The notes under the pieces: generated by a model
What the model saw: the letters and a program-made list of their open reading frames with translations, nothing else
Database searches by the model: none
Told to the model about the DNA's origin: nothing
Source: Hyphomicrobium sp.
GTDB taxonomy: Bacteria > Pseudomonadota > Alphaproteobacteria > Rhizobiales > Hyphomicrobiaceae
Length of the DNA stretch: 64,000 bases
Direction: 5' to 3'
NCBI GenBank assembly: GCA_031378895.1
Contig: JANNEP010000011.1
Location: 6,685 to 70,684, forward strand
Shown: positions 1-64,000 of the stretch, piece by piece
Layout of the letters: each line of letters begins with the position of its first letter
How positions within the stretch are numbered: position 1 is the stretch's first letter
Position numbers and translations under genes: made by a program

Positions 1-883
1 ACTTTTCGATCTTGTTACCAAGACGGACGCGGATCGGACCTTTGAGCTTATCGGCGTCATAGACGTGCAGCGGCCGTCCGCGATCCAGCGATATATAATT
101 CGTCACATCAACAAGCGCGTTGATCGGACGCAGCCCCACAGCCTTCAAGCGGCCGGACATCCACGCTGGCGAAGGGCCATTTTTTATACCTTTGATGAGA
201 CGCCCTGCGAACACCGGACAGGCACTCGCGGTCTCATTCGAAAATTCAAGTTTGATGTCGATTGGGCACTCAGCCTTGCCCTCAACCGCGCCGAGTTTTG
301 GTTCCGGCTTCAGCGTGCCCATGCCCGCCGCCGCGAGATCGCGGGCGATGCCGCGCACGCCGGTACAATCGGGCCGGTTCGGCGTCAGCTTCACTTCGAA
401 CACGGGATCGTTGAGGCCCGCCACGTCGATGTAGCGTTCTCCAACCTTGCTCGCCCACTCTGCCGGCAGATCGAGAATACCGTCGCTGTCGCCGGACAAC
501 TCAAGCTCCGCCGCCGAACACATCATGCCGTTCGAGACGACGCCGCGCACCGGTTTCTTTTCCAGCGTGATTTTCGAACCCGGAATGTACGTCCCGAGCG
601 GCGCAAACACAGCGACCATGCCGGCGCGGGCATTCGGAGCGCCGCACACGACGTCCATCAGGGCAGCGCCTTTGGCGACTTCGACCTGCACGACCTGCAG
701 CTTGTCGGCGTTGGGATGCTTTTTGGCGTCGACGATGCGCGCGATAGTAAACGCGCCAAGCGTCTTGCCCGGGTCCTCGACGCTTTCGACCTCGAGTCCG
801 ATCGCGTTCAGCTTTGCCGCGATCTCATCGACGCTTTTCGTCGTCTCGAGATGATCCTTGAGCCAGGAGAGTGTGAATTTCAT
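1..883 (-). CDS. pheT: Phenylalanyl-tRNA synthetase beta subunit (N-terminal part; runs off window start)
   Basis: Hand translation from ATG at 883: [14 protein letters not shown]...[10 protein letters not shown]...VCGAPNAR...LTPNRPDC; follows pheS. Confidence 0.97.
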
Positions 884-941
884 TTCTCGTCACTCAATTC
901 ATTGCCGGTTTGGCCGCAGCTGTTGCACCAAGCGCGGTGGG

Positions 942-1141
942 ATTCCCCTCCCCCTCGCGGGGAGGGGTTAGGGGTCGTGGGACGCAGGGCAACAGGTCTC
1001 ATGATCGTCATTCCTGCTTTACCACCAAAGTCATCCCGGGGCTTGTCCCCGGGATGACATTGAAAAATCGCGGCAATCCCACACAGCACCACTTTTGTCC
1101 TCACCCACCCCTAGCCCCTCCCCGTCGAGGGGAGGGGGATT
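942..1141. repeat. Inverted pair of CCCCTCCCC-type palindromic repeats (942-981, 1104-1141) enclosing a perfect CGTC-type hairpin (1030-1058)
   Basis: TTCCCCTCCCCCTCGCGGGGAGGGGTTAGGGG...GGG versus CCCACCCCTAGCCCCTCCCCGTCGAGGGGAGGGGGA; central GTCATCCCGGGG-CTTGT-CCCCGGGATGAC (12-bp stem). Confidence 0.85.
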
Positions 1142-1171
1142 GCACCGGCTAAGCTGCGAAGGCGCGCTTCA

Positions 1172-2245
1172 CTACGACGACAACCCGCCACCCAGTGTCG
1201 GCACATCGAGCACGCCGAAGCCGTAGTGGCGCAGCCATTTGAGATCGCCCGAGAAGAACGCGCGCAAATCCGGGATGCCATATTTCAGCATCGTCAAGCG
1301 GTCTAAGCCCATGCCGAAGGCGAAACCCTGGTACTTTTCCGGATCGAGCCCGCAGTTGCGCAGCACATTGGGATGCACCATGCCGCAACCCAAAATTTCG
1401 AGCCATTGCCCGGGCTTGCCGATCGCCTCGGCGCCGATGTCGACTTCCATTGACGGCTCGGTGAACGGGAAGTGTGAGGCGCGGAACCGCATCTTGACGT
1501 CGTCGACCTCAAAAAACGCCTTGCAGAATTCCTGCAGCACCCATTTGAGGTGCCCCATGTGCGTCGTCTCGTCGATGACGAGACCTTCGATCTGGTGAAA
1601 CATCGGCGTATGCGTTTGGTCGCTGTCGCAACGATAGACGCGGCCCGGCGCGATGATTCGTATCGGCGGCTTCTGGCTCATCATCGTGCGGATCTGTACC
1701 GGGCTCGTATGCGTGCGCAGGAGCAGCCGCTTCCCATCCACACACGGCGAAAAATAAAACGTATCGTGATCCTGGCGCGCCGGATGCTCGGCCGGAATAT
1801 TGAGGCGATCGAAATTCATGGCGTCGGTTTCGATATCGGGGCCTTCCGCGACCGCGAACCCCATATCGGCGAAGATCTCGATGACCTCATCGAGCACCTG
1901 ACTGACGGGATGAATACGCCCCTCGGCCTGCGGACCGGCGCGCACCGGCAACGTGACGTCGGCGCGTTCGGTTTTCAGGCGCGCGTCGAGAGCCGCGGTC
2001 TCTAGCACAGCTTTGCGCGCGTCCAGCGCGTCCGAGACTTTGGCCTTCAACGTGTTGACCGTTTGGCCGAAAGCCTTGCGGTCTTCGACGGCAAGCGTGC
2101 CGAGCCTACTCATCAGCTCAGTGACGTGGCCCTTTTTGCCAAGCGCCGCGACGCGCACGGCCTCAATCGCTCCCAGATCACCGGCAGCGGCAATCTCGCC
2201 CAGCAGTTCGGTTTCGAGCGTGGAAAGGTCGGTCGACGTCGTCAT
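1172..2245 (-). CDS. pheS: Phenylalanyl-tRNA synthetase alpha subunit
   Basis: [39 protein letters not shown] motifs; start chosen at MTTSTDL (2245) because the longer ORF start lies in a repeat. Confidence 0.97.
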
Positions 2246-2268
2246 GGGAGGTCGCGCCTCTCGAAAAT

Positions 2269-2393
2269 TGTCATCCTCGGGCTCGTCCCGAGGATCCATT
2301 CGTCAGCGAGTCCGGGACGTAGCGCATTTGAACCGGCCGCGACGCCGGGACCTTGTGGCACAATGGATCCTGGGCACAAGGCCCAGGATGACA
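2269..2393. repeat. CGTC/TGTC-type REP doublet (inverted pair)
   Basis: TGTCATCCTCGGGCTCGTCCCGAGGATCCAT (2269-2299) and reverse copy ATGGATCCTGGGCACAAGGCCCAGGATGACA (2363-2393). Confidence 0.85.
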
Positions 2394-2439
2394 TTGTTGA
2401 TTGGGGTTATTGGCGGAGACATCGCCTCGACCCCGCGCT

Positions 2440-2480
2440 GGCGGCTGGCTCCCCGGAGGGGAGCCGCCCGGGCCGAAAAA
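2440..2480 (+). repeat. Bulged GNA-triloop hairpin repeat, copy 1
   Basis: GGCG-GCTG-GCTCCCC-GGA-GGGGAGC-CGCC followed by AAAAAGGAC. Confidence 0.7.
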
Positions 2481-2498
2481 GGACCGAAGCGCAAACAA

Positions 2499-2900
2499 TC
2501 AAGCCGCCTTCTTGGCCTTATCCGCGTCCTTCTTGGCGACCGGCGATGATGCAGCCTTCGCCGCCTTATCGACCAGCGCCTTGAAGGCCTCCGGATCCTT
2601 GATGGCGATATCCGACAGCATCTTGCGATCGACATCGACACCGAGGTTGGTCAGGCCGTTGATAAAGCGCCCGTAGGTCAGCCCGTGCTCTCTGCACCCG
2701 GCGTTGATGCGCTGGATCCACAAAGCGCGGAACGTCCGCTTCTTCAGTTTGCGGCCGGTGTAGGCGTATTGCTGCGCCTTCTCGACCGCCTGTTTGGCGA
2801 CGCGGATCGTATTCTTGCGGCGGCCGTAATAGCCCTTCGCGGCTTTGAGAACTTTCTTATGCTTGGCGTGGGCGGTAACGCCGCGTTTGACGCGTGCCAT
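2499..2900 (-). CDS. rplT: 50S ribosomal protein L20
   Basis: [28 protein letters not shown]...[11 protein letters not shown]. Confidence 0.99.
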
Positions 2901-2957
2901 GGGAGGATGCTCCTCAGTATGTTTGCAACTTCAAGATGGGACGAGCTCGGTGCTCCT

Positions 2958-3007
2958 GCGTTTGCGGCCGGCTCCCCGCAGGGGAGTCGCAAGCGCGAAA
3001 CAAAGAG
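2958..3007 (+). repeat. Bulged GNA-triloop hairpin repeat, copy 2
   Basis: GCGTTTGCG-GCCG-GCTCCCC-GCA-GGGGAGT-CGCAAGCGC then GAAACAAAGAG. Confidence 0.8.
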
Positions 3008-3013
3008 CCCGCG

Positions 3014-3214
3014 CTAGCGGGCGTACGGCATGTACTTCTTGACGATCTTGGCGTCGGACTCACTCAAGATCCCGGTGCCGCGCGCCTTCTGGACGAACTT
3101 CGCCGTCCGCTTGATCATGCCGTGACGTTTTCCGGCCTGTCCGGCTTTGACTTTGCCGGAGGCCGTCATCTTGAAGCGCTTTTTGGCGCCACTCTTGGTC
3201 TTCATTTTAGGCAT
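3014..3214 (-). CDS. rpmI: 50S ribosomal protein L35
   Basis: [23 protein letters not shown]... Confidence 0.99.
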
Positions 3215-3535
3215 TTTGCTTATGTCCTTTATTCTCGCTCGCGGGCCGCGTCGGACGTTTCGCGCTTGCGCGCATCACGTCCTGGCCCTTCGCCCACCCG
3301 AGCGGAGCTCAGACAGTAGGAGACGGCGCGCTTGGCGCGGCCGCTTTGCGTCCACGGACCCGTTGGGTCCGAAGTGCAAAGTGTCAGCGCCTGAGCGGAT
3401 TGAAACTGCCTCGCAGCCACGGACCGGCGGTCCGTAGACACTGTGGCGAGCTTCAAGGCGCTGCGTGCCCAGGTCCGTCTTCGGACCTCAAAAGAGAAGT
3501 CCGTTTCCGGGCCTTAAGTGCGGGAATTTTCCTAC

Positions 3536-3586
3536 GTGGCGTGCGGCCGGCTCCCGGAACGGGAGTCGCACGCCACCAGTAAAGAG
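3536..3586 (+). repeat. Bulged GNA-triloop hairpin repeat, copy 3
   Basis: GTGGCGTGCG-GCCG-GCTCCCG-GAA-CGGGAGT-CGCACGCCAC then CAGTAAAGAG. Confidence 0.8.
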
Positions 3587-3751
3587 CCTACCCACACTCT
3601 CGGCGTCTCGTACGACGCCGGTCCTGCGAAGGGATGCTTTTTGCGGAAATCGCTGATTTATCAAAAGCATACAAACCGCCACGGCATGCCTCGCCGGGCG
3701 GCTCTGAGGTTTCTATAGTCGAGACACGACAAACGCGCAACTGGGCTCATC

Positions 3752-3801
3752 GCGCCCCGCGGCCAGCTCCACGCAGGGGAGTCGCCGGGCGCCAACAAGG
3801 A
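3752..3801 (+). repeat. Bulged GNA-triloop hairpin repeat, copy 4
   Basis: GCGCCCCGCG-GCCA-GCTCCAC-GCA-GGGGAGT-CGCCGGGCGC then CAACAAGGA. Confidence 0.8.
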
Positions 3802-3809
3802 CTGCCTCA

Positions 3810-4352
3810 ATGACAAGTCACGATACCGCTCACCTCGCCGACAAATGGTTCGCTAAGCGCCACGACGCGTTGTCTCCGAGCGAGCGCCTGATCCTCGATG
3901 CGCTCCACGCCCGCACCCACATCGCCCGCGCGCCCACCCCGCTCGACGCCAAAACATTTGGCGAGCGCATGGCCGACCGGGTGGCGGAGTTCGGCGGCTC
4001 GTGGACATTCATCATGCTGTTCGGCGCCTTCCTGGTGGCGTGGGCGCTGATCAACACGGCGATCCTCTCTGGCTCCGCCTTCGATCCCTACCCGTACATT
4101 TTTCTGAACCTGCTGCTATCGATGATCGCCGCAATTCAAGCGCCGATCATCATGATGTCGCAAAACCGCCAAGGTAAAAAAGACCGCGACAACGCCGAGC
4201 ACGACTACGAGGTCAACCTCAAATCCGAGCTCGAAATCATGGGCCTGCACGAAAAGTTCGACGCGCTGCGAGCTGAGCAGATCACGCGGCTGCTCGCCTA
4301 TCAGGCCGAACAGATGGAAATCTTGACGAGGTTGCTGGAGCGGGGGCGGTAG
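3810..4352 (+). CDS. DUF1003 family membrane protein
   Basis: TFGERMADRVAEFGGSWTF...FDPYPYIFLNLLLSMIAAIQAPIIMMSQNRQ signature. Confidence 0.92.
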   Translation: MTSHDTAHLADKWFAKRHDALSPSERLILDALHARTHIARAPTPLDAKTFGERMADRVAEFGGSWTFIMLFGAFLVAWALINTAILSGSAFDPYPYIFLNLLLSMIAAIQAPIIMMSQNRQGKKDRDNAEHDYEVNLKSELEIMGLHEKFDALRAEQITRLLAYQAEQMEILTRLLERGR

Positions 4353-4431
4353 GTAAAACTTTCAGGACATACTGCAGCCCGCCCACCCCGCTTCATGAAA
4401 ACGAAGAACCGTAGGGCGGAATAGGCGCGGT

Positions 4432-4480
4432 CACTTTCTTGCGCTGGCGACACGCCTCCGGCGCGCCGGCCGCCAGCGCA
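4432..4480 (-). repeat. Bulged GNA-triloop hairpin repeat, copy 5 (reverse orientation)
   Basis: Minus strand: TGCGCTGGCG-GCCG-GCGCGCC-GGA-GGCGTGT-CGCCAGCGCA then AGAAAGTG. Confidence 0.75.
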
Positions 4481-4536
4481 AATAAGAGATCGTGGCGAGT
4501 TATGCCGGCCTGACGCGATGACGCTGCCACATCTCA

Positions 4537-4689
4537 CGTCATCCTCAAACGCGCTCGCCCCTTGGCGACGCGCGTTTGGGGATCCAGCGCAAAGCTCGTC
4601 GCAGACACCAAATACTTTGAGCCTTCGGCACTCCTGACGCTGGATCCCCGAAGCAGCGCGCAAGGGAGCGCGCAGCTTCGAGGATGACG
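4537..4689. repeat. CGTC-type REP doublet with extended internal hairpins
   Basis: CGTCATCCTC-[AAACGCGC..GCGCGTTT]-GGGGATCCAGCG and reverse CGTCATCCTC-[GAAGC..GCTTC]-GGGGATCCAGCG. Confidence 0.8.
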
Positions 4690-4753
4690 ACGTAACTTCT
4701 GCTGCCGATTACCGATTGCCGAATTGCCTATTGCCCCACTTCCCCCGCCGCCC

Positions 4754-4790
4754 AAAACAAGAACGCCAGCTCGCATAGCGAACCGGCGTT
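4754..4790 (-). terminator. Intrinsic terminator downstream of the cNMP-binding gene
   Basis: Minus strand AACGCCGGTTCGC-TAT-GCGAGCTGGCGTT followed by CTTGTTTT. Confidence 0.6.
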
Positions 4791-4882
4791 TCATTTAGCC
4801 CTCTCGGCACTATAGCAAGACTACCACGTTGGAGCGGTGCGCTCCACATCAATCAGCCTTAACGCAACAGCAAGTTATCCCC

Positions 4883-4931
4883 GCGCACGGCGGCCGGCTC
4901 TCGGTACGAGAGTCGCCGTGCGCAACTAAAG
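4883..4931 (+). repeat. Bulged GNA-triloop hairpin repeat, copy 6
   Basis: GCGCACGGCG-GCCG-GCTCTCG-GTA-CGAGAGT-CGCCGTGCGC then AACTAAAG (tail overlaps the stop codon at 4926-4928). Confidence 0.85.
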
Positions 4932-5312
4932 TTGATCGTTCATGCGTCTGATGCGCGCCGTCAGCAGACGCATAACGCGCAGCGCGAATTCGGGATCGTC
5001 GCGGACCAGTGCCAGAAACGTTGGCTTGTCGATTGCGACGACTTCGGTTGGCTCGGCTGCGATCGCGGCGGCGCTACGATTGCCGCCATCGATCAGCGCC
5101 ATCTCGCCGAAAATGCCACCCGCGCGGACGTTTTCAAGCACCGTGCCGTAGGTGATCACGTCGACGCGGCCCTTTGCGACCATGTACATCACCGCCGCTG
5201 CTTCATCCGCGAGGAACACCTTTTCCCCGGCGTCGAAGTGCTTGTACGGCGCCCCGAGGCGATCGAGCTTGGTGAAGTCGAACGGCGTGTCGTCTGACAT
5301 ATCGTCGGGCAT
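4926..5312 (-). CDS. Stand-alone cyclic nucleotide-binding (cNMP) domain protein, 128 aa
   Basis: GGIFGEMALIDGGNRSAAAIA phosphate-binding cassette; no HTH; start MPDDMSDD with GAGAGG RBS. Confidence 0.85.
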   Translation of the reverse strand: MPDDMSDDTPFDFTKLDRLGAPYKHFDAGEKVFLADEAAAVMYMVAKGRVDVITYGTVLENVRAGGIFGEMALIDGGNRSAAAIAAEPTEVVAIDKPTFLALVRDDPEFALRVMRLLTARIRRMNDQL

Positions 5313-5388
5313 TATGAGCCTCTCGCGCAAAGGCGTTGCGGATGCCAGGCTAGGTCCACAGCCGGCGCAAGGCAAAAGAAAACCGCAA

Positions 5389-5481
5389 GGCGCCGGCGGC
5401 CGGCTCGACGCCAATGCGCGTGGGGTTGGTGGGGCGGCCACGCGCCAGAATAGAGGAGCGTCGCCGGCGCCCAACAAAGAG
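5389..5481 (+). repeat. Bulged hairpin repeat, copy 7 (expanded loop)
   Basis: GGCGCCGGCG-GCCG-GCTC-[~50 nt incl. GCGCGTGG/CCACGCGC stem]-GAGCGT-CGCCGGCGCC then CAACAAAGAG. Confidence 0.7.
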
Positions 5482-5484
5482 TCC

Positions 5485-6027
5485 TTACTTCGGCGCCAGC
5501 ACCATCACCATCTGCTTGCCCTCGAAGCGCGGCTCGCTCTCGACTTTGGCGATCGCCTCGGTATCGGCCTTGACCCGCTGCAGCACCGCCATCCCAAGCT
5601 GCGAGTGGGCCATTTCGCGGCCGCGGAAGCGCAGCGTCAGCTTGACCTTGTCGCCCTCTTCGAAAAAACGGCGGATCGCCCGCATCTTGACGTCGTAGTC
5701 GTGATCATCGATGCCGGGCCGCATCTTGATCTCCTTCAACTCGACGATCTTCTGGTTCTTGCGGGCTTCGGCAGCCTTCTTCTGTTCTTGGAATTTGAAC
5801 TTGCCGAAATCGAGGATCTTGCACACCGGCGGTTCAGCGTCCGGCGAGATCTCAACGAGGTCGAGGCCAGCCGCTTCAGCGCGGGCGATGGCATCGAATT
5901 TAGCGACGACGCCGACGTTTTGTCCGGTCTCGTCGATCAGTCGTACTTCGCGGGCCCGGATCTGGTCGTTGATTTTGGGGCCCGAGGGTTCCCGGCTCTG
6001 GGGCTCGGGGCGCATAGGCTTGCGGAT
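5485..6027 (-). CDS. infC: Translation initiation factor IF-3 (probable ATC start)
   Basis: [14 protein letters not shown]...[24 protein letters not shown]...[10 protein letters not shown]; GAAGGAG 8 nt before in-frame ATC at 6027. Confidence 0.97.
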
Positions 6028-6222
6028 GGGGTCATCTCCTTCAGTAGTTGCACGGGGCCGGACGCACATTTCCACTCAATCAGCGGACTCGGCGCTAAGC
6101 CAAAATGAGGATTGGGAACAAAGGCCGCGAAGTCAAGCGGGGGAGGGTCTTACAACCCGCCGCAAGCCCGCAATTTCGCTCGCTATCGTTGCTGTAGACA
6201 CACGATTTTAGCGATTCCAGTC

Positions 6223-7011
6223 TCAAGCCTTGCGCCGGGCGTGCATGCGCACGATGCGGACCCAGCGGTAGAAGCTCGTGATCAGGGCATACTGGAACCC
6301 CATCAGCCCACCCGTAATGTGGGTGCGCACCAGGTAGTATTTGAGGAAATTGACTGGCAGGTCGGCCAGCAGGCGGGCCTTGAGTTCGAGGTCCGATTTC
6401 GGCTTTGAATGCAACGCGTTGTAGGTCGCGCGCTCGTCGCACTTCGCGATCAGATCATCGATGGAGCGCACCGAATAATGATCGAGCCCTCCCGGCAAAT
6501 GGCCGGGCGTTTCAGCTCCTGGATCAACGGAATCATGCAGCGTCGAATCCTTGAAGCGGGCGCGGCGCTTGTCATAAAGCCGCAAGCAATAGTGATCGCG
6601 GGCGTAGGGCCGCGGTTTGCTTTGCCCCGGATAAACGATGGCGACGTCCATGCCGTAAACCGCGAGTGGCGGCGCGCCGTCCTGGAATAGATTTCCGATC
6701 GCGATTCTGAGCAGCGGCGTGACGACCTCGTCGGCGTCGAGGTTCAACAGCCAGTCGTTGCGGCATTGATCTTCGCCAAAGCGCTTCTGCTGACCGAACC
6801 CGGGCCAGGCGTTGAAGATCACCCGCGCGCCCGCAGCCTCGGCGGTGGCGACTGTTGTGTCCGTGCTGCCGGAATCGATGACGATCACCTCATCGACCCA
6901 GGCGCTGACCGCTTGAATGGTCCGCGCGATACGATCGGCTTCATTCCGGGCGATGATAAAACACGAAATGGGCAGGTGCTTGGCCGGCGTGCTGGGTCTC
7001 GCTGCCATCAC
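6223..7011 (-). CDS. Glycosyltransferase family 2 (WaaE/KdtX-like)
   Basis: IIARNEADRI...VIDSGSTD...WLLNLDADE. Confidence 0.88.
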   Translation of the reverse strand: MMAARPSTPAKHLPISCFIIARNEADRIARTIQAVSAWVDEVIVIDSGSTDTTVATAEAAGARVIFNAWPGFGQQKRFGEDQCRNDWLLNLDADEVVTPLLRIAIGNLFQDGAPPLAVYGMDVAIVYPGQSKPRPYARDHYCLRLYDKRRARFKDSTLHDSVDPGAETPGHLPGGLDHYSVRSIDDLIAKCDERATYNALHSKPKSDLELKARLLADLPVNFLKYYLVRTHITGGLMGFQYALITSFYRWVRIVRMHARRKA

Positions 7012-8180
7012 AGCCCTCGCCGCCGCGCCAGCACGCGGTCATACACAGCCAGCGTTTTCGATGTCAGATTGTCGAGCGTGAAGCGGGCGCGGACATGCTT
7101 GGCGCCGCGCGCGCCGCAGGCCTGTCGCTCGGCCTCAGACCACGACAGCATGGTCGCAATCGCATCGGCGAGCGCCTGTGGATCGGCATACGGCACGCGC
7201 AGGCCCGATGCCTCTGACAACGCCACATCGGGCGCCGTCAGAGCGACTTCGCGCCCTGGTCCCGTGTCGGAGACGATCATCGGCACGCCCATGGCCTGGC
7301 TTTCGATGGCCGCGCGCGGCAGTCCTTCCTGCTCGGATATATTCAGCGAAACGTCAGTGATGGTATACGCCGCCGCCATGTCGCGGACGTGGCCCGGGAA
7401 GCGTAATATCTGCGCGACGCCGAGCTTTGCGGCCTGCGCTTCAAGCTCAGCCTTGAATTCGGGTTTCTCGATTTCGCCCGCGAGCACGCAAACCACATCG
7501 CCACCGCCGCGCTGTTTCAATATCCCAAGCGCTGCGACGAGATGGTGCTGGGCCTTCCTCGGCGTGATGCGGCCGGCGAGCAGCAGTACCGGCTTGGCGC
7601 CGTCGGCGTCGAGCTGTTGGCGCACCGCCGCGATCCGCTCCGGCGTAACGCTTTCAGGATCAAACTTCGCTGGATCGAAGGCGCGATGAATGACGGCGAT
7701 GCGCTCCTCCGGCGTGCGATAGCGGGTGCGGATCAGGTGGGCCATGTAATCGGAGACGGCGATGACGGTGTCGCTGCGTGCCATGACGCTGTTGTACAAA
7801 TTCTTGATGCGGCCGCGTTCCGAGTATTCCGAGTGATACGTTGTGACGAAGGCAATGCCGGTCTTGCGGGCGGCAACCAGCGCACTCCAGGCCGGCGCCC
7901 GGCTGCGGGCATGGATGATCGAGACGCCTTCGCGGCGGATGATCTCACCCATACGCCGGGCGTTGAGGCCCAGTGTCACAGGATTTTTGCTGGCAACCGG
8001 CATCACAAGATGTTCGGCGCCGGCGGCCTTGAGGTTTTCGACCATCTGGCCACCCTCGGACGCGACGATCGCGCGATGGCCGGCCTTGACGAGCGCCTCG
8101 GCGATCTGCAAACAGCCGAGCTCAGCCCCGCCGGCACGCATGCGCGGAATGACTTGCAGCACGGTGATGGGCTCGGGCAC
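7008..8180 (-). CDS. Glycosyltransferase family 4
   Basis: VLQVIPRMRAGGAE, IHARSRAPAW, EGLPRAAIESQAMG; GTG start at 8180 preferred. Confidence 0.9.
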   Translation of the reverse strand: MPEPITVLQVIPRMRAGGAELGCLQIAEALVKAGHRAIVASEGGQMVENLKAAGAEHLVMPVASKNPVTLGLNARRMGEIIRREGVSIIHARSRAPAWSALVAARKTGIAFVTTYHSEYSERGRIKNLYNSVMARSDTVIAVSDYMAHLIRTRYRTPEERIAVIHRAFDPAKFDPESVTPERIAAVRQQLDADGAKPVLLLAGRITPRKAQHHLVAALGILKQRGGGDVVCVLAGEIEKPEFKAELEAQAAKLGVAQILRFPGHVRDMAAAYTITDVSLNISEQEGLPRAAIESQAMGVPMIVSDTGPGREVALTAPDVALSEASGLRVPYADPQALADAIATMLSWSEAERQACGARGAKHVRARFTLDNLTSKTLAVYDRVLARRRGL

Positions 8181-8243
8181 TATTGTTCCGTATTCAATAG
8201 AAATTTCCCCTAAATCGCTGGGGTACGTGCGAGGTTCTATACG

Positions 8244-9029
8244 GTGCGAGGCGGCCAACCGCAAACCTTGATCGTCGGAGACGGCGCAAGTGCCCGCCCC
8301 ATCGCCTACGTCTCGGACGCCGCCAAAATGTCTGCTCACACGAGTCTGTTCTGGCTTTCGGGCTTCATGTCCGACATGGCCTCGACCAAAGCCGCGGCCG
8401 TTGCGGCCTGGGCGGCGGCGCGCGGCACGGGGTGCACGCGCTTCGATTATTCCGGCCACGGCGCCTCAGGCGGTGACTTCGCCCAAGGTACCATTGGCCG
8501 CTGGCTTGAGGAGTCAGCTGCTGTTTTCACTAAAGCGACGACGGGTCCGCAGGTCCTCATCGGCTCGAGCATGGGCGGGCACATCGCGCTTATATTGCTC
8601 CGCAAGCTGATGCGCGACGCGCCGCGCGAAGCCTCGCGCATCAAAGGTCTCGTGCTGATCGCGCCGGCCTGGGACATGACGGAGGAACTGATGTGGAAGA
8701 AATTCTCAGGCGGCGTCCAGCGCGAGATTATGGAGCACGGATTTCATCTCCGGCCCTCGGCCTATGCGAGCCCGTACACGATCACGCGGGCGCTGATCGA
8801 GGATGGCCGCCAGCATTTGCTGGCGCGTATACCGTTCGATCCCGGCCGTCCGGTGATCATTCTTCAAGGCTTGCAGGACCCCGACGTGCCGGCCGCCCAC
8901 ACCCGCGAACTCACAACGTTCCTCACCGGCGGACATGTGACGCTCATTGAAATTCCCGACGGCGAGCATCGCCTGTCACGGTCAGAGGATCTCGACAAGC
9001 TGTTTGCAGCGTTAAAAACCCTGATCTGA
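8244..9029 (+). CDS. Alpha/beta hydrolase
   Basis: GFMSDMASTKA, RFDYSGHG, GSSMGG nucleophile elbow, DGEHRLSR. Confidence 0.9.
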   Translation: MRGGQPQTLIVGDGASARPIAYVSDAAKMSAHTSLFWLSGFMSDMASTKAAAVAAWAAARGTGCTRFDYSGHGASGGDFAQGTIGRWLEESAAVFTKATTGPQVLIGSSMGGHIALILLRKLMRDAPREASRIKGLVLIAPAWDMTEELMWKKFSGGVQREIMEHGFHLRPSAYASPYTITRALIEDGRQHLLARIPFDPGRPVIILQGLQDPDVPAAHTRELTTFLTGGHVTLIEIPDGEHRLSRSEDLDKLFAALKTLI

Positions 9030-9032
9030 GCT

Positions 9033-9965
9033 CTATTTATCGGTGTCGCGCGTGATGTCGTCTTCGAGCAGGCCGAAAGCAACGGCATCTTCGATCATGG
9101 TAACTCCGGCGGTTCGCGCCGTCTCTTCGGGCACGATCCAGATGCGGTGATCGGGTGCGGAGACCGGATTTTCGCAAATCAAATCGCCTTCGCTGACGCT
9201 GCACGTCTCATCGGCGCTGATATCGGTCGCTTCACGCTTGATCGCTGTACTGGCGCCAACTTCGATGACTTCAAGGGTCGCGCCCGTCTTGAGTGCGACA
9301 TCGCGGAAGATGCAGCCTGACATGTTTTTGCACGCGGTTGCGCCGATATCCGAGGTGCTTTTGAGGGCGACGGCCTCGGTGCGTGAAATTTTCCGCGCTG
9401 GCGTATCTAACCCGGTCGACACGTAGCAAACTTCGCCGAGGCAAATAATAGGATCGGGCGGCGCCGGTTCCGGACCGCTTGTCTCATGCGCCGGTTCAAT
9501 CACGAGGAGCACCGTCGCGCGTGGCGATGTCTTCGCCGTCTGGGGCACCGCGCCGGGTTTGTCGTCAACCTTGGCCTCGACGCGCGGCGGTGACGGTGGC
9601 GCGGCGGTTGGTGGATGAGCTGTAGGTGGCGCTTCGGCCTTGACGGCAGGTTTGTTTTCGAGCGCCGGAGCAGCCACCGCCGGCGTCTGAGGCGGTAGCA
9701 CCGACGCCGCCTCTGCTGCCGGGGGGGCCACTTTTACCGGCGGTGCCGTAGGGCTGCGGCTGGCCGCCTCGGCACGCGCCCGCTTCAGCATTTCCATTTC
9801 ATAATCGAGGCTGGGCCGCGCCGGCTTTGTGGCTGACTGTTCGCCTTGCGAAAACTTGTTAGCTAGTGCATGCGCCGGGTCCTTTGGCGGCGTCGGCTCC
9901 GCGGCCACGGCTGTGCTCAAACAGAGCACCGCCCCTGCAATCCAAACCGGCAAACGTCCCCGCAT
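9033..9965 (-). CDS. Hypothetical exported protein, Pro/Ala-rich linker plus Cys-containing C-terminal domain
   Basis: Signal-peptide-like start MRGRLPVWIAGAVLCLSTAVAA; six Cys in the C-terminal half. Confidence 0.7.
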   Translation of the reverse strand: MRGRLPVWIAGAVLCLSTAVAAEPTPPKDPAHALANKFSQGEQSATKPARPSLDYEMEMLKRARAEAASRSPTAPPVKVAPPAAEAASVLPPQTPAVAAPALENKPAVKAEAPPTAHPPTAAPPSPPRVEAKVDDKPGAVPQTAKTSPRATVLLVIEPAHETSGPEPAPPDPIICLGEVCYVSTGLDTPARKISRTEAVALKSTSDIGATACKNMSGCIFRDVALKTGATLEVIEVGASTAIKREATDISADETCSVSEGDLICENPVSAPDHRIWIVPEETARTAGVTMIEDAVAFGLLEDDITRDTDK

Positions 9966-10086
9966 ATAATCCTCGTGAAGCCGCACAAAATCGCGCACTA
10001 AGTTTTCGCTTCGTCCAGATACGCAGGACATTGATCCGAGCATTCGGGCGGAAAGGCGGACAACCGCTACCGCCCCCGTGCAAATG

Positions 10087-10956
10087 TCACCGGTTTTGCC
10101 CGGCGAGCGCCCTCAGGCCCTCCCGGAATGAGGGATAGGCCAACCGCACGCCAAGCTCAGCCTTCATGCGCGCGTTCGAGACCCTCTTGCTCTCGGAATA
10201 GAAGCTCCGGCCCATGGGCGACAGGGTGGCGGTCGCAAACTCGATATCCGGCGGACAGGGAAGTCCTAGCAGTTGCGCCCCAAAGGCGACCACGTCCTGC
10301 GGCGGCGCGGGTTCGTCGTCGGTCAGATTGTAGACGCGGCTGCTGAAAGGCGCGGTCATCGCAGCGTCGACGCCCGAGGCGATATCGTCGACGTGAATGC
10401 GGTTGAACACCTGCCCCGGCTTGATGAGCCGCCGCGCGGTTCCAGCCCGCAGATCGCCGATCGTGCTGCGCCCCGGACCATAGATACCTGGCAGTCTAAA
10501 AATCATCACGCGCTTGCCGGTGACGCGGCCAAGCGCGAGCCAGGCATTCTCGGCGTCGAGCCGCCGCTGGCCACGGTCCGATCCGGGCTTTGGTTCCGTG
10601 TTCTCATCGACCCATCCGCCCTGGGTGTCGCCGTAGACGCCGACGGTCGAGAAATAACCGATCCACGCGACGCTGCGGCTTTTTGAGAGCTCGTCTCCAT
10701 GACAGCGCAGCGCCGGATCACCGGAAACTTCAGGAGGGATGGACAGCAAAACATGCGTCGCCTCGTTGAGCGCGGCGGTGACCCCCGGGCTTGGCGCCCC
10801 GCCATTGAAAATGAAACCGCGATAGCCTTGCGCGTTCAAACGCGCCGCGCCGGCAGCCGATGTCGCCGTGCCCGAAATCATCCAGCCGCGCGCCTTGAGA
10901 CGTGTTGCGAGCACACCGGCGCTGTAGCCCAATCCGAAGCAGAACAGGTGGCTCAC
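10087..10956 (-). CDS. Atypical SDR / NAD-dependent epimerase (YeeZ-like)
   Basis: FCFGLGYSA, STVGVYGD, RLPGIYGPGR, NRIHVDDIA; GTG start. Confidence 0.88.
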   Translation of the reverse strand: MSHLFCFGLGYSAGVLATRLKARGWMISGTATSAAGAARLNAQGYRGFIFNGGAPSPGVTAALNEATHVLLSIPPEVSGDPALRCHGDELSKSRSVAWIGYFSTVGVYGDTQGGWVDENTEPKPGSDRGQRRLDAENAWLALGRVTGKRVMIFRLPGIYGPGRSTIGDLRAGTARRLIKPGQVFNRIHVDDIASGVDAAMTAPFSSRVYNLTDDEPAPPQDVVAFGAQLLGLPCPPDIEFATATLSPMGRSFYSESKRVSNARMKAELGVRLAYPSFREGLRALAGQNR

Positions 10957-12122
10957 GGCGAAGTCCCTTGATGGCCGCTGAACCATTCAGCGGCAACGTC
11001 GGGATCCCTCTCTAGCGGCTCGGACACGGCCCGCAAGCGCGCGATTTGCGCAGTGTCACCAAGGCGCCTGAGCGCCCATACCGCCATGGCCCGCACCAGG
11101 GGTGAATCATCGCTCAAGCGTTCTGTCACGCGTAGAAGAAGTGCTGCATCGCCGGAGTTACCAGCCGCGATCAGGGCGTTGCGCACGACCCTATTGCGGC
11201 CGGTGCGTTTGATCGGCGTCCCCGCAAAGCGAGCGCGAAATTCAGCGTCATCAAGGGCCAGCAGGTCTGCGAGAGGCGGATTGTCAGTGTCCGCGCCGCC
11301 TGCAAATTTTGCTTCGCGCGACGCCGCCGCAAACTTGTTCCACGGGCAGACAGCTAAGCAATCGTCGCAGCCGAACACGCGGTTGCCCATCGCAACCCGA
11401 AACTCTGGCGCAATATGCCCCTTGTGCTCGATCGACAGGTAAGCGAGGCAGCGCCGCGCGTCGAGCTGGTAGGGCGCCGGAAAAGCCCGTGTCGGACAGA
11501 CGTCGAGGCAGCGCTGGCACGAGCCGCAATGATCGGCCTCAGGCTCATCAGCCGGCAGCTCAGCCGTCGTCAGGATGGCGCCGAGGAACAGCCATGACCC
11601 GTGCGACCGCGACACCAGGTTGGTGTGCTTGCCCTGCCAGCCGAGGCCCGCCGTAGCGGCGAGCGGCTTTTCCATCAGCGGCGCCGTATCAACGAAAACT
11701 TTGACGTCCGCTCCAGAGGCCGCCGCGAAGCGCTGCGCCAGCTCCGTGATCTTGGCTTTGAGGACGTCGTGATAGTCGCGTCCTTTGGCATAGACCGAGA
11801 TCACGCTACGCGACGCCTCCTGTAAAGCCTGCATCGGATCGTACTGAGGCGCATAGGACAAGCCGACCATGATCGCCGAACGAGCTTCCGGCCACAGCAC
11901 GCGCGGATCGGCGCGGCGCTCCGCCGTCGTTTGCATCCAGCTCATATCGCCGTGGCGGCCATCGCTGAGAAAAGCGTAGAGCCGTGCGCCTGCTTCCGTC
12001 ACCGTATCTAGCCGGGTCACGCCCATGGTATCGAGCCCAAGTCTGCGGGCTTCGTTGGCGAGCAAGAGTTTGAGATCGGCTGTGGCATCAACTACGACGG
12101 ACACGATACGCTCGCCTGTCAT
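10953..12122 (-). CDS. queG: Epoxyqueuosine reductase
   Basis: FVDTAPLMEK, GWQGKHTNL, CGSCQRCLDVCPT, FGCDDCLAVCPWN; HEAT-like tail. Confidence 0.95.
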   Translation of the reverse strand: MTGERIVSVVVDATADLKLLLANEARRLGLDTMGVTRLDTVTEAGARLYAFLSDGRHGDMSWMQTTAERRADPRVLWPEARSAIMVGLSYAPQYDPMQALQEASRSVISVYAKGRDYHDVLKAKITELAQRFAAASGADVKVFVDTAPLMEKPLAATAGLGWQGKHTNLVSRSHGSWLFLGAILTTAELPADEPEADHCGSCQRCLDVCPTRAFPAPYQLDARRCLAYLSIEHKGHIAPEFRVAMGNRVFGCDDCLAVCPWNKFAAASREAKFAGGADTDNPPLADLLALDDAEFRARFAGTPIKRTGRNRVVRNALIAAGNSGDAALLLRVTERLSDDSPLVRAMAVWALRRLGDTAQIARLRAVSEPLERDPDVAAEWFSGHQGTSP

Positions 12123-12827
12123 TTAGAAATCAAGATCGGCGTAGGCCAGAGGTGGCGGCGTACCCGGCACCCGATCGGCCAACACCGTGCGGAACGCCGG
12201 ACGGGACTTGACCCGGCTGTACCACGTCTTGGCCGCCGGGTATTCGTTCCACGGCATTTCGCCGAGGTAGTCGATAGTCGAGAAATGCGCCGCTGCCGCA
12301 AAATCCGCAAAGCTCATGTCGTCACCCGCAAGCCAGCGCCGGGCATCGGCGAGATAGCTGACATACGACAGGTGATATCTCAGGTTGGCTCTGACGGCGC
12401 GCAGGATCTCGGCATCGGGTGCCGCGCCGCCTGTTGGGCGCATGCGCTGATAGACCTTTTCGTAGAGCAGTTCGCGCGTCACCTCGCGGTCGAGCTTACC
12501 ATGGAACCAGTCGACGAGACGGCGAACCTCGGCGCGGTCTTCGCGGTTGCCCGGAATTAGTGGCGGCGGCTTGATGGTCATGTGCGGGGGCGTGGCCTGG
12601 ACTTCTTCGGCGATAAACTCCGCAATCGAATAAGCGCCGCAGAGCGTCAAACCATTTTCGAATTCGAGCACCGGCAGTTCGCCGGCCGGGTTCTTGGCGA
12701 GAAACCCTTGCCGCCACTCCCAGGGATTTTCATCCCACAGCGTCACATCGAGACCGTACTCCGCCAGCGCCAGGCGCACGGAACGCGACCGCGGGCAGAG
12801 CCTGTATTGGGTCAGTTTGCTGGTCAT
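12123..12827 (-). CDS. fzlA: FtsZ-binding GST-like protein FzlA
   Basis: GST fold (SRSVRLALAEYG, NPAGELPVL, WYSRVKSRPAFR), C-terminal YADLDF, queG/uppP synteny. Confidence 0.8.
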   Translation of the reverse strand: MTSKLTQYRLCPRSRSVRLALAEYGLDVTLWDENPWEWRQGFLAKNPAGELPVLEFENGLTLCGAYSIAEFIAEEVQATPPHMTIKPPPLIPGNREDRAEVRRLVDWFHGKLDREVTRELLYEKVYQRMRPTGGAAPDAEILRAVRANLRYHLSYVSYLADARRWLAGDDMSFADFAAAAHFSTIDYLGEMPWNEYPAAKTWYSRVKSRPAFRTVLADRVPGTPPPLAYADLDF

Positions 12828-12973
12828 ACGGCCTTCATCCTGCTGCTTTAGGTACTATACAGGTCGTGATTATGATTCGTTGGCTATGCATAGCGTCAGC
12901 TAACGGGTTTGCAGGCAAATTTTGCTAACGCTTCCCCTGGGTTTGGGGCCGCCGCTCCCGAGAGAACCGAAAA

Positions 12974-13771
12974 ATGCAGACTTGGCACGTGATCCTACTC
13001 GGTTTGATCGAGGGGCTCACAGAATACCTGCCCGTCTCATCGACGGCCCACCTCCTGCTCGCCGAGCGCCTGCTCGGCGTGTCCTCACCTGGGCGCACAT
13101 TCGAAGTCCTGATCCAGCTCGGGGCGATCCTGGCTTTGCTCACAGTTTATGCTGGCAAGCTCTGGCACATGGCCCGCAGTCTGCCGAGCGATAAGCGGAC
13201 GCAGAAGTTCGTGGCCGGTGTGCTTCTCGCCTTTCTGCCTGCGGCCATCATCGGCGCGCTTGGGCACTCCATCATCAAGGGTGTGCTGTTTGAATCACCG
13301 CTCCTTATTTGTATCACTCTGGTGACCGGAGGCATCATCTTGCTGGTCGTCGATAAAATGGAATTGACGCCGCGTTACCATGAAATCATGGACATCACAC
13401 CGGCGACCGCGCTCAAGATCGGGCTGTTCCAGTGCTTGGCGCTGGTCCCGGGCGTGTCGCGCTCGGGGTCGACGATTGTCGGCTCGATGCTGCTCGGCGC
13501 CGACAAGCGCACGGCGGCTGAGTTCTCGTTTTTCTTAGCCATGCCGACCATGGCCGGCGCTTTCGCCTTCGATCTCTATAAAAACTGGGCGTTGCTTTCG
13601 CCCGGGGACGTGACCCATATTGCGCTGGGGTTTGCAGCAGCCTTCACCGCTGGCGTCGTGGTGGTGCGCACGGTGCTCGACTTCATTTCCGCGCGCGGCC
13701 TGTCATTTTTTGGCTGGTGGCGAATTCTTGTCGGCGGCGTTGGTCTCGGCGTGCTTGCCGTGCTGGGTTAA
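12974..13771 (+). CDS. uppP: Undecaprenyl-diphosphate phosphatase
   Basis: [27 protein letters not shown]. Confidence 0.96.
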
Positions 13772-14232
13772 GCCGCGTGGGATGTCAGCGGCGACGTTAA
13801 AACGCGGCGCAGTCCATCTGCATCCTTGGCGGCGCGGAGATGGTCGAGCATTGCCGGATCGCGCACCAGGCGTGAAATCCGCGCCAGGGCCTTCAGGTGG
13901 TCGCCACCGGCATGTTCGGGCGCCATGAGGAAAAACAATAGATCCACCGGCTCGCCGTCATGACTGTCGAAGGCGATAGCGCGTTCGAGCCGGGCGAAAA
14001 TACAGGTGATGGTTTTCACCGACGCCAACTTGATGTGGGGGATGGCGATGCCACGGCCGAGACTGGTTGAACTCAAGCGTTCGCGCTGCAGTAAAGCATT
14101 GAACACATCGTGGGCGTTGACGCCGGTTGCAACTGCAGCCCGGTTCGCAAGTTCCTGCAGCGCCTGCTTCTTGTCGTCGGCCTTGAGGGCAGAAATGATG
14201 CCATCCTTGGCGAGTATATCCCCGATATTCAT
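13768..14232 (-). CDS. ptsN: PTS EIIA(Ntr)
   Basis: [38 protein letters not shown]. Confidence 0.94.
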
Positions 14233-14361
14233 GTCTGACTTATCCACTCTATAATGACCGCTCTTTAAAGGCATCCAGCGCCGCGCCCGGTAATCTCACT
14301 GCAGCAGCGCTTCTTGCCTGCTCACCCGCAAACCCTAGAAATAGCTGACGCCCAACATCAC

Positions 14362-14964
14362 CTATACTGCGCCGTTGATGCGTCCTTTTGCAGACGTTTC
14401 GGCGTCGATCCAGCCAATATTTCCATCGGCGCGGCGATAGACGACATTCAAGCCGCCGTGCGCCGCGTTGTGGAAGATCATGAAGGGCGCCTCTGACACG
14501 TCGAGCTGCATAACGGCTTCGCTCACGGTCAATTCGACGATATTGCGTTCGCTCTCGGCGATGATAAGCGGATGTGCCTCGGCTTGATCGTCCGTCTCAT
14601 CTTGACCGACGCTGACAACATAGTCAGGCGCATCGATGCCACCTTTGCGCCGGCTTGCGGCAGCTGCTGTCGAATGACCCTTCAGCCGGCCTTTGTAGCG
14701 GCGCACGCGCGACTCAAGCCGGTGTACGGCCGCGTCGGCGCTTGAGTAGGCGTCGCCGCCTTCGCCATGGGCTTCAATGAGCAAACCGCTCGCGAGTTTT
14801 ACCGAGCAATTCGTCTTGAAGATGCCGCGTTCCTTTTCGAGCCGGATGTGGCTGTCCACCTCCCGGGCCAGATATTTTTGCAGAATGGTGCGGATTTTAT
14901 CTCCGACGTAGGACGTGTAAGCGTCACCTGCGTCAACGTTCTTACCGGTAACTTGTATGCTCAT
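14362..14964 (-). CDS. hpf: Ribosome hibernation promoting factor (long HPF)
   Basis: IQVTGKNVDAG...LESRVRRYKGRLK...LTVSEAVMQLD...NVVYRRADGNIGWID; between rpoN and ptsN. Confidence 0.94.
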   Translation of the reverse strand: MSIQVTGKNVDAGDAYTSYVGDKIRTILQKYLAREVDSHIRLEKERGIFKTNCSVKLASGLLIEAHGEGGDAYSSADAAVHRLESRVRRYKGRLKGHSTAAAASRRKGGIDAPDYVVSVGQDETDDQAEAHPLIIAESERNIVELTVSEAVMQLDVSEAPFMIFHNAAHGGLNVVYRRADGNIGWIDAETSAKGRINGAV

Positions 14965-15203
14965 AATCTTACCTGCTTCCCGGTCATCACCATCGCCAAG
15001 CCTGCGACGAATTCCAAGCCTTGCAAATTCTGATCCGCAACGGCCACACCACGCAAATATTCAAAGCCATTTCCGGCATCTGATTTCGCTCCACACTGTG
15101 TCAAGCGTTAGGCATTTCGCGGGGGCCTGTCAAATCACGGATGGGGCAACGGTGTGAACAAAAAAATCTTTTAATTTTAGCTAGTTACCTCGCCTTTGCC
15201 GCG

Positions 15204-16733
15204 TTATATTACGCCGCCCAAGCGTTCAACGAGCCGCTTGTCGCGACGGCGCTGGACGGACGATGGAATGCGCATGGCCTCGCGATATTTGGCAACCGTG
15301 CGGCGCGCAATGCCGACGCCTTCACCTTTGAGACGGTCGACGAGCTGATCATCCGATAGAACATCGCCGGCGCGTTCGCCGTCAATCAACTGTTTGATGC
15401 GATACCGCACCGACTCTGAGGAATGCGATTCACCATCCAACGATGACGCGATCGCCGACGTGAAGAAATACTTGAGTTCGAAAATGCCGCGCGGCGTCGA
15501 GATGTATTTGTTCGACGTGACGCGCGAGACCGTCGATTCGTGCATCGAAATGGCTTCGGCAATCGTCTTTAAATTGAGCGGCCGTAGATGCTGGACGCCG
15601 TGCATGAAGAACCCGTCCTGCTGGCGCACAATCTGCTCTGAGACGCGCAGGATGGTGCGGGCGCGTTGGTCGAGGCTTTTCACCAGCCAGTTCGCCGTCT
15701 GCAGGCATTCGAGCAGATAACCTTTGTCCTTTTCGTTCGATGCGGTCTTGTGAATGCGGGTGTAGTAGGTGCTGTTGACGAGAACGCGGGGAAGCGTGTC
15801 GCTGTTGAGTTCGACGTGCCAGCCGCCATCGGAGGCAGCACGGACGATGACATCCGGCACTACTGGCTGCATTTGCACCGACCCGAACTTGAGGCCCGGT
15901 TTAGGATTAAGCCGTTTGATCTCCTGGATCATCTCCGCGAGCTCGTCCATGTCGTTGCCGACTGCTTTTTTGAGCGCGCCTAGATTGCGGTTGGCGAGCA
16001 GATCCAGGTTTCCCAGCAGCCGCGCCATGAGCGGGTCGTAGCGGTTTTGATCTTTGAGCTGCAGCGCCAGGCATTCCGCCAACGAGCGGGCGAAGACGCC
16101 AGGCGGATCGAAGGTTTGGAGTTTCGCCAAAACGGCTTCGACGAAGTCAAGAGGTGCGCCAAGCTTGTCCGCGACACTTTCCAGGTTCGCCTGAATGTAT
16201 CCGGCTTCATCCACGAGATCGATCAGATACTGGCCAATGAGGCGTTCGCCCGGTACCTCGATCGCCAGCGGCAACTGCGCGGTCAAATGATCGCGCAGGG
16301 AAACGTCGTTGGCGACATAGGATTCGAGGCTTTGGTCGTCATCGCCGCCGCCGCTGTGCATGCGTTGCGTCACGCCAGCCCAGCTAAAGCCGCTTACGGC
16401 GCCGCCGGCATCCGGCTCGCCGGTTCCGGGCTCTTGAAAGACGTTGCCGAAATCGGCATCCAGCCCGCCCGCGTGATCTTCAATAGGCTTGCGCAAATCG
16501 AGCCAGGGTTCGTCTGCCGCATCGCTGCCACCTTCGCGCAACGTCTCTTCGGCGGTCTTAGCTGGCTGAGAATTCTCCTCGCGCTCGAGCAGCGGATTGC
16601 GCTCAAGCTCGCCGTCGACGAATTCGGCCAATTCCATATTGGACAGCTGCAAAAGACGGATGGCCTGCTGCAGCTGTGGTGTCATCACCAGCTGCTGGCC
16701 CTGCCTCAACTCTAATCTTGCTGAAAGCGCCAT
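15204..16733 (-). CDS. rpoN: RNA polymerase sigma-54 factor
   Basis: MTPQLQQAIRLLQLS, MHESTVSRV, RpoN box ARRTVAKYRE. Confidence 0.99.
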   Translation of the reverse strand: MALSARLELRQGQQLVMTPQLQQAIRLLQLSNMELAEFVDGELERNPLLEREENSQPAKTAEETLREGGSDAADEPWLDLRKPIEDHAGGLDADFGNVFQEPGTGEPDAGGAVSGFSWAGVTQRMHSGGGDDDQSLESYVANDVSLRDHLTAQLPLAIEVPGERLIGQYLIDLVDEAGYIQANLESVADKLGAPLDFVEAVLAKLQTFDPPGVFARSLAECLALQLKDQNRYDPLMARLLGNLDLLANRNLGALKKAVGNDMDELAEMIQEIKRLNPKPGLKFGSVQMQPVVPDVIVRAASDGGWHVELNSDTLPRVLVNSTYYTRIHKTASNEKDKGYLLECLQTANWLVKSLDQRARTILRVSEQIVRQQDGFFMHGVQHLRPLNLKTIAEAISMHESTVSRVTSNKYISTPRGIFELKYFFTSAIASSLDGESHSSESVRYRIKQLIDGERAGDVLSDDQLVDRLKGEGVGIARRTVAKYREAMRIPSSVQRRRDKRLVERLGGVI

Positions 16734-16779
16734 GCGCTAACCTGCTGCCCCGTGGGTTAATCCCTGCGGCCAGCTATAC

Positions 16780-17646
16780 TCAACGCCCGTTAACGAACAT
16801 ATCCCCGAGATATACGCGCCGCACGTCTTCATTGGCTATGATTTCCGAAGGCTTACCTTGTGTCAGAACTTGACCATCATAGATGATGTAGGCGCGGTCT
16901 ATGAGACTTAATGTTTCGCGAACGTTGTGGTCGGTAATCAACACCCCGATGCCGCGCTCGGTCAGATGCCGCACAAGTTGCTGAATATCGCCGACGGCGA
17001 TGGGGTCGATGCCGGCAAACGGCTCGTCCAACAGCATAAATGACGGCCGGGAGGCCAGCGAGCGGGCGATTTCGCAGCGCCGCCGTTCGCCACCCGACAG
17101 CGCCATCGATGGCGATTTTCTGAGCCGCGTGATGGAAAATTCCTCAAGCAGGCTATCGAGCTGCTCCTTGCGCGCTTTTTTATCCGGCTCGACGAGTTCG
17201 AGCACGGCCATGATGTTTTGTTCGACCGTCAAGCCACGGAAGATCGATGCTTCTTGTGGCAGGTAGCCGATACCGAGGCGGGCCCGCTGGTACATCGGCA
17301 GCGGCGTGACGTTCTCGCCGTCGATTGTGATGCGCCCTGCTTCGGCGGCAACGAGGCCGGTGATCATATAAAACACGGTCGTCTTGCCGGCACCGTTGGG
17401 GCCGAGAAGCCCGACCGATTCACCACGCCCAACCGCTAGGCTGACGCCTTTGACAACGGTGCGCTTGCCATAAGATTTCTTGATGTCGAACGCCGTCAGC
17501 CAACCCTCGGCGCCGATGGCGTGCGGGTCGTCGGGCTCGCCGCTTTGGCTCCGCTGCCGGCCAGCCACCTGCGAGCGCGGTTCGCCTTGGGAGCGGACTG
17601 CGGCCGCAGCGTTGGACTTTGCCCAGAAGGGAAGCGCTTTGAACAC
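16780..17646 (-). CDS. lptB: LPS export ABC transporter ATPase
   Basis: GPNGAGKTT, LSGGERRRCEIAR, LLDEPFAGIDP, ITDHNVRETL. Confidence 0.97.
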   Translation of the reverse strand: MFKALPFWAKSNAAAAVRSQGEPRSQVAGRQRSQSGEPDDPHAIGAEGWLTAFDIKKSYGKRTVVKGVSLAVGRGESVGLLGPNGAGKTTVFYMITGLVAAEAGRITIDGENVTPLPMYQRARLGIGYLPQEASIFRGLTVEQNIMAVLELVEPDKKARKEQLDSLLEEFSITRLRKSPSMALSGGERRRCEIARSLASRPSFMLLDEPFAGIDPIAVGDIQQLVRHLTERGIGVLITDHNVRETLSLIDRAYIIYDGQVLTQGKPSEIIANEDVRRVYLGDMFVNGR

Positions 17647-17716
17647 CGGTGCCTCTTAAACCCACTCACGCGTTACCCTCGACGGGGCTCTTGTAACCTG
17701 CCGCAAACCTTATTGT

Positions 17717-19651
17717 CTAAGGTGCGGTCCGGGCTTGCCACCCGCCGCCGTCCTTGGCGGGCGCTTTGTTGGTGTTCTGCCCCTTCATTTCACCCGGATA
17801 GAAAACCGCGCTCGGGCGCGCCGATTTGATGATTTGGCCCGTGCCCGTGCCGTCGCTGCTTGAGATCATGGGCGCACCGTCCGCCGATGCCGGCTCGGTC
17901 TTGATGACGCTTTCGCCCGTCGTCATATCGATCACGAGGCGGGTGCCGCGTACGACATTCTTGCCTTGGGTCAGCACGACATCGCCACCGAGCGTCGCCA
18001 TATTGGCCTTGATGTCGAAGTCGGCCCAGTCGCCCTTGGCGTTCTGGCCTTCGAGCGAGGTGACCTCCACCTTTTTGCGGGCCTGGATATGCGTCAGCTG
18101 CGCCGCAGCTCCAGCCCTCGCGGTGTCTGCACCGGTGCCTGAGAGCCCCGCCGAACCCGTGTACGAGGCCGTGAGTTCGGCTGCACGGATGACGAAAGCA
18201 CCCTGAACTGCCCGGACACTGCCCGTAAAGACGGCGCGTTTAGTAGCGTCATCAACATCCAGCCGGTCGGATTCGACATTGACCGGCGCATTGGGGTCGG
18301 TCTTGAAGGTTGCCCCCATGGCGATGCCTTGCCCGGATGGCTCGGTCTTCGCCGCCGGGGCTGGCGATGATTGTGCCCCCGCTGCCTGTTGGAATCGAGC
18401 CGTGACGCGTCCCGCCGCGCCAGCGCCGCCTGGGGCCGTAAGCTGCATCTTGCTCGAGGTCCGGTCGAAGAACAGGCGGCGTCCCTTAAGTTCATTGATG
18501 CCCTGGGTCACGATCACATTGCCGGTCAGCAGCACCGTATTCGCGGCCTGATCGATTTCGGCCCTATCGCCAACGGCGCGCTTATCAGGCAGCTGCGACA
18601 TGACCACATCGCCGTCGAGCACGGCTTTCTGACTTACCGCATCGAAGTCGGCGCCGTGGCTCGTCACCATTTCCCCCGTTGGCTGTTTAAGCACAACGGG
18701 CGACTTGGCGACGATGCGTTTGACTTTGCCGCCGCTGTCCTCGCCAGCTGATGTGCCAGCTGATGCGGGAGCCGCTGAACCCTCATACGAAACCTCGAGT
18801 TCTGGGGATGTTAACGTCGCGCCGCCTTGCACGGCCCGGACTTGGCCGGTGAACAAAGCCAGCTTGGCGGCATCGTTGATGTCGAGCCGGTTCGACGTAA
18901 TATCAACGGGGTCGGAGGCGTTACCGAAGGCCTGTTGTGCTTTGTCCCGGGGCGCGGCAGCGGCCTCAGCGGGCGAGCGCGCCTTTAGAAACGTCCGCAC
19001 GTTATTCACAAACGTGTACTCGCGGGTTTTCTGCCGGACCGTCATTTGGTTGGCGTTGATGGAGCCCGCGCTCATCATTACGAGCACCGGCTCATCCGAT
19101 GTGATGATACTTTCTTTCGTATTGATCGACGCGCGCGTCAGGTGGGCTTTCATTCCGGCGTCACCTGCCACATCAATCGAGTCAAACAGTTCGAGCTGAT
19201 TGGCCTTGTTGTCAAAGGTCCCGCGCGTCGCCGTCAGAATGGTCTTGAGCTTTTGCGCATCCGTCAGCTCGCCGGTAATGCCGTTGAGCTTGATCACACT
19301 CAACGCTTTCAGATCTTGCTGCGCCGTTTGGGCTTTGACCCAATAGCGGCCGCCGTCCTTGTTGAAGCCCTCATAGTGCGGGTTATCCATCGTCAAGTTT
19401 TCCGGCAAAATCTGCGGGATCGCGAGATCGGGGATACCGGCGCCCCAGCCGATCTTCTTCATCACCGCGGCGCCGTAGATGGCAAACACGGAAAGCGCCA
19501 CAAGCGGCAGGGCGGCTTTAAATAGCCGGACGTTGCGCGAATGCCGGTGCGCAGTCTGGCGACTCGCCGTGCGATCGCCCGCAAGCACGATGCCGCCGCC
19601 GCTCGGGCGCACCCGGCCTGTCGTGACCACGCTGTCACTCGTGCTCGCCAT
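17717..19651 (-). CDS. lptC: LptC-LptA-LptA fusion (LPS periplasmic bridge)
   Basis: N-terminal TM plus LptC (MDNPHYEGF), then two OstA/LptA units starting PVDITSNRL (aa ~248) and PVNVESDRL (aa ~456). Confidence 0.85.
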   Translation of the reverse strand: MASTSDSVVTTGRVRPSGGGIVLAGDRTASRQTAHRHSRNVRLFKAALPLVALSVFAIYGAAVMKKIGWGAGIPDLAIPQILPENLTMDNPHYEGFNKDGGRYWVKAQTAQQDLKALSVIKLNGITGELTDAQKLKTILTATRGTFDNKANQLELFDSIDVAGDAGMKAHLTRASINTKESIITSDEPVLVMMSAGSINANQMTVRQKTREYTFVNNVRTFLKARSPAEAAAAPRDKAQQAFGNASDPVDITSNRLDINDAAKLALFTGQVRAVQGGATLTSPELEVSYEGSAAPASAGTSAGEDSGGKVKRIVAKSPVVLKQPTGEMVTSHGADFDAVSQKAVLDGDVVMSQLPDKRAVGDRAEIDQAANTVLLTGNVIVTQGINELKGRRLFFDRTSSKMQLTAPGGAGAAGRVTARFQQAAGAQSSPAPAAKTEPSGQGIAMGATFKTDPNAPVNVESDRLDVDDATKRAVFTGSVRAVQGAFVIRAAELTASYTGSAGLSGTGADTARAGAAAQLTHIQARKKVEVTSLEGQNAKGDWADFDIKANMATLGGDVVLTQGKNVVRGTRLVIDMTTGESVIKTEPASADGAPMISSSDGTGTGQIIKSARPSAVFYPGEMKGQNTNKAPAKDGGGWQARTAP

Positions 19652-19783
19652 CAGCGCCCATCAAAATTGAAAATCCCCAGTTTCTGTGAGCACTGTCGGC
19701 GTGAAATGGGGAGACTTTGGGACTAATGCCGCCCAGGGGAGGTTTTAGGCGCCATTTATCCTGTTTGGCGGCCCAAAACGCGG

Positions 19784-20404
19784 TCAATGCGCGAAAATAT
19801 CCTGCTCGCTGAAGCCCGCGAGGTCGAGCTTCGCCCGCGTCGCCAGGAACGCGAAGGCAGCTTGCGCGAACGCCGTCCGCCCCTCGCGCGCCAGCATTTC
19901 GTCGAGTTTGGCTTTGAGTTTGTGCAGGTAGAGAACGTCGGAGGCTGCATAGGCCAGCTGGCTTTGCGACAGTTCGCTCGCCCCCCAGTCGGAGCTCTGC
20001 TGTTGTTTCGAGAGTTCGACGCCGAGGAGTTCGGCGCATAGATCCTTGAGCCCATGCCGGTCGGTGTAGGTGCGCACCAGCTTTGAGGCGATCTTGGTGC
20101 AATAGACGGGCGCCGTATTGATCTCGAGATACTTTTCTAACACCGCGACGTCGAAGCGCGCGAAATGAAAGATCTTGAGAACCTTGGGGTCCTTGAGCAG
20201 GGCTTTCAAGCGCGGCGCGGCGTAGCGCTCGCCGTCGAACTGTACGAGATGGGCCGTGCCGTCGCCGCTCGAGAGCTGCACCAGGCACAGCCGGTCGCGG
20301 TGCGGGTTGAGGCCGAGCGTTTCGGTATCGATGGCGACGCCTGCTGGGAATTTTAAGCCCGCCGGGAGATCGCCTTTGTGCAGCTTGAGTGTCGGAGTGG
20401 CCAA
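19784..20404 (-). CDS. rnd: Ribonuclease D (short alphaproteobacterial type)
   Basis: VAIDTETLGLNPHRDRLCLVQL, KIFHFARFD, QQQSSDWG; TTG start at 20404 with CAGGAGG RBS. Confidence 0.92.
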   Translation of the reverse strand: MATPTLKLHKGDLPAGLKFPAGVAIDTETLGLNPHRDRLCLVQLSSGDGTAHLVQFDGERYAAPRLKALLKDPKVLKIFHFARFDVAVLEKYLEINTAPVYCTKIASKLVRTYTDRHGLKDLCAELLGVELSKQQQSSDWGASELSQSQLAYAASDVLYLHKLKAKLDEMLAREGRTAFAQAAFAFLATRAKLDLAGFSEQDIFAH

Positions 20405-20459
20405 AAGCGGCCTCCTGTCTGAAGGAGAAAAGAGGCGGCGGGGAAACTCAAAAAAAACA

Positions 20460-20545
20460 TGGTGCCCAGAAGAGGACTCGAACCTCCACGCCTTGTGAGC
20501 GCTGCTACCTGAAAGCAGTGCGTCTACCAATTCCGCCATCTGGGC
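20460..20545 (-). tRNA. tRNA-Leu(CAG)
   Basis: GCCCAGA acceptor stem, anticodon arm CTGCT-TTCAGGT-AGCAG, long variable arm, GGTTCGAGTCC, encoded CCA. Confidence 0.96.
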
Positions 20546-20742
20546 ATTTTCAGGAATTGTGAGGTAAAGCGGGATCGGGCGGAAGTCAATTGTGCCGTCT
20601 AGATATCAGCTTGCGAACAACCCGCCACGCTTCACAGGGGCGGCTATGCCCAGTACAACGTGCCTAGTACAAAAGTTCCGGTGCATCCGGGCCGGTACCG
20701 GTCACGTACAACATTGCGTATCAGCGGGTGAGATCAGACAAC

Positions 20743-21717
20743 ATGGCGACGGACCGCGGCTTGGTGACGGTGTTTGGCGGTTCGGGATTTGTCGGCCGCC
20801 ACACGGTCTCGGCTCTAGCAAAGCGGGGTCACCGCGTGCGAGCGGCGGTCCGGCGGCCCGATCTGGCCGGGCACCTGCAACCCATGGGCGCCGTCGGCCA
20901 AATTCATGCCGTGCAGGCGAACCTGCGTTTTCCAGAGTCGGTTGCCCGCGCCGTCGAGGGCGTGGACGCCGTGATCAACGCGGTCGGAATTTTGGCGCCG
21001 CTCGGGTCGCAGTCATTCGATGCGGTTCATGCGGAGGGCGCGCGGGCCGTCGCCAAAGCCGCACGCGAAGCAGGCGTCACGCGTCTCATCCACGTCTCGG
21101 CGATCGGCGCGGACAAGGCGTCGGCCGCCAGCTATGCGCGCTCGAAGGCTGCGGGTGAACAGGCCGTGCTGGAGGAGTTTCCCGGCGCGATCATTCTCAG
21201 ACCCTCAATCGTGTTCGGCCCGGAAGACGAATTCTTTAACCGCTTTGCAGCGCTCGCCCGCATGAGCCCGGTCTTGCCTTTGATCGGCAGCGGCAGAACA
21301 AAATTTCAGCCGGTCTATGTCGGAGACCTCGCGAGCGCGATCGCCAACGCCGTCGACGGTTTGGGCAAACCTGGAACCGTCTATGATATCGGTGGCCCAG
21401 AGGTGCTGACCTTCCGTCAGCTGTTCGACAAAACGCTGGCTTTCACAGATCGCCGGCGCGGTTATCTGCCGATGCCGTTCTGGTTGGCGACGCTGCAGGC
21501 TCTGGCGACGTGGCCGCTGCCGAATGCACTTCGGCCCATCACCGTCGATCAAGTGCGGCTCTTGAAGCGCGATAATATCGTTTCTGATACCGCGGTCAGC
21601 GAGGGACGAACACTTGCGGCACTCGGCGTTGACAGCCCCACAACCGTTGACGCAATCGTTCCCGGCTATTTGGAGCGCTTCAAAGCCAAGGGCCAATACG
21701 CCCATTATCGCAACTAA
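20743..21717 (+). CDS. Complex I NDUFA9-family NAD(P)-binding protein
   Basis: VTVFGGSGFVGRH, RPSIVFGPED, FQPVYVGD, PITVDQVRLL. Confidence 0.9.
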   Translation: MATDRGLVTVFGGSGFVGRHTVSALAKRGHRVRAAVRRPDLAGHLQPMGAVGQIHAVQANLRFPESVARAVEGVDAVINAVGILAPLGSQSFDAVHAEGARAVAKAAREAGVTRLIHVSAIGADKASAASYARSKAAGEQAVLEEFPGAIILRPSIVFGPEDEFFNRFAALARMSPVLPLIGSGRTKFQPVYVGDLASAIANAVDGLGKPGTVYDIGGPEVLTFRQLFDKTLAFTDRRRGYLPMPFWLATLQALATWPLPNALRPITVDQVRLLKRDNIVSDTAVSEGRTLAALGVDSPTTVDAIVPGYLERFKAKGQYAHYRN

Positions 21718-21722
21718 CGAAA

Positions 21723-21749
21723 AAGCCCCAGCCGCGAGAGCTGGGGCTT
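21723..21749. terminator. Bidirectional hairpin between convergent genes
   Basis: AAGCCCCAGC-CGCGAGA-GCTGGGGCTT. Confidence 0.65.
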
Positions 21750-21781
21750 GGCAGTTGTTAGGCCAGGCGCGTGGAGACGTC

Positions 21782-22069
21782 TTAATTCAGAGGCGCAATC
21801 GCCAGATCGCCTTCTTCTGCGTGGCCAATTGCGGCCTGCAGCGTGTCGGTCAGTGCTATCGGTGTTCCGTCCGCGGCGTGAAGAGAGAATAGGTTGATGC
21901 CCCTCGGCAAGCCGTCGATCAGCGGAAACATGCGGCTCGCCTGTTGCGGCGACAGCGTCTTGATGTAGGCAACCTCGCCGCCGCCGAGACGCGCGAAATC
22001 ACCTTCGCTCATGGCGGGTGGAGCAAGGCTCGCCGCCTTGCGGGACTTGACGGGTGTCTTGGCTGTCAT
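21782..22069 (-). CDS. DUF1150 family protein
   Basis: VAYIK...LFSLHAADGTPIALTD; directly downstream of Hsp20, the usual pairing. Confidence 0.85.
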   Translation of the reverse strand: MTAKTPVKSRKAASLAPPAMSEGDFARLGGGEVAYIKTLSPQQASRMFPLIDGLPRGINLFSLHAADGTPIALTDTLQAAIGHAEEGDLAIAPLN

Positions 22070-22115
22070 GACGCTCTTCCTCCTTAGGGGCGCGCTAGTG
22101 CGGTCAGTAAAACTA

Positions 22116-22144
22116 ATATGGGATCCGTTTAGGACTTTTATAAG
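22116..22144 (-). promoter_or_regulatory. RpoH-like promoter for the DUF1150 gene
   Basis: Minus strand CTTA-N18-CCCATAT. Confidence 0.45.
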
Positions 22145-22219
22145 AGGTCCGGCCAGGCATTCCCTGACCTTGATCCTCTGACGATTCGCTCAACTCCGCT
22201 GTCACTCGAAAGACTCAGC

Positions 22220-22669
22220 TCAACTACGGTTTTTTGGACTTGTAGTGCTTTTGCCAATCTCAATCGTGCGCACCACTCTCTCGGGATCGAGCCGGTGCAG
22301 GTCGATCTCTAAGAGCCCGTTGGCAAGGTCTGCGCTTCGGACTTCGATGCCGCCGGCGAGCACGAACGTGCGCGAAAATTGCCGCGCCGCGATGCCGCGA
22401 TACAGATACTCGCGCATGGTGCCGTCGTTCTGCTTGCCGCGGACGGTAAGCTCTTTGTCTTCGAGCGTGATCTCGAGCTGCTCAGCTGTGAAGCCTGCGA
22501 CCGCAAGTGTAATGCGCAGTAACTCCACGCCACCGTCGCCCTTGGCGATCCGCTCGATGTTGTAGGGGGGATAGCTGTCGCCAGAGCCCTTGCCGGCGCG
22601 GTCGATCAGCCGTTCGATTTCCTCGAAACCCAGCAAAAGCGGGTTCGAGAGCATGGTCATGCGTGTCAT
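22220..22669 (-). CDS. Small heat-shock protein (Hsp20/IbpA-like)
   Basis: LLLGFEE, YPPYNIE, ITLAVAGF, YLYRGIAARQFSRTFVLA, NGLLEIDL. Confidence 0.93.
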   Translation of the reverse strand: MTRMTMLSNPLLLGFEEIERLIDRAGKGSGDSYPPYNIERIAKGDGGVELLRITLAVAGFTAEQLEITLEDKELTVRGKQNDGTMREYLYRGIAARQFSRTFVLAGGIEVRSADLANGLLEIDLHRLDPERVVRTIEIGKSTTSPKNRS

Positions 22670-22696
22670 TCGAAAGCCCTTTTCAGAAGCGACCTT
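22667..22696 (-). promoter_or_regulatory. ROSE-like RNA thermometer hairpin over the Hsp20 RBS
   Basis: AAGG-UCGCU-UCUGAAA-AGGG-CUUU-CGA-AUG: U(U/C)GCU opposite the SD with a bulged G. Confidence 0.55.
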
Positions 22697-22809
22697 CTTG
22701 TAAATCGTGGCATGCAGGTCCAAGCATTTTCGTTGCATTTTCGTTCCGGGCACCGTTAGGCCACCCACCGCCGCCCGTCCCCATATGGGGCCCAGGACCG
22801 GCTGACCAG

Positions 22810-22837
22810 ATATGGGGCGTAGAGCAGCATGTGCAAG
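22810..22837 (-). promoter_or_regulatory. RpoH (sigma32) promoter for Hsp20
   Basis: Minus strand CTTGCA-N15-CCCATAT. Confidence 0.6.
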
Positions 22838-22935
22838 CGGCGTTGTGGCCACCGGAATGGGGCCGCCTTAGTCCTGCTCGACTTATCCGCCATTTGGCCT
22901 GCGAAAATCACGCGTATCCTAAGAAGGGGCCCGTT

Positions 22936-23637
22936 ATGACCAAGCTTCGACCGATCCTTGCCGCTGCCGTCATGGCTTTGGGGCTCGCTGGACCCACTGC
23001 CGCCGATGATAAAGCCGCGGCAGTGACCCCGGTGGCCGAAACAGCCGCGTCTGACGGCGTTAAAGCATCGGACAATCCGCCAGAAGTTGAGCTCACTGCT
23101 GCGGAAAAAGCCGAACGGGACGCCCGCAAGGCCTGTAAGATCGCGATTTGCCAGGCGTTCCACAGCAAGCAGGCGGACGGCGCAGATATCGCGTGCAACG
23201 TCGTCAAGAGCTGGCGCAAGGAGCAGCTCGGTAAACTCGTCGGCAAACTGAAAGTCTCGTGGCCCTACGGTGCCGTCCGCTGCACTTCAGCCGTGCATTT
23301 GAAGCGTGCCGATCTCGTCCAGGCCATGATTGATGACAAACTCGAGGTGCAGCTCGATAAACACGCCGTCGCCTGCGTCGTCGAGCGCGAGCCGGATGCT
23401 CCAACAGACATCAAGTTCGATTTTTCGCCGAAAGTGACCTTCGAAAAGGGCAAGGCGACCCAAGCCAAGATCAATTGGGGCAAGATCGAAGCTCCGGCCA
23501 TGATCAAGACCGCGTTGTGGACGGCAACAGCTGCCGACAACACAGTAAATATTCTCTCCAGCACGCTGATCGAGGACATCAACAGCTTCGTCGACAAGAA
23601 GTGCGACGAGGTCAAGGATCAGTGGGCCTCGAAGTAG
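22936..23637 (+). CDS. Hypothetical exported protein with six Cys
   Basis: Signal peptide MTKLRPILAAAVMALGLAGPTAA; AAGAAGGGG RBS. Confidence 0.75.
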   Translation: MTKLRPILAAAVMALGLAGPTAADDKAAAVTPVAETAASDGVKASDNPPEVELTAAEKAERDARKACKIAICQAFHSKQADGADIACNVVKSWRKEQLGKLVGKLKVSWPYGAVRCTSAVHLKRADLVQAMIDDKLEVQLDKHAVACVVEREPDAPTDIKFDFSPKVTFEKGKATQAKINWGKIEAPAMIKTALWTATAADNTVNILSSTLIEDINSFVDKKCDEVKDQWASK

Positions 23638-23802
23638 CTGCAGGCACGTCCAGCTGAACTCCTCCGATCAAAATAAATGTAATACTGTTATCAGGGGCGC
23701 TTATGGCAATGCCCCGAAAATACGATTAGTGCTTATTTTTTAAAGCGTCTATAAACCGTTTCGTTGAGTAGTTTTATGCGGCTCTGTTGGAGGAAATACC
23801 TA

Positions 23803-23892
23803 ATGAAAATTTGGTCCAAGCCCGAAGTTCGCGAGCAGGAAGTTGGTCTCGAAGTTACCAGCTATCTCCCGGCTGAAATCGACATCATCTAA
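23803..23892 (+). CDS. pqqA: PQQ precursor peptide PqqA (29 aa, not in ORF track)
   Basis: MKIWSKPEVREQEVGLEVTSYLPAEIDII; E-x3-Y core (EVTSY), W-x-K-P start, GGAGG RBS at 23789-23793. Confidence 0.88.
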   Translation: MKIWSKPEVREQEVGLEVTSYLPAEIDII

Positions 23893-23923
23893 GTGATGCC
23901 GCTCATTGATTGAGCTCATTCTC

Positions 23924-23960
23924 GGCGATCGGGGCCCTCCCGGTCGCCGTAATTGTTTGT
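23924..23960 (+). terminator. Hairpin after pqqA
   Basis: GGCGATCGGG-GCCCT-CCCGGTCGCC followed by a T-rich tract. Confidence 0.55.
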
Positions 23961-23980
23961 CGTGGTTCGGGATCTCTACG

Positions 23981-25810
23981 TTACGCCTCGATGACCGCGC
24001 GCCTGTCTTCTAATTCAAGCCACTGAGCTTCGGCAGTATCGAGCGCGCGTTGTGCAGCGCTGAGTTTCGCCGTTGCCACGTCGAACGCCGCCCGGTCGCG
24101 CGCGAACAGCCCGGCGTCGCCAAGAGCCGCGTTGTAGGCCGCGATTTCTTTCTCGAGCCGCGTGATATCCTGCGGTAGCGTCTCAAGCGCGTGTTTTTCC
24201 TTGAACGACAATTTGCGCGTGGGGCGGCGCTCCGGGACCGGCGCTGCCACTGCAGCCGCTGCGGCGGAACTCGTTGCCAATGCCGCCTCGCGCGCCGCCA
24301 GTGCTTTCTTGTCCAACGCTGCACCCTTGCGCTGGGCGAGCATGTCGGAATATCCGCCAGCGTAGTCGATCCAGCGGCCGTTGCCATCGGGCGCGAGTAC
24401 GCTCGTCACAACGCGGTCGAGGAAATCGCGGTCGTGGCTAACGAGTAGAACCGTGCCCGCGTAATCAGCGAGTAGTTCTTGCAGCAAATCGAGCGTTTCA
24501 AGATCGAGGTCGTTGGTCGGCTCGTCGAGCACGAGCACGTTCGATGATTTGGCCAAAGCCCGCGCCAGCATCAGCCTCGCCCGTTCGCCGCCTGAGAGCA
24601 CGCGCAACGGTGTTAGACGTTGTTCGGGCTGGAACAGGAAATCCTTCATGTAGCTGGCAACGTGCCGTGCCTTGCCATTGATGACGACCTGATCGCCGCG
24701 ACCGCCGGTCAGCGCTTCCGCAACCGTCCAATTGGGATCGAGTTCGTCGCGGCGCTGATCGAGGGCGACGAGTTCGAGATTGGTGCCGAGCCGGATGGTG
24801 CCGCTGTCGGGCTCCAGTGCGCCGGTCAGCAGTTTCAGAATTGTGGTTTTGCCTGCGCCATTCGGTCCGACAAGACCGAGACGATCACCGCGCATGATCC
24901 GCAACGACAGCTCGTTGACGATTTGAACGCCGCCGTAGGTCTTGGATGCCTTTTTGGTCTCGGCGACCAGCCGGCCCGAAAGCCCGCCTTCCGCCGCATC
25001 GAGCCGCACGTTGCCCTGGACGTTGCGCTGCTCGCGCACGTCTTGGCGCATGGATTTAAGCTCGCGCACACGCCGGACGTTGCGCTTGCGCCGCCCCGTG
25101 ACGCCGCCGTGCATCCACTGATTTTCGCGAATGATCTTGCGGTCGAGTTTGTGGCGTTCGATTTCTTCCTCTTCGAGCACCGTGTCGCGCCAATCTTCGA
25201 ACGCTTCAAAGCCTTGCTCCAGGCGCCGTGCGGTGCCGCGATCGAGCCAGACGGTGGCGCGCGACAGATTTTCGAGGAAGCGGCGGTCGTGACTGATCAG
25301 CACAATCGCCGAGCGCAACGACTTGAGTTCGGCCTCCAGCCATTCGATGGCCGGAAGATCGAGGTGGTTTGTCGGTTCATCCAGCAGCAGCACGTCTGGG
25401 TTCGGCGCCATCACACGGGCGAGCGCCACGCGGCGGGCTTCGCCGCCTGACAGCTCATCGGGGTTCTCGAGCCCCGTCAGGCCGAGTTCGCTCAACAGGT
25501 ATTGGGCGCGATAGTGTTCATCCGTTGGACCGAGACCGGCTTCGACGTAGGCGAGTGTTGTCTCGAAACCTATAAAATCAGCTTCCTGCGGCAAATAGCG
25601 GATGCTGGCTGCGGGATGAGCAAAGCGTTCGCCGTGGTCGGGCTGGATCGAACCGGCGGCGATCTTGAGCAGCGTCGACTTACCCGAGCCGTTGCGGCCG
25701 ACGAGGCAAATGCGATCGCCGGGCGCGACCGTCAGCTCGGCACCTTCGAGCAGAGGGTGGCCGCCAAAGGTCAGGTGGATGTCTTTCAACGTCAAAAGAG
25801 GTGGGGCCAT
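23981..25810 (-). CDS. uup: ABC-F ATPase (Uup-like)
   Basis: Two ABC domains (GRNGSGKST/LSGGE/LLDEPTNHLD; GPNGAGKTT/LSGGE/DEPTNDLD) and a C-terminal KLSFKEKHALE coiled coil. Confidence 0.88.
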   Translation of the reverse strand: MAPPLLTLKDIHLTFGGHPLLEGAELTVAPGDRICLVGRNGSGKSTLLKIAAGSIQPDHGERFAHPAASIRYLPQEADFIGFETTLAYVEAGLGPTDEHYRAQYLLSELGLTGLENPDELSGGEARRVALARVMAPNPDVLLLDEPTNHLDLPAIEWLEAELKSLRSAIVLISHDRRFLENLSRATVWLDRGTARRLEQGFEAFEDWRDTVLEEEEIERHKLDRKIIRENQWMHGGVTGRRKRNVRRVRELKSMRQDVREQRNVQGNVRLDAAEGGLSGRLVAETKKASKTYGGVQIVNELSLRIMRGDRLGLVGPNGAGKTTILKLLTGALEPDSGTIRLGTNLELVALDQRRDELDPNWTVAEALTGGRGDQVVINGKARHVASYMKDFLFQPEQRLTPLRVLSGGERARLMLARALAKSSNVLVLDEPTNDLDLETLDLLQELLADYAGTVLLVSHDRDFLDRVVTSVLAPDGNGRWIDYAGGYSDMLAQRKGAALDKKALAAREAALATSSAAAAAVAAPVPERRPTRKLSFKEKHALETLPQDITRLEKEIAAYNAALGDAGLFARDRAAFDVATAKLSAAQRALDTAEAQWLELEDRRAVIEA

Positions 25811-25918
25811 GGGACGGGGTGTAGTCGGGGTGGGGTGACCGGGCAAGTGAGGCAAATACAGCAACTGGGGGTGGTGGTACCCCTTGCCCTTGCCCCCCGT
25901 GCTCCCCATTTATACTCA

Positions 25919-26173
25919 ATGGATACCGCTTTCGACTTTACCGCCCCGGCCGAGGTGTTTACGGCCAAACGCATGGGCTCGCGGGCTCAGCCAGTGACCT
26001 ATCGCCGGTTTGGGGCGGGCTCTGAGGCTGTGCAATACGTGATCGAAATTCTGCCCGCGACGAAGCTCGCGAGTACCGTGCTCGAAGCTGGTGACGAACG
26101 TTACGACGCCAAAGCCATCCGGGGTCTCTACGACAGCCCAGACTACCCGCTGCCCCGCGCCAGCACGGCGTAG
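25919..26173 (+). CDS. Conserved small hypothetical protein
   Basis: MDTAFDFTAPAEVF...YRRF...AVQYVIE...ERY...IRGLYDSPDYPL, resembles a recurring Rhizobiales small-protein family. Confidence 0.7.
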   Translation: MDTAFDFTAPAEVFTAKRMGSRAQPVTYRRFGAGSEAVQYVIEILPATKLASTVLEAGDERYDAKAIRGLYDSPDYPLPRASTA

Positions 26174-26320
26174 TCGAACTGCCTCCCCGCCTGGATGCCC
26201 GGCCGGCAACTTTGTTAAGACTCTTCAATCACCGTGCACGCGTTATCGTGACCCGTTCAGACCAATCGCGTGTCATGCGAGCGTAGTGCTCATCGATTGG
26301 CCGAGGTTTCACGTTACATT

Positions 26321-26518
26321 ATGCTGATCGAAGGTATCGCTGCCGCCGCTATTTTGGCAGGCCTCGCGTGGATTTATCACACGCGCGCCAAACCCGCAGG
26401 TGCGCCCCGCAATGCAGAAATCGCTAAACGCGACCGTTTTGCAACCGGGACTGGTAACGCGGATCTGCGGGCCTTGCGCACAAAGAAGGGCGGCCGAACT
26501 GAATTCGGTCAACGCTAG
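26321..26518 (+). CDS. Small single-TM hypothetical protein
   Basis: MLIEGIAAAAILAGLAWIYH followed by a basic tail. Confidence 0.5.
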   Translation: MLIEGIAAAAILAGLAWIYHTRAKPAGAPRNAEIAKRDRFATGTGNADLRALRTKKGGRTEFGQR

Positions 26519-26556
26519 AGCAGGTTCCGACCATACGGCACCAGCATCAGGATTTT

Positions 26557-26694
26557 CCTCTCCCAAGGGGAGAGGATGCCCGAAGGGCAGGTGAGGGACT
26601 TGGCGTGATGTGTTGGGGATCTAAGCCCCTCATCCGCCCCCCATTCTTTGGCGCTACCGCGCCGGGCGGGGCACCTTCTCCCCAAGGGAGAAGG
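26557..26694. repeat. Inverted pair of CCTCTCCC/CCCCTCATCC-type palindromic repeats
   Basis: CCTCTCCCAAGGGGAGAGGATGCCCGAAGGGCAGGTGAGGG (26557-26597) and CCCCTCATCCG...GCACCTTCTCCCCAAGGGAGAAGG (26626-26694). Confidence 0.85.
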
Positions 26695-26815
26695 ACACCG
26701 GCCGCGATTCGATGAGATCGGAATCTGCGCTAGTAGGCTTGCGTTAAAAGCACCATTTAAACAGTGTCTGCCGGTTTGCGCATCCGGTCACAGCCTAACA
26801 GTAAAAAAATCTCAG

Positions 26816-27022
26816 CTAGCCGAGCGTGCGCAGCTCGAGTTCGCTTTCCTTGGCGATGCGCTCATATAGCTCGGCGATGGTTTTGATGCGGTAGGTGCGC
26901 TCGCCGCCGCCCTCTTGAGGCAGAACCCGCAAGATCTTGTATTCGCGGATCGAGGCGGGAACCGTTGCCCGCGCCGGGTTGAAGTTGACCATCTGGCCAA
27001 CCTTGAACTTATCATTTGCCAC
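26816..27022 (-). CDS. Conserved small hypothetical protein (68 aa)
   Basis: GTG start with AAGGAGA RBS; DKFKVGQMV...YKILRVLP...YRIKT...ERIAKESEL. Confidence 0.75.
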   Translation of the reverse strand: MANDKFKVGQMVNFNPARATVPASIREYKILRVLPQEGGGERTYRIKTIAELYERIAKESELELRTLG

Positions 27023-27250
27023 GCGTTGTCTCCTTGCCGTTTGCACGGCGGCTGCAACGTAACTGTTGCCGGGGTCTGCGAAGCGTGCAGGCCGCCGAAA
27101 AATCGCGATTGGGCGTTCAAGAAACGCACGCGACGGCAAGATCTGCAGACAAAGTATACCACAGTCTGTATTCCCGCGGCGGGTCCTGACCTCAGGCCAT
27201 GGCACTATGACGCGATATTTACCGATTAACCGGCCAGAATGCGCCGGAAA

Positions 27251-27520
27251 TCAGCAACAGCGGCTGATTTTGCCGCCGTTGGCGCCATAGCGGTTGGCCT
27301 GGCGCTCACGGAAAAAGTCCTCGTAGGTCATGACCGGCTCACCGGGATGCACAGTGTTGCGATGCGCAACATAGGCCTCGTAATCCGGCACGCCGACCAT
27401 CAGCCGTGCCGTGCGGACGAGCTTGGTACAAAAACGAATGAAGCCGCGTTCTCCGCTCTGCTCCCTCTCCCCTCGGGGAGAGGGTTGGGGTGGGGAGGTG
27501 TATGAGACATGATCTTTCAT
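27251..27520 (-). CDS. YbdD/YjiX (DUF466) family CstA-associated small protein with repeat-derived N-terminal insert
   Basis: ARLMVGVPDYEAYVAH...PVMTYEDFFRERQANRY...RCC; immediately downstream of cstA. Confidence 0.9.
   Translation of the reverse strand: MKDHVSYTSPPQPSPRGEREQSGERGFIRFCTKLVRTARLMVGVPDYEAYVAHRNTVHPGEPVMTYEDFFRERQANRYGANGGKISRCC
27461..27495. repeat. CCCCTCCCC-type palindromic repeat inside the ybdD reading frame
   Basis: CTCCCTCTCCCCTCGGGGAGAGGGTTGGGGTGGGG, same family as 942-981. Confidence 0.8.
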
Positions 27521-27525
27521 CCCGC

Positions 27526-29586
27526 TCACTCCGCTGCCGCCAGGGCCGCGCCCGAGGTCTCGCTGGCCGACACGTTCGGATCGGAAAGCGCCCGCCAAAT
27601 TGTGGCCAGGGCAAAGCCGATCATTGTCACGACAAGCACGACGAGCAGCGCTGCCATTGTCGCGTTCACCGTGTCGTTGAAAACGATGCGTTGCATCTGC
27701 GCGACGGTTTTTGCCGGAGCTAAGAGCTCGCCGTTCGCCAGTGCGGTACTAAACTTTTCCATGTGCGACAAGAAACCAATGGCCGGGTTCGGGTTGAACA
27801 GCTTATGCCCCGCCGCTGTCAGCGTGCACAAAGCCACCCAGCTTGCAGGCACCGCCGTCACCCAGGCATAGCGCTCGCGCTTCATCTTGAACAAAACGAC
27901 CGTGCACAGGATCAGCGCGATGCAGGCCAGCATCTGATTGGCGATCCCGAACAGTGGCCACAGCGTGTTGATGCCGCCGAGCGGATCGACGACGCCCTGA
28001 TACAGAAAATAGCCCCAGCCCGACACGGCGAGTGCCGTCGCAGCAATATTCGCGGTCCACGAGCGCGTATCCTTGAAGGCTGGCGCGTAGCTGCCGATCA
28101 GATCCTGAATCATGAAGCGGGCGACGCGCGTGCCGGCATCGATCGTCGTTAGAATAAAGAGCGCTTCAAACAGGATCGCAAAGTGGTACCAGAACGCCAT
28201 CAGCGCCTTGCCGCCGATGGCGCTCGACAAAATTTCGGCCATGCCGACTGCCAGCGTTGGCGCGCCGCCGGTGCGCGACAGAATCGTTGATTCGCCAACA
28301 TTCTTGGCGGCGTCGGTCAGCATCTGCGGGGTGACCGTGAAGCCCCAGTTCGAAATCACCTGGGCTGCCGCCTCGGGCGTCGTGCCGATCAGCGCTGCAG
28401 GTGCGTTCATGGCGAAATAGATGCCTGGCTCCAGCGTGCAGGCGGCAATGAGCGCCATGATCGCAACGAAGCTCTCCATCAGCATGGCGCCATAGCCGAT
28501 AAGCCGCGCGTTAAGCTCGTTGTCGAGCATCTTCGGCGTCGTGCCGGACGAGACGAGGGAATGAAATCCCGAGACCGCACCGCAGGCAATCGTAATGAAT
28601 AAGAACGGAAACAGCGATCCGGCAAACACCGGGCCGCTGCCGTCGATGAATCGCGTCACCGCTGGCATTTTGAGATCGGGGCTCACGAACAGAATGCCGA
28701 GTGCGAGGCCGAGGATCGTGCCAATTTTCAGGAACGTCGAGAGATAGTCACGCGGCGCCAGCAGCACCCAAACGGGGAGCACGGAGGCAATAAATCCATA
28801 GGCGATCAGCATCATCGACAGTTGCTCGCCGGTGAACGTGAACATTGGCCCGAGCACCGGGTCGGCGGCAACATGCTCGCCGTAGACGATCGACGCCATC
28901 AGCGCCGCAAACCCGATCAGCGACATCTCGCCGATCTTGCCCGGCCGCAGATAGCGCCCATAGACGCCCATGAACACCGCAATCGGGATCGTGGCTGCAA
29001 CCGTGAACGTGCCCCACGGACTTTGCGCCAAGGCTTTGACGACGACGAGCGCGAGCACGGCAAGCAAGATGACCATGATCATCAACACGCCGATCATGGC
29101 GATGGTACCGGCCGTCTGGCCCATTTCGGCGCGGATCATGTCGCCGAGCGAGCGTCCGTCGCGGCGTGTCGAGGCCCACAGCACGATGAAATCCTGCACC
29201 GCGCCCGCGAACACGACGCCAGCGAGCAGCCACAGCGTTCCGGGCAGGTAACCCATCTGGGCAGCCAGCACCGGGCCGACGAGGGGGCCCGCGCCCGCAA
29301 TCGCCGCGAAGTGGTGACCGAACAAAACGTTCTTATCTGTCGGGCAATAGTCGAGGCCGTCGTTGAAACGGTTCGCCGGTGTCGGGCGGTTGGCGTCGAG
29401 GCCAAGCACGCGGTCCGCAATGAATTTTGAGTAGAAGCGGTAGGCAAGCAGGTAGACGCAGACGCTGGCTGCGACCAGCCAGATGGCGTTGATGGTTTCG
29501 CCGCGTGACAGGGCGACGACGCCGAGCGAGACCGCGCCGAGGATCGCGACCGCCAGCCAGCCGAGCTTTTCTTTGAGTGACGTCAT
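27526..29586 (-). CDS. cstA: Carbon starvation protein A (CstA/BtsT-family transporter)
   Basis: FGHHFAAIAGAGPLVGPVLAAQMGY, APRDYLSTFLK, ACGAVSGFHSL, HFAILFEALFILT. Confidence 0.97.
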   Translation of the reverse strand: MTSLKEKLGWLAVAILGAVSLGVVALSRGETINAIWLVAASVCVYLLAYRFYSKFIADRVLGLDANRPTPANRFNDGLDYCPTDKNVLFGHHFAAIAGAGPLVGPVLAAQMGYLPGTLWLLAGVVFAGAVQDFIVLWASTRRDGRSLGDMIRAEMGQTAGTIAMIGVLMIMVILLAVLALVVVKALAQSPWGTFTVAATIPIAVFMGVYGRYLRPGKIGEMSLIGFAALMASIVYGEHVAADPVLGPMFTFTGEQLSMMLIAYGFIASVLPVWVLLAPRDYLSTFLKIGTILGLALGILFVSPDLKMPAVTRFIDGSGPVFAGSLFPFLFITIACGAVSGFHSLVSSGTTPKMLDNELNARLIGYGAMLMESFVAIMALIAACTLEPGIYFAMNAPAALIGTTPEAAAQVISNWGFTVTPQMLTDAAKNVGESTILSRTGGAPTLAVGMAEILSSAIGGKALMAFWYHFAILFEALFILTTIDAGTRVARFMIQDLIGSYAPAFKDTRSWTANIAATALAVSGWGYFLYQGVVDPLGGINTLWPLFGIANQMLACIALILCTVVLFKMKRERYAWVTAVPASWVALCTLTAAGHKLFNPNPAIGFLSHMEKFSTALANGELLAPAKTVAQMQRIVFNDTVNATMAALLVVLVVTMIGFALATIWRALSDPNVSASETSGAALAAAE

Positions 29587-29682
29587 GCCGTCAAAGTCTC
29601 CCGGGGGTGTTCGAGCGTGTCCGATTGTCCCAGAGTTTATATCAGGTTGCACGCGCCGTCAGTCACCCACGCGACACGGGCA

Positions 29683-29806
29683 CTCTGTTGGGCGCTGCCG
29701 ACTCCCCTTACAGAGTGCCGACCGGCAGCGCCGGAAGTCCGGAGCTTGCGGCCGGCTGCGCGGAGCGCAGCCGCTGGGCGCTAGGCATTAGAGAGTCGCA
29801 CGCGCC
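29683..29806. repeat. Inverted doublet of the bulged GNA-triloop hairpin repeat
   Basis: Minus copy GGCGCTGCCG-GTCG-GCACTCT-GTA-AGGGGAGT-CGGCAGCGCC-CAACAGAG (29683-29732); plus copy GCG-GCCG-GCTGCGC-GGA-GCGCAGC-CGC (29748-29774); extra 3' half GAGAGTCGCACGCGCC (29791-29806). Confidence 0.75.
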
Positions 29807-29818
29807 AGGAAAAGCGCA

Positions 29819-30065
29819 TCACAACCGCTACTTCGCAAATGCGCGACCCGAACCCGATTTGAGATATTTCTCGAACGCGAATGCCTGTTTCTCGTCCGAA
29901 AAGGCAACGTAGGTTTTGACCGTCCAAGGAGCAAATTTGGTTGTGTTGGGATACTTCCAGCGCGTTGTGCTTCTTCAAACGCGCATCGACGTCATCCGTT
30001 ACGCCAGTATAAAAGCGGTCGGGAAAGCTGATGCTTTGAAGGATGCAAACAAATTTCAAGCGCAT
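29819..30065 (-). pseudogene. Small GIY-YIG nuclease pseudogene
   Basis: Removing 1 nt at ~29946 gives MRLKFVCILQS...RFYTGVTDDVDARLKKHN...SHTTKFAPWTVKTYVAFSDEKQAFAFEKYLKSGSGRAFAK*RL; in-frame TAG at 29828-29830. Confidence 0.85.
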
Positions 30066-30069
30066 GATA

Positions 30070-30177
30070 TGCGCCCGCCTGCGTTGCTGCGCAACTTCGG
30101 CGCGGCAGCCTCCGCGTCTCTGCGCGCTTTCATCCCGGCAATGGCTTGCCGAGCCGAAGCTCGCTAGAAGCGGAGGC
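30070..30177 (-). repeat. tRNA-3'-anchored multi-palindromic element
   Basis: GCCTCCGC/GCGGAGGC IR (30170-30177 with 30108-30115) interleaved with CTTCGGCTCGGCAAGCC/GGCTGCCGCGCCGAAG IR; begins at the base after CCA. Confidence 0.7.
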
Positions 30178-30253
<76 letters not shown>

Positions 30254-30346
30254 GAACCAATGGGAACGAGGAGGACTTAAAGCCCCCATCGCGTCTCGCC
30301 TGATAAGTCGTTCAAGCGGAAACATCAAGTTAGATTGTCTGCGCGT

Positions 30347-30727
30347 CTAAACTTCTTCCTCGCCTTCGGCAGGTCCGCCGACAATGTTCGAGACGTTGCC
30401 GCCCTCTTCCTCTTCTTCTTCAAGGAAAGTCTCATCATCTGCGGCGACCGTCGTGTCGTCGGTTTCAACGTCGGCGAGCGCCTCTTCGCCTTCAACGGCT
30501 GGCAATTCCGTCGCCGCTTCGGCTTCTTCGACGAACACGGGCTTCTTCGGCCGGCGCAGTGCCGCGCGTTCCTCGGCCTGCAGCGCTGCGAGGGCCGCTG
30601 GGGAGGAGGCGATCACGTATTTGGCCCCGCAATGGGGGCACAGAATCGGGGTCTTTTCGAGATCGTAAAAGCGCTCGTCGCAGCTCTGACAGCTGCGCTT
30701 GATCCCGCGCGCTAACTTGGTCGCCAT
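30347..30727 (-). CDS. TIGR02300 (FYDLN acid) family protein
   Basis: GIKRSCQSCDERFYDLEKTPILCPHCG plus acidic tail. Confidence 0.92.
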   Translation of the reverse strand: MATKLARGIKRSCQSCDERFYDLEKTPILCPHCGAKYVIASSPAALAALQAEERAALRRPKKPVFVEEAEAATELPAVEGEEALADVETDDTTVAADDETFLEEEEEEGGNVSNIVGGPAEGEEEV

Positions 30728-30844
30728 GGAGGGGCCTCAGGTGGTTTTTGAAATGAGAACGCCGGTCTGCCATAGGCGCTGGGGCCTGTCAAAACTAATC
30801 CTGAGGGGTTTGCACGCCTGCGGCAGTAGAGCCGCGGATCCAGC

Positions 30845-32318
<1,474 letters not shown>

Positions 32319-32333
32319 CGGACCGGGGGCAAG

Positions 32334-33416
32334 ATGCCGAATTTCGTATCCTTCATGGAGTGCGTGAATGGTCCAAGTCCGGGGTGTCTCACGCTCGCCG
32401 AATTTCTCATTCCGGTCGTCCTCTTCGCGGCGTTGATCGCCGCTGGCGTTTCGGTCGCGCGGCGGAATCGCGACGCGTACCTGCGCCTGCTCCGGCGCGG
32501 GTTTCTTGCAAGCCTGACAGTTCTCGCCCTCAGCGTTATCGCCATTGGCTGGTTTCTCGCCACCGATCCTAAGACGGTCACCGGTGTTGAAACATCTGCG
32601 GCGTCGCAGACGCTGTGGATCCTCGCCATCACCCTGTTTGGAACGGGATTTTCACTGCTTGTTGGGATGGTGGGGTTCTGTCTCGGCGGCTGGCTCTCAG
32701 GGCGCTTCAAGCCAGGCCAGCTGAATTCAGGCCAGCTTAATTCAGGCCAGCTTAATTCGGGCGATGTAAAGCGCCCAAGCGCCCAAGGCCTCGTCATCGC
32801 CATCGACGGACCGGCGGCGTCCGGCAAGGGCACGCTTGCCAAGCGCATTGCGGCGCACCTTAATCTTCCCTGCCTCGACACAGGCTTGCTCTACCGTGCC
32901 GTCGCCCGCGACGTCATTGAGCGCGGCGGAAAACTCGAGGATGTCCCGGCGGCTGTCGCCGCGGCGCGAAGTCTTGATCCCAAATCTCTGGATGATCCGG
33001 CACTCCGCGGCCCGGCGGCTGGAGATGCAGCGTCGATGATCGCCAAGATCCCTGATGTGCGCGCGGCCCTCCTCGACTATCAGCGCACGTTCGCGTGCCA
33101 GCCCGGCGGTGCCGTGCTCGACGGCCGCGACATCGGCACCGTCGTCTGCCCCGGCGCCGATATCAAAATTTATGTGACCGCCACGCCCGAAGAACGGGCC
33201 CGCCGCCGCCACCTCGAGCACACGTCGCGTGGCGAGACCGTGGCCTACGACACCGTGCTGGCTGACATCCGCCGCCGCGACGCCCGCGACTCCGGCCGCG
33301 ACATTGCGCCGATGGAAGCGGCGGCCGACGCGGTTCGGCTCGATACGACAAAGCTCGACGCGGATCAGGCGTTTGCGGCGGCGTTGAAGCTGATCGGGAA
33401 GCGTAGGGCGCATTAG
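32334..33416 (+). CDS. cmk: Cytidylate kinase with in-frame N-terminal membrane domain
   Basis: IAIDGPAASGKGT at aa 154+, LDTGLLYRA, LDGRDIGTVV; first ~125 aa contain three hydrophobic segments. Confidence 0.9.
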   Translation: MPNFVSFMECVNGPSPGCLTLAEFLIPVVLFAALIAAGVSVARRNRDAYLRLLRRGFLASLTVLALSVIAIGWFLATDPKTVTGVETSAASQTLWILAITLFGTGFSLLVGMVGFCLGGWLSGRFKPGQLNSGQLNSGQLNSGDVKRPSAQGLVIAIDGPAASGKGTLAKRIAAHLNLPCLDTGLLYRAVARDVIERGGKLEDVPAAVAAARSLDPKSLDDPALRGPAAGDAASMIAKIPDVRAALLDYQRTFACQPGGAVLDGRDIGTVVCPGADIKIYVTATPEERARRRHLEHTSRGETVAYDTVLADIRRRDARDSGRDIAPMEAAADAVRLDTTKLDADQAFAAALKLIGKRRAH

Positions 33417-33598
33417 CTTTGCACCCTGCACGCGTGCAAAGCGTAATGCGCCGCAGGGCAGCGAGTGCGAGTGGAGCCGTTCGAAGTCTTGGCTTGGCGC
33501 TTGGCCGGGCCGTAATGCGCCGCATGGTAGCGGGCACCGGCACCAGCATCACGGTGCAATACGCCACGGAGTGCAGAGCCGTGTCTATTGCACCCTAC
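33403..33598. repeat. GTAG-type REP doublet
   Basis: GTAG-GGCGCATTA..TAATGCGCC (33403-33452) and reverse GTAG-GGTGCAATA..TATTGCACC (33553-33598), plus an internal half copy at ~33511. Confidence 0.85.
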
Positions 33599-33740
33599 AA
33601 GCTTTCGTTTTTATTGCCGGCCACGCGAGCCGCGGTTGCTTTTTCAACACTCTGATCTTTTGTTCGCCGTTAACATATGGCGCAGCATTCCCGAATCAGA
33701 AAAGAGTAAACTTTGGGTTTGTTGGGGCGGGGGCCTGTTT

Positions 33741-34433
33741 ATGATCCGTAAATTGCGCATTCTAACAATCGCAGGTTTGAGCATATTCGCCGCCGCCGCC
33801 GCCACCGCTTACGCGGGCGACACAGCGCCTTCAGACCAAAGCGGGTTTTACATTCTTGGGCGGCTCGGCACCGCCCTGCCGATTGAACAAGACATCCGCA
33901 ATCCGATTTTTGGCAAAGGCGACTACGACCCCGACGACGGCTTTGGTCTCGAAGGCGCCGCCGGCAAGTATTTCGGCGACGGGTGGCGTGCTGAAATTTC
34001 ATACAAGTGGTTGCGCGGATCGGACGGCACGGCCAGCTTCGACATCGGGCCGGTGTTCCAGCTCGACGGGCACGGACAATCTCAAACTGTGCTGTTCAAC
34101 GTGCTGAAGACAGTTGGCAGTTTCGATACACTGTTTGGCACCATTTCTCCATTTGTTGGCGCCGGTGTTGGCTTCTCGAGCCTTGACCGCAGCGACATAA
34201 AGCTTGTCGGCTTTGGCACGATACCGGGAGACAACACCGAGACGGTGTTCGCTGCCGCCGCTCACCTCGGCTACGATGTGAATTTGGCGCCCGGCGTGAC
34301 CCTCAGTTCGCAATGGTCGTTCCAATACGCGGATGAAGCGACGTTCAAAGGGGCGTTTTTCGGTGCTGACCTCGTACGAGAGTCACAAATTCAGATCTCG
34401 ACATTTACCGGTCTGCGCATCGATCTAAACTAA
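33741..34433 (+). CDS. Outer-membrane beta-barrel protein (8-strand OMP type)
   Basis: Signal peptide, SGFYILGRLG, GWRAEISY, PFVGAGVG, C-terminal FTGLRIDLN. Confidence 0.8.
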   Translation: MIRKLRILTIAGLSIFAAAAATAYAGDTAPSDQSGFYILGRLGTALPIEQDIRNPIFGKGDYDPDDGFGLEGAAGKYFGDGWRAEISYKWLRGSDGTASFDIGPVFQLDGHGQSQTVLFNVLKTVGSFDTLFGTISPFVGAGVGFSSLDRSDIKLVGFGTIPGDNTETVFAAAAHLGYDVNLAPGVTLSSQWSFQYADEATFKGAFFGADLVRESQIQISTFTGLRIDLN

Positions 34434-34805
34434 AATTTCGCGCGCTGAGCCGCTGCGGATTGCCGTGGCAGCCCCGTTTTAAGCACTGTTGAGACGGCAT
34501 AAGCACAGCGCCAAAACCCCCTTGCCGTCTGATCGGACGTCCGTTATACCCGGCCCATTCGACGCCGCTGTCGGATTGATCAAGAGGAAGATCGGCTGGC
34601 CGGGACCTGCGAAGCGCAGGCCCAAATTGTTGCCAGCAGGCCAGAGTGCCCATCACGGCGGCATCAACTCCAAACGTTTGGCCTCTTAAGGTTCGCGCCT
34701 CCGCGTCTGCGGATTAGCGCTTTTCGAGGCCCTCAACATCTCGCAACAAATCGCCTGCGCCGCCCAAAGGCAGCGTGAGCCTCAGCCCGTTTAGAAGGAG
34801 ACTGA

Positions 34806-36524
34806 ATGTCAGCCCAACTGAGTAAAGAAATGAGCCCGTCGATTGATGACTTCGCGGCGATGCTGGCCGAGAGCCTGGCCAAGGATGATCTTTTTGAAGG
34901 CAGCGTCATTAAAGGCAAAGTCGTCTCGATCGAAAAGGACATGGCCGTCATCGACGTCGGCCTGAAGATGGAAGGCCGCGTTGCGGTCAAAGAATTCAAT
35001 ATGAGCGGCACGCCCGACCTCAAGGTCGGCGACACGGTCGAGGTTTACCTGGAGCGCGTTGAAAATGCGCTCGGAGAAGCCGTCCTTTCGCGTGACAAGG
35101 CGCGGCGTGAAGAAAGCTGGACCCGCCTCGAGCGCCTGCACGAAAAGGGCGAGAAGGTCACGGGCGTTATCTTCAATAAGGTCAAGGGCGGATTTACTGT
35201 CGATCTCGACGGCGCCTTCGCGTTTTTGCCCGGTTCTAAGGTCGATATCCGCCCGGTGCGCGATATTGGGCCGCTGATGCATCAGCAGCAGCCGTTCCAG
35301 ATTCTCAAAATGGATCGCCGCCGCGGCAACATCGTGGTGTCGCGCCGCTCGGTTCTCGAAGAAAGCCGCGCCGAACAGCGCACCGAAATCGTCGCCCGTT
35401 TAGCCGAAGGTCAAGTCATCGATGGTCTCGTCAAGAACATCACCGACTACGGCGCCTTCATCGATCTCGGCGGCATCGACGGCCTCTTGCACGTCACCGA
35501 CATGGCCTGGCGGCGTGTCAACCATCCGTCGGAAATCCTCAACGTCGGCGATACCGTTAAGGTGCAGATCATCCGCATCAACCCGGAAACCCAGCGTATT
35601 TCGCTCGGTATGAAGCAGCTGCAGTCGGATCCGTGGTCGGCTATCGCCGAGAAGTATCCGGTCGGCGCCAAGATCAAGGGCACGGTCACGAACATCGCCG
35701 ACTACGGCGCCTTCGTTGAACTTGAGCCCGGCGTCGAAGGCTTGATCCACGTCTCGGAAATGAGCTGGACCAAGAAGAACACGCACCCTGGCAAGATCGT
35801 CTCGACCAGCCAGCAGGTCGAAGTCCAGGTGCTCGAAGTTGATCCGCAGAAGCGGCGCATTTCGCTCGGCCTGAAACAGACCCAGGACAACCCGTGGGAT
35901 TCATTCCTCACAGCACACCCGAAGGGCTCGATCGTCGAAGGTCCGATCCGCAACATCACCGAGTTCGGCCTGTTCATCGGTCTCGACAACGGTGTCGACG
36001 GCATGGTGCACCTCTCCGACCTCGACTGGCAGAAAGCCGGCGACGAAGCCATCAAGGACTATAAGAAGGGTGACACCGTCAAAGCCGTTGTCCTCGACGT
36101 CGATGGTTCGAAGGAGCGCATCTCGCTCGGCGTCAAGCAGCTTGGCGGCGACCCCGTCGACGCGATGGCGAAGTTCAAGAAGGGCGACGCCGTCACCTGC
36201 ACCGTCACCGTGGTTTCGGAGGCCGGTATCGAGGTCAAGGTTGCCGACAGCGATCTGACGGCGTTCGTCAAGCGCGGCGATCTCTCTCGCGACCGCTCCG
36301 AGCAGCGCCCTGAGCGCTTCAACGTTGGCGATAAGGTCGATGCGGCGGTGTTGTCCGTCGACAAGGCTGCGCGCAAGCTCGCCGTATCGATCAAAGCCCT
36401 CGAAATGGCTGAGGAGAAGCAAGCCGTCGCACAGTACGGATCGACGGACTCGGGCGCTTCGCTTGGCGATATCTTCAAGGCTGCCATCAAGAAACGCGAG
36501 ACAACGGATGACGACGCAGAGTAA
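34806..36524 (+). CDS. rpsA: 30S ribosomal protein S1
   Basis: Six S1 repeats; DYGAFIDLGGIDGLLHVTD; strong AGAAGGAG RBS. Confidence 0.99.
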   Translation: MSAQLSKEMSPSIDDFAAMLAESLAKDDLFEGSVIKGKVVSIEKDMAVIDVGLKMEGRVAVKEFNMSGTPDLKVGDTVEVYLERVENALGEAVLSRDKARREESWTRLERLHEKGEKVTGVIFNKVKGGFTVDLDGAFAFLPGSKVDIRPVRDIGPLMHQQQPFQILKMDRRRGNIVVSRRSVLEESRAEQRTEIVARLAEGQVIDGLVKNITDYGAFIDLGGIDGLLHVTDMAWRRVNHPSEILNVGDTVKVQIIRINPETQRISLGMKQLQSDPWSAIAEKYPVGAKIKGTVTNIADYGAFVELEPGVEGLIHVSEMSWTKKNTHPGKIVSTSQQVEVQVLEVDPQKRRISLGLKQTQDNPWDSFLTAHPKGSIVEGPIRNITEFGLFIGLDNGVDGMVHLSDLDWQKAGDEAIKDYKKGDTVKAVVLDVDGSKERISLGVKQLGGDPVDAMAKFKKGDAVTCTVTVVSEAGIEVKVADSDLTAFVKRGDLSRDRSEQRPERFNVGDKVDAAVLSVDKAARKLAVSIKALEMAEEKQAVAQYGSTDSGASLGDIFKAAIKKRETTDDDAE

Positions 36525-36568
36525 TTTGCGCGCCGGCTTCTCTGAACTATGTTTCTGAACTATGTTAA

Positions 36569-36599
36569 TGAGCGCGCGGCAGTCTCTGCCGCGCGCTCA
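36569..36599 (+). terminator. Strong hairpin after rpsA
   Basis: TGAGCGCGCGGCAG-TCT-CTGCCGCGCGCTCA, 14-bp perfect stem; weak U-tract. Confidence 0.6.
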
Positions 36600-36738
36600 A
36601 CTCTTAAGATGACTTCGTTAGCCCATGGACGGTCTCAGGGTTGCTGGCGGCCCGAACCTTGCCTAACTTAGGCTGAGGTGGCGAATATCTATCGGTTGCC
36701 CGGCCCCGAAACCTTGGCCGGGCGGAATTCAAGAGGCT

Positions 36739-37710
36739 TTGATGCTCGAAACTGAAACAGTCCTCGATCGCCGGCGCCTGCGCCGCTCGGTCTCGTTCTG
36801 GCGGGCGGCCGGCATAGCCGGGCTCGCCATCGCGCTCGGCACCCTTGCGTTCGGCGGCGATCGTCTCGCCACACTTGCGGGTGAAAAGCAGATTGCGCGT
36901 GTCGCCATCGAAGGCACGATCACGGAAAACCGCGATCAACTCAAAATGCTCAAAGACATCGCGGAGGCCGATCACGTCGCCGGCGTCCTGCTGTACGTCA
37001 ACAGTCCGGGCGGCACGACGACAGGCGGCGAAGCGCTCTACGAAGGCCTGCGCGAGATTGCCAAGAAGAAGCCGGTGGTGGCCCAATTCGGCACAGTCGC
37101 GGCGTCGGCCGGATATATTGTAGGTCTCGCGACCGACCACATCGTCGCGCGTGGCAACTCGATTACGGGGTCGGTCGGCGTCATCGTCCAGTGGCCGGAG
37201 TTCGTCGAGCTCATGAATAAGCTCGGCGTCAAGGTGAACGAAATCAAAAGCGGGCCGCTGAAGGCGTCGCCGTCGCCGTTCGAAGCCTTGAACGAGAGCG
37301 GGCGCAAGGTCGCCGAAGGTATGGTCAGCGATGGCTTCAAATGGTTCTTGGGGCTAGTCGAGACGCGCCGCGGCTTGAAGCCTGCGGACGTGCCGGGCTT
37401 AGTGGAGGGGCGCATTTTCTCAGGCCGCGAGGCGCTCGAAGCCAAGCTCGTCGATCAGATTGGTGGCGAAGACGAAGCCGTGACCTGGCTGAAAGACGTG
37501 AAAAAAGTCGATAAATCCGCCAAGGTCGTTGACTGGAAGCCAGAGTCGAGCGGCGGCGGCTACGGTTTTGCCGGCTTCGCCTCGCGTGCCGCTGGCCGGA
37601 TCTTCGGGGCGGGAGCAGGGGAACTGACGGGTCTGCTGCTGCGCGACCGCTCGATTTCCACCCTCGGCCTTGACGGACTGCTCTCGGTTTGGCATCCTTC
37701 TGAAAAATAA
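36739..37710 (+). CDS. sppA: Signal peptide peptidase SppA (36K type)
   Basis: VNSPGGTTTGG, AASAGY, ITGSVGVI, GRIFSGREA. Confidence 0.93.
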   Translation: MMLETETVLDRRRLRRSVSFWRAAGIAGLAIALGTLAFGGDRLATLAGEKQIARVAIEGTITENRDQLKMLKDIAEADHVAGVLLYVNSPGGTTTGGEALYEGLREIAKKKPVVAQFGTVAASAGYIVGLATDHIVARGNSITGSVGVIVQWPEFVELMNKLGVKVNEIKSGPLKASPSPFEALNESGRKVAEGMVSDGFKWFLGLVETRRGLKPADVPGLVEGRIFSGREALEAKLVDQIGGEDEAVTWLKDVKKVDKSAKVVDWKPESSGGGYGFAGFASRAAGRIFGAGAGELTGLLLRDRSISTLGLDGLLSVWHPSEK

Positions 37711-37742
37711 AGAGAATTGATCGCTAGGCTGGGGAGCGTGAC

Positions 37743-38036
37743 GTGATCAAGTCAGAGCTGGTTCAGAAAATTTCCACGACCAATCCGCATCTTTACCATC
37801 GCGACGTCGAACGCATCGTCAACGTCATCTTCGACGAAATCGTCGATGCCTTGGCGCGCGGCGACCGGGTTGAACTCCGGGGCTTTGGCGCTTTCACGGT
37901 GAAGCACCGGGCCTCGCGTCAGGGCCGCAATCCTCGCACCGGCACCACGGTGTCGGTTGCTGAAAAATTCGTGCCGTTTTTCAAGACCGGCAAGGAGCTT
38001 CGCGATAAGCTCAACAAGATCAAGAGCCAGCACTAA
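37743..38036 (+). CDS. ihfB: Integration host factor beta
   Basis: MIKSELV...[10 protein letters not shown]...GRNPRTG...[10 protein letters not shown]. Confidence 0.97.
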
Positions 38037-38076
38037 CCGCAGGCATTTGCGGGCTCGCTGACTCGCAAGAGATGAG

Positions 38077-38433
38077 GTGACAATCGTGTTGAGGCGTATC
38101 CTGTCATTGCTTGTCGCGTTCCCGCTAGGCGCAGCACTGGTTGCGATCGCGGTTTCAAACCGTCACCCCGTTCAGTTGATCCTCGATCCCTTCCGTCCTG
38201 AAACCCCGGCGCTGGCTGTGCAGCTGCCATTCTACGCCTATCTTCTGGGCGCGCTCGTGTTCGGCGTCATTCTCGGCGGTACGGCAGCGTGGATGGGTCA
38301 GAGCCGTTGGCGCCGTACAGCCCGTACGCAAGGACAGCGGGCAGCCCGCTGGCAGGCCGAAGCCGATCGCTTGACGAGTGAACGCGATAAAACTGTTGTT
38401 CCGGGCTCAAGCCTCGCGATCGCGTCGCGCTGA
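38077..38433 (+). CDS. lapA: LapA/DUF1049 family membrane protein
   Basis: AVSNRHPV...DPF...LPFY; follows ihfB. Confidence 0.75.
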   Translation: MTIVLRRILSLLVAFPLGAALVAIAVSNRHPVQLILDPFRPETPALAVQLPFYAYLLGALVFGVILGGTAAWMGQSRWRRTARTQGQRAARWQAEADRLTSERDKTVVPGSSLAIASR

Positions 38434-38436
38434 GAC

Positions 38437-38670
38437 ATGGATGCGCTCACGCTTTTCGGTCTTTCGGCCCTCGCAGCGATGCTGTTATTCTATACGTTCG
38501 AGGACGTGAGCCATTGGTGCGTGCTTGGATTTGCGGTGTGCTGCGCCCTGGCGTCCCTTTACGGGTTCCTCCAGGGCGCCTGGCCATTCGGCGTCGTTGA
38601 AGCCATCTGGACCGTGGTTGCCCTGAAGCGCTGGCAGAAGCGGCGTCTCGCCGGCAAGCCAGCGGCGTGA
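38437..38670 (+). CDS. Small conserved membrane protein
   Basis: MDALTLFGL...YGFLQGAWPFGVVEAIW...LKRW. Confidence 0.7.
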   Translation: MDALTLFGLSALAAMLLFYTFEDVSHWCVLGFAVCCALASLYGFLQGAWPFGVVEAIWTVVALKRWQKRRLAGKPAA

Positions 38671-38684
38671 AATGTTGAAGCCGA

Positions 38685-39338
38685 ATGTCAGTTAAAACAA
38701 AAATTTGCGGGATCAAAACCGAGGCGGCGCTGGATGTAGCGATCTCTGGCGGTGCGAGCTACGCCGGCTTGGTGTTTTTTGCCAAAAGCCCGCGCAATAT
38801 TGATCTCGCATTAGGTTCGCGATTGGCGGCGCATGCGCGCGGCCGTGCTGAAATCGTAGCCTTACTGGTAGATCCCGATGACGCGCGGGTCATAGAGATC
38901 ATGGATAAAGTTGCGCCTGATATGCTTCAGCTTCACGGCGCTGAAACCCCTGAGCGGGTTGCAGATATTGCGCGGATCGCGCGGCGCCCGGTCATGAAAG
39001 CCATCGCGGTCGCCTCGAAAGCTGACGCGCTTCGCGCCCTGGACTATCGGCTTGCTGCCGGCACGATCCTCTTTGACGCCAAGCCGCCCTCCACGCCGGA
39101 CGCGCTTCCAGGCGGCAACGGTCTGTCTTTCGACTGGAGCCTGCTGGCGGACGTCAAGGACCGCGTGACCTACATGCTGTCAGGCGGATTGACGCCTGAA
39201 AATGTCGCTGCCGCCATACGCCAGACCGGCGCCTATAATGTCGACGTCTCATCAGGCGTTGAAAGTGCGCCGGGCATCAAGGACCCCGAGCTGATCCGCC
39301 GCTTCCTTCGCGCGGTAAAGATGGATATGCAGACATAG
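38685..39338 (+). CDS. trpF: Phosphoribosylanthranilate isomerase
   Basis: KICGIK, LQLHGAE, LSGGLTPENV, DVSSGVE. Confidence 0.97.
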   Translation: MSVKTKICGIKTEAALDVAISGGASYAGLVFFAKSPRNIDLALGSRLAAHARGRAEIVALLVDPDDARVIEIMDKVAPDMLQLHGAETPERVADIARIARRPVMKAIAVASKADALRALDYRLAAGTILFDAKPPSTPDALPGGNGLSFDWSLLADVKDRVTYMLSGGLTPENVAAAIRQTGAYNVDVSSGVESAPGIKDPELIRRFLRAVKMDMQT

Positions 39339-39401
39339 AATTCCGTCTCATCCCTTCGCAGAAAATGCGATGAGAGACGCAGACTAGATTAAGGACACCG
39401 G

Positions 39402-40643
39402 ATGGCGACCACACAACAAAAAACCGGCGCAGCCAAGCTCAACAGCTACAGGACCGGTCCCGACGACAAGGGCTTTTTTGGTCTCTTCGGTGGCCGCTTC
39501 GTCGCCGAGACTTTGATGCCGCTCATCCTCGATCTTGAGCGCGCGTACGCCGATGCCAAGGCTGATCCCACGTTCCAGGCTGAGATCGATTATCTCAATT
39601 TGCACTACGCTGGCCGACCGAGCCCGCTCTACTACGCCGATCGCATGACCAAGGAACTCGGCGGCGCCAAGATCTACTTCAAGCGTGATGAGCTCAATCA
39701 CACCGGCTCGCACAAAATCAACAATTGCCTGGGCCAAATCCTGCTCGCCCGGCGCATGGGCAAGACGCGCATCATCGCCGAAACCGGCGCCGGTCAGCAC
39801 GGCGTCGCGGTCGCAACCGTGTGCGCAAAATACGGTATTCCGTGCGAAATTTACATGGGTGCGACGGACATCGAACGCCAGGCGCCGAACGTCGCGCGCA
39901 TGAAGCTTCTGGGCGCCAAACTCAATCCCGTCACCTCGGGCGCCGGCACGCTCAAAGACGCTATGAATGAAGCGCTTCGCGATTGGGTGACAAACGTCAA
40001 GGACACGTATTACTTGATCGGCACGGCGGCTGGCCCGCATCCCTATCCGGCCATGGTGCGTGATTTCCAATCGATCATTGGTACGGAAACGCGCGAGCAA
40101 ATGATGGCGGCGGAGGGCCGCTTGCCCGATACGCTTGTTGCCTGCATCGGCGGCGGTTCGAACGCGATTGGATTGTTTCACCCGTTCCTCGATGACAAGG
40201 GCGTCGCGATTTATGGCGTTGAAGCTGGGGGCCACGGACTCAACGTGGACAACGGCCACGCCGCCTCGATGACGGGTGGCACGCCCGGCGTGCTGCACGG
40301 CAATCGCACCTATCTCTTGCAGGATGGCGATGGGCAAATCCTCGAAGGTCATTCGATTTCTGCGGGCCTCGACTATCCGGGCGTTGGTCCTGAGCATTCG
40401 TGGCTCAAGGATACGGGCCGCGTGACCTATGTTGCGATCACCGACACGGAAGCGCTCGACGCCTTGCAGTTCTGCACGCGCATGGAAGGCATCATTCCGG
40501 CGCTCGAACCAAGCCACGCATTGGCCCACGTCATGAAGCTGGCGCCCAAACTGCCGAAGGACAATCTGCTGGTGATGAATCTCTGCGGCCGCGGCGACAA
40601 AGACCTGTTCACGGTGGCGAAGCACTTGGGATTGAAAATCTAA
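39402..40643 (+). CDS. trpB: Tryptophan synthase beta
   Basis: [37 protein letters not shown]. Confidence 0.99.
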
Positions 40644-40646
40644 AAC

Positions 40647-41474
40647 ATGAAACCGCTCTCACGCATCGACGCCCGCTTCGCCGCGCTCAAAAAAGACAAT
40701 CGCCCGGCACTCGTGACCTTCATCTCGGCCGGCGATCCTGACCTGGCGACGAGCGAAAAAATTCTGAGCGGTCTTCCAGGCGCAGGTGCCGACATCATCG
40801 AACTCGGCATGCCGTTTTCCGATCCGATGGCCGACGGCCCCGCGATCCAGGCCTCGTCTCAGCGGGCGCTCAAGAGCGGGCAAACCATGCCGAAGACCCT
40901 GGATATGGTCCGCCGCTTCCGCGCCGCCGACACGATGACGCCCATCGTGCTCATGGGCTACTACAACCCGATCTACGTCTACGGCAACGCCCGCTTTATC
41001 GCCGACGCAACGTCAGCTGGCGTCGATGGTCTGATCGTCGTCGATGTACCGCCCGAAGCCGACGAGGAGCTGTGCTTACCGGCGCTGGCGGCGGGTCTCA
41101 ATTTCATCCGCCTAGCAACCCCGACAACGGACGCCAAACGCTTGCCGGCCGTCCTCCAAAACACCTCCGGCTTCGTCTACTACGTCTCGATTACCGGCAT
41201 CACTGGTGCCGCCGCTCCCATGGTGAACGATGTTCACTCTTCTGTGAAGCGGATCAAGGGAGAAACGAGCCTGCCGGTCGTGGTCGGTTTCGGCGTCAAA
41301 ACCGGGGCCCAGGCCAAGGCTATATCCCAGGGCGCTGACGGCGTGGTCGTGGGCTCGGCCCTGGTCTCGGTCCTGGAAAAGTCCTTGGGAACAAGGGGGG
41401 AGGCCACCGCCAGCACTGTTGCAGGCGTGCTGGCAACTGTCGCGGACCTGAGTGCGGCACTCAGGTCGCGTTGA
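40647..41474 (+). CDS. trpA: Tryptophan synthase alpha
   Basis: [38 protein letters not shown]. Confidence 0.98.
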
Positions 41475-41670
41475 CCGTGGTATAGGATATCCACGAAAAG
41501 GACTGTCCATAGAGCCCAGACCTTCCCATATATAGGGCATATATAGGGATAGTCCCTAGCGCAGCCCTGGGCCTGGCGTTAGATTAAGCGCCTGTCGAAA
41601 CCGCCCAGCATTCATCCGCGCCGCCGCTGCGGCCAGGGGCCGAGTACCGGCTTAGGAGGAGCCTTTCGCA

Positions 41671-42759
41671 GTGAATTGGATAAACAATGTTGTCCGCCCT
41701 AAGATCAGCGGGCTGTTGTCCACCGCGAAGCGCGATGTGCCGGACAACCTTTGGGTGAAATGCCCCGATACCGGCCAGATGGTCTTTTACAAAGACCTCG
41801 AGGCCAACCAATTCGTCGTGCCCGGCTCCAACTTTCACATGCGCATGGGCGCCGATCAGCGCCTGCGTCATCTGTTCGACGGCGGCGAGTTCAAGGTCGT
41901 GCCTGTCCGCGCCGTGCAGCAGGACCCGCTCAAGTTCCGCGACGGCCGCAAGTACACCGACCGGCTCAAAGACGCCAAGGCCGGCACCAAGATGGAAGAC
42001 GCCGTTCTCGTTGGCGAGGGGACGCTCGAAGGTCAACAGGTCGTCTCCGCCGCGCAGGATTTCCGCTTCATGGCCGGTTCGCTCGGCATGGCCGCGGGCG
42101 AAGCCCTCATCGCCGGCATGCTGCGTGCGGTCGAACTTAGATCACCATTTATTCTGTTCGCGTCCTCGGGCGGCGCGCGCATGCAGGAAGGCATTCTGTC
42201 GCTGATGCAGATGCCGCGCACCACGATCGCTGTGCAGCGACTGCGCGACGCGCGGCTACCCTACATCGTGGTGCTGACCGATCCGACCACCGGCGGCGTC
42301 ACGGCGTCGTATGCCATGCTCGGCGATATTCACATTGCTGAACCCGGCGCGCTGATCTGTTTTGCAGGCCCCCGCGTTATTCAGCAGACCATCCGCGAGC
42401 AGCTCCCGGATGGCTTCCAGCGGGCTGAGTACCTACTCTCGCACGGCATGATTGACATGGTGGTTCATCGCCATCAGTTGCGCGAGACGCTTGTTCGGCT
42501 GTGCCACATCCTGATGGCTGGCGTGCAGGCAGGTAAAGGCAAGGACACCCGTAAACTCAATGGCAAAGCCTACGTCAATGGCTCCGGCGTGGACAGCAAA
42601 CTGATTGAAAATGCGGCTCGGGAGACGGGTGTCGTTGTCGAACCCGAAGCTGTACCGCAAAGCCAGCGCTTTGACTCCTCGCGCGCCGATAAGACCCGGC
42701 GGGAGGGTGAGCCGGGGACCGCTCCGCCGTCGCCGAAAGTTGCGCCGCGCGGCGCTTGA
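41671..42759 (+). CDS. accD: Acetyl-CoA carboxylase carboxyltransferase beta
   Basis: [36 protein letters not shown]. Confidence 0.97.
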
Positions 42760-42795
42760 GTTTGAGAGCTCTTAGTATCCGGTCCGGGCGCGCGC

Positions 42796-44157
42796 ATGAA
42801 ACTTTCGACTAAACGGCCAACCAGCGACGCGCTTCTCGCCGAGATGATGCTATTGCACCCCAAGCTGATTGATTTATCGCTTGGGCGAGTCGAGAAGCTG
42901 CTCGGAAAACTCGGCCACCCGGAGACAAAATTACCGCCGGTCGTGCATATTGCTGGAACCAACGGCAAGGGTTCCGTGACGGCCTTTCTCAAGGCTTTCA
43001 TCGAGGCGGCGGGTAAGCGCGTGAATGTCTATACCTCGCCGCACCTCGTTCGTTTCCACGAACGCATTCAGCTCCCTGGTCCCGGCGGCAAGGCGCGTGC
43101 GATCAGCGAAGAGGGGCTCGTCGATGTGTTGATGCGGGTCCGCGCTGTCAACGATGGCGATGATATCACGCAGTTCGAGATCACGACCGCTGCCGCCTTC
43201 CTCGCGTTCGCGGAAACGCCCGCCGATGTCATGCTGCTTGAAGTCGGTCTCGGCGGCCGTCTCGATGCAACGAATGTCATCAAGCATCCGGCGCTCACCG
43301 TCATCACCCCCATCTCAATGGATCATGCCGAAAAACTTGGGCCCACACTGGCGAAGATTGCGGGCGAAAAAGCCGGCATCTTAAAGCGTGGCACCATCGG
43401 TATTGTCTCCGCACAGACGGACGACGTGCTCAGCGTGATCGAAGCCCGGGCCCGGGCGATCGGCGCGGACCTCAGTGTCTGGGGCCGCGACTATGACGCC
43501 TATGAGCAGAACGGCCGCCTGGTCGTTCAGCGCGAAGACAGGCTTCTCGATTTGCCGTTGCCAGCGCTGATAGGCCGTCATCAGATTACCAATGCCGGAA
43601 CGGCTGTTGCCGCAGCCCTCACGCTCGCTGAACATCGGCCTGAACTTGAGCTTGATGAGCGCGCCATCGAACGCGGCTTAAGAACCGTCGAATGGCCGGC
43701 TCGCATGCAAAGGCTGACTGCCGGGCCTTTGCCCCGGATCTTGGGAGCGGACGCGGAGCTGTGGCTTGATGGCGGACACAACCCGGCTGCGGGAGATGCG
43801 CTCGCCGACACGCTCGCTGCCTTTGAGGACAAGGCACCGAAGCCGGTTTATCTCGTCGTTGGAATGATGGGCCAGAAAGACGCGCTGGGCTTTCTTGCGC
43901 CGTTCCGCGGGCTCGTGCGGGCCATTTATACCGTGCCGATCCCAGGCGCGCATGAGGCGCCGCACTCCCAGGAAAATCTCGCCGAAGTGGCGCGCAGTGC
44001 TGGCCTCAATGCCATTGAGCGCAACGGTGTAACGCAGGCGCTCGAAACCATCGCCGCACTCCACAAAGGGCCAAAGCGTGTGCTGATTTGCGGTTCGCTC
44101 TACCTCGCCGGGCACGTGCTGGCACTGCAGTTGGCGGGTGGGGCGGCAGGGTCCTGA
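42796..44157 (+). CDS. folC: Folylpolyglutamate/dihydrofolate synthase
   Basis: IAGTNGKGS, YTSPHL, LEVGLGGRLDATN, LDGGHN, ICGSLYLAG. Confidence 0.97.
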   Translation: MKLSTKRPTSDALLAEMMLLHPKLIDLSLGRVEKLLGKLGHPETKLPPVVHIAGTNGKGSVTAFLKAFIEAAGKRVNVYTSPHLVRFHERIQLPGPGGKARAISEEGLVDVLMRVRAVNDGDDITQFEITTAAAFLAFAETPADVMLLEVGLGGRLDATNVIKHPALTVITPISMDHAEKLGPTLAKIAGEKAGILKRGTIGIVSAQTDDVLSVIEARARAIGADLSVWGRDYDAYEQNGRLVVQREDRLLDLPLPALIGRHQITNAGTAVAAALTLAEHRPELELDERAIERGLRTVEWPARMQRLTAGPLPRILGADAELWLDGGHNPAAGDALADTLAAFEDKAPKPVYLVVGMMGQKDALGFLAPFRGLVRAIYTVPIPGAHEAPHSQENLAEVARSAGLNAIERNGVTQALETIAALHKGPKRVLICGSLYLAGHVLALQLAGGAAGS

Positions 44158-44418
44158 GCTCAATTTCCGGAACCTAAGCGTTCGCAGTGCGTTTCTTAGC
44201 CCAAAGAACCAGGCGGCGAGCACTGGCCAGCCCGGTCAGGATGGATTATCTATACTCAAAATGTAGACAATAATCCGGGCCATAGTTCTGGGGTCTACAT
44301 AAGACTAAAGAAGCATCCCAAATCACGCGCCAGCCCCCATTTAAAATGGATAGAACACGCGCTATAACGGAAAACACATAACGACAAGGCGCGCGCCTCA
44401 AAATAGGAGAGAAATGCC

Positions 44419-45939
44419 ATGCAACACGTCGCAATGGATAAGCTCAACGGCCGGCAAATCATCAAGCCGCGCTATGACAATTTCATCGGCGGAAAGTGGG
44501 TCGCTCCTGTCCGCGGCCAGTACTTTTCCAACCTCACGCCGATCACCGGCCAGCAGGTCTGCGAGATCGCCCGCTCGACGGCAGAAGACATCGAGCTTGC
44601 GCTTGATGCCGCCCACAAGGCCAAAGATGCTTGGGGCCGCACGTCCGCAACCGAACGCGCCAAGGTCCTGAACAAAATCGCCGACCGAATGGAGGAAAAT
44701 CTCGACATTCTGGCGCTCGTCGAAACCATCGACAACGGCAAGCCGATCCGCGAGACGACACATGCCGACATGCCGCTCGCCATTGATCACTTCCGCTACT
44801 TTGCTGGCTGCGTGCGGGCGCAGGAAGGCTCGATCGGCGAGATCGACCATGACACCGTCGCCTACCACTTCCACGAGCCGCTCGGCGTCGTCGGCCAGAT
44901 CATCCCCTGGAACTTCCCAATCCTCATGGCGGTGTGGAAACTGGCGCCAGCTCTCGCGGCCGGCAACTGCGTCGTGTTGAAGCCCGCCGAGCAGACGCCG
45001 ATGAGCATCATGGTGTTGATGGAAATGCTTGCGGATATTATTCCGCCGGGTGTTCTCAACGTCGTCAACGGCTTCGGCGTCGAAGCCGGTAAGCCGCTGG
45101 CTCAGAATAAGCGGATCGCCAAGATCGCGTTCACTGGCGAGACGACCACCGGCCGTCTCATCATGCAGTATGCATCCGAGAACATCATTCCCTGTACCCT
45201 CGAACTCGGCGGTAAGTCGCCGAACATCTTCTTCGCCGACGTCATGGACGCGGATGATGAGTTCTTCGACAAGTGCATGGAAGGTTTCACCATGTTCGCC
45301 TTGAACCAGGGTGAAGTCTGTACCTGCCCGAGCCGCGTGCTCGTGCAGCGTTCGATCTATGAAAAATTCATGGACCGGGCGCTGCAGCGCGTCGCCAAGG
45401 TCAAGCAGGGTCATCCGATGGACGCCACGACGATGATCGGCGCCCAGGCCTCCAACGATCAGCTCGAGAAGATCATGAGCTACATCGACATCGGCCGTGC
45501 CGAAGGCGCACGTGTTCTGACGGGGGGCAAGCGTGCCGCCCTCGGAGGCGAATTGGCCAGCGGTTACTATGTCGAGCCGACGGTCCTCGAAGGCCACAAC
45601 AAGATGCGCGTGTTCCAGGAGGAAATCTTCGGGCCTGTCGTTTCAGTGACGACGTTCGAAACGCCCGAGGAAGCCCTCACCATTGCCAACGACACGCTGT
45701 ACGGCCTCGGCGCCGGCGTGTGGACGCGCAACGGCACGCAGGCCTATCGCTTCGGCCGTGAAATCCAGGCTGGCCGCGTGTGGACCAATTGCTACCATCT
45801 CTATCCGGCGGGCGCGACGTTCGGCGGCTATAAGCAGTCGGGCATCGGCCGTGAAAACCACAAGATGATGCTTGATCATTATCAGCAGACGAAGAACATG
45901 CTCGTCAGCTACAGCCCGAAGGCGCTCGGTTTCTTCTGA
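44419..45939 (+). CDS. aldB: NAD-dependent aldehyde dehydrogenase (AldB/AcoD-type)
   Basis: [46 protein letters not shown]. Confidence 0.9.
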
Positions 45940-45958
45940 GCCTCGCGTCGTTTTGGAG

Positions 45959-45991
45959 AAGGGCGCGGTATCCAATGGGGCCCGCGCCCTT
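45959..45991 (+). other. Intercistronic hairpin between aldB and DUF779
   Basis: AAGGGCGCGG/CCGCGCCCTT 10-bp stem. Confidence 0.5.
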
Positions 45992-46024
45992 TCCACGTCA
46001 GTAGCACCGTTGGAGGTCTGTCCT

Positions 46025-46426
46025 ATGGTCGATCGCGTGACGGCAACACCGGATTCGCTCACTCTCATCACCAAGCTGCAGGGTCTTCACGGGCCGCTGC
46101 TGTTTCATCAGTCCGGCGGGTGTTGCGATGGCAGCGCGCCGATGTGCTATCCGCGCGGCGACTTCAAGGTCGGAGCCCAGGACGTCTTTATGGGCGTCAT
46201 TGGCGGACAGCCTTTCTACATGGGCAAGTCGCAATTCGAGTACTGGCAGCACACGCACTTGATCATCGACGTTGTTCCGGGACGCGGCTCGGGCTTTTCG
46301 GTCGAGGCGCCGGAAGGCGTGAGGTTCCTGACCCGCTCGCGCGTCTTTAGTCAAGCCGAGGCCGATGCGCTTGATACAGCCGGGCCGCCGCCAACGGGCG
46401 TCGAGCGTCCCGTGGATTTTGCCTAA
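46025..46426 (+). CDS. DUF779 family protein
   Basis: FHQSGGCCDGSAPMC, WQHTHLIIDVVPGRGSGFS; usual partner of AldB. Confidence 0.93.
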   Translation: MVDRVTATPDSLTLITKLQGLHGPLLFHQSGGCCDGSAPMCYPRGDFKVGAQDVFMGVIGGQPFYMGKSQFEYWQHTHLIIDVVPGRGSGFSVEAPEGVRFLTRSRVFSQAEADALDTAGPPPTGVERPVDFA

Positions 46427-46468
46427 AGCGCCAACACGATCACACCACCTTCACAAAACAGGAGACAA

Positions 46469-47071
46469 ATGATGAGCGCCTCTAAGACACTGCGCGAAAT
46501 TACCGGAATGGGTCACGTGCCAACAACGGTCAGTCAATCGGCGCTGATCCTGATCGACTGCCAAAACACCTATCGGCAAGGCGTAATGAAGCTCGAAGGC
46601 GTCGAGCAGGCGCTCGCCGACTGTCAGACGCTATTGCAGAGATTTCGCGATGCCGGCCGCCCGGTCATTCATATTCAGCATGATGCCGGTGCCGGGTCAC
46701 CCTACGACGTCACAGCGCCCATCGGCGCGATCTCGGATGCTGTCAAGCCGCGCGATGGCGAGCCCGTGGTCGTCAAGGCATACCCAAGTTCGTTCGAGAA
46801 GACCAACCTGCATGACCTGTTGCAGGGTTACGGTGTCACAGACCTGACCATCGCTGGCTTCATGACGCATGTGTGCGTGAATTCGACGGCGCGGGCAGCC
46901 TTCAACCATGGCTACAAACCGACGGTGGTGGCGTCCGCAACCGCGACGCGTTCGCTTCCCAACCCGACCGGCGGCGTGATTGCGGCGCAGACCCTGCATG
47001 AAGCGACTTTGGCTGGATTACAGGACATCTTTGCTGTCGTGGTGCCGCGCGCTGACGACATCAAAGCCTGA
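46469..47071 (+). CDS. Isochorismatase-like cysteine hydrolase
   Basis: ALILIDCQNTY, VVKAYPSSF, AGFMTHVCV. Confidence 0.9.
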   Translation: MMSASKTLREITGMGHVPTTVSQSALILIDCQNTYRQGVMKLEGVEQALADCQTLLQRFRDAGRPVIHIQHDAGAGSPYDVTAPIGAISDAVKPRDGEPVVVKAYPSSFEKTNLHDLLQGYGVTDLTIAGFMTHVCVNSTARAAFNHGYKPTVVASATATRSLPNPTGGVIAAQTLHEATLAGLQDIFAVVVPRADDIKA

Positions 47072-47104
47072 TCACCGCTTGTTCAGCCGCACGCTCGCCC
47101 CGGC

Positions 47105-47136
47105 AAAAAGCCCCGCGGTTCTGATCGCGGGGCTTT
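47105..47136. terminator. Bidirectional terminator
   Basis: AAAAAGCCCCGCG-GTTCTGAT-CGCGGGGCTTT between convergent genes. Confidence 0.75.
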
Positions 47137-47164
47137 CTAATATATTCAAATCCCGGAGTGATAC

Positions 47165-47491
47165 CTACGCCATCACGCTGGCATTGATCCAATCCTCGAG
47201 CTTCTTCTTTTGCACGATGGCGCCGGTATGCTGAGCCGCAACCTTGCCACCCTTGAACAATATCAGCGTCGGCATGGCGCGGATGCCATACGTGCCGGTG
47301 ATGCCGGGGTTCTCGTCGACATCCACCTTCACGACCTTCACTTTGCCGTGCATCTCCTGCGCGATCTGATCGAGCGCTGGGGCCATGGCCTTGCACGGCC
47401 CGCACCATACGGCATGGAAATCTACGAGTACCGGTTCGCTGGCTTTTAGCACTTCCTGTTCGAAGCTGCTGTCGGTAACGGCGTTGGCCAT
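47165..47491 (-). CDS. trxA: Thioredoxin
   Basis: WCGPC, IRAMPTL. Confidence 0.97.
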   Translation of the reverse strand: MANAVTDSSFEQEVLKASEPVLVDFHAVWCGPCKAMAPALDQIAQEMHGKVKVVKVDVDENPGITGTYGIRAMPTLILFKGGKVAAQHTGAIVQKKKLEDWINASVMA

Positions 47492-47566
47492 TGATATGTC
47501 TCCATTTTCGGGCGCGGGCGGGGGTGCCTGACCCTGCAAACTCGGACCCGGAACGTAGGTATTGGG

Positions 47567-50500
47567 TCACGAGGCGTCAAGGCTTGCGGGGTCAAGATCC
47601 CATAGCCGCGCGATATAGCCGTTGATGACGGCCGCCGGGATTTCCATAAGTCGCGGCCCGTCAGTCCACAGCAGTGCCGGCCTGATCTGCCGCCCGGGAT
47701 AAATTTCGCGCAGCGCCAGAACGTAAGCCGCGAGCTGAAATAGGTAGGCGGGTGCAACGCCCGGCACATCCGCGGGCGGGGGGCGGTTGGTCTTGTAGTC
47801 GACGATGAAGACATCCACGTCCGTCACCGCCAGACGGTCGATTTGACCCGACAGCTTCAACGCCGGGCCCTTGCCGGAAGGCCGGGGAATAAGCGCTGAA
47901 ATAGGAACCTCAGCGCGACTCGCCACCCCGAACAGGGCCGCGAAGCCAGGCTGGCTCAGAACAGCGAGGGTTTCGCGCACAATACTGGCGCGGGTCTTTT
48001 CTGAAAGCACAGCGCCGCGCCGTGCCACGTACGTGTCAGCCGCTGCTTTGCGGTTGAGTTCGGGAATGGCGGGAAGGTGTTCGAGCAGCGCGTGTGTCAG
48101 CGTCCCGCGCAGGAACCGGTGCTCGCTTGCGAGCCTAAGTGGCGATGGCCGGTCTGCCACCTGTGCGGAAACGGATGCCGGTGCAACAAGGGGCTCGCCC
48201 TCGGCGTCCGGGGCGTAGGGTTCAAGCCGCGACGGCGCCAGGGGAACCGAGAGTTGCGGCTCACCTGCTGCCCGGCGCAGAGCAAAAGCCGGCAAGGGTT
48301 CGGCGGCGTTTGCGGTTGCGATGTCTGATCTTGGCGTTTCGGGCTCGGCCTGTTGCAGGGTCTCGACGCGCCAGCCCGTGAAGCCGGCGTCATCCGGCCT
48401 CACCTTCAATCCCTCGCACATCAGATCGTACCAGCATCCAGGTGCGCGGCCTTTCTTGCCTTCAAAACCGGCGATGTAGAGGCGGTCGCGGGCGCGCGTC
48501 ATGGCGACATAGAGCAGGCGATGGCGCTCTTCGCCGTCGCGCACATCTTTGGCGCTGACAGCCGCGCGCACGGGAGCGAGGCCCGATGTCCCTTTCACCG
48601 GCCAGACGATGGGGTCGGGCACGCCTGCGGGACGCGCCGCGTCTTTGAGGCTCAGCAGCCGTGTGGCGGCGCTATCGCCCGACGCCGTCGTGCAGGTATC
48701 AGGAAGGAACACGATACCAGCCTCAAGCCCCTTGGCGCCATGCACTGTCATGACGCGAACTTCGTCGCGGCCGTGATCCATGTCGCGTTTCACGTCGCGC
48801 TTTGCGTCCCGCAGGTTGGCGAGGAACCCGGTTAGCGACGGTGGTGCGCCGTCGTCATAGGTCAGCGCCAGATCGAGAAATTCGTCGATGGCGTCGGCGG
48901 CTTCCGGACCAAGACGATGCAGCATTTTGGTCCGCCCGCCGTCGCGATCGAGAAGGCTCGAAAAAAACTCGAAGGGAGGTATGTAATCAGCCTTGGCGCG
49001 CCATCGCTTCAAGGCTTCCGCTGCCGGCTTGTATTTGGCCGTGTCATCGGCGTGGGCGAGGAAAGCCTTCCAAAGCGCGCCTTTGCGTCCAACAGCGATT
49101 GCCAGCAGATCATCGTCGGTCAAATTGAAAAGCGGGCCTTTGAGCACCGCCGCGAGCGCTAGGTCATCCTCCGGCAACGTTACGAAATCGCCAAGCGCGA
49201 GCAGGTCTTGCACCGCGATCTGGTCCGTCAACGCCATGCGGTCGGCCCCCGCGACGGGGATGCCGCGGGCTTTCAGCGCCGCCACCATCGGCACGGCAAA
49301 TGGGTTGCGCTTGCGTACGAGGATCAGAATATCTCCGGCCCGAATAGGGCGATTTTCGGAAGCTAGAATGTCTCCACGTTGAAGCCACGTCGCAATCGTG
49401 CCGGCGATGCGCTCGGCCAGGCGATTGGCGGGCGCGCGCCCGGCGCTATCCATGAGCGGCTGCCACGGACTGGTGCTGTCGGACGCGACCGCTTTTTCCG
49501 GCGGCCAGACTTCGAGTGTTCCCGAGTGTCCGAAGCGGCTGGCGATGTGCTGGATCACCCCAGTTGACGCTCTCAGACCCGGTGTCTTCACCGCATCCCG
49601 AAACACATCATCGACAGCATCGAGTACGGGTTGCACGCTCCGAAACGACAAATTGAGCGGCACGCGCCGCCAGGGCACACCTGCGTTTTCCGTCAACTGA
49701 GAAAAGCGCAGGCCCATTTTTTCAAACATTTCGGGTGCCGCACCCTGAAACGAATAGATCGACTGCTTTTCGTCACCGACTGCGAAGATGGTGCGCGCAG
49801 TATCCCGTGCGCCGTGTCCGGCAAAGAATTCCCGCCCCAAAGCTTCGATGATCGCCCATTGAGAGGGGCTGGTATCCTGCGCCTCATCGACGAGGATGTG
49901 GTCAAGGCCGCCATCCAGTTTGAACAGCACCCAATCGGCGGTCCCGGAGGTCGAGAGCAGCGTTGTTGTGCGCTCGATCAGATCGTCGAAATCAAGTGCC
50001 CCCGCGGCCATTTTAGAATTTTTGTAGCGCTGCAGAACAGCTCCGGCGAGCTGATACAGCGCCATTGAAGCTTCGACGAGCGTCAGCGCCTTCAGCTCAT
50101 TGGACAGCGTGAAAAACGTATCCTGGGCCCGCTGGACGGTATTCAGCAAATCCGGACGGGCTTCGCCGAGAGCCTTGCTCATCAGGCTACCGCGCGGCTT
50201 CTCGTCTTTATCGCCACGATTAACGAGGACGTATTCTGCAAGCCGTGCGGCACGCGCGGCATGATCTCTCTGACCAAGCGCTGCAGCGATGAGCTTTGCA
50301 TACTCGGCGTCGGTCTTGCCGCCGCTGCCCAAGTGGGCGGCGAGGGCCGTCAATTCATCATCCGCCAGCACCGTGGCGCGATCCGCTTCAAGTTCGGCAA
50401 TCGAAATAATTGGCCGCGCGCCAAAATGCTGGCGCAGAACAGCCTCCGCGCCGGCAAAATCATCATCGCTCGCGCCGAGATCTATGCGGCTCGCGGCCTC

Positions 50501-51145
50501 GAGCCAGGCGCGCTCCTGGATCGCCTTCGACAACAAATCATCGAAATTGGAATCCGACGCATAGCGGATCGTTCGGTCTAACGCGTTGCCCAGCGGCGAT
50601 CCAGGAGCGCCCGTCGCCTCTTCGAGCGTCGCCTCGATGGCCCGGGCTTTAAGCTCGCGGCCCTTGTCATCGTCAAGAATTTTAAATCCCGGCGGCACGC
50701 CCGCTTCGAGCGGAAACCGCTGCAGCAGCCGCTCGGAGAAGGCGTGGATCGTCTGCACTTTGAGCCCGCCCGGCGTCTCGATCGCCCGCGTAAAGAGCGT
50801 GCGGGCGAAGGCTGCCTCAGCCGTGCTTGGCTGACGTTCCATGACCTCCGCCAGCTTCGCGATGAGGCTGGCTTCCGGCTCTGTCACCCATTCACCGAGT
50901 TTATCGAACACGCGTTTCGACATCTCGGCGGCGGCAGCCTTGGTGTATGTCAGGCAGAGAATACGTTGCGGCGGCGTGCCCGCGAGCAGCAACCGCAAGA
51001 CCCGCAGCGTCAGCACGTGGGTCTTGCCAGTGCCGGCGTTGGCGTTGACCCAAACCGAGGCCGTGGGATCGGCGGCGCTGGCCTGCGCCTGCCGGGTCTT
51101 GACCCGCACGGCCTCGATGCCGCGGGGGCTCAACGGTGCTGTCAT
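47567..51145 (-). CDS. addA: Double-strand break repair helicase-nuclease AddA
   Basis: ANAGTGKT, LVDEAQD, VGDEKQSIY, MTVHGAKGLE, YVAMTRAR, GQIDRL...VDYKT. Confidence 0.97.
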   Translation of the reverse strand: MTAPLSPRGIEAVRVKTRQAQASAADPTASVWVNANAGTGKTHVLTLRVLRLLLAGTPPQRILCLTYTKAAAAEMSKRVFDKLGEWVTEPEASLIAKLAEVMERQPSTAEAAFARTLFTRAIETPGGLKVQTIHAFSERLLQRFPLEAGVPPGFKILDDDKGRELKARAIEATLEEATGAPGSPLGNALDRTIRYASDSNFDDLLSKAIQERAWLEAASRIDLGASDDDFAGAEAVLRQHFGARPIISIAELEADRATVLADDELTALAAHLGSGGKTDAEYAKLIAAALGQRDHAARAARLAEYVLVNRGDKDEKPRGSLMSKALGEARPDLLNTVQRAQDTFFTLSNELKALTLVEASMALYQLAGAVLQRYKNSKMAAGALDFDDLIERTTTLLSTSGTADWVLFKLDGGLDHILVDEAQDTSPSQWAIIEALGREFFAGHGARDTARTIFAVGDEKQSIYSFQGAAPEMFEKMGLRFSQLTENAGVPWRRVPLNLSFRSVQPVLDAVDDVFRDAVKTPGLRASTGVIQHIASRFGHSGTLEVWPPEKAVASDSTSPWQPLMDSAGRAPANRLAERIAGTIATWLQRGDILASENRPIRAGDILILVRKRNPFAVPMVAALKARGIPVAGADRMALTDQIAVQDLLALGDFVTLPEDDLALAAVLKGPLFNLTDDDLLAIAVGRKGALWKAFLAHADDTAKYKPAAEALKRWRAKADYIPPFEFFSSLLDRDGGRTKMLHRLGPEAADAIDEFLDLALTYDDGAPPSLTGFLANLRDAKRDVKRDMDHGRDEVRVMTVHGAKGLEAGIVFLPDTCTTASGDSAATRLLSLKDAARPAGVPDPIVWPVKGTSGLAPVRAAVSAKDVRDGEERHRLLYVAMTRARDRLYIAGFEGKKGRAPGCWYDLMCEGLKVRPDDAGFTGWRVETLQQAEPETPRSDIATANAAEPLPAFALRRAAGEPQLSVPLAPSRLEPYAPDAEGEPLVAPASVSAQVADRPSPLRLASEHRFLRGTLTHALLEHLPAIPELNRKAAADTYVARRGAVLSEKTRASIVRETLAVLSQPGFAALFGVASRAEVPISALIPRPSGKGPALKLSGQIDRLAVTDVDVFIVDYKTNRPPPADVPGVAPAYLFQLAAYVLALREIYPGRQIRPALLWTDGPRLMEIPAAVINGYIARLWDLDPASLDAS

Positions 51146-54100
51146 GATCCGCCCTCGTCGTCAGCATAGGCCGACCATTCCGCGACCCGCGCCAGATGCG
51201 CATAGTCGTCGTAGTCATAGCGATAACCCGGCCGCCGGATGGCGCGGTACGGCGTCGACGGGTCGTCGAAGGCGGCAATGAGGCTTTCGAGTCCCAGCCG
51301 CGCATCCGTCGCCAGCGCCGCGATATCGCCAGCTTTGATGCGCCGTTCTTCGCCTGGAGGTTCGCCGCCTGAAGCACGAATGTAGCGCAGCGCGGCGACG
51401 TGCCGGCCTAGCACGCCAGGAAATCCGCTCGCTCCAACCGCAATCGCGGCTTCGAGGGGCAACTGCGGCGAGCGGCCATTCTGCACTGCTGTATCGCTGG
51501 GGATGATGCCAGTTTTGTAGTCGGTGATGACAAGACCCGCGAGCGTATCGTCGATCCTGTCAGCGCGCGCGGTGAGCGTGAAGGGTCCTCCTGGAGCATC
51601 AAGCACGAGGCTGCCGGAAGTTTCGGCGATCACCATGCTGACGCCATCGCGCCGCGCCGTTTCGCTGGCCGCAAACCAGGTCAAAAACCGCGCCAGCCGC
51701 GGCATCCAGAACGCGGCGACTCGCGGATGCCCGGTGTAACTCTCGAGTACGTCTGCCGCGATTGCGTCGAGGTCGCGTTTTGGCTCGTCTGGTAATCGAT
51801 CGGGATGCGCCATCGCAAAACGTGACAAGACTTCATGCACCAGTGCGCCACGCAAGCTTTGGTCCGGCGCGAGCCCAAGTGCGGGCAGCGGCTCGAGTTT
51901 CAGAATGTGCCGCGCAAACACCACGTAGGGATTGGTGATCCAGTCCTCGACGCGTGTTACGCTCATGCGGCGCGGACGCAGTGCCACCGGCGGGCGCGGC
52001 TCGGGAGCGGCGATCCGGATGCGCTTAGTCTCGACAATAGCATCGCGGGCACGGGCCCAGGCCAGCCACGGTTGCTCAGGACTGAGCGCATCGCCGAGCT
52101 TGAGTCCGTTGAGCAGCGCGTCGAGACGCATCAGCCAGCGCGATGGCACCGACGGCACGCCCTTGTTTTTTTGGGCGCGCGTCAGGTAGACGCGTTCGGC
52201 TCCGAGCAGCGAGATAAAGTCGTGCGCGGCGCGGCCGATATCCTCTTCGGGAGCGGGAAGCCCAAGAGCTTGCCGCATCGGCCGGTTGAGCCATGCGCCG
52301 GGCTCTGCGGCTTCGGGCCATGTGCCTTCGTTGAGTGAGCCAAGGATCATCACGTCGGCCTGCTGCAAGCGGGCTTCGAATGGCCCCCAGATGGAGACGC
52401 GGGGATGGACCGGGGTTCGCTCGCGTACATTTTCGCGCGCCAGCAGGCTGCGGGTGAGATCGGCATACTCGGACGATTGAATCGCGAGCGGCGGCATGGA
52501 GGGGTCGAGAATTCCCGTGAAGAAAGCACTTGCGGCGTCTCCGGCCTCGCCTTGCCACAGCGGATTTGTGACACTTTCAGAGGCCCCGTCCTCCGGCGCA
52601 GGGAGTGCTGCGAGCGCCTCAGCGGTCGCAATGTGGGCTTTGGCAAAATCTCTGAGCGGATGCGTGCGCCGATCGCCATAGAGTTTGTCGTCATAGAGTT
52701 GTGTCAGCGGCACGAACGCCAGCGTCAGGCGGGCCACGAGATCGCGGGCACCTTGGCGGTCTTCGTCCCACAGCCGCGCCGCCGCCGGATGCAGGCGTTT
52801 CTTTTCGGCTAAATCGCGCGCCGATTTTTCAAGTGCTGCAGCAACGCCGTCCAAGCCTTTGCCGAGATAGGGCGCGCGGAAGGCGGCGATCTCGAGCGCC
52901 CGGCCGAAGCGTCGGACGTCGAAGGCTTTGAGCCCCAAGCGGCAAAGAGGATGCTTCAACAGTGCCATCACCTGCGCTGGAGCAAATTGGTGGACGGCGG
53001 CGTCGGCGACGAGTGTTAGAAATGTCCCTGGAACCGTCTTTGCAAACGGCCGTCCGGCGCTGTCATCGACGCGGATGCCCCAGGCTTCGAGGCGAATGGC
53101 GACGCGGCGGGCGAGCAGGCGATCGGGCGAGACGAGGGCCGCGGTGCGACCTGGCGTTTCGACCGCCTCGCGCAGAATGAGCGAAATAGCCTCGGCCTCG
53201 TCCTGGGCGTTCGGCGCTTCGATCAGCGACACGCCCGTGAGCCCGCGCCGGACTGACGCGGCGTCCGCGTCCCTGGCATAATCATGCCAGCGCGCGGTCG
53301 TGGCGGACGGACGCATGGCCTCGGCCATGAAAGCATTGCGTGCGTCACGGGTCCCGTCGGGCGCGATGCCCGGTAATAGGGCCACGTCGTGGCGGCTCAC
53401 ACCGAGACGATCGAGCAGCGTCTTCAATCCGAATTGCGGATGCTCAGGGTGATCGGGAACGATTTTCTGCCAGCTGTCCTCGTCCAGTGTCTGGTCGAGC
53501 GCGGGCAGAACAATGGCGCCGCCGGGGTGCGCCATGACCGCACGCATCAGTGTCACCGTTGCCGGAATAGACCCTGTGATACCGGCGACGATGACCGGCG
53601 CGCCGGGTGGCGCTGTGGCAATGCGGGCGGCTTCGGCCAGAATGACCTGGTTGCGGCGGCCGACGGGCGAGGTCAAGCCGCGGTCCTGCAAGTGTGCAGG
53701 CCAGAAGTCGGTCACGATTTTCAAAAAATCGACCGTCTTTTGCCAATGCGCCGTGTAAGCGTCCGGTACGAGATCCTTGAGACCAGTCAGCGCGACGTTC
53801 TCGCGTTCGATCTCGTCCATGAGGGCCGCGAGGTCAGCTGCAAGATTGGCAGCCTGGGCCGGCGTATTGTTGCCGTGGGGCTCGGCGTCGGGATGGCTCT
53901 TCGCCATGGCTTCGCGCCAATGCAGCACCAGTTGCATCAGTGTCAGCGTGCGCTCAAGCGGCGTCACGGAGGGCGGTAGATCGAGCGCACCTGTTCCCGG
54001 CGCCCCCACATCGGCGAGACCTGATAGCAGCCTAAGATCCTCTTCGCCCTCCGAGATCGGCCGGATGCGTGGCATCAGCAGGGCCTTCGCTCCTGATGCC

Positions 54101-54285
54101 GCCAGAAACGCATCCTGTGCCGCCCGCGCCGCCCGCCGCGTCGGCAGCAGCAGCGTGATGTCGGGAAGCTCAAGCGGGTCGGGCCGCGGGCCACCAGGGC
54201 TTGGCAAATCGCCGCTCAGTATGGCGCGTGCGAGCGCACGCAGAAACGGCACGCCCGGTGGCACCGTGTAAATGCGCGGCATCAT
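51142..54285 (-). CDS. addB: Double-strand break repair protein AddB
   Basis: LLPTRRAAR, WGPFEARL, ARADRID...DYKTG...PQLPLEA; overlaps addA start. Confidence 0.96.
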   Translation of the reverse strand: MMPRIYTVPPGVPFLRALARAILSGDLPSPGGPRPDPLELPDITLLLPTRRAARAAQDAFLAASGAKALLMPRIRPISEGEEDLRLLSGLADVGAPGTGALDLPPSVTPLERTLTLMQLVLHWREAMAKSHPDAEPHGNNTPAQAANLAADLAALMDEIERENVALTGLKDLVPDAYTAHWQKTVDFLKIVTDFWPAHLQDRGLTSPVGRRNQVILAEAARIATAPPGAPVIVAGITGSIPATVTLMRAVMAHPGGAIVLPALDQTLDEDSWQKIVPDHPEHPQFGLKTLLDRLGVSRHDVALLPGIAPDGTRDARNAFMAEAMRPSATTARWHDYARDADAASVRRGLTGVSLIEAPNAQDEAEAISLILREAVETPGRTAALVSPDRLLARRVAIRLEAWGIRVDDSAGRPFAKTVPGTFLTLVADAAVHQFAPAQVMALLKHPLCRLGLKAFDVRRFGRALEIAAFRAPYLGKGLDGVAAALEKSARDLAEKKRLHPAAARLWDEDRQGARDLVARLTLAFVPLTQLYDDKLYGDRRTHPLRDFAKAHIATAEALAALPAPEDGASESVTNPLWQGEAGDAASAFFTGILDPSMPPLAIQSSEYADLTRSLLARENVRERTPVHPRVSIWGPFEARLQQADVMILGSLNEGTWPEAAEPGAWLNRPMRQALGLPAPEEDIGRAAHDFISLLGAERVYLTRAQKNKGVPSVPSRWLMRLDALLNGLKLGDALSPEQPWLAWARARDAIVETKRIRIAAPEPRPPVALRPRRMSVTRVEDWITNPYVVFARHILKLEPLPALGLAPDQSLRGALVHEVLSRFAMAHPDRLPDEPKRDLDAIAADVLESYTGHPRVAAFWMPRLARFLTWFAASETARRDGVSMVIAETSGSLVLDAPGGPFTLTARADRIDDTLAGLVITDYKTGIIPSDTAVQNGRSPQLPLEAAIAVGASGFPGVLGRHVAALRYIRASGGEPPGEERRIKAGDIAALATDARLGLESLIAAFDDPSTPYRAIRRPGYRYDYDDYAHLARVAEWSAYADDEGGS

Positions 54286-55040
54286 AAGCGCGAGCCCTGC
54301 GGGTGTATCGTCGTGGCACGCGCACCGGCGATGGCTGTCTCGGCATCCGCCAGCGCCTCCGGCGTGCCGACGTGCATCCAAAGCCCGTCGAGCACAATGC
54401 CGTAGAGACGCCGCGCAGCAATCCCGCGGTCCCACACCCTGTTGAGGGAGAAGGTCCTCTCTGGTTCTCCGTTGAACATGCAGGGATGAATGATCGACAC
54501 GCCAGCAAACACGTACGGGACTGCCTGCTGCCCGCTCCGGCGCGCCAGTCGGCCGTCCGGTCCAAGCGTGAAATCGCCGAGACCGTCATAGCCCAGGCTC
54601 GACGCCGCTGGCGCCAGCAGCATCAGGCTGTCCATGCGCACCGGATCAAAGGCGGCGATCAGCCGGTCGAGATTGGCACCTAAGCCTTCGATCCACACGC
54701 TGTCGGAATTGTGAATGATGAATGGCGCGGTGCCGAGCAATGGCACTGCGCGGACAATGCCGCCACCGGTATCGAGCAGCGCGCCCCGCTCATCTGAAAT
54801 CAAGATTTCTGGAACTGTTCGCCCCTTGAGATGAGCTTCAATTTTGTCAGCCAGGTAATGCACGTTGACAACGGCACGCGAAATTCCCGCCGCCGCCAAG
54901 CGGTCGAGCACATGATCAATCAATGGCCGCCCCGCCAAGGGCACCAGCGGCTTTGGCAGCGTATCCGTCAACGGCCGCATGCGGCTGCCGATACCGGCGG
55001 CAAGCACAAACGCGGTCGTCGGCCTTTGTCGTGTCGTCAT
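54282..55040 (-). CDS. murU: Nucleotidyltransferase (MurU-like)
   Basis: LAAGIGSRMRPLT...PKPL, LDTGGG, WMHVGTP; adjacent to AmgK-like kinase. Confidence 0.85.
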   Translation of the reverse strand: MTTRQRPTTAFVLAAGIGSRMRPLTDTLPKPLVPLAGRPLIDHVLDRLAAAGISRAVVNVHYLADKIEAHLKGRTVPEILISDERGALLDTGGGIVRAVPLLGTAPFIIHNSDSVWIEGLGANLDRLIAAFDPVRMDSLMLLAPAASSLGYDGLGDFTLGPDGRLARRSGQQAVPYVFAGVSIIHPCMFNGEPERTFSLNRVWDRGIAARRLYGIVLDGLWMHVGTPEALADAETAIAGARATTIHPQGSRL

Positions 55041-55063
55041 GCTCGCAAAGCCCTATACACCCC

Positions 55064-56611
55064 TCACACGCGCAACGTCCGCCGCCGCACGTCCGGCGGC
55101 AGGTGCCGGTCATACCACGCGGCAAGCTCGGCGAGGTCCGGATGGCTGAGGCTGCGGCCGAGATACCCCCAGATCCTTGGAATGTGAGCGAGGTATTGGC
55201 GTTTGCCGTCGCGCTTTGCAAGCCGGGCAAAAATGCCCAGAATCTTGGTGTTGCGCTGGGCCCCGAGCGCGGCGTAGGTGAAACGGAACTGGGCTTCGTC
55301 AAAGCTGGGCTCATCGACTTGGACACGCGTGATGTAGTGCTCGAGCAGCGACAGTTCGAGGTCCCCAGAAACATCAATACGCGCATCCTGCAGCAGCGAC
55401 ACGAGGTCGTAAGCCTCGGGCCCTATCAGCGCGTCTTGAAAATCGATGATGCCAGCGTCGCGAGGGCCGGGCCGGTCATCGAGTGCGATCAAGTTCGGCG
55501 AATGGTAATCGCGCAACATCCATCCCTTCGGGCCAGCGAGAACGCGATTGGCCACACGTGTCCACGCGGAGATAAACGCCTGCCGTGTCTCAGTTGTCAT
55601 GGGACCGCCGGACACGGCGGGCCAATACCAATCGGCGAGCAGCTCGGCCTCGATCAGGACCGCGCTTAAATCGAGCGACGGCAGATGGTATGTCGTGCCG
55701 TCGGGGAGCGGCAAAGCGTTTGGGGGCCGCGCGTGGCGCAGAGCGATCAGCGTTTCCGTTGCACGCGACCAAAGTGCTTTTTGCGTCCTGCCCTTCGCGA
55801 CCTCGGCGCCAAAGACGGCATCGCCAAAGTCCTCAATGAGCAACAGTCCGCGTTCGAGATCGTGGGCCAAGATCTTTGGCGTTGAGAAGCCCGCGGCATC
55901 CAATGCACCGCCAATCGCAACGAACGCACGGACATCCTCGGCGAGGTGGGCGATGCGGCTGTAAGGGTATCCATTGCGGATCGGCGGGCCGTCGGGCTGG
56001 CGAGCCGAATCCATCAGGATGGCACGTGCACCATTCTCATTGCACAGCCGGGCGTAGCGCCGGGTGGACGCGTCGCCCTGCAAATACGACAGCTGCGTGC
56101 CGCTGCCGCCCCAGCCCGCGCCGTCAAGGAAGGACCGGATTTCACCCAGGCGTTCGACACGGCGGCTGAGCGATCCCGAGCCGGAAAGCACAACGGCGCG
56201 CTGGTCCTCGCGCCCGCATTCGTTCAATGCAAGCGTCAGCCGTTCAGCCGGGATGAGTTCGCCGCCGCGCGACGGCCATTCGATCACGGCGATACCGCGT
56301 TTGAGCGCCGCGTCCAGGCCGAGTTCTTCGAGATCATCGGGACTGTTGAGACGATAGAGATCAAAATGTGCAACTTCAAAACGCTCAGCCGCGTACGCTT
56401 GCACGAGCGTGAATGTGGGGCTTGGCACCTCCAGGCCCGCATCGCCCGTGAGCGCACGAACAAGGGCGCGGGCAAACGTCGTCTTGCCGGCGCCAAGGTC
56501 ACCCTCGAGCGCCAGCGTATCGCCGGCCGCAAGCATAAACGCCACCTCCTGCGCGAGGCGCGCGAGGTGTGGTTCGGAAAGGCCGGGGATCGTCAGGGAA
56601 GAAGACATCAC
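55064..56611 (-). CDS. tsaE: TsaE ATPase fused to AmgK-like anomeric sugar kinase
   Basis: GDLGAGKTT, VPSPTF, HFDLYRL; then GDASTRRY, RDYHSPNL, IDFQDA. Confidence 0.9.
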   Translation of the reverse strand: MMSSSLTIPGLSEPHLARLAQEVAFMLAAGDTLALEGDLGAGKTTFARALVRALTGDAGLEVPSPTFTLVQAYAAERFEVAHFDLYRLNSPDDLEELGLDAALKRGIAVIEWPSRGGELIPAERLTLALNECGREDQRAVVLSGSGSLSRRVERLGEIRSFLDGAGWGGSGTQLSYLQGDASTRRYARLCNENGARAILMDSARQPDGPPIRNGYPYSRIAHLAEDVRAFVAIGGALDAAGFSTPKILAHDLERGLLLIEDFGDAVFGAEVAKGRTQKALWSRATETLIALRHARPPNALPLPDGTTYHLPSLDLSAVLIEAELLADWYWPAVSGGPMTTETRQAFISAWTRVANRVLAGPKGWMLRDYHSPNLIALDDRPGPRDAGIIDFQDALIGPEAYDLVSLLQDARIDVSGDLELSLLEHYITRVQVDEPSFDEAQFRFTYAALGAQRNTKILGIFARLAKRDGKRQYLAHIPRIWGYLGRSLSHPDLAELAAWYDRHLPPDVRRRTLRV

Positions 56612-56619
56612 ATACGAGT

Positions 56620-59172
56620 TTACGCCGCCCGCTGGCGTCTTTCCACCAGCATGCGGCCGCCGTCCGCAGCCGGCAAAGGCAGTTCAGGCAGCCGTACCGT
56701 CACGCGGGTGCCGCTATTTTCCTGCGAATCGATCTCGATGCGTCCGCCATGAAGTTCGACAAGGCTCTTGACGATGGACAGCCCGAGACCGGCACCACGA
56801 TGCTTGGAGCCCTGACTGCGGCTCTCAAAGCGTTGGAAGACGCGCGTGAGCTGGTCCTGGGGAATGCCGACGCCGTGATCCTCAACGCTGAATACGATCT
56901 CGCCCGCTTCCCGCCAGCAGGTGAGGTGAACCGTATCGTTAGCTTTCGAAAAGCCGACGGCGTTGGACAGCAAATTGTACAGCACCTGACGCATGCGGGC
57001 TTCATCCGCCATGAACTCCGAGACGTTGTCAGCAACGGCGATGTCGATTGTGAGCCGCGAGCGGATGGCGCGCTCCCGGATGCCGAGGATCGCGGAATCG
57101 ATGACGGTCCTGACGCCGACAGGCGCGAGCTTCAATTCGAGACTGCCCGCGTCGATGGTAGCGAGATCGAGAATGTCGTCGATGATCGCCAGCAGCGTTT
57201 TCGACGACGTCATGATGTCGGCAACGTACTCGCGCTGCTTGTCGTTGAGATCACCCATGAACGGGCTCGCCATGAGTTCCGTGAAGCCGATGATCGTTGT
57301 CAGCGGCGTGCGGAGTTCATAGGAAATATGGCCGATGAACTGGGTCTTCAGCCGGTCGGCGGCGATGAGGGCTTCATTGCGCTCGACAAGCGCGCGTTCG
57401 GCTGATTTCGCGGCCGTCACATCGGCAAACGTCAAGAGCGTCGCGCCGTCGGGCAGCGGCATCAGCGCGTAGTCGATGACGCTCAGATCATTGCGGACCA
57501 TCTGTCCATCGAAGGCTTCGCGCTCGTCGTATGCCGTCGCCGCCCGGCCGATCCGCTTCCAGGTGCCGGTATCGTTATAAAGTGTGGACGCATGCGCGAT
57601 GACGTCATCGACATGCGGAAACTCGCTGAGTTTGCGCGGGGCGATACGCCAAACATTGGCGAACGCTGCATTGAACAGTTTAAGGCGGCCGTCTGTGCCG
57701 AACACCGCGACGCCCTCCTTGAGGCTGTCGAGGGTTTCGCGCTGCACATCGATGAGTGCATTGTAGCGGCTTTCGAGTGCAATGCGCTCGGTCTGATCAG
57801 CATAGAGATAGGTGACACCACCATCTGGGCGTTGTTCTGCCATCACATGCAGAATACGGCCGTCGGTCAGATGCCAGCCATCTTCGAGAGCACCCCCGGT
57901 CTTGTAGCAGGCGAGCACCTGGGCCTTCCAATCGCGGTAGTTGACGACAGGTGGCAGCTTGCCCTGCTCGCGTAGCCGGTCGAGCACCGTGCTATCGCTT
58001 GGCTGCGTTGCGAGCCACTCGGCATCGAGCTGCCACAGCTTGGAGTAGGCGTCGTTGAAGAACACGAGATGCTGTTCGCGATTGAAAATGGCGACCGCGG
58101 TTTCGACCCTGTCGAGGGTACGGTCGTAGGCGGCAATCTGGCGCTCGAGTTCACCCTGGACCGTCTCGATGGCAGTGACGTCGATGGCAGCTCCAGCGGT
58201 GACGTCTTCGAGCGGCAGAACGACGATATCGTGCGGCTTGCGCTCACCACCGGCAACAAGGTGAACACGGGCCCGGTAGCTCTCTCCCTGGGCAATCGAT
58301 TTGGCGACCAACTTTCTCTGCCGGCTTTCGAGAAGTTCGATCTGGCGATCGAGCACCTCGAGTTCACTTTGGGCATCGACGGCAGTGATGTAGGCGGTGT
58401 TGACCCAGGTGATGCGGCCATCCGGATCGCGCAGCCAAACCGGCATCGGCAGCGTGTTCAGCAACGCCCTGCTCGAACGAACGTCACGCGCCAGCGTCGT
58501 GTGCTGCTCGAGGATGTTGGAGAGTTCAAGCTTGTAACCGGAGATGTCTTTCAGCCTCAACACGGCGCGCCCGCCCGCCGCCCGGCCCTCGGCCTCGACA
58601 TTGCCGCCGGCAAGTGTTTTCAATATGACGTTGAAAGCGCGGCCATTGGCGAACAGCTGATCGAGCCCGGATTTGAGGGCTTGGGCACCGGCGGCTTCCA
58701 GCCACTGGCCAAACCGCAGGATCTCCGCATGATGTTCGGGCAGCCCTGCAACGCCTGTCAGCGTATGCGCGACGATGCGGACCGCCAGTCCCTGTTCCCA
58801 GAAAATCAGCACCTGGGGTTCGGCGCGGATGATCGCATCCGCGGCTGCCAGATTGCGCCGGAGTTGCAGGCTTTCGGCCTTGGCGTAGCGGGCTTCGCGG
58901 CGCGCCACGCTGGTCATGTGCCAAACGATGAGACCGGCAATAAAGCCTGCGCCTGCAACAAGGGCGATGAGCGAGATATGCCGGAGATCAATCCGGTCAG
59001 GCTGGATGGCATGACCGGAGACGAAGGTCGCAAGCAGCGCCGTGACGCAGCCCATCGCCGCCAGCAGCAGCAAGGCGAGCTGGCGCCGGGTCGTCGATCT
59101 TTGGTTTCCTCTGGCGATGGCGCGCATGACGATCCGGGCTGACGGCGTTTGGTCTGGAGGAGCGACGCGCAA
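56620..59172 (-). CDS. divL: DivL pseudokinase (PAS domains, Tyr at the His site); start uncertain
   Basis: H-box reads HISYELRTPL; N, G1 and G2 boxes present; conserved position between ahcY and tsaE. Confidence 0.85.
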   Translation of the reverse strand: MRVAPPDQTPSARIVMRAIARGNQRSTTRRQLALLLLAAMGCVTALLATFVSGHAIQPDRIDLRHISLIALVAGAGFIAGLIVWHMTSVARREARYAKAESLQLRRNLAAADAIIRAEPQVLIFWEQGLAVRIVAHTLTGVAGLPEHHAEILRFGQWLEAAGAQALKSGLDQLFANGRAFNVILKTLAGGNVEAEGRAAGGRAVLRLKDISGYKLELSNILEQHTTLARDVRSSRALLNTLPMPVWLRDPDGRITWVNTAYITAVDAQSELEVLDRQIELLESRQRKLVAKSIAQGESYRARVHLVAGGERKPHDIVVLPLEDVTAGAAIDVTAIETVQGELERQIAAYDRTLDRVETAVAIFNREQHLVFFNDAYSKLWQLDAEWLATQPSDSTVLDRLREQGKLPPVVNYRDWKAQVLACYKTGGALEDGWHLTDGRILHVMAEQRPDGGVTYLYADQTERIALESRYNALIDVQRETLDSLKEGVAVFGTDGRLKLFNAAFANVWRIAPRKLSEFPHVDDVIAHASTLYNDTGTWKRIGRAATAYDEREAFDGQMVRNDLSVIDYALMPLPDGATLLTFADVTAAKSAERALVERNEALIAADRLKTQFIGHISYELRTPLTTIIGFTELMASPFMGDLNDKQREYVADIMTSSKTLLAIIDDILDLATIDAGSLELKLAPVGVRTVIDSAILGIRERAIRSRLTIDIAVADNVSEFMADEARMRQVLYNLLSNAVGFSKANDTVHLTCWREAGEIVFSVEDHGVGIPQDQLTRVFQRFESRSQGSKHRGAGLGLSIVKSLVELHGGRIEIDSQENSGTRVTVRLPELPLPAADGGRMLVERRQRAA

Positions 59173-59392
59173 CGGTCACACCGAACCTGGTCCGTGCGAG
59201 GCGGCACGAATCACTTGTACCAAGTATGCGGAGCTTGGCCCCCCACCGCCAGCCCGGGATGGGCTTGCGAGGCGCACCAAAACACGAACGGCGCCCGGGT
59301 GTTCCCCAGGCGCCGCGCACTTTTTCGTCTGGGGAGGTGAATCTGGGGGCTGGTCAAACCCGCCACCCGGACAAACTCAAAAAATTGGCGTC

Positions 59393-60799
59393 TCAATACC
59401 GGTAGTGGTCTGACTTGAACGGGCCTTCCGGCTTGACGCCGATGTAATCCGACTGATCGGGGCGCAGCTTCGTGAGCTTGGCGCCGATCTTGGCGAGGTG
59501 CAGCATCGCAACCTTCTCGTCGAGATGCTTCGGCAACGTATGCACCTTGATCTCGTACTTGCCGGGGTTGGTCCACAGCTCGATCTGCGCCAACGTCTGG
59601 TTGGTGAACGATGCCGACATCACAAACGAGGGGTGACCCATGGCGTTGCCGAGGTTCACGAGGCGGCCTTCCGAGAGCAGAATGATCCTCTTACCGTCCG
59701 GGAACTCGATCTCGTCGACTTGCGGCTTGACGTTATGCCACTTGAAGTTTTTCAACGCGGCGACTTGGATCTCGTTGTCGAAGTGGCCGATGTTGCAGAC
59801 AATGGCGCGGTCTTTCATGGCCCGCATGTGGTCGGCGGTGATAACGTCCTTGTTGCCGGTTGCCGTCACGAAAATGTCGGCGCGAGACGTCGCGTCTTCC
59901 ATGGTCACGACTTCATAGCCTTCCATCGCCGCCTGCAGGGCGCAGATCGGGTCGATTTCCGAGACCATGACGCGGCAGCCGGCCTGGCGCAGCGACGCTG
60001 CCGAGCCCTTGCCGACATCGCCGAAACCGGCGACGAACGCGACCTTGCCGGCCATCATCACGTCGGTGCCGCGGCGGATGCCGTCGACGAGGCTTTCGCG
60101 GCAGCCATAAAGGTTGTCGAACTTCGACTTGGTGACCGAGTCGTTGACGTTGATCGCCGGGAACAGCAACAAGCCCTTCTTGTGCATCTCATAGAGCCGA
60201 TGGACGCCGGTCGTCGTCTCTTCCGAAACGCCCTTGATGTTTTTGGCGAGAGCCGCGAACCAGCCCTTGGGCTTTTCCTTCAGTGTCTTCTTGAGCAGTG
60301 CGAAGAAGATTTCCTCTTCTTCCGAGCCCGGCTTGTCGAGGAATGCCGTGTCGCCATTCTCGGCGCGCAGGCCAAGATGCACGAACATCGTCGCGTCGCC
60401 GCCGTCATCGAGGATCATGTTCGGCATGCCGCCGTCACCCCACTCGAACAGTTTGCGGGTGTAGTCCCAGTAGTCCGTTAGGCTTTCACCCTTCCAGGCG
60501 AACACAGGGACGCCGCGAGCGGCAACGGCTGCAGCGGCGTGGTCCTGGGTCGAGTAGATGTTGCAACTCACCCAGCGGATATCAGCGCCGAGGGCTGCAA
60601 GTGTCTCAATGAGCACGGCGGTCTGGATCGTCATATGCAACGAGCCGGCGATGCGGGCGCCTTTCAACGGCTGTTTGGCGCCGTACTCTGCCCGCGTTGC
60701 CATGAGTCCCGGCATCTCGGTTTCGGCGATGGCGATCTCTTTGCGGCCCCATTCGGCCTGGCTCAAATCCTTGACGATGTAGTCGTTGGTCGTGCTCAT
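59393..60799 (-). CDS. ahcY: S-adenosylhomocysteine hydrolase
   Basis: [40 protein letters not shown]. Confidence 0.99.
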
Positions 60800-60966
60800 T
60801 TCAGCTCCTTCGGGGGCAGTGATCGGGTCCCTACAGGCGTCGCTCGCGGCAGCGCACCTGCAGGCTCGCCAGTAGGCTTGGAGGGCACCGGCGCAGAACG
60901 ACGCAGGTCAAAAAAGTTTCGCACCTCGGCCGGTGCTATAGCCGAGCCCCTGTTGCTACGCAATAA

Positions 60967-60988
60967 GATATAAACAACTCTTTATGTC
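60967..60988. promoter_or_regulatory. SahR-like operator upstream of ahcY
   Basis: GATATAAAC-AACT-CTTTATGTC imperfect palindrome ~170 nt upstream of ahcY. Confidence 0.45.
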
Positions 60989-61339
60989 ATCAGGCCACCA
61001 AAGGGCGCTGCGGCGTTCGCCGCCCGCATTGATTTTCCTTGTATTTTTGACAGATTTACACCAATAAATCCAAGTAAAAATTACTAATAAGTGATTAAAT
61101 AGAAGTATAAAATTCATATAAAATTTGAATAAAACTGGTCTAATATTATGTTTAGACCATCAAATGATACGTCTAAACTTAATCTCTCTTAAAGAGCTGC
61201 TCGTCTATTGTGAAAATTCCAATAGAAGTGCAGGAGACGTACTATGTATACTTATCAGGTGGGGCGGGATATTCCCTCTCCAGCTCCCATCCGGGAGGGC
61301 CAATCGGGCCTGCGTGTCGTCGGGGAGATCCGGTCACGG

Positions 61340-62665
61340 ATGACCCGCTTCGCTCAGGACACCGCTGGCGACGTTGCAATCTTGTTCGGCCTTATGGCCA
61401 TGGTCATGTTCATGACCATCGGGGCCGCGGTCGATTTCGGCCGCTGGCTCAATGCCCGCGATCAAACGGTGGCAGCCATCGACTCTGCGGTCCTGGCCGC
61501 GGCGAGCCTGAGGCGTACCGGTGGCACTGAGGCAGCTGCCCTCGCGGTGGCTCAGAAGTATTATGCAGAGGCAACCAAGAGCCGCCTCAAGACCAAGACG
61601 GATACGGTCGGCTTCACGTTCACGGAAGGCGGCACTGCCGTCACCGCGACCGGGTCGGCCACGATCGCGACGCCGTTCATGGGTCTCGGCGGCGTCAAGT
61701 CGCTGCCGTTGCTCAAGCTGTCAGGCGCCGAGTTCTCGGTGGCGAAGCTTGCCGTCGGCGGCAATGCTGAAACCAACATCGAGATCTCGATGATGCTCGA
61801 CGTCTCGGGCTCGATGGGTTCGGGTTCGAAGCTTTCCGATATGAAGGTGGCGGCGGTTGATCTCGTCAACATCATCGTCTGGGCGGATCAGTCCGAGTAC
61901 ACCTCGAAGGTTGCCGTCGTGCCGTTCTCGGGCGATGTGCGTCCGCCGGCGTCGTTGCTCACCGCTGCGACCGATCCGTTGTGGCCTCCGACCCGGACCA
62001 AGATCAAGTTCGGCAATACCTACACGTACTATAAAACCAGTTGCGTCGCCGAACGCGTAGGCGCCAACAAGCACACCGATGTGCTGTCCGGTCCGGGCAA
62101 TTATGTCATGGCTGCCTACACGTCGAACGGTAACTGCTCGACTCCGGCGTCCGGCACAGTGCTGCCGCTGACCAGCAACAAGGCTACTCTGACCAGCAAG
62201 ATCAACGGTCTGACCCTTGGTGGTGGTACGGCGGGTCACATCGGTACGTCATGGGCCTACTACATGATCTCGCCGAAGTGGTCGTCACTGCTCACGGGCA
62301 TCAGCACGCCGGTCGCGTACAACACGCCCCAGACCAAGAAATACGCTATCCTGATGACCGACGGCGAATACAACTACACCTACGATAATCAGGGAGTGCC
62401 AACGACCGCGAACGGCGCCAACGGCAGTGCCAACGGCAATAGCTCGGCAGCTCAGGCTCTTGCGACCTGCAACCAGATGAAGCAGGACGGTATCGAAGTC
62501 TTCACCGTCGGCTTTGATCTCGACGGCAACAATACCGCGATAAATACACTGAGAAACTGCGCCACCGACTCGACGAAGGCCTACACGGCCGACAACGGCG
62601 AGGAGCTGAAGCAGGCGTTCCGCGACATCGCTCTGAAGATTTCTTCGCTCTATCTGTCGAAGTAA
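61340..62665 (+). CDS. TadG-like pilus-associated protein (Tad N-terminus plus vWA domain)
   Basis: GDVAILFGL...GAAVDFGR...AIDSAVLAA; MIDAS DVSGSM; GGGTAG; ILMTDGE; EVFTVGF. Confidence 0.88.
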   Translation: MTRFAQDTAGDVAILFGLMAMVMFMTIGAAVDFGRWLNARDQTVAAIDSAVLAAASLRRTGGTEAAALAVAQKYYAEATKSRLKTKTDTVGFTFTEGGTAVTATGSATIATPFMGLGGVKSLPLLKLSGAEFSVAKLAVGGNAETNIEISMMLDVSGSMGSGSKLSDMKVAAVDLVNIIVWADQSEYTSKVAVVPFSGDVRPPASLLTAATDPLWPPTRTKIKFGNTYTYYKTSCVAERVGANKHTDVLSGPGNYVMAAYTSNGNCSTPASGTVLPLTSNKATLTSKINGLTLGGGTAGHIGTSWAYYMISPKWSSLLTGISTPVAYNTPQTKKYAILMTDGEYNYTYDNQGVPTTANGANGSANGNSSAAQALATCNQMKQDGIEVFTVGFDLDGNNTAINTLRNCATDSTKAYTADNGEELKQAFRDIALKISSLYLSK

Positions 62666-62695
62666 TCGCTCGACCTATTGGCTCCTGCAAAACCA

Positions 62696-62725
62696 AAAAG
62701 GGCGCTTCACCGGAAGCGCCCTTTT
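62696..62725. terminator. Bidirectional terminator
   Basis: AAAAGGGCGCTTC-ACCG-GAAGCGCCCTTTT. Confidence 0.85.
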
Positions 62726-62738
62726 TCTTTGCTCAAAT

Positions 62739-62774
62739 GGGGTCAGACCCCTCACATCTGAGGGGTCTGACCCC
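62739..62774. repeat. GGGGTCAGACCCC-type REP doublet (perfect 16-bp IR)
   Basis: GGGGTCAGACCCCTCA-CATC-TGAGGGGTCTGACCCC. Confidence 0.8.
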
Positions 62775-62781
62775 GATGCGC

Positions 62782-63087
62782 TCAATCATCGCCGACGCAA
62801 TCTTCGTCAAAGCCGGCTTCGACGAGCGCGACGAGCGCCTGCAAGGCCTCCGGGCCCTGCGGACCTGACGCCGAGATATGCAGCTGTGATCCTGGCCCCG
62901 CAGCCAGCATCATGAGGCCCATGATCGAGGTGCCGCCGACCATCTGGCCGTCGCGCGTGACGGTGATGTCGGCGTTATATCTTTCGGCGCACTTCACGAA
63001 CTTGGCGGAGGCGCGGGCGTGCAGCCCCTTGAGGTTGCGGATGACGACGATGGCTTCTGGCCGGGCGCTGTTCATGAGTTCGGGCAT
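62782..63087 (-). CDS. ptsH: HPr/NPr phosphocarrier
   Basis: KGLHARASAKFV, GTSIMGLMMLAA. Confidence 0.95.
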   Translation of the reverse strand: MPELMNSARPEAIVVIRNLKGLHARASAKFVKCAERYNADITVTRDGQMVGGTSIMGLMMLAAGPGSQLHISASGPQGPEALQALVALVEAGFDEDCVGDD

Positions 63088-63103
63088 GGCGAGATGCTGT
63101 CCC

Positions 63104-63505
63104 TCACTCGCCCGACAGTTCTTGGCTGGCGACTTTGATGTATTTGCGCCCCGCATCCCGGGCCAGCGCTACGGCCTGCGCCAGCGCCATCTCGCCACGG
63201 ATGCTGGCGAGCTTGACCAGGATAGGCAGATTAATGCCGGCGATGACCTCCGCCTTGGCCTCATCCATGACCGAAATCGCGAGGTTCGACGGCGTGCCGC
63301 CAAACATATCCGTGAGGATGATAACGCCACGGCCGGACTCGACCCGGTGCACGGCTCTGAGAATTTCCTGACGCCGCGCGTCCATGTCGTCATCGGGCCC
63401 GATCGCGACCGTCTCGAGCGCGGTCTGGCGCCCGACCACATGCTCCAGTGCGTTGCGAAACTCGGCGGCAAGCCCGCCGTGCGTGACGATGACAAGTCCG
63501 ATCAT
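63104..63505 (-). CDS. manX: PTS EIIA(Man)-type protein
   Basis: MIGLVIVTHG, LTDMFGGTPSN, GINLPILV. Confidence 0.92.
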   Translation of the reverse strand: MIGLVIVTHGGLAAEFRNALEHVVGRQTALETVAIGPDDDMDARRQEILRAVHRVESGRGVIILTDMFGGTPSNLAISVMDEAKAEVIAGINLPILVKLASIRGEMALAQAVALARDAGRKYIKVASQELSGE

Positions 63506-63643
63506 GAGCGAATAGCCGTTTCCGTGCCTTGCTGCAGCCGAAAGCCGGACGCGCGCCCTGCAGACATCGCCGTCCGCTGTGTGGTCAAGCGGGCGGAAGG
63601 TGGCAAGGGTTCGATCCAAGCGCAAGCGATTTCTGGCAACGGT

Positions 63644-64000
63644 CTAAGTCCATTCGCAGAGCGGCGGCAGTGACGGCATCGACAGGGCGGCGAGGATCTT
63701 GAGGGGCGCGGCGCATTCGAAGGCCGAAAGCCTGATAACGGGGACCGCCAGGCCCAGCAGCGCCACCATGGGCCAGGGATCGGGATAGCGTTCGATCTCG
63801 CCGCGATCCACGAGGTCGGCGACGAGGGCGATTCTGCCGTCGTGTTCAGGGTCCAAGTCGAGGATGCCGAGGCCGCGGACTTCGAGCTTGCCGAGCAGCG
63901 TCTCAGGCGCGTGCGCGGCGAGGCTCAGTCCGTCGCGGGTCAGGATAACCTGATCGTCGGCGACGAGGCGCGCCGGGTACGGCAGCAGCGGCGATTGCGG
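63644..64000 (-). CDS. hprK: HPr kinase-like protein (C-terminal part; start beyond window)
   Basis: LVADDQV...GKLEVRGLGI...ERYPDP; upstream of manX/npr. Confidence 0.88.
   Translation of the reverse strand, partial: PQSPLLPYPARLVADDQVILTRDGLSLAAHAPETLLGKLEVRGLGILDLDPEHDGRIALVADLVDRGEIERYPDPWPMVALLGLAVPVIRLSAFECAAPLKILAALSMPSLPPLCEWT

Follow-up and report, generated by a model that had tools for sequence, protein, structure and literature searches.

The infC-rpmI-rplT-pheS region of Hyphomicrobium raises the question of what a short bulged hairpin is doing there in seven copies within 3 kb. The original prediction, made on the 64-kb stretch of DNA analysed here (the window), counted nine such hairpins and proposed a new REP-like mobile or regulatory element. 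Is the hairpin a device of this operon, a site kept by the host, or a mobile element?

We built a covariance model from six window copies, each of which scored 64-73 bits, and this model recovered the remaining three (A at 38 bits, G at 20 bits, and I at 19 bits). Because the next-best unrelated match in the 64 kb reached only 14.6 bits (E=0.16), the window holds exactly nine copies, seven of them within 3 kb, and chance is no explanation. All nine predicted copies were present at, or a few bases from, the predicted positions. A single copy, at 4441, had been marked as reversed; copy H is reversed as well.

The unit measures ~52-54 nt, made up of a 41-nt hairpin and a tail. Its 5' C is followed by the outer stem of 9-10 bp, by GCCG as a bulge confined to the 5' side, by an inner stem of 7 bp (GCTCNNN-GNA-NNNGAGT) with a fixed G.T closing pair and a GNA triloop, by the 3' arm, and by the tail (C)AACAAAGAG, confirming the predicted architecture of two stems, bulge, triloop, and A-rich 3' end. 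The tail is 9-10 nt long, follows the consensus (C/A)A(A/C)NAAAGAG, and may be part of the element or of its target. In column profiles the 5' end reads C followed by GCGCC and the 3' end AA.CAAAGAG, and conservation extends exactly from the 5' C to the last base of the tail. A 54-nt unit equals 18 codons.

The clustered copies differ in detail. Copy A (2435-2501, plus strand; 38.4 bits, E=1.5e-7) has the arms GCGCTGGCG and CGCC-AGCGC, the latter split by a 19-nt insertion (2469-2487), with bulge GCTG and inner stem GCTCCCC-GGA-GGGGAGC; once the insertion is removed, GCGCTGGCG and CGCCAGCGC pair perfectly. Its tail AAACAATCA includes the rplT stop codon (2499-2501), and locus L120 has an orthologue of this copy 3' of rplT. 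Copy B (2958-3007, plus; 73.3 bits) lies in the rpmI-rplT spacer ~6 nt from the rpmI stop, reads GCGTTTGCG-GCCG-GCTCCCC-GCA-GGGGAGT-CGCAAGCGC-GAAACAAAGAG, and folds as DNA at -14.7 kcal/mol on its own strand versus -10.2 on the opposite one; the same site in L122-L125 is occupied by a copy with a different outer stem. Copy C (3536-3586, plus; 72.8 bits), in the long spacer from the rpmI start to a DUF1003 gene, combines a perfect 10-bp outer stem GTGGCGTGCG with a GAA loop (DNA fold -19.7 kcal/mol, z=-5.2) and has no counterpart in the relatives L121-L125. Copy D (3752-3802, plus; 64.5 bits), with bulge GCCA, sits immediately 5' of the DUF1003 gene start (3810), and its tail CAACAAGGAC provides AAGGA ~8 nt 5' of the ATG. 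On the minus strand ~80 nt past the DUF1003 stop, copy E (4432-4479; 65.1 bits) was detected as an inverted repeat; its inner stem is GCGCGCC-GGA-GGCGTGT, and its outer stem GCGCTGGCG is identical to that of copy A. Copy F (4883-4934, plus; 68.6 bits; DNA fold -20.9 kcal/mol, z=-5.1) has a tail, AACTAAAGTTG, that contains the stop codon (4926-4928) of a cNMP-binding gene recognized by its ORF and a Pfam match.

Copy G (5389-5481, plus; 19.9 bits for the 3' half) lies after infC, its end 3 nt from the stop codon, and has the usual outer stem GGCGCCGGCG, bulge, and tail; its loop holds a nested 40-nt second hairpin module with an A-rich tail of its own (5416-5455, GCGCGTGGGGTTGGTGGGGCGGCCACGCGC-CAGAATAGAG). 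This module recurs in L082:5701-5798, and further long forms occur in L066, L082, and L099. Away from the cluster, copy H (29681-29732, minus; 64 bits), whose inner stem is degenerate, and copy I (29748-29774, plus) form a head-to-head doublet with H on the left. Copy I is a short form (19.4 bits over 29740-29797): its outer stem has 3 bp (GCG/CGC), its bulge reads GCCG and its inner stem GCTGCGC-GGA-GCGCAGC, the G.T pair is missing, and the tail, which reaches ~29797, has diverged. Copies D (one per stem) and H contain one or two mismatches each. The predicted placement relative to stop codons was right, and the tails of F and A in fact contain the stops.

Pairing is maintained across the family: 95.6% of cells are paired, compared with 69.9% in shuffles and 35-48% when partners are slid, and both sides have changed in 477 cells versus 120 in shuffles, in support of the predicted covariation. 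The accompanying statement that structure rather than sequence is conserved was half correct. Covariation is free in the outer stem and in three pairs of the inner stem, whereas GGCCGGCTC with the bulge, the bases of the stems, the closing G.T pair within GAGTCG, the GNA loop, and the tail are kept as sequence.

The core pattern occurs in >119 genome stretches, and nearly all of these belong to Hyphomicrobium or Hyphomicrobiaceae. The model matched 207 times in these core-pattern loci and 237 more times in phage-like head-gene clusters (474 kb of IMG/VR contigs); 186 of 216 matches fell outside predicted CDS. In the Rfam scan of the window two tRNAs alone reached the gathering score, and a search of 2200-6200 at E up to 5 gave three sub-threshold matches, all far under gathering; one of them, the S-element (21 of 47 bits), overlaps copy G at its edge. 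The hairpins form a real, dispersed family confined to one bacterial family and, as had been suspected, without a counterpart in Rfam.

Several features distinguish the two strands. The closing pair is G.T in 202/206 copies; corrected for locus ascertainment, that position is T in ~73% and C in 8%. The triloop is GNA in 63 of the 86 copies not selected on the loop, and the inner stem has 30 G.T wobbles versus 7 A.C pairs. Owing to the triloop and the G.T pair, folding favours the sense strand in 121-125 of 128 copies, with a margin of 2.6-3.3 kcal/mol over the antisense strand, which strengthens the earlier idea of a single-stranded DNA element. Element orientation tracks local GC skew independently of gene strand. 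With 8-kb blocks as a proxy for replication direction, the sense strand was on the C-rich strand in 42/60 singletons at |skew| >=0.02 and in 24/30 at >=0.04. The better-folding strand mostly coincides with the C-rich strand, which is the leading-strand template, whereas the IS608 paradigm has the reverse arrangement. An alternative source of this bias could be selection that keeps stable hairpins off the lagging-strand template.

Copies also lie in coding sequence. In-frame copies occur in uvrA, ileS, dnaE, uvrB, lysS, mnmG, an oxoprolinase gene, mazG, and a terminase gene, each of which was verified to be a real gene, and Pfam domains flank the copies on both sides in IleRS, DnaE, MnmG, LysRS, oxoprolinase, and MazG. 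The uvrA gene has an in-frame doublet in L038 and a C-terminal copy in L077, with neither in the L042 orthologue, and the UvrA alignment contains insertions of 43 and 14 amino acids relative to orthologues. Doublets are arranged head-to-head in 31 cases and tail-to-tail in 3, with core-to-core gaps favouring 17-29 and 47-50 nt; there are 58 tandem pairs, and tandem arrays have formed. One copy is carried by a 155-nt MITE with TA ends, which is itself amplified in one MAG, and two contigs that are 99.9% identical are rearranged relative to each other exactly at an element. No clean pair of filled and empty sites at near-identity was obtained, and no target-site duplication was evident beyond tandem-array effects. 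Being dispersed, and in frame within essential genes, the family resembles a small REP-like mobile element rather than a regulator of a ribosomal-protein operon.

Of the two options originally offered, mobile or regulatory, the first is the best reading. We consider it fairly probable that the hairpin is a non-autonomous, REP-like and RPE-like mobile palindrome of Hyphomicrobium and the Hyphomicrobiaceae, and probably processed while its DNA is single-stranded and folded. The copies would be made or moved by an enzyme that is provided in trans and reads the folded single strand. Such an enzyme would need the bulge, the base of each stem, the position of the G.T pair (GAGTC), and the loop as sequence; we propose that the stems covary because it would need the remaining stem bases only to pair. 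The infC-rpmI-rplT-pheS cluster would then represent a lineage-specific accumulation in tolerated spacers just past stop codons, and any effect on the stability of mRNA 3' ends would be a by-product.

Some sites are old, with the rpmI-rplT position occupied across species and terminase copies common to three lineages, and this bears on a different reading, in which the hairpin is a DNA site maintained by the host, not or no longer mobile, with the hairpin or cruciform kept for binding or structuring. Consistent with such a site, orthologous copies that differ at 15 of 41 nt are fully compensated and perfectly paired, though they diverge faster than their flanks (90-95% identical), and this compensated divergence could mean host-level selection on the hairpin instead of selfish turnover. 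A link to CcrM methylation is a possible variant: in each canonical copy the conserved T of the G.T pair creates a GANTC site (GAGTC), and this T is favoured over a perfectly pairing C even in copies not selected at that position. The window has 78 GANTC sites where 291 +/- 17 are expected, a 3.7-fold depletion, yet the motif occurs in the hairpin of five canonical copies and in the tail of two more. Copies E, A, and I, however, have no GANTC in the hairpin, and the rpmI-rplT copy decays without compensation in close strains, from 56.8 to 48.5 to 33.3 bits. Related species differ in which orthologous intergenic sites carry a copy, and most such sites are not shared; in-frame copies in many unrelated essential genes, tandem arrays, and a copy within another MITE would not be expected of a host site. 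We know of no binding protein for the hairpin, and we regard this reading as unlikely.

We judge it less likely still that the hairpin acts at the RNA level in the infC-rpmI-rplT-pheS and other operons, as a 3'-end stabilizer, an RNase processing site, or an unconventional terminator. The observations that fit this role come largely from gene context. In the cluster, six of seven copies come after a gene and share one reading direction on the mRNA. Genome comparison showed enrichment within ~15 nt of stop codons, on either side of them, and in convergent spacers (45, versus 26 divergent). Both RNA senses fold at ~-26 to -29 kcal/mol, and a small hairpin over the rpmI stop scores as terminator-like together with the T-rich head of copy B. 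The common orientation relative to transcription held in the window but not across genomes, where no preference relative to genes was seen (23 versus 31 in tandem-gene contexts), and copies also lie 5' of start codons and within ORFs. On the gene-sense strand the stem has the T-rich tract on its 5' side, neither sense has a U-tract after the stem, and terminator prediction called none of the copies in either direction, in agreement with the original view that the polarity is wrong for an intrinsic terminator. In the window, the mRNA is antisense to the strand that bears the G.T pair and the GNA loop, and no Rfam family corresponds to such an RNA. Relatives with 86-93% identical L20 retain the operon with zero or one copy where the window has seven, which does not support a regulatory role for the infC-rpmI-rplT-pheS operon. 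The family is neither operon-specific nor a terminator.

The proposed HUH/RAYT link was not confirmed: regular-expression and tblastn searches of the window and of ~1.3 Mb of element-bearing loci revealed no Y1/RAYT ORF and none of IS200 type, and no gene family recurred next to the element but the ubiquitous SDR and ABC superfamilies. The search for a nuclease or transposase gene flanked by copies yielded one candidate, a stand-alone GIY-YIG ORF (PF01541; 29831-30065, minus strand) ~35 nt from copy I of the H/I doublet. Known Ssn nucleases of the GIY-YIG type are flanked by hairpin repeats of their own, which they cleave as single-stranded DNA (PMC11893778), but that the element is the target of such a nuclease is very improbable, since the ORF is frameshifted in the window and has no homologue in 179 other element-bearing loci, the element occurs in just 3 of 80 metagenome loci of its homologues, its closest relatives (<=75% identical) are from Xanthobacteraceae, Parvibaculum, and Rhizobium, groups outside the element-bearing genomes found, with no Hyphomicrobium among the source-named matches, and the published Ssn targets are CGTC-tagged repeats (PMC11893778), a separate family present in the same window.

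Among known systems, integron attC sites resemble the element in keeping structure more than sequence, in extrahelical bases that define the active strand, and in their position right after ORFs. Unlike attC, the element has no R''/R' core sites: the head and tail consensus does not fit GTTRRRY, which copy G alone matches, by chance. Its neighbours are housekeeping genes (infC, rpmI, rplT, pheS) and not cassettes, copies lie within ORFs and in both orientations, and there is no integrase. IS200/IS605 elements and their MITEs (PATEs) have bulged sub-terminal hairpins that are read as single-stranded DNA by structure plus a few bases, and their orientation is tied to replication direction; their LE and RE differ and surround a tnpA/tnpB cargo or form a MITE of at least 100 nt. 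The element shares the bulged, imperfect hairpin and an orientation that follows GC skew, but its whole unit is one hairpin, searches gave no tnpA, and the strand that folds better is on the opposite template to IS608.

Rickettsia palindromic elements (RPE), ~100-150 nt long and restricted to Rickettsia, are translated as extra surface peptides and have, to our knowledge, no transposase; Ogata et al. reportedly described in 2000 their in-frame insertion into protein-coding genes, including essential ones. The element is likewise an alphaproteobacterial palindrome found in frame in functional genes, some of them essential, with no transposase known. At 54 nt and mostly intergenic, it differs from the RPE (RPE-1 to RPE-10), which we compared by description, and size and host argue against relatedness. 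RPE are mentioned alongside the CGTC/TGTC-tagged alphaproteobacterial REPs (Di Nocera 2013, PMC3733652), which are the NTS/SRM repeats cut by Ssn GIY-YIG nucleases (PMC11893778). Besides the tag, these repeats have a stem of 8-9 bp that opens with A-T pairs, a loop of 4-5 nt, and CCA as the tail. These REPs share with the element the host class, a mainly head-to-head dimer arrangement, and a conserved unpaired tail, and they co-occur with it in the window (1030-1058, 2269-2298, 2364-2393, and 4537-4689). The element has none of their tag, stem, loop, or tail features and no Ssn association beyond the frameshifted ORF, so that these true tagged REPs are clearly different and the predicted absence of GTAG/CGTC tags is confirmed.

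There is a close parallel with REP and REPIN sequences. REP elements are said to have been linked with RAYT transposases by Nunvar in 2010. Unlike them, the hairpin lacks a GTAG or CGTC tetranucleotide at its head; its stem is built in two tiers, with a one-sided bulge fixed at 4 nt, and is capped by a GNA triloop, while the A-rich tail measures 9-10 nt. In-frame copies in genes are frequent, and no RAYT was found in the ~1.3 Mb of loci. REPs and REPINs go with RAYT transposases of the Y1 HUH type (Bertels and Rainey 2011, PMC3116915; Ton-Hoang 2012, PMC3333891), of which the largest group (Group 1) is rare in Alphaproteobacteria (Bertels 2017, PMC5581495). The bulged hairpin of Hyphomicrobium is a repeat family not in Rfam, and like REPs and REPINs it is a short imperfect palindrome repeated many times, chiefly close to stop codons and just beyond genes, forms inverted doublets and arrays, is lineage-specific and vertically persistent, and has one strand that folds better, with an orientation linked to strand composition.

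All nine bulged hairpins named in the original prediction could be located in the window: copies A (2435-2501, +), B (2958-3007, +), C (3536-3586, +), D (3752-3802, +), E (4432-4479, -), F (4883-4934, +) and G (5389-5481, +), the seven that fall within 3 kb, and copies H (29681-29732, -) and I (29748-29774, +). The copy at 4441 (E) was rightly marked as reversed; copy H, which carried no such mark, is inverted as well and forms a head-to-head doublet with I. A covariance model seeded with six copies and run over the whole window with filters off scored the six seed copies at 64-73 bits, A at 38, G at 20 and I at 19, and found no further copy. Because nothing else exceeded 14.6 bits, nine is the full copy count in the window.

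The first 6.6 kb of the window, which lies on a 93-kb metagenome contig from freshwater sediment, carry pheT (ending at 883), pheS (1172-2299), rplT (2499-2900), rpmI (3014-3214), a cNMP-binding gene (4926 to about 5310) and infC (5485-6075), all on the minus strand, and a DUF1003 gene (3810-4352) on the plus strand. The stop codon of rplT lies inside the tail of copy A and that of the cNMP-binding gene inside the tail of copy F; these two stop codons now come from the elements' own tails. Copy A has a 19-nt insertion in its 3' arm; with the insertion taken out, the two arms pair perfectly and match those of copy E exactly. Copy G holds a second hairpin module inside its loop. This module (5416-5455) reads GCGCGTGG-GGTTGGTGGGGCGG-CCACGCGC plus an A-rich tail, with a loop rich in G-runs, and recurs, nested in the same way, in another genome (locus L082:5701-5798); composite long forms of 80-98 nt are also found at loci L066 and L099.

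The copies share a common plan. Read on the sense strand, an initial C is followed by an outer stem of 9-10 bp, by GCCG unpaired on the 5' side only, by a 7-bp inner stem GCTCNNN, a GNA loop and NNNGAGT, and by the outer 3' arm and the tail (C)AACAAAGAG. Conservation has sharp limits, set by the 5' C on one side and the tail's end on the other, with no information in the flanks. Among 141 distinct sequences, 95.6% of the helix cells held standard pairs, compared with 69.9% in column shuffles and 35-48% when partners were slid by 1-3 columns. Changes on both sides of a pair occurred in 477 cells, against 120 in shuffles, with double changes in nine of the ten outer-stem pairs and five of the seven inner-stem pairs, bearing out the proposal of covarying stems. 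The loci had been found with a pattern that fixes the bulge, GCTC, G.A and GAGTCG, and these features were re-estimated with the 5' half alone as the anchor. After this ascertainment correction, the position opposite the first inner-stem G is T in about 73% of cases and the perfectly pairing C in 8%, and GNA accounts for 63 of 86 triloops among copies not selected on the loop. From the covariation and the re-estimate together, the claim that structure, not sequence, is conserved stands for the middle of the stems, which is free as long as it pairs, and falls for the bulge, stem bases, G.T pair, loop and tail, which are kept as sequence.

As a result of these asymmetries, the sense strand folds better than its complement in 121-125 of 128 distinct hairpins; the advantage is 3.3 kcal/mol under RNA parameters and 2.6 kcal/mol under DNA parameters. 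The inner stem contains 30 G.T wobbles versus 7 A.C pairs, and the C(GNA)G loop is a classic, very stable DNA mini-hairpin. The outer stem is not an inverted target duplication made at insertion: a family consensus (GCGCCNGGCG) exists, different genomes share recurring sub-types, and no arm is present at the empty uvrA site of locus L042.

An attC-like site is dismissed by the missing core boxes and the wrong context. Intrinsic terminators fare no better, as a consensus terminator scan called none of the copies and across genomes there is no orientation bias relative to genes in tandem-gene spacers; the T-rich tract does lie 5' of the stem on the gene-sense strand, the polarity that the original prediction had judged wrong for a terminator. 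Separately, the rpmI stop codon is spanned by a 6-bp GC hairpin (3007-3022, minus strand); combined with the T-rich head of copy B, which comes next, it gets a terminator-like score. Relatives lack this hairpin. Searching the window against Rfam 15 returned only two tRNAs at the gathering score, and with E-values up to 5 the interval 2200-6200 gave three weak sub-threshold matches, none near the gathering score; the family is absent from Rfam.

Reading the hairpins as a regulatory element of the infC-rpmI-rplT-pheS operon is not supported by comparison across genomes. With genes called by a simple GC3-based finder that reproduces the known genes of the window, copies proved mostly intergenic and overrepresented up to about 15 nt to either side of stop codons. 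They lie in convergent spacers more often than in divergent ones (45 versus 26), and tandem-gene spacers show no preference for either orientation (23 versus 31). The fixed orientation relative to transcription is thus local to the window and lends no support to a function at the transcript level. Orthologous loci were reached through homologues of ribosomal protein L20, the best Hyphomicrobium-type matches being 80-95% identical to that of the window. Four of them (L122-L125, L20 88% identical) have a single copy over the whole infC-to-pheT region, at the rpmI-rplT site of copy B; L120 (93%) has one copy after rplT, at the site of copy A; L121 (90%) lacks a copy at the rpmI-rplT site. Since these relatives hold none or one copy and match only the A and B sites, the remaining five clustered copies are lineage-specific, and the cluster is best interpreted as copies that accumulated in this lineage in permissive spacers immediately past stop codons.

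We scanned one genome per species for exact matches to CGGCCGGCTCNNNGNANNNGAGTCG. At least 119 stretches matched. Almost every match listed belongs to Hyphomicrobium or Hyphomicrobiaceae; H. facile, H. sulfonivorans, Hyphomicrobium sp. GJ21 and D-2, and Filomicrobium are represented, as are many MAGs. The covariance model found 207 copies in these listed stretches (860 kb in all) and confirmed none of the few listed matches from other phyla except one 'Actinomycetota' contig. This contig (L061, CAVTWW010000013.1) has a perfect 69.5-bit copy, comes from a sample rich in Alphaproteobacteria and is probably a misbinned Hyphomicrobiaceae contig. Sixty stretches of IMG/VR contigs also matched, in which the model gives 237 copies in 474 kb, with a maximum of 17 in 14 kb. 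The three densest of these loci, whose proteins were scanned, are head-morphogenesis clusters (large terminase, portal, protease, HK97-type capsid, adaptor), that is, prophage-like or GTA-like regions of Hyphomicrobium genomes; among the IMG/VR contigs (L126-L185, e.g., L162, L131 and L129) we noted in-frame copies in the terminase and in an ORF extension after the portal gene. Our literature searches returned no described Hyphomicrobium REP or repeat of this bulged-hairpin kind. In the MAG JANLQP one hairpin copy sits in the middle of an approximately 155-nt MITE, whose imperfect terminal inverted repeats measure roughly 28 nt and which has TA at each end, an IS630/Tc1-like signature (L005:1-190, L035, L045:1340-1500, L069, L115 and L117); identical MITE copies lie at several contig ends, where they break the assembly.

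The arrangement of the copies and their presence inside genes point to mobility. Neighbouring copies are head-to-head, with tails outward, in 31 cases and tail-to-tail in 3; 58 pairs are direct tandems, many of them abutting, and loci L113, L009, L096 and L012 hold arrays of 4-8 units. About 30 of 216 model matches lie inside predicted ORFs, several of which are certainly real genes. A doublet adds 43 residues to the UvrA of L038 relative to 81%-identical orthologues, and the UvrA of L077 has one copy near its C-terminus that is missing in the L042 orthologue. Pfam domains flank the copies on both sides in IleRS, DnaE, LysRS, MnmG, oxoprolinase (two copies) and MazG, and precede the near-C-terminal copy of UvrB; the large terminase of three related clusters contains three copies. 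The unit measures 54 nt, or 18 codons, and in validated genes reads mostly ..APGGRLPxGESPGATK.. from sense copies and ..APSDSPxGSRPPGA.. from antisense copies. In-frame insertion into genes is a known behaviour of Rickettsia palindromic elements, and the in-gene copies are difficult to explain unless a mobile sequence inserted and selection then kept the tolerated frames. Doublets, lineage-variable copies and in-gene copies together support the proposal of a new REP-like mobile element.

Comparison of orthologous copies shows how they change. At shared sites, the hairpins diverge far more than their flanks, and always in a compensated manner: between L131 and L162, 15 of 41 nt of a terminase copy differ while the surrounding DNA is 90-95% identical. 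Such blocks of compensated change (L131:1901-1954, L162:12501-12554 and L129:8831-8883; window 2958-3007 and L122:4891-4944) suggest that whole hairpins were replaced or converted rather than mutated stepwise. Very close strains show uncompensated single changes, with scores falling from 56.8 to 48.5 to 33.3 bits. In one pair of contigs that are 99.3-99.9% identical (L158:1771-1905, L179:2031-2190), the sole difference lies exactly at the element and consists of a 30-nt gain and a rewritten 3' flank. Together, these observations suggest turnover by replacement or conversion among family members, plus slow decay.

Near-identical locus pairs yielded no clean insertion of the family (filled versus empty site); they gave a polymorphism of a CGTC-REP dimer and the one rearranged element. 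No target-site duplication was detected, the longest substring common to the 5' and 3' flanks being 4.6 versus 3.9 in controls, an excess due to tandem arrays. A search for excision variants in the source metagenome (Logan contigs, four runs) returned only cross-mapping from other species and copies. Contigs of all four runs do share a 130-nt skip (3486-3617) that spans copy C; it is not a precise excision, its support is thin (29-41 nt on the shorter side of the joint), and it probably represents a related strain without the segment.

Element orientation follows strand composition. With GC skew computed locally in 8-kb blocks and elements masked, orientation was associated with skew (p = 1.6e-7 by elements, p = 0.0013 by loci). 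The coding-strand share of the skew is near zero (-0.007), the association persists after its removal, and the majority gene strand is unrelated to orientation. Of 98 singletons, 61 have the sense strand on the C-rich strand; the counts are 42 of 60 at an absolute skew of 0.02 or more and 24 of 30 at 0.04 or more. Provided that skew reflects the direction of replication, the strand that folds better mostly serves as the leading-strand template. Two readings fit this bias: the antisense strand may insert into the lagging-strand template, as for IS608, or selection may act against the more stable hairpin on the lagging-strand template.

We regard a link to a putative HUH-type enzyme as a reasonable hypothesis. 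Motif regexes and tblastn with approximate E. coli RayT and IS608 TnpA sequences turned up no HUH/Y1 transposase (RAYT, IS200), either in the window or across roughly 1.3 Mb of element-bearing DNA, and clustering 669 predicted proteins of the loci gave no recurrent neighbour other than the SDR and ABC superfamilies. The largest RAYT group (Group 1) is reported to be rare in Alphaproteobacteria (Bertels et al., 2017, PMC5581495). A stand-alone GIY-YIG nuclease gene of the 79-aa type (29831-30065, minus strand; PF01541; nearest structure UPF0213 BH0048) is flanked by tRNA-Ala and by the H/I doublet, with copy I 35 nt away, and Ssn GIY-YIG nucleases cut CGTC-type hairpin repeats as single-stranded DNA (PMC11893778). 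A link to this gene is not supported: the gene is frameshifted in the window after ..KKHNA, other element-bearing loci contain no homologue, the element is present in only 3 of 80 GIY-YIG homologue loci, and the relatives, at most 75% identical, come where the source is named from Xanthobacteraceae, Parvibaculum and Rhizobium, not Hyphomicrobium.

The conserved T opposite the inner-stem G turns a possible G-C pair into G.T and creates GAGTC, a CcrM-type GANTC site. GANTC is depleted 3.7-fold in the window (78 sites versus 291 +/- 17 expected), yet the elements, less than 1% of its sequence, hold 7 of the 78 in hairpins or tails. A role for the methylation state of this site is speculation. A fuller scheme, which we consider unlikely, would be RAYT-free transposition or copy exchange through single-stranded DNA, in which a putative enzyme reads the bulged GNA-loop hairpin. 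Hemimethylation behind the replication fork would gate its activity, through the CcrM site that the obligatory G.T position creates; IS10 is gated by Dam. Cut-and-rejoin chemistry would swap whole hairpins between resident copies, and such swapping, if it occurs, would produce fully compensated block differences between orthologues despite nearly identical flanks.

The poorly charted 'untagged' bacterial palindromic repeats gain a well-defined family with a clear consensus and a defined host range, represented by more than 400 collected copies and a working covariance model. It combines traits usually described apart: REP/REPIN-like doublets, RPE-like in-frame colonisation of essential genes (UvrA, IleRS, DnaE, UvrB and others), a strand asymmetry of the ssDNA-hairpin type, and an orientation that tracks strand composition. 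Because this mix occurs without a RAYT found, in a class where the largest RAYT group is reported to be rare, Hyphomicrobium is a tractable place to seek the mobilising enzyme. In practice, the repeats break metagenome assemblies, cause spurious ORF extensions and extra peptides in annotated proteins, and inflate the apparent novelty of phage-like clusters.

Other repeats share the window. In the pheT-pheS spacer, two CCCCTCCCC-N4/5-GGGGAGGGG hairpins (945-967 and 1115-1138), which may be a third small palindrome family, flank a CGTC-type REP (1030-1058), and a tandem repeat, GGCCAGCT(G/T)AATTC(A/G), runs for three to four units at 32712-32760, apparently within an ORF. True TGTC/CGTC-tagged REPs, with the tag, an A-T-started stem and a CCA tail, lie at 1030-1058, 2269-2298, 2364-2393, 4537-4586 and 4641-4689, the pair within 4537-4689 being an inverted dimer of the CGTC type. 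The bulged hairpins are clearly distinct from them and, as predicted, lack the known REP tags. The tagged repeats belong to the CGTC super-family of Di Nocera (2013, PMC3733652) and are Ssn SRM targets. The bulged family works like REP/REPINs and Rickettsia palindromic elements but does not fit the sequence-based definition of tagged REP super-families (Di Nocera, 2013, PMC3733652); we file it as a REP-like element that is untagged, bulged and two-tiered and has RPE-like insertions in coding sequence.
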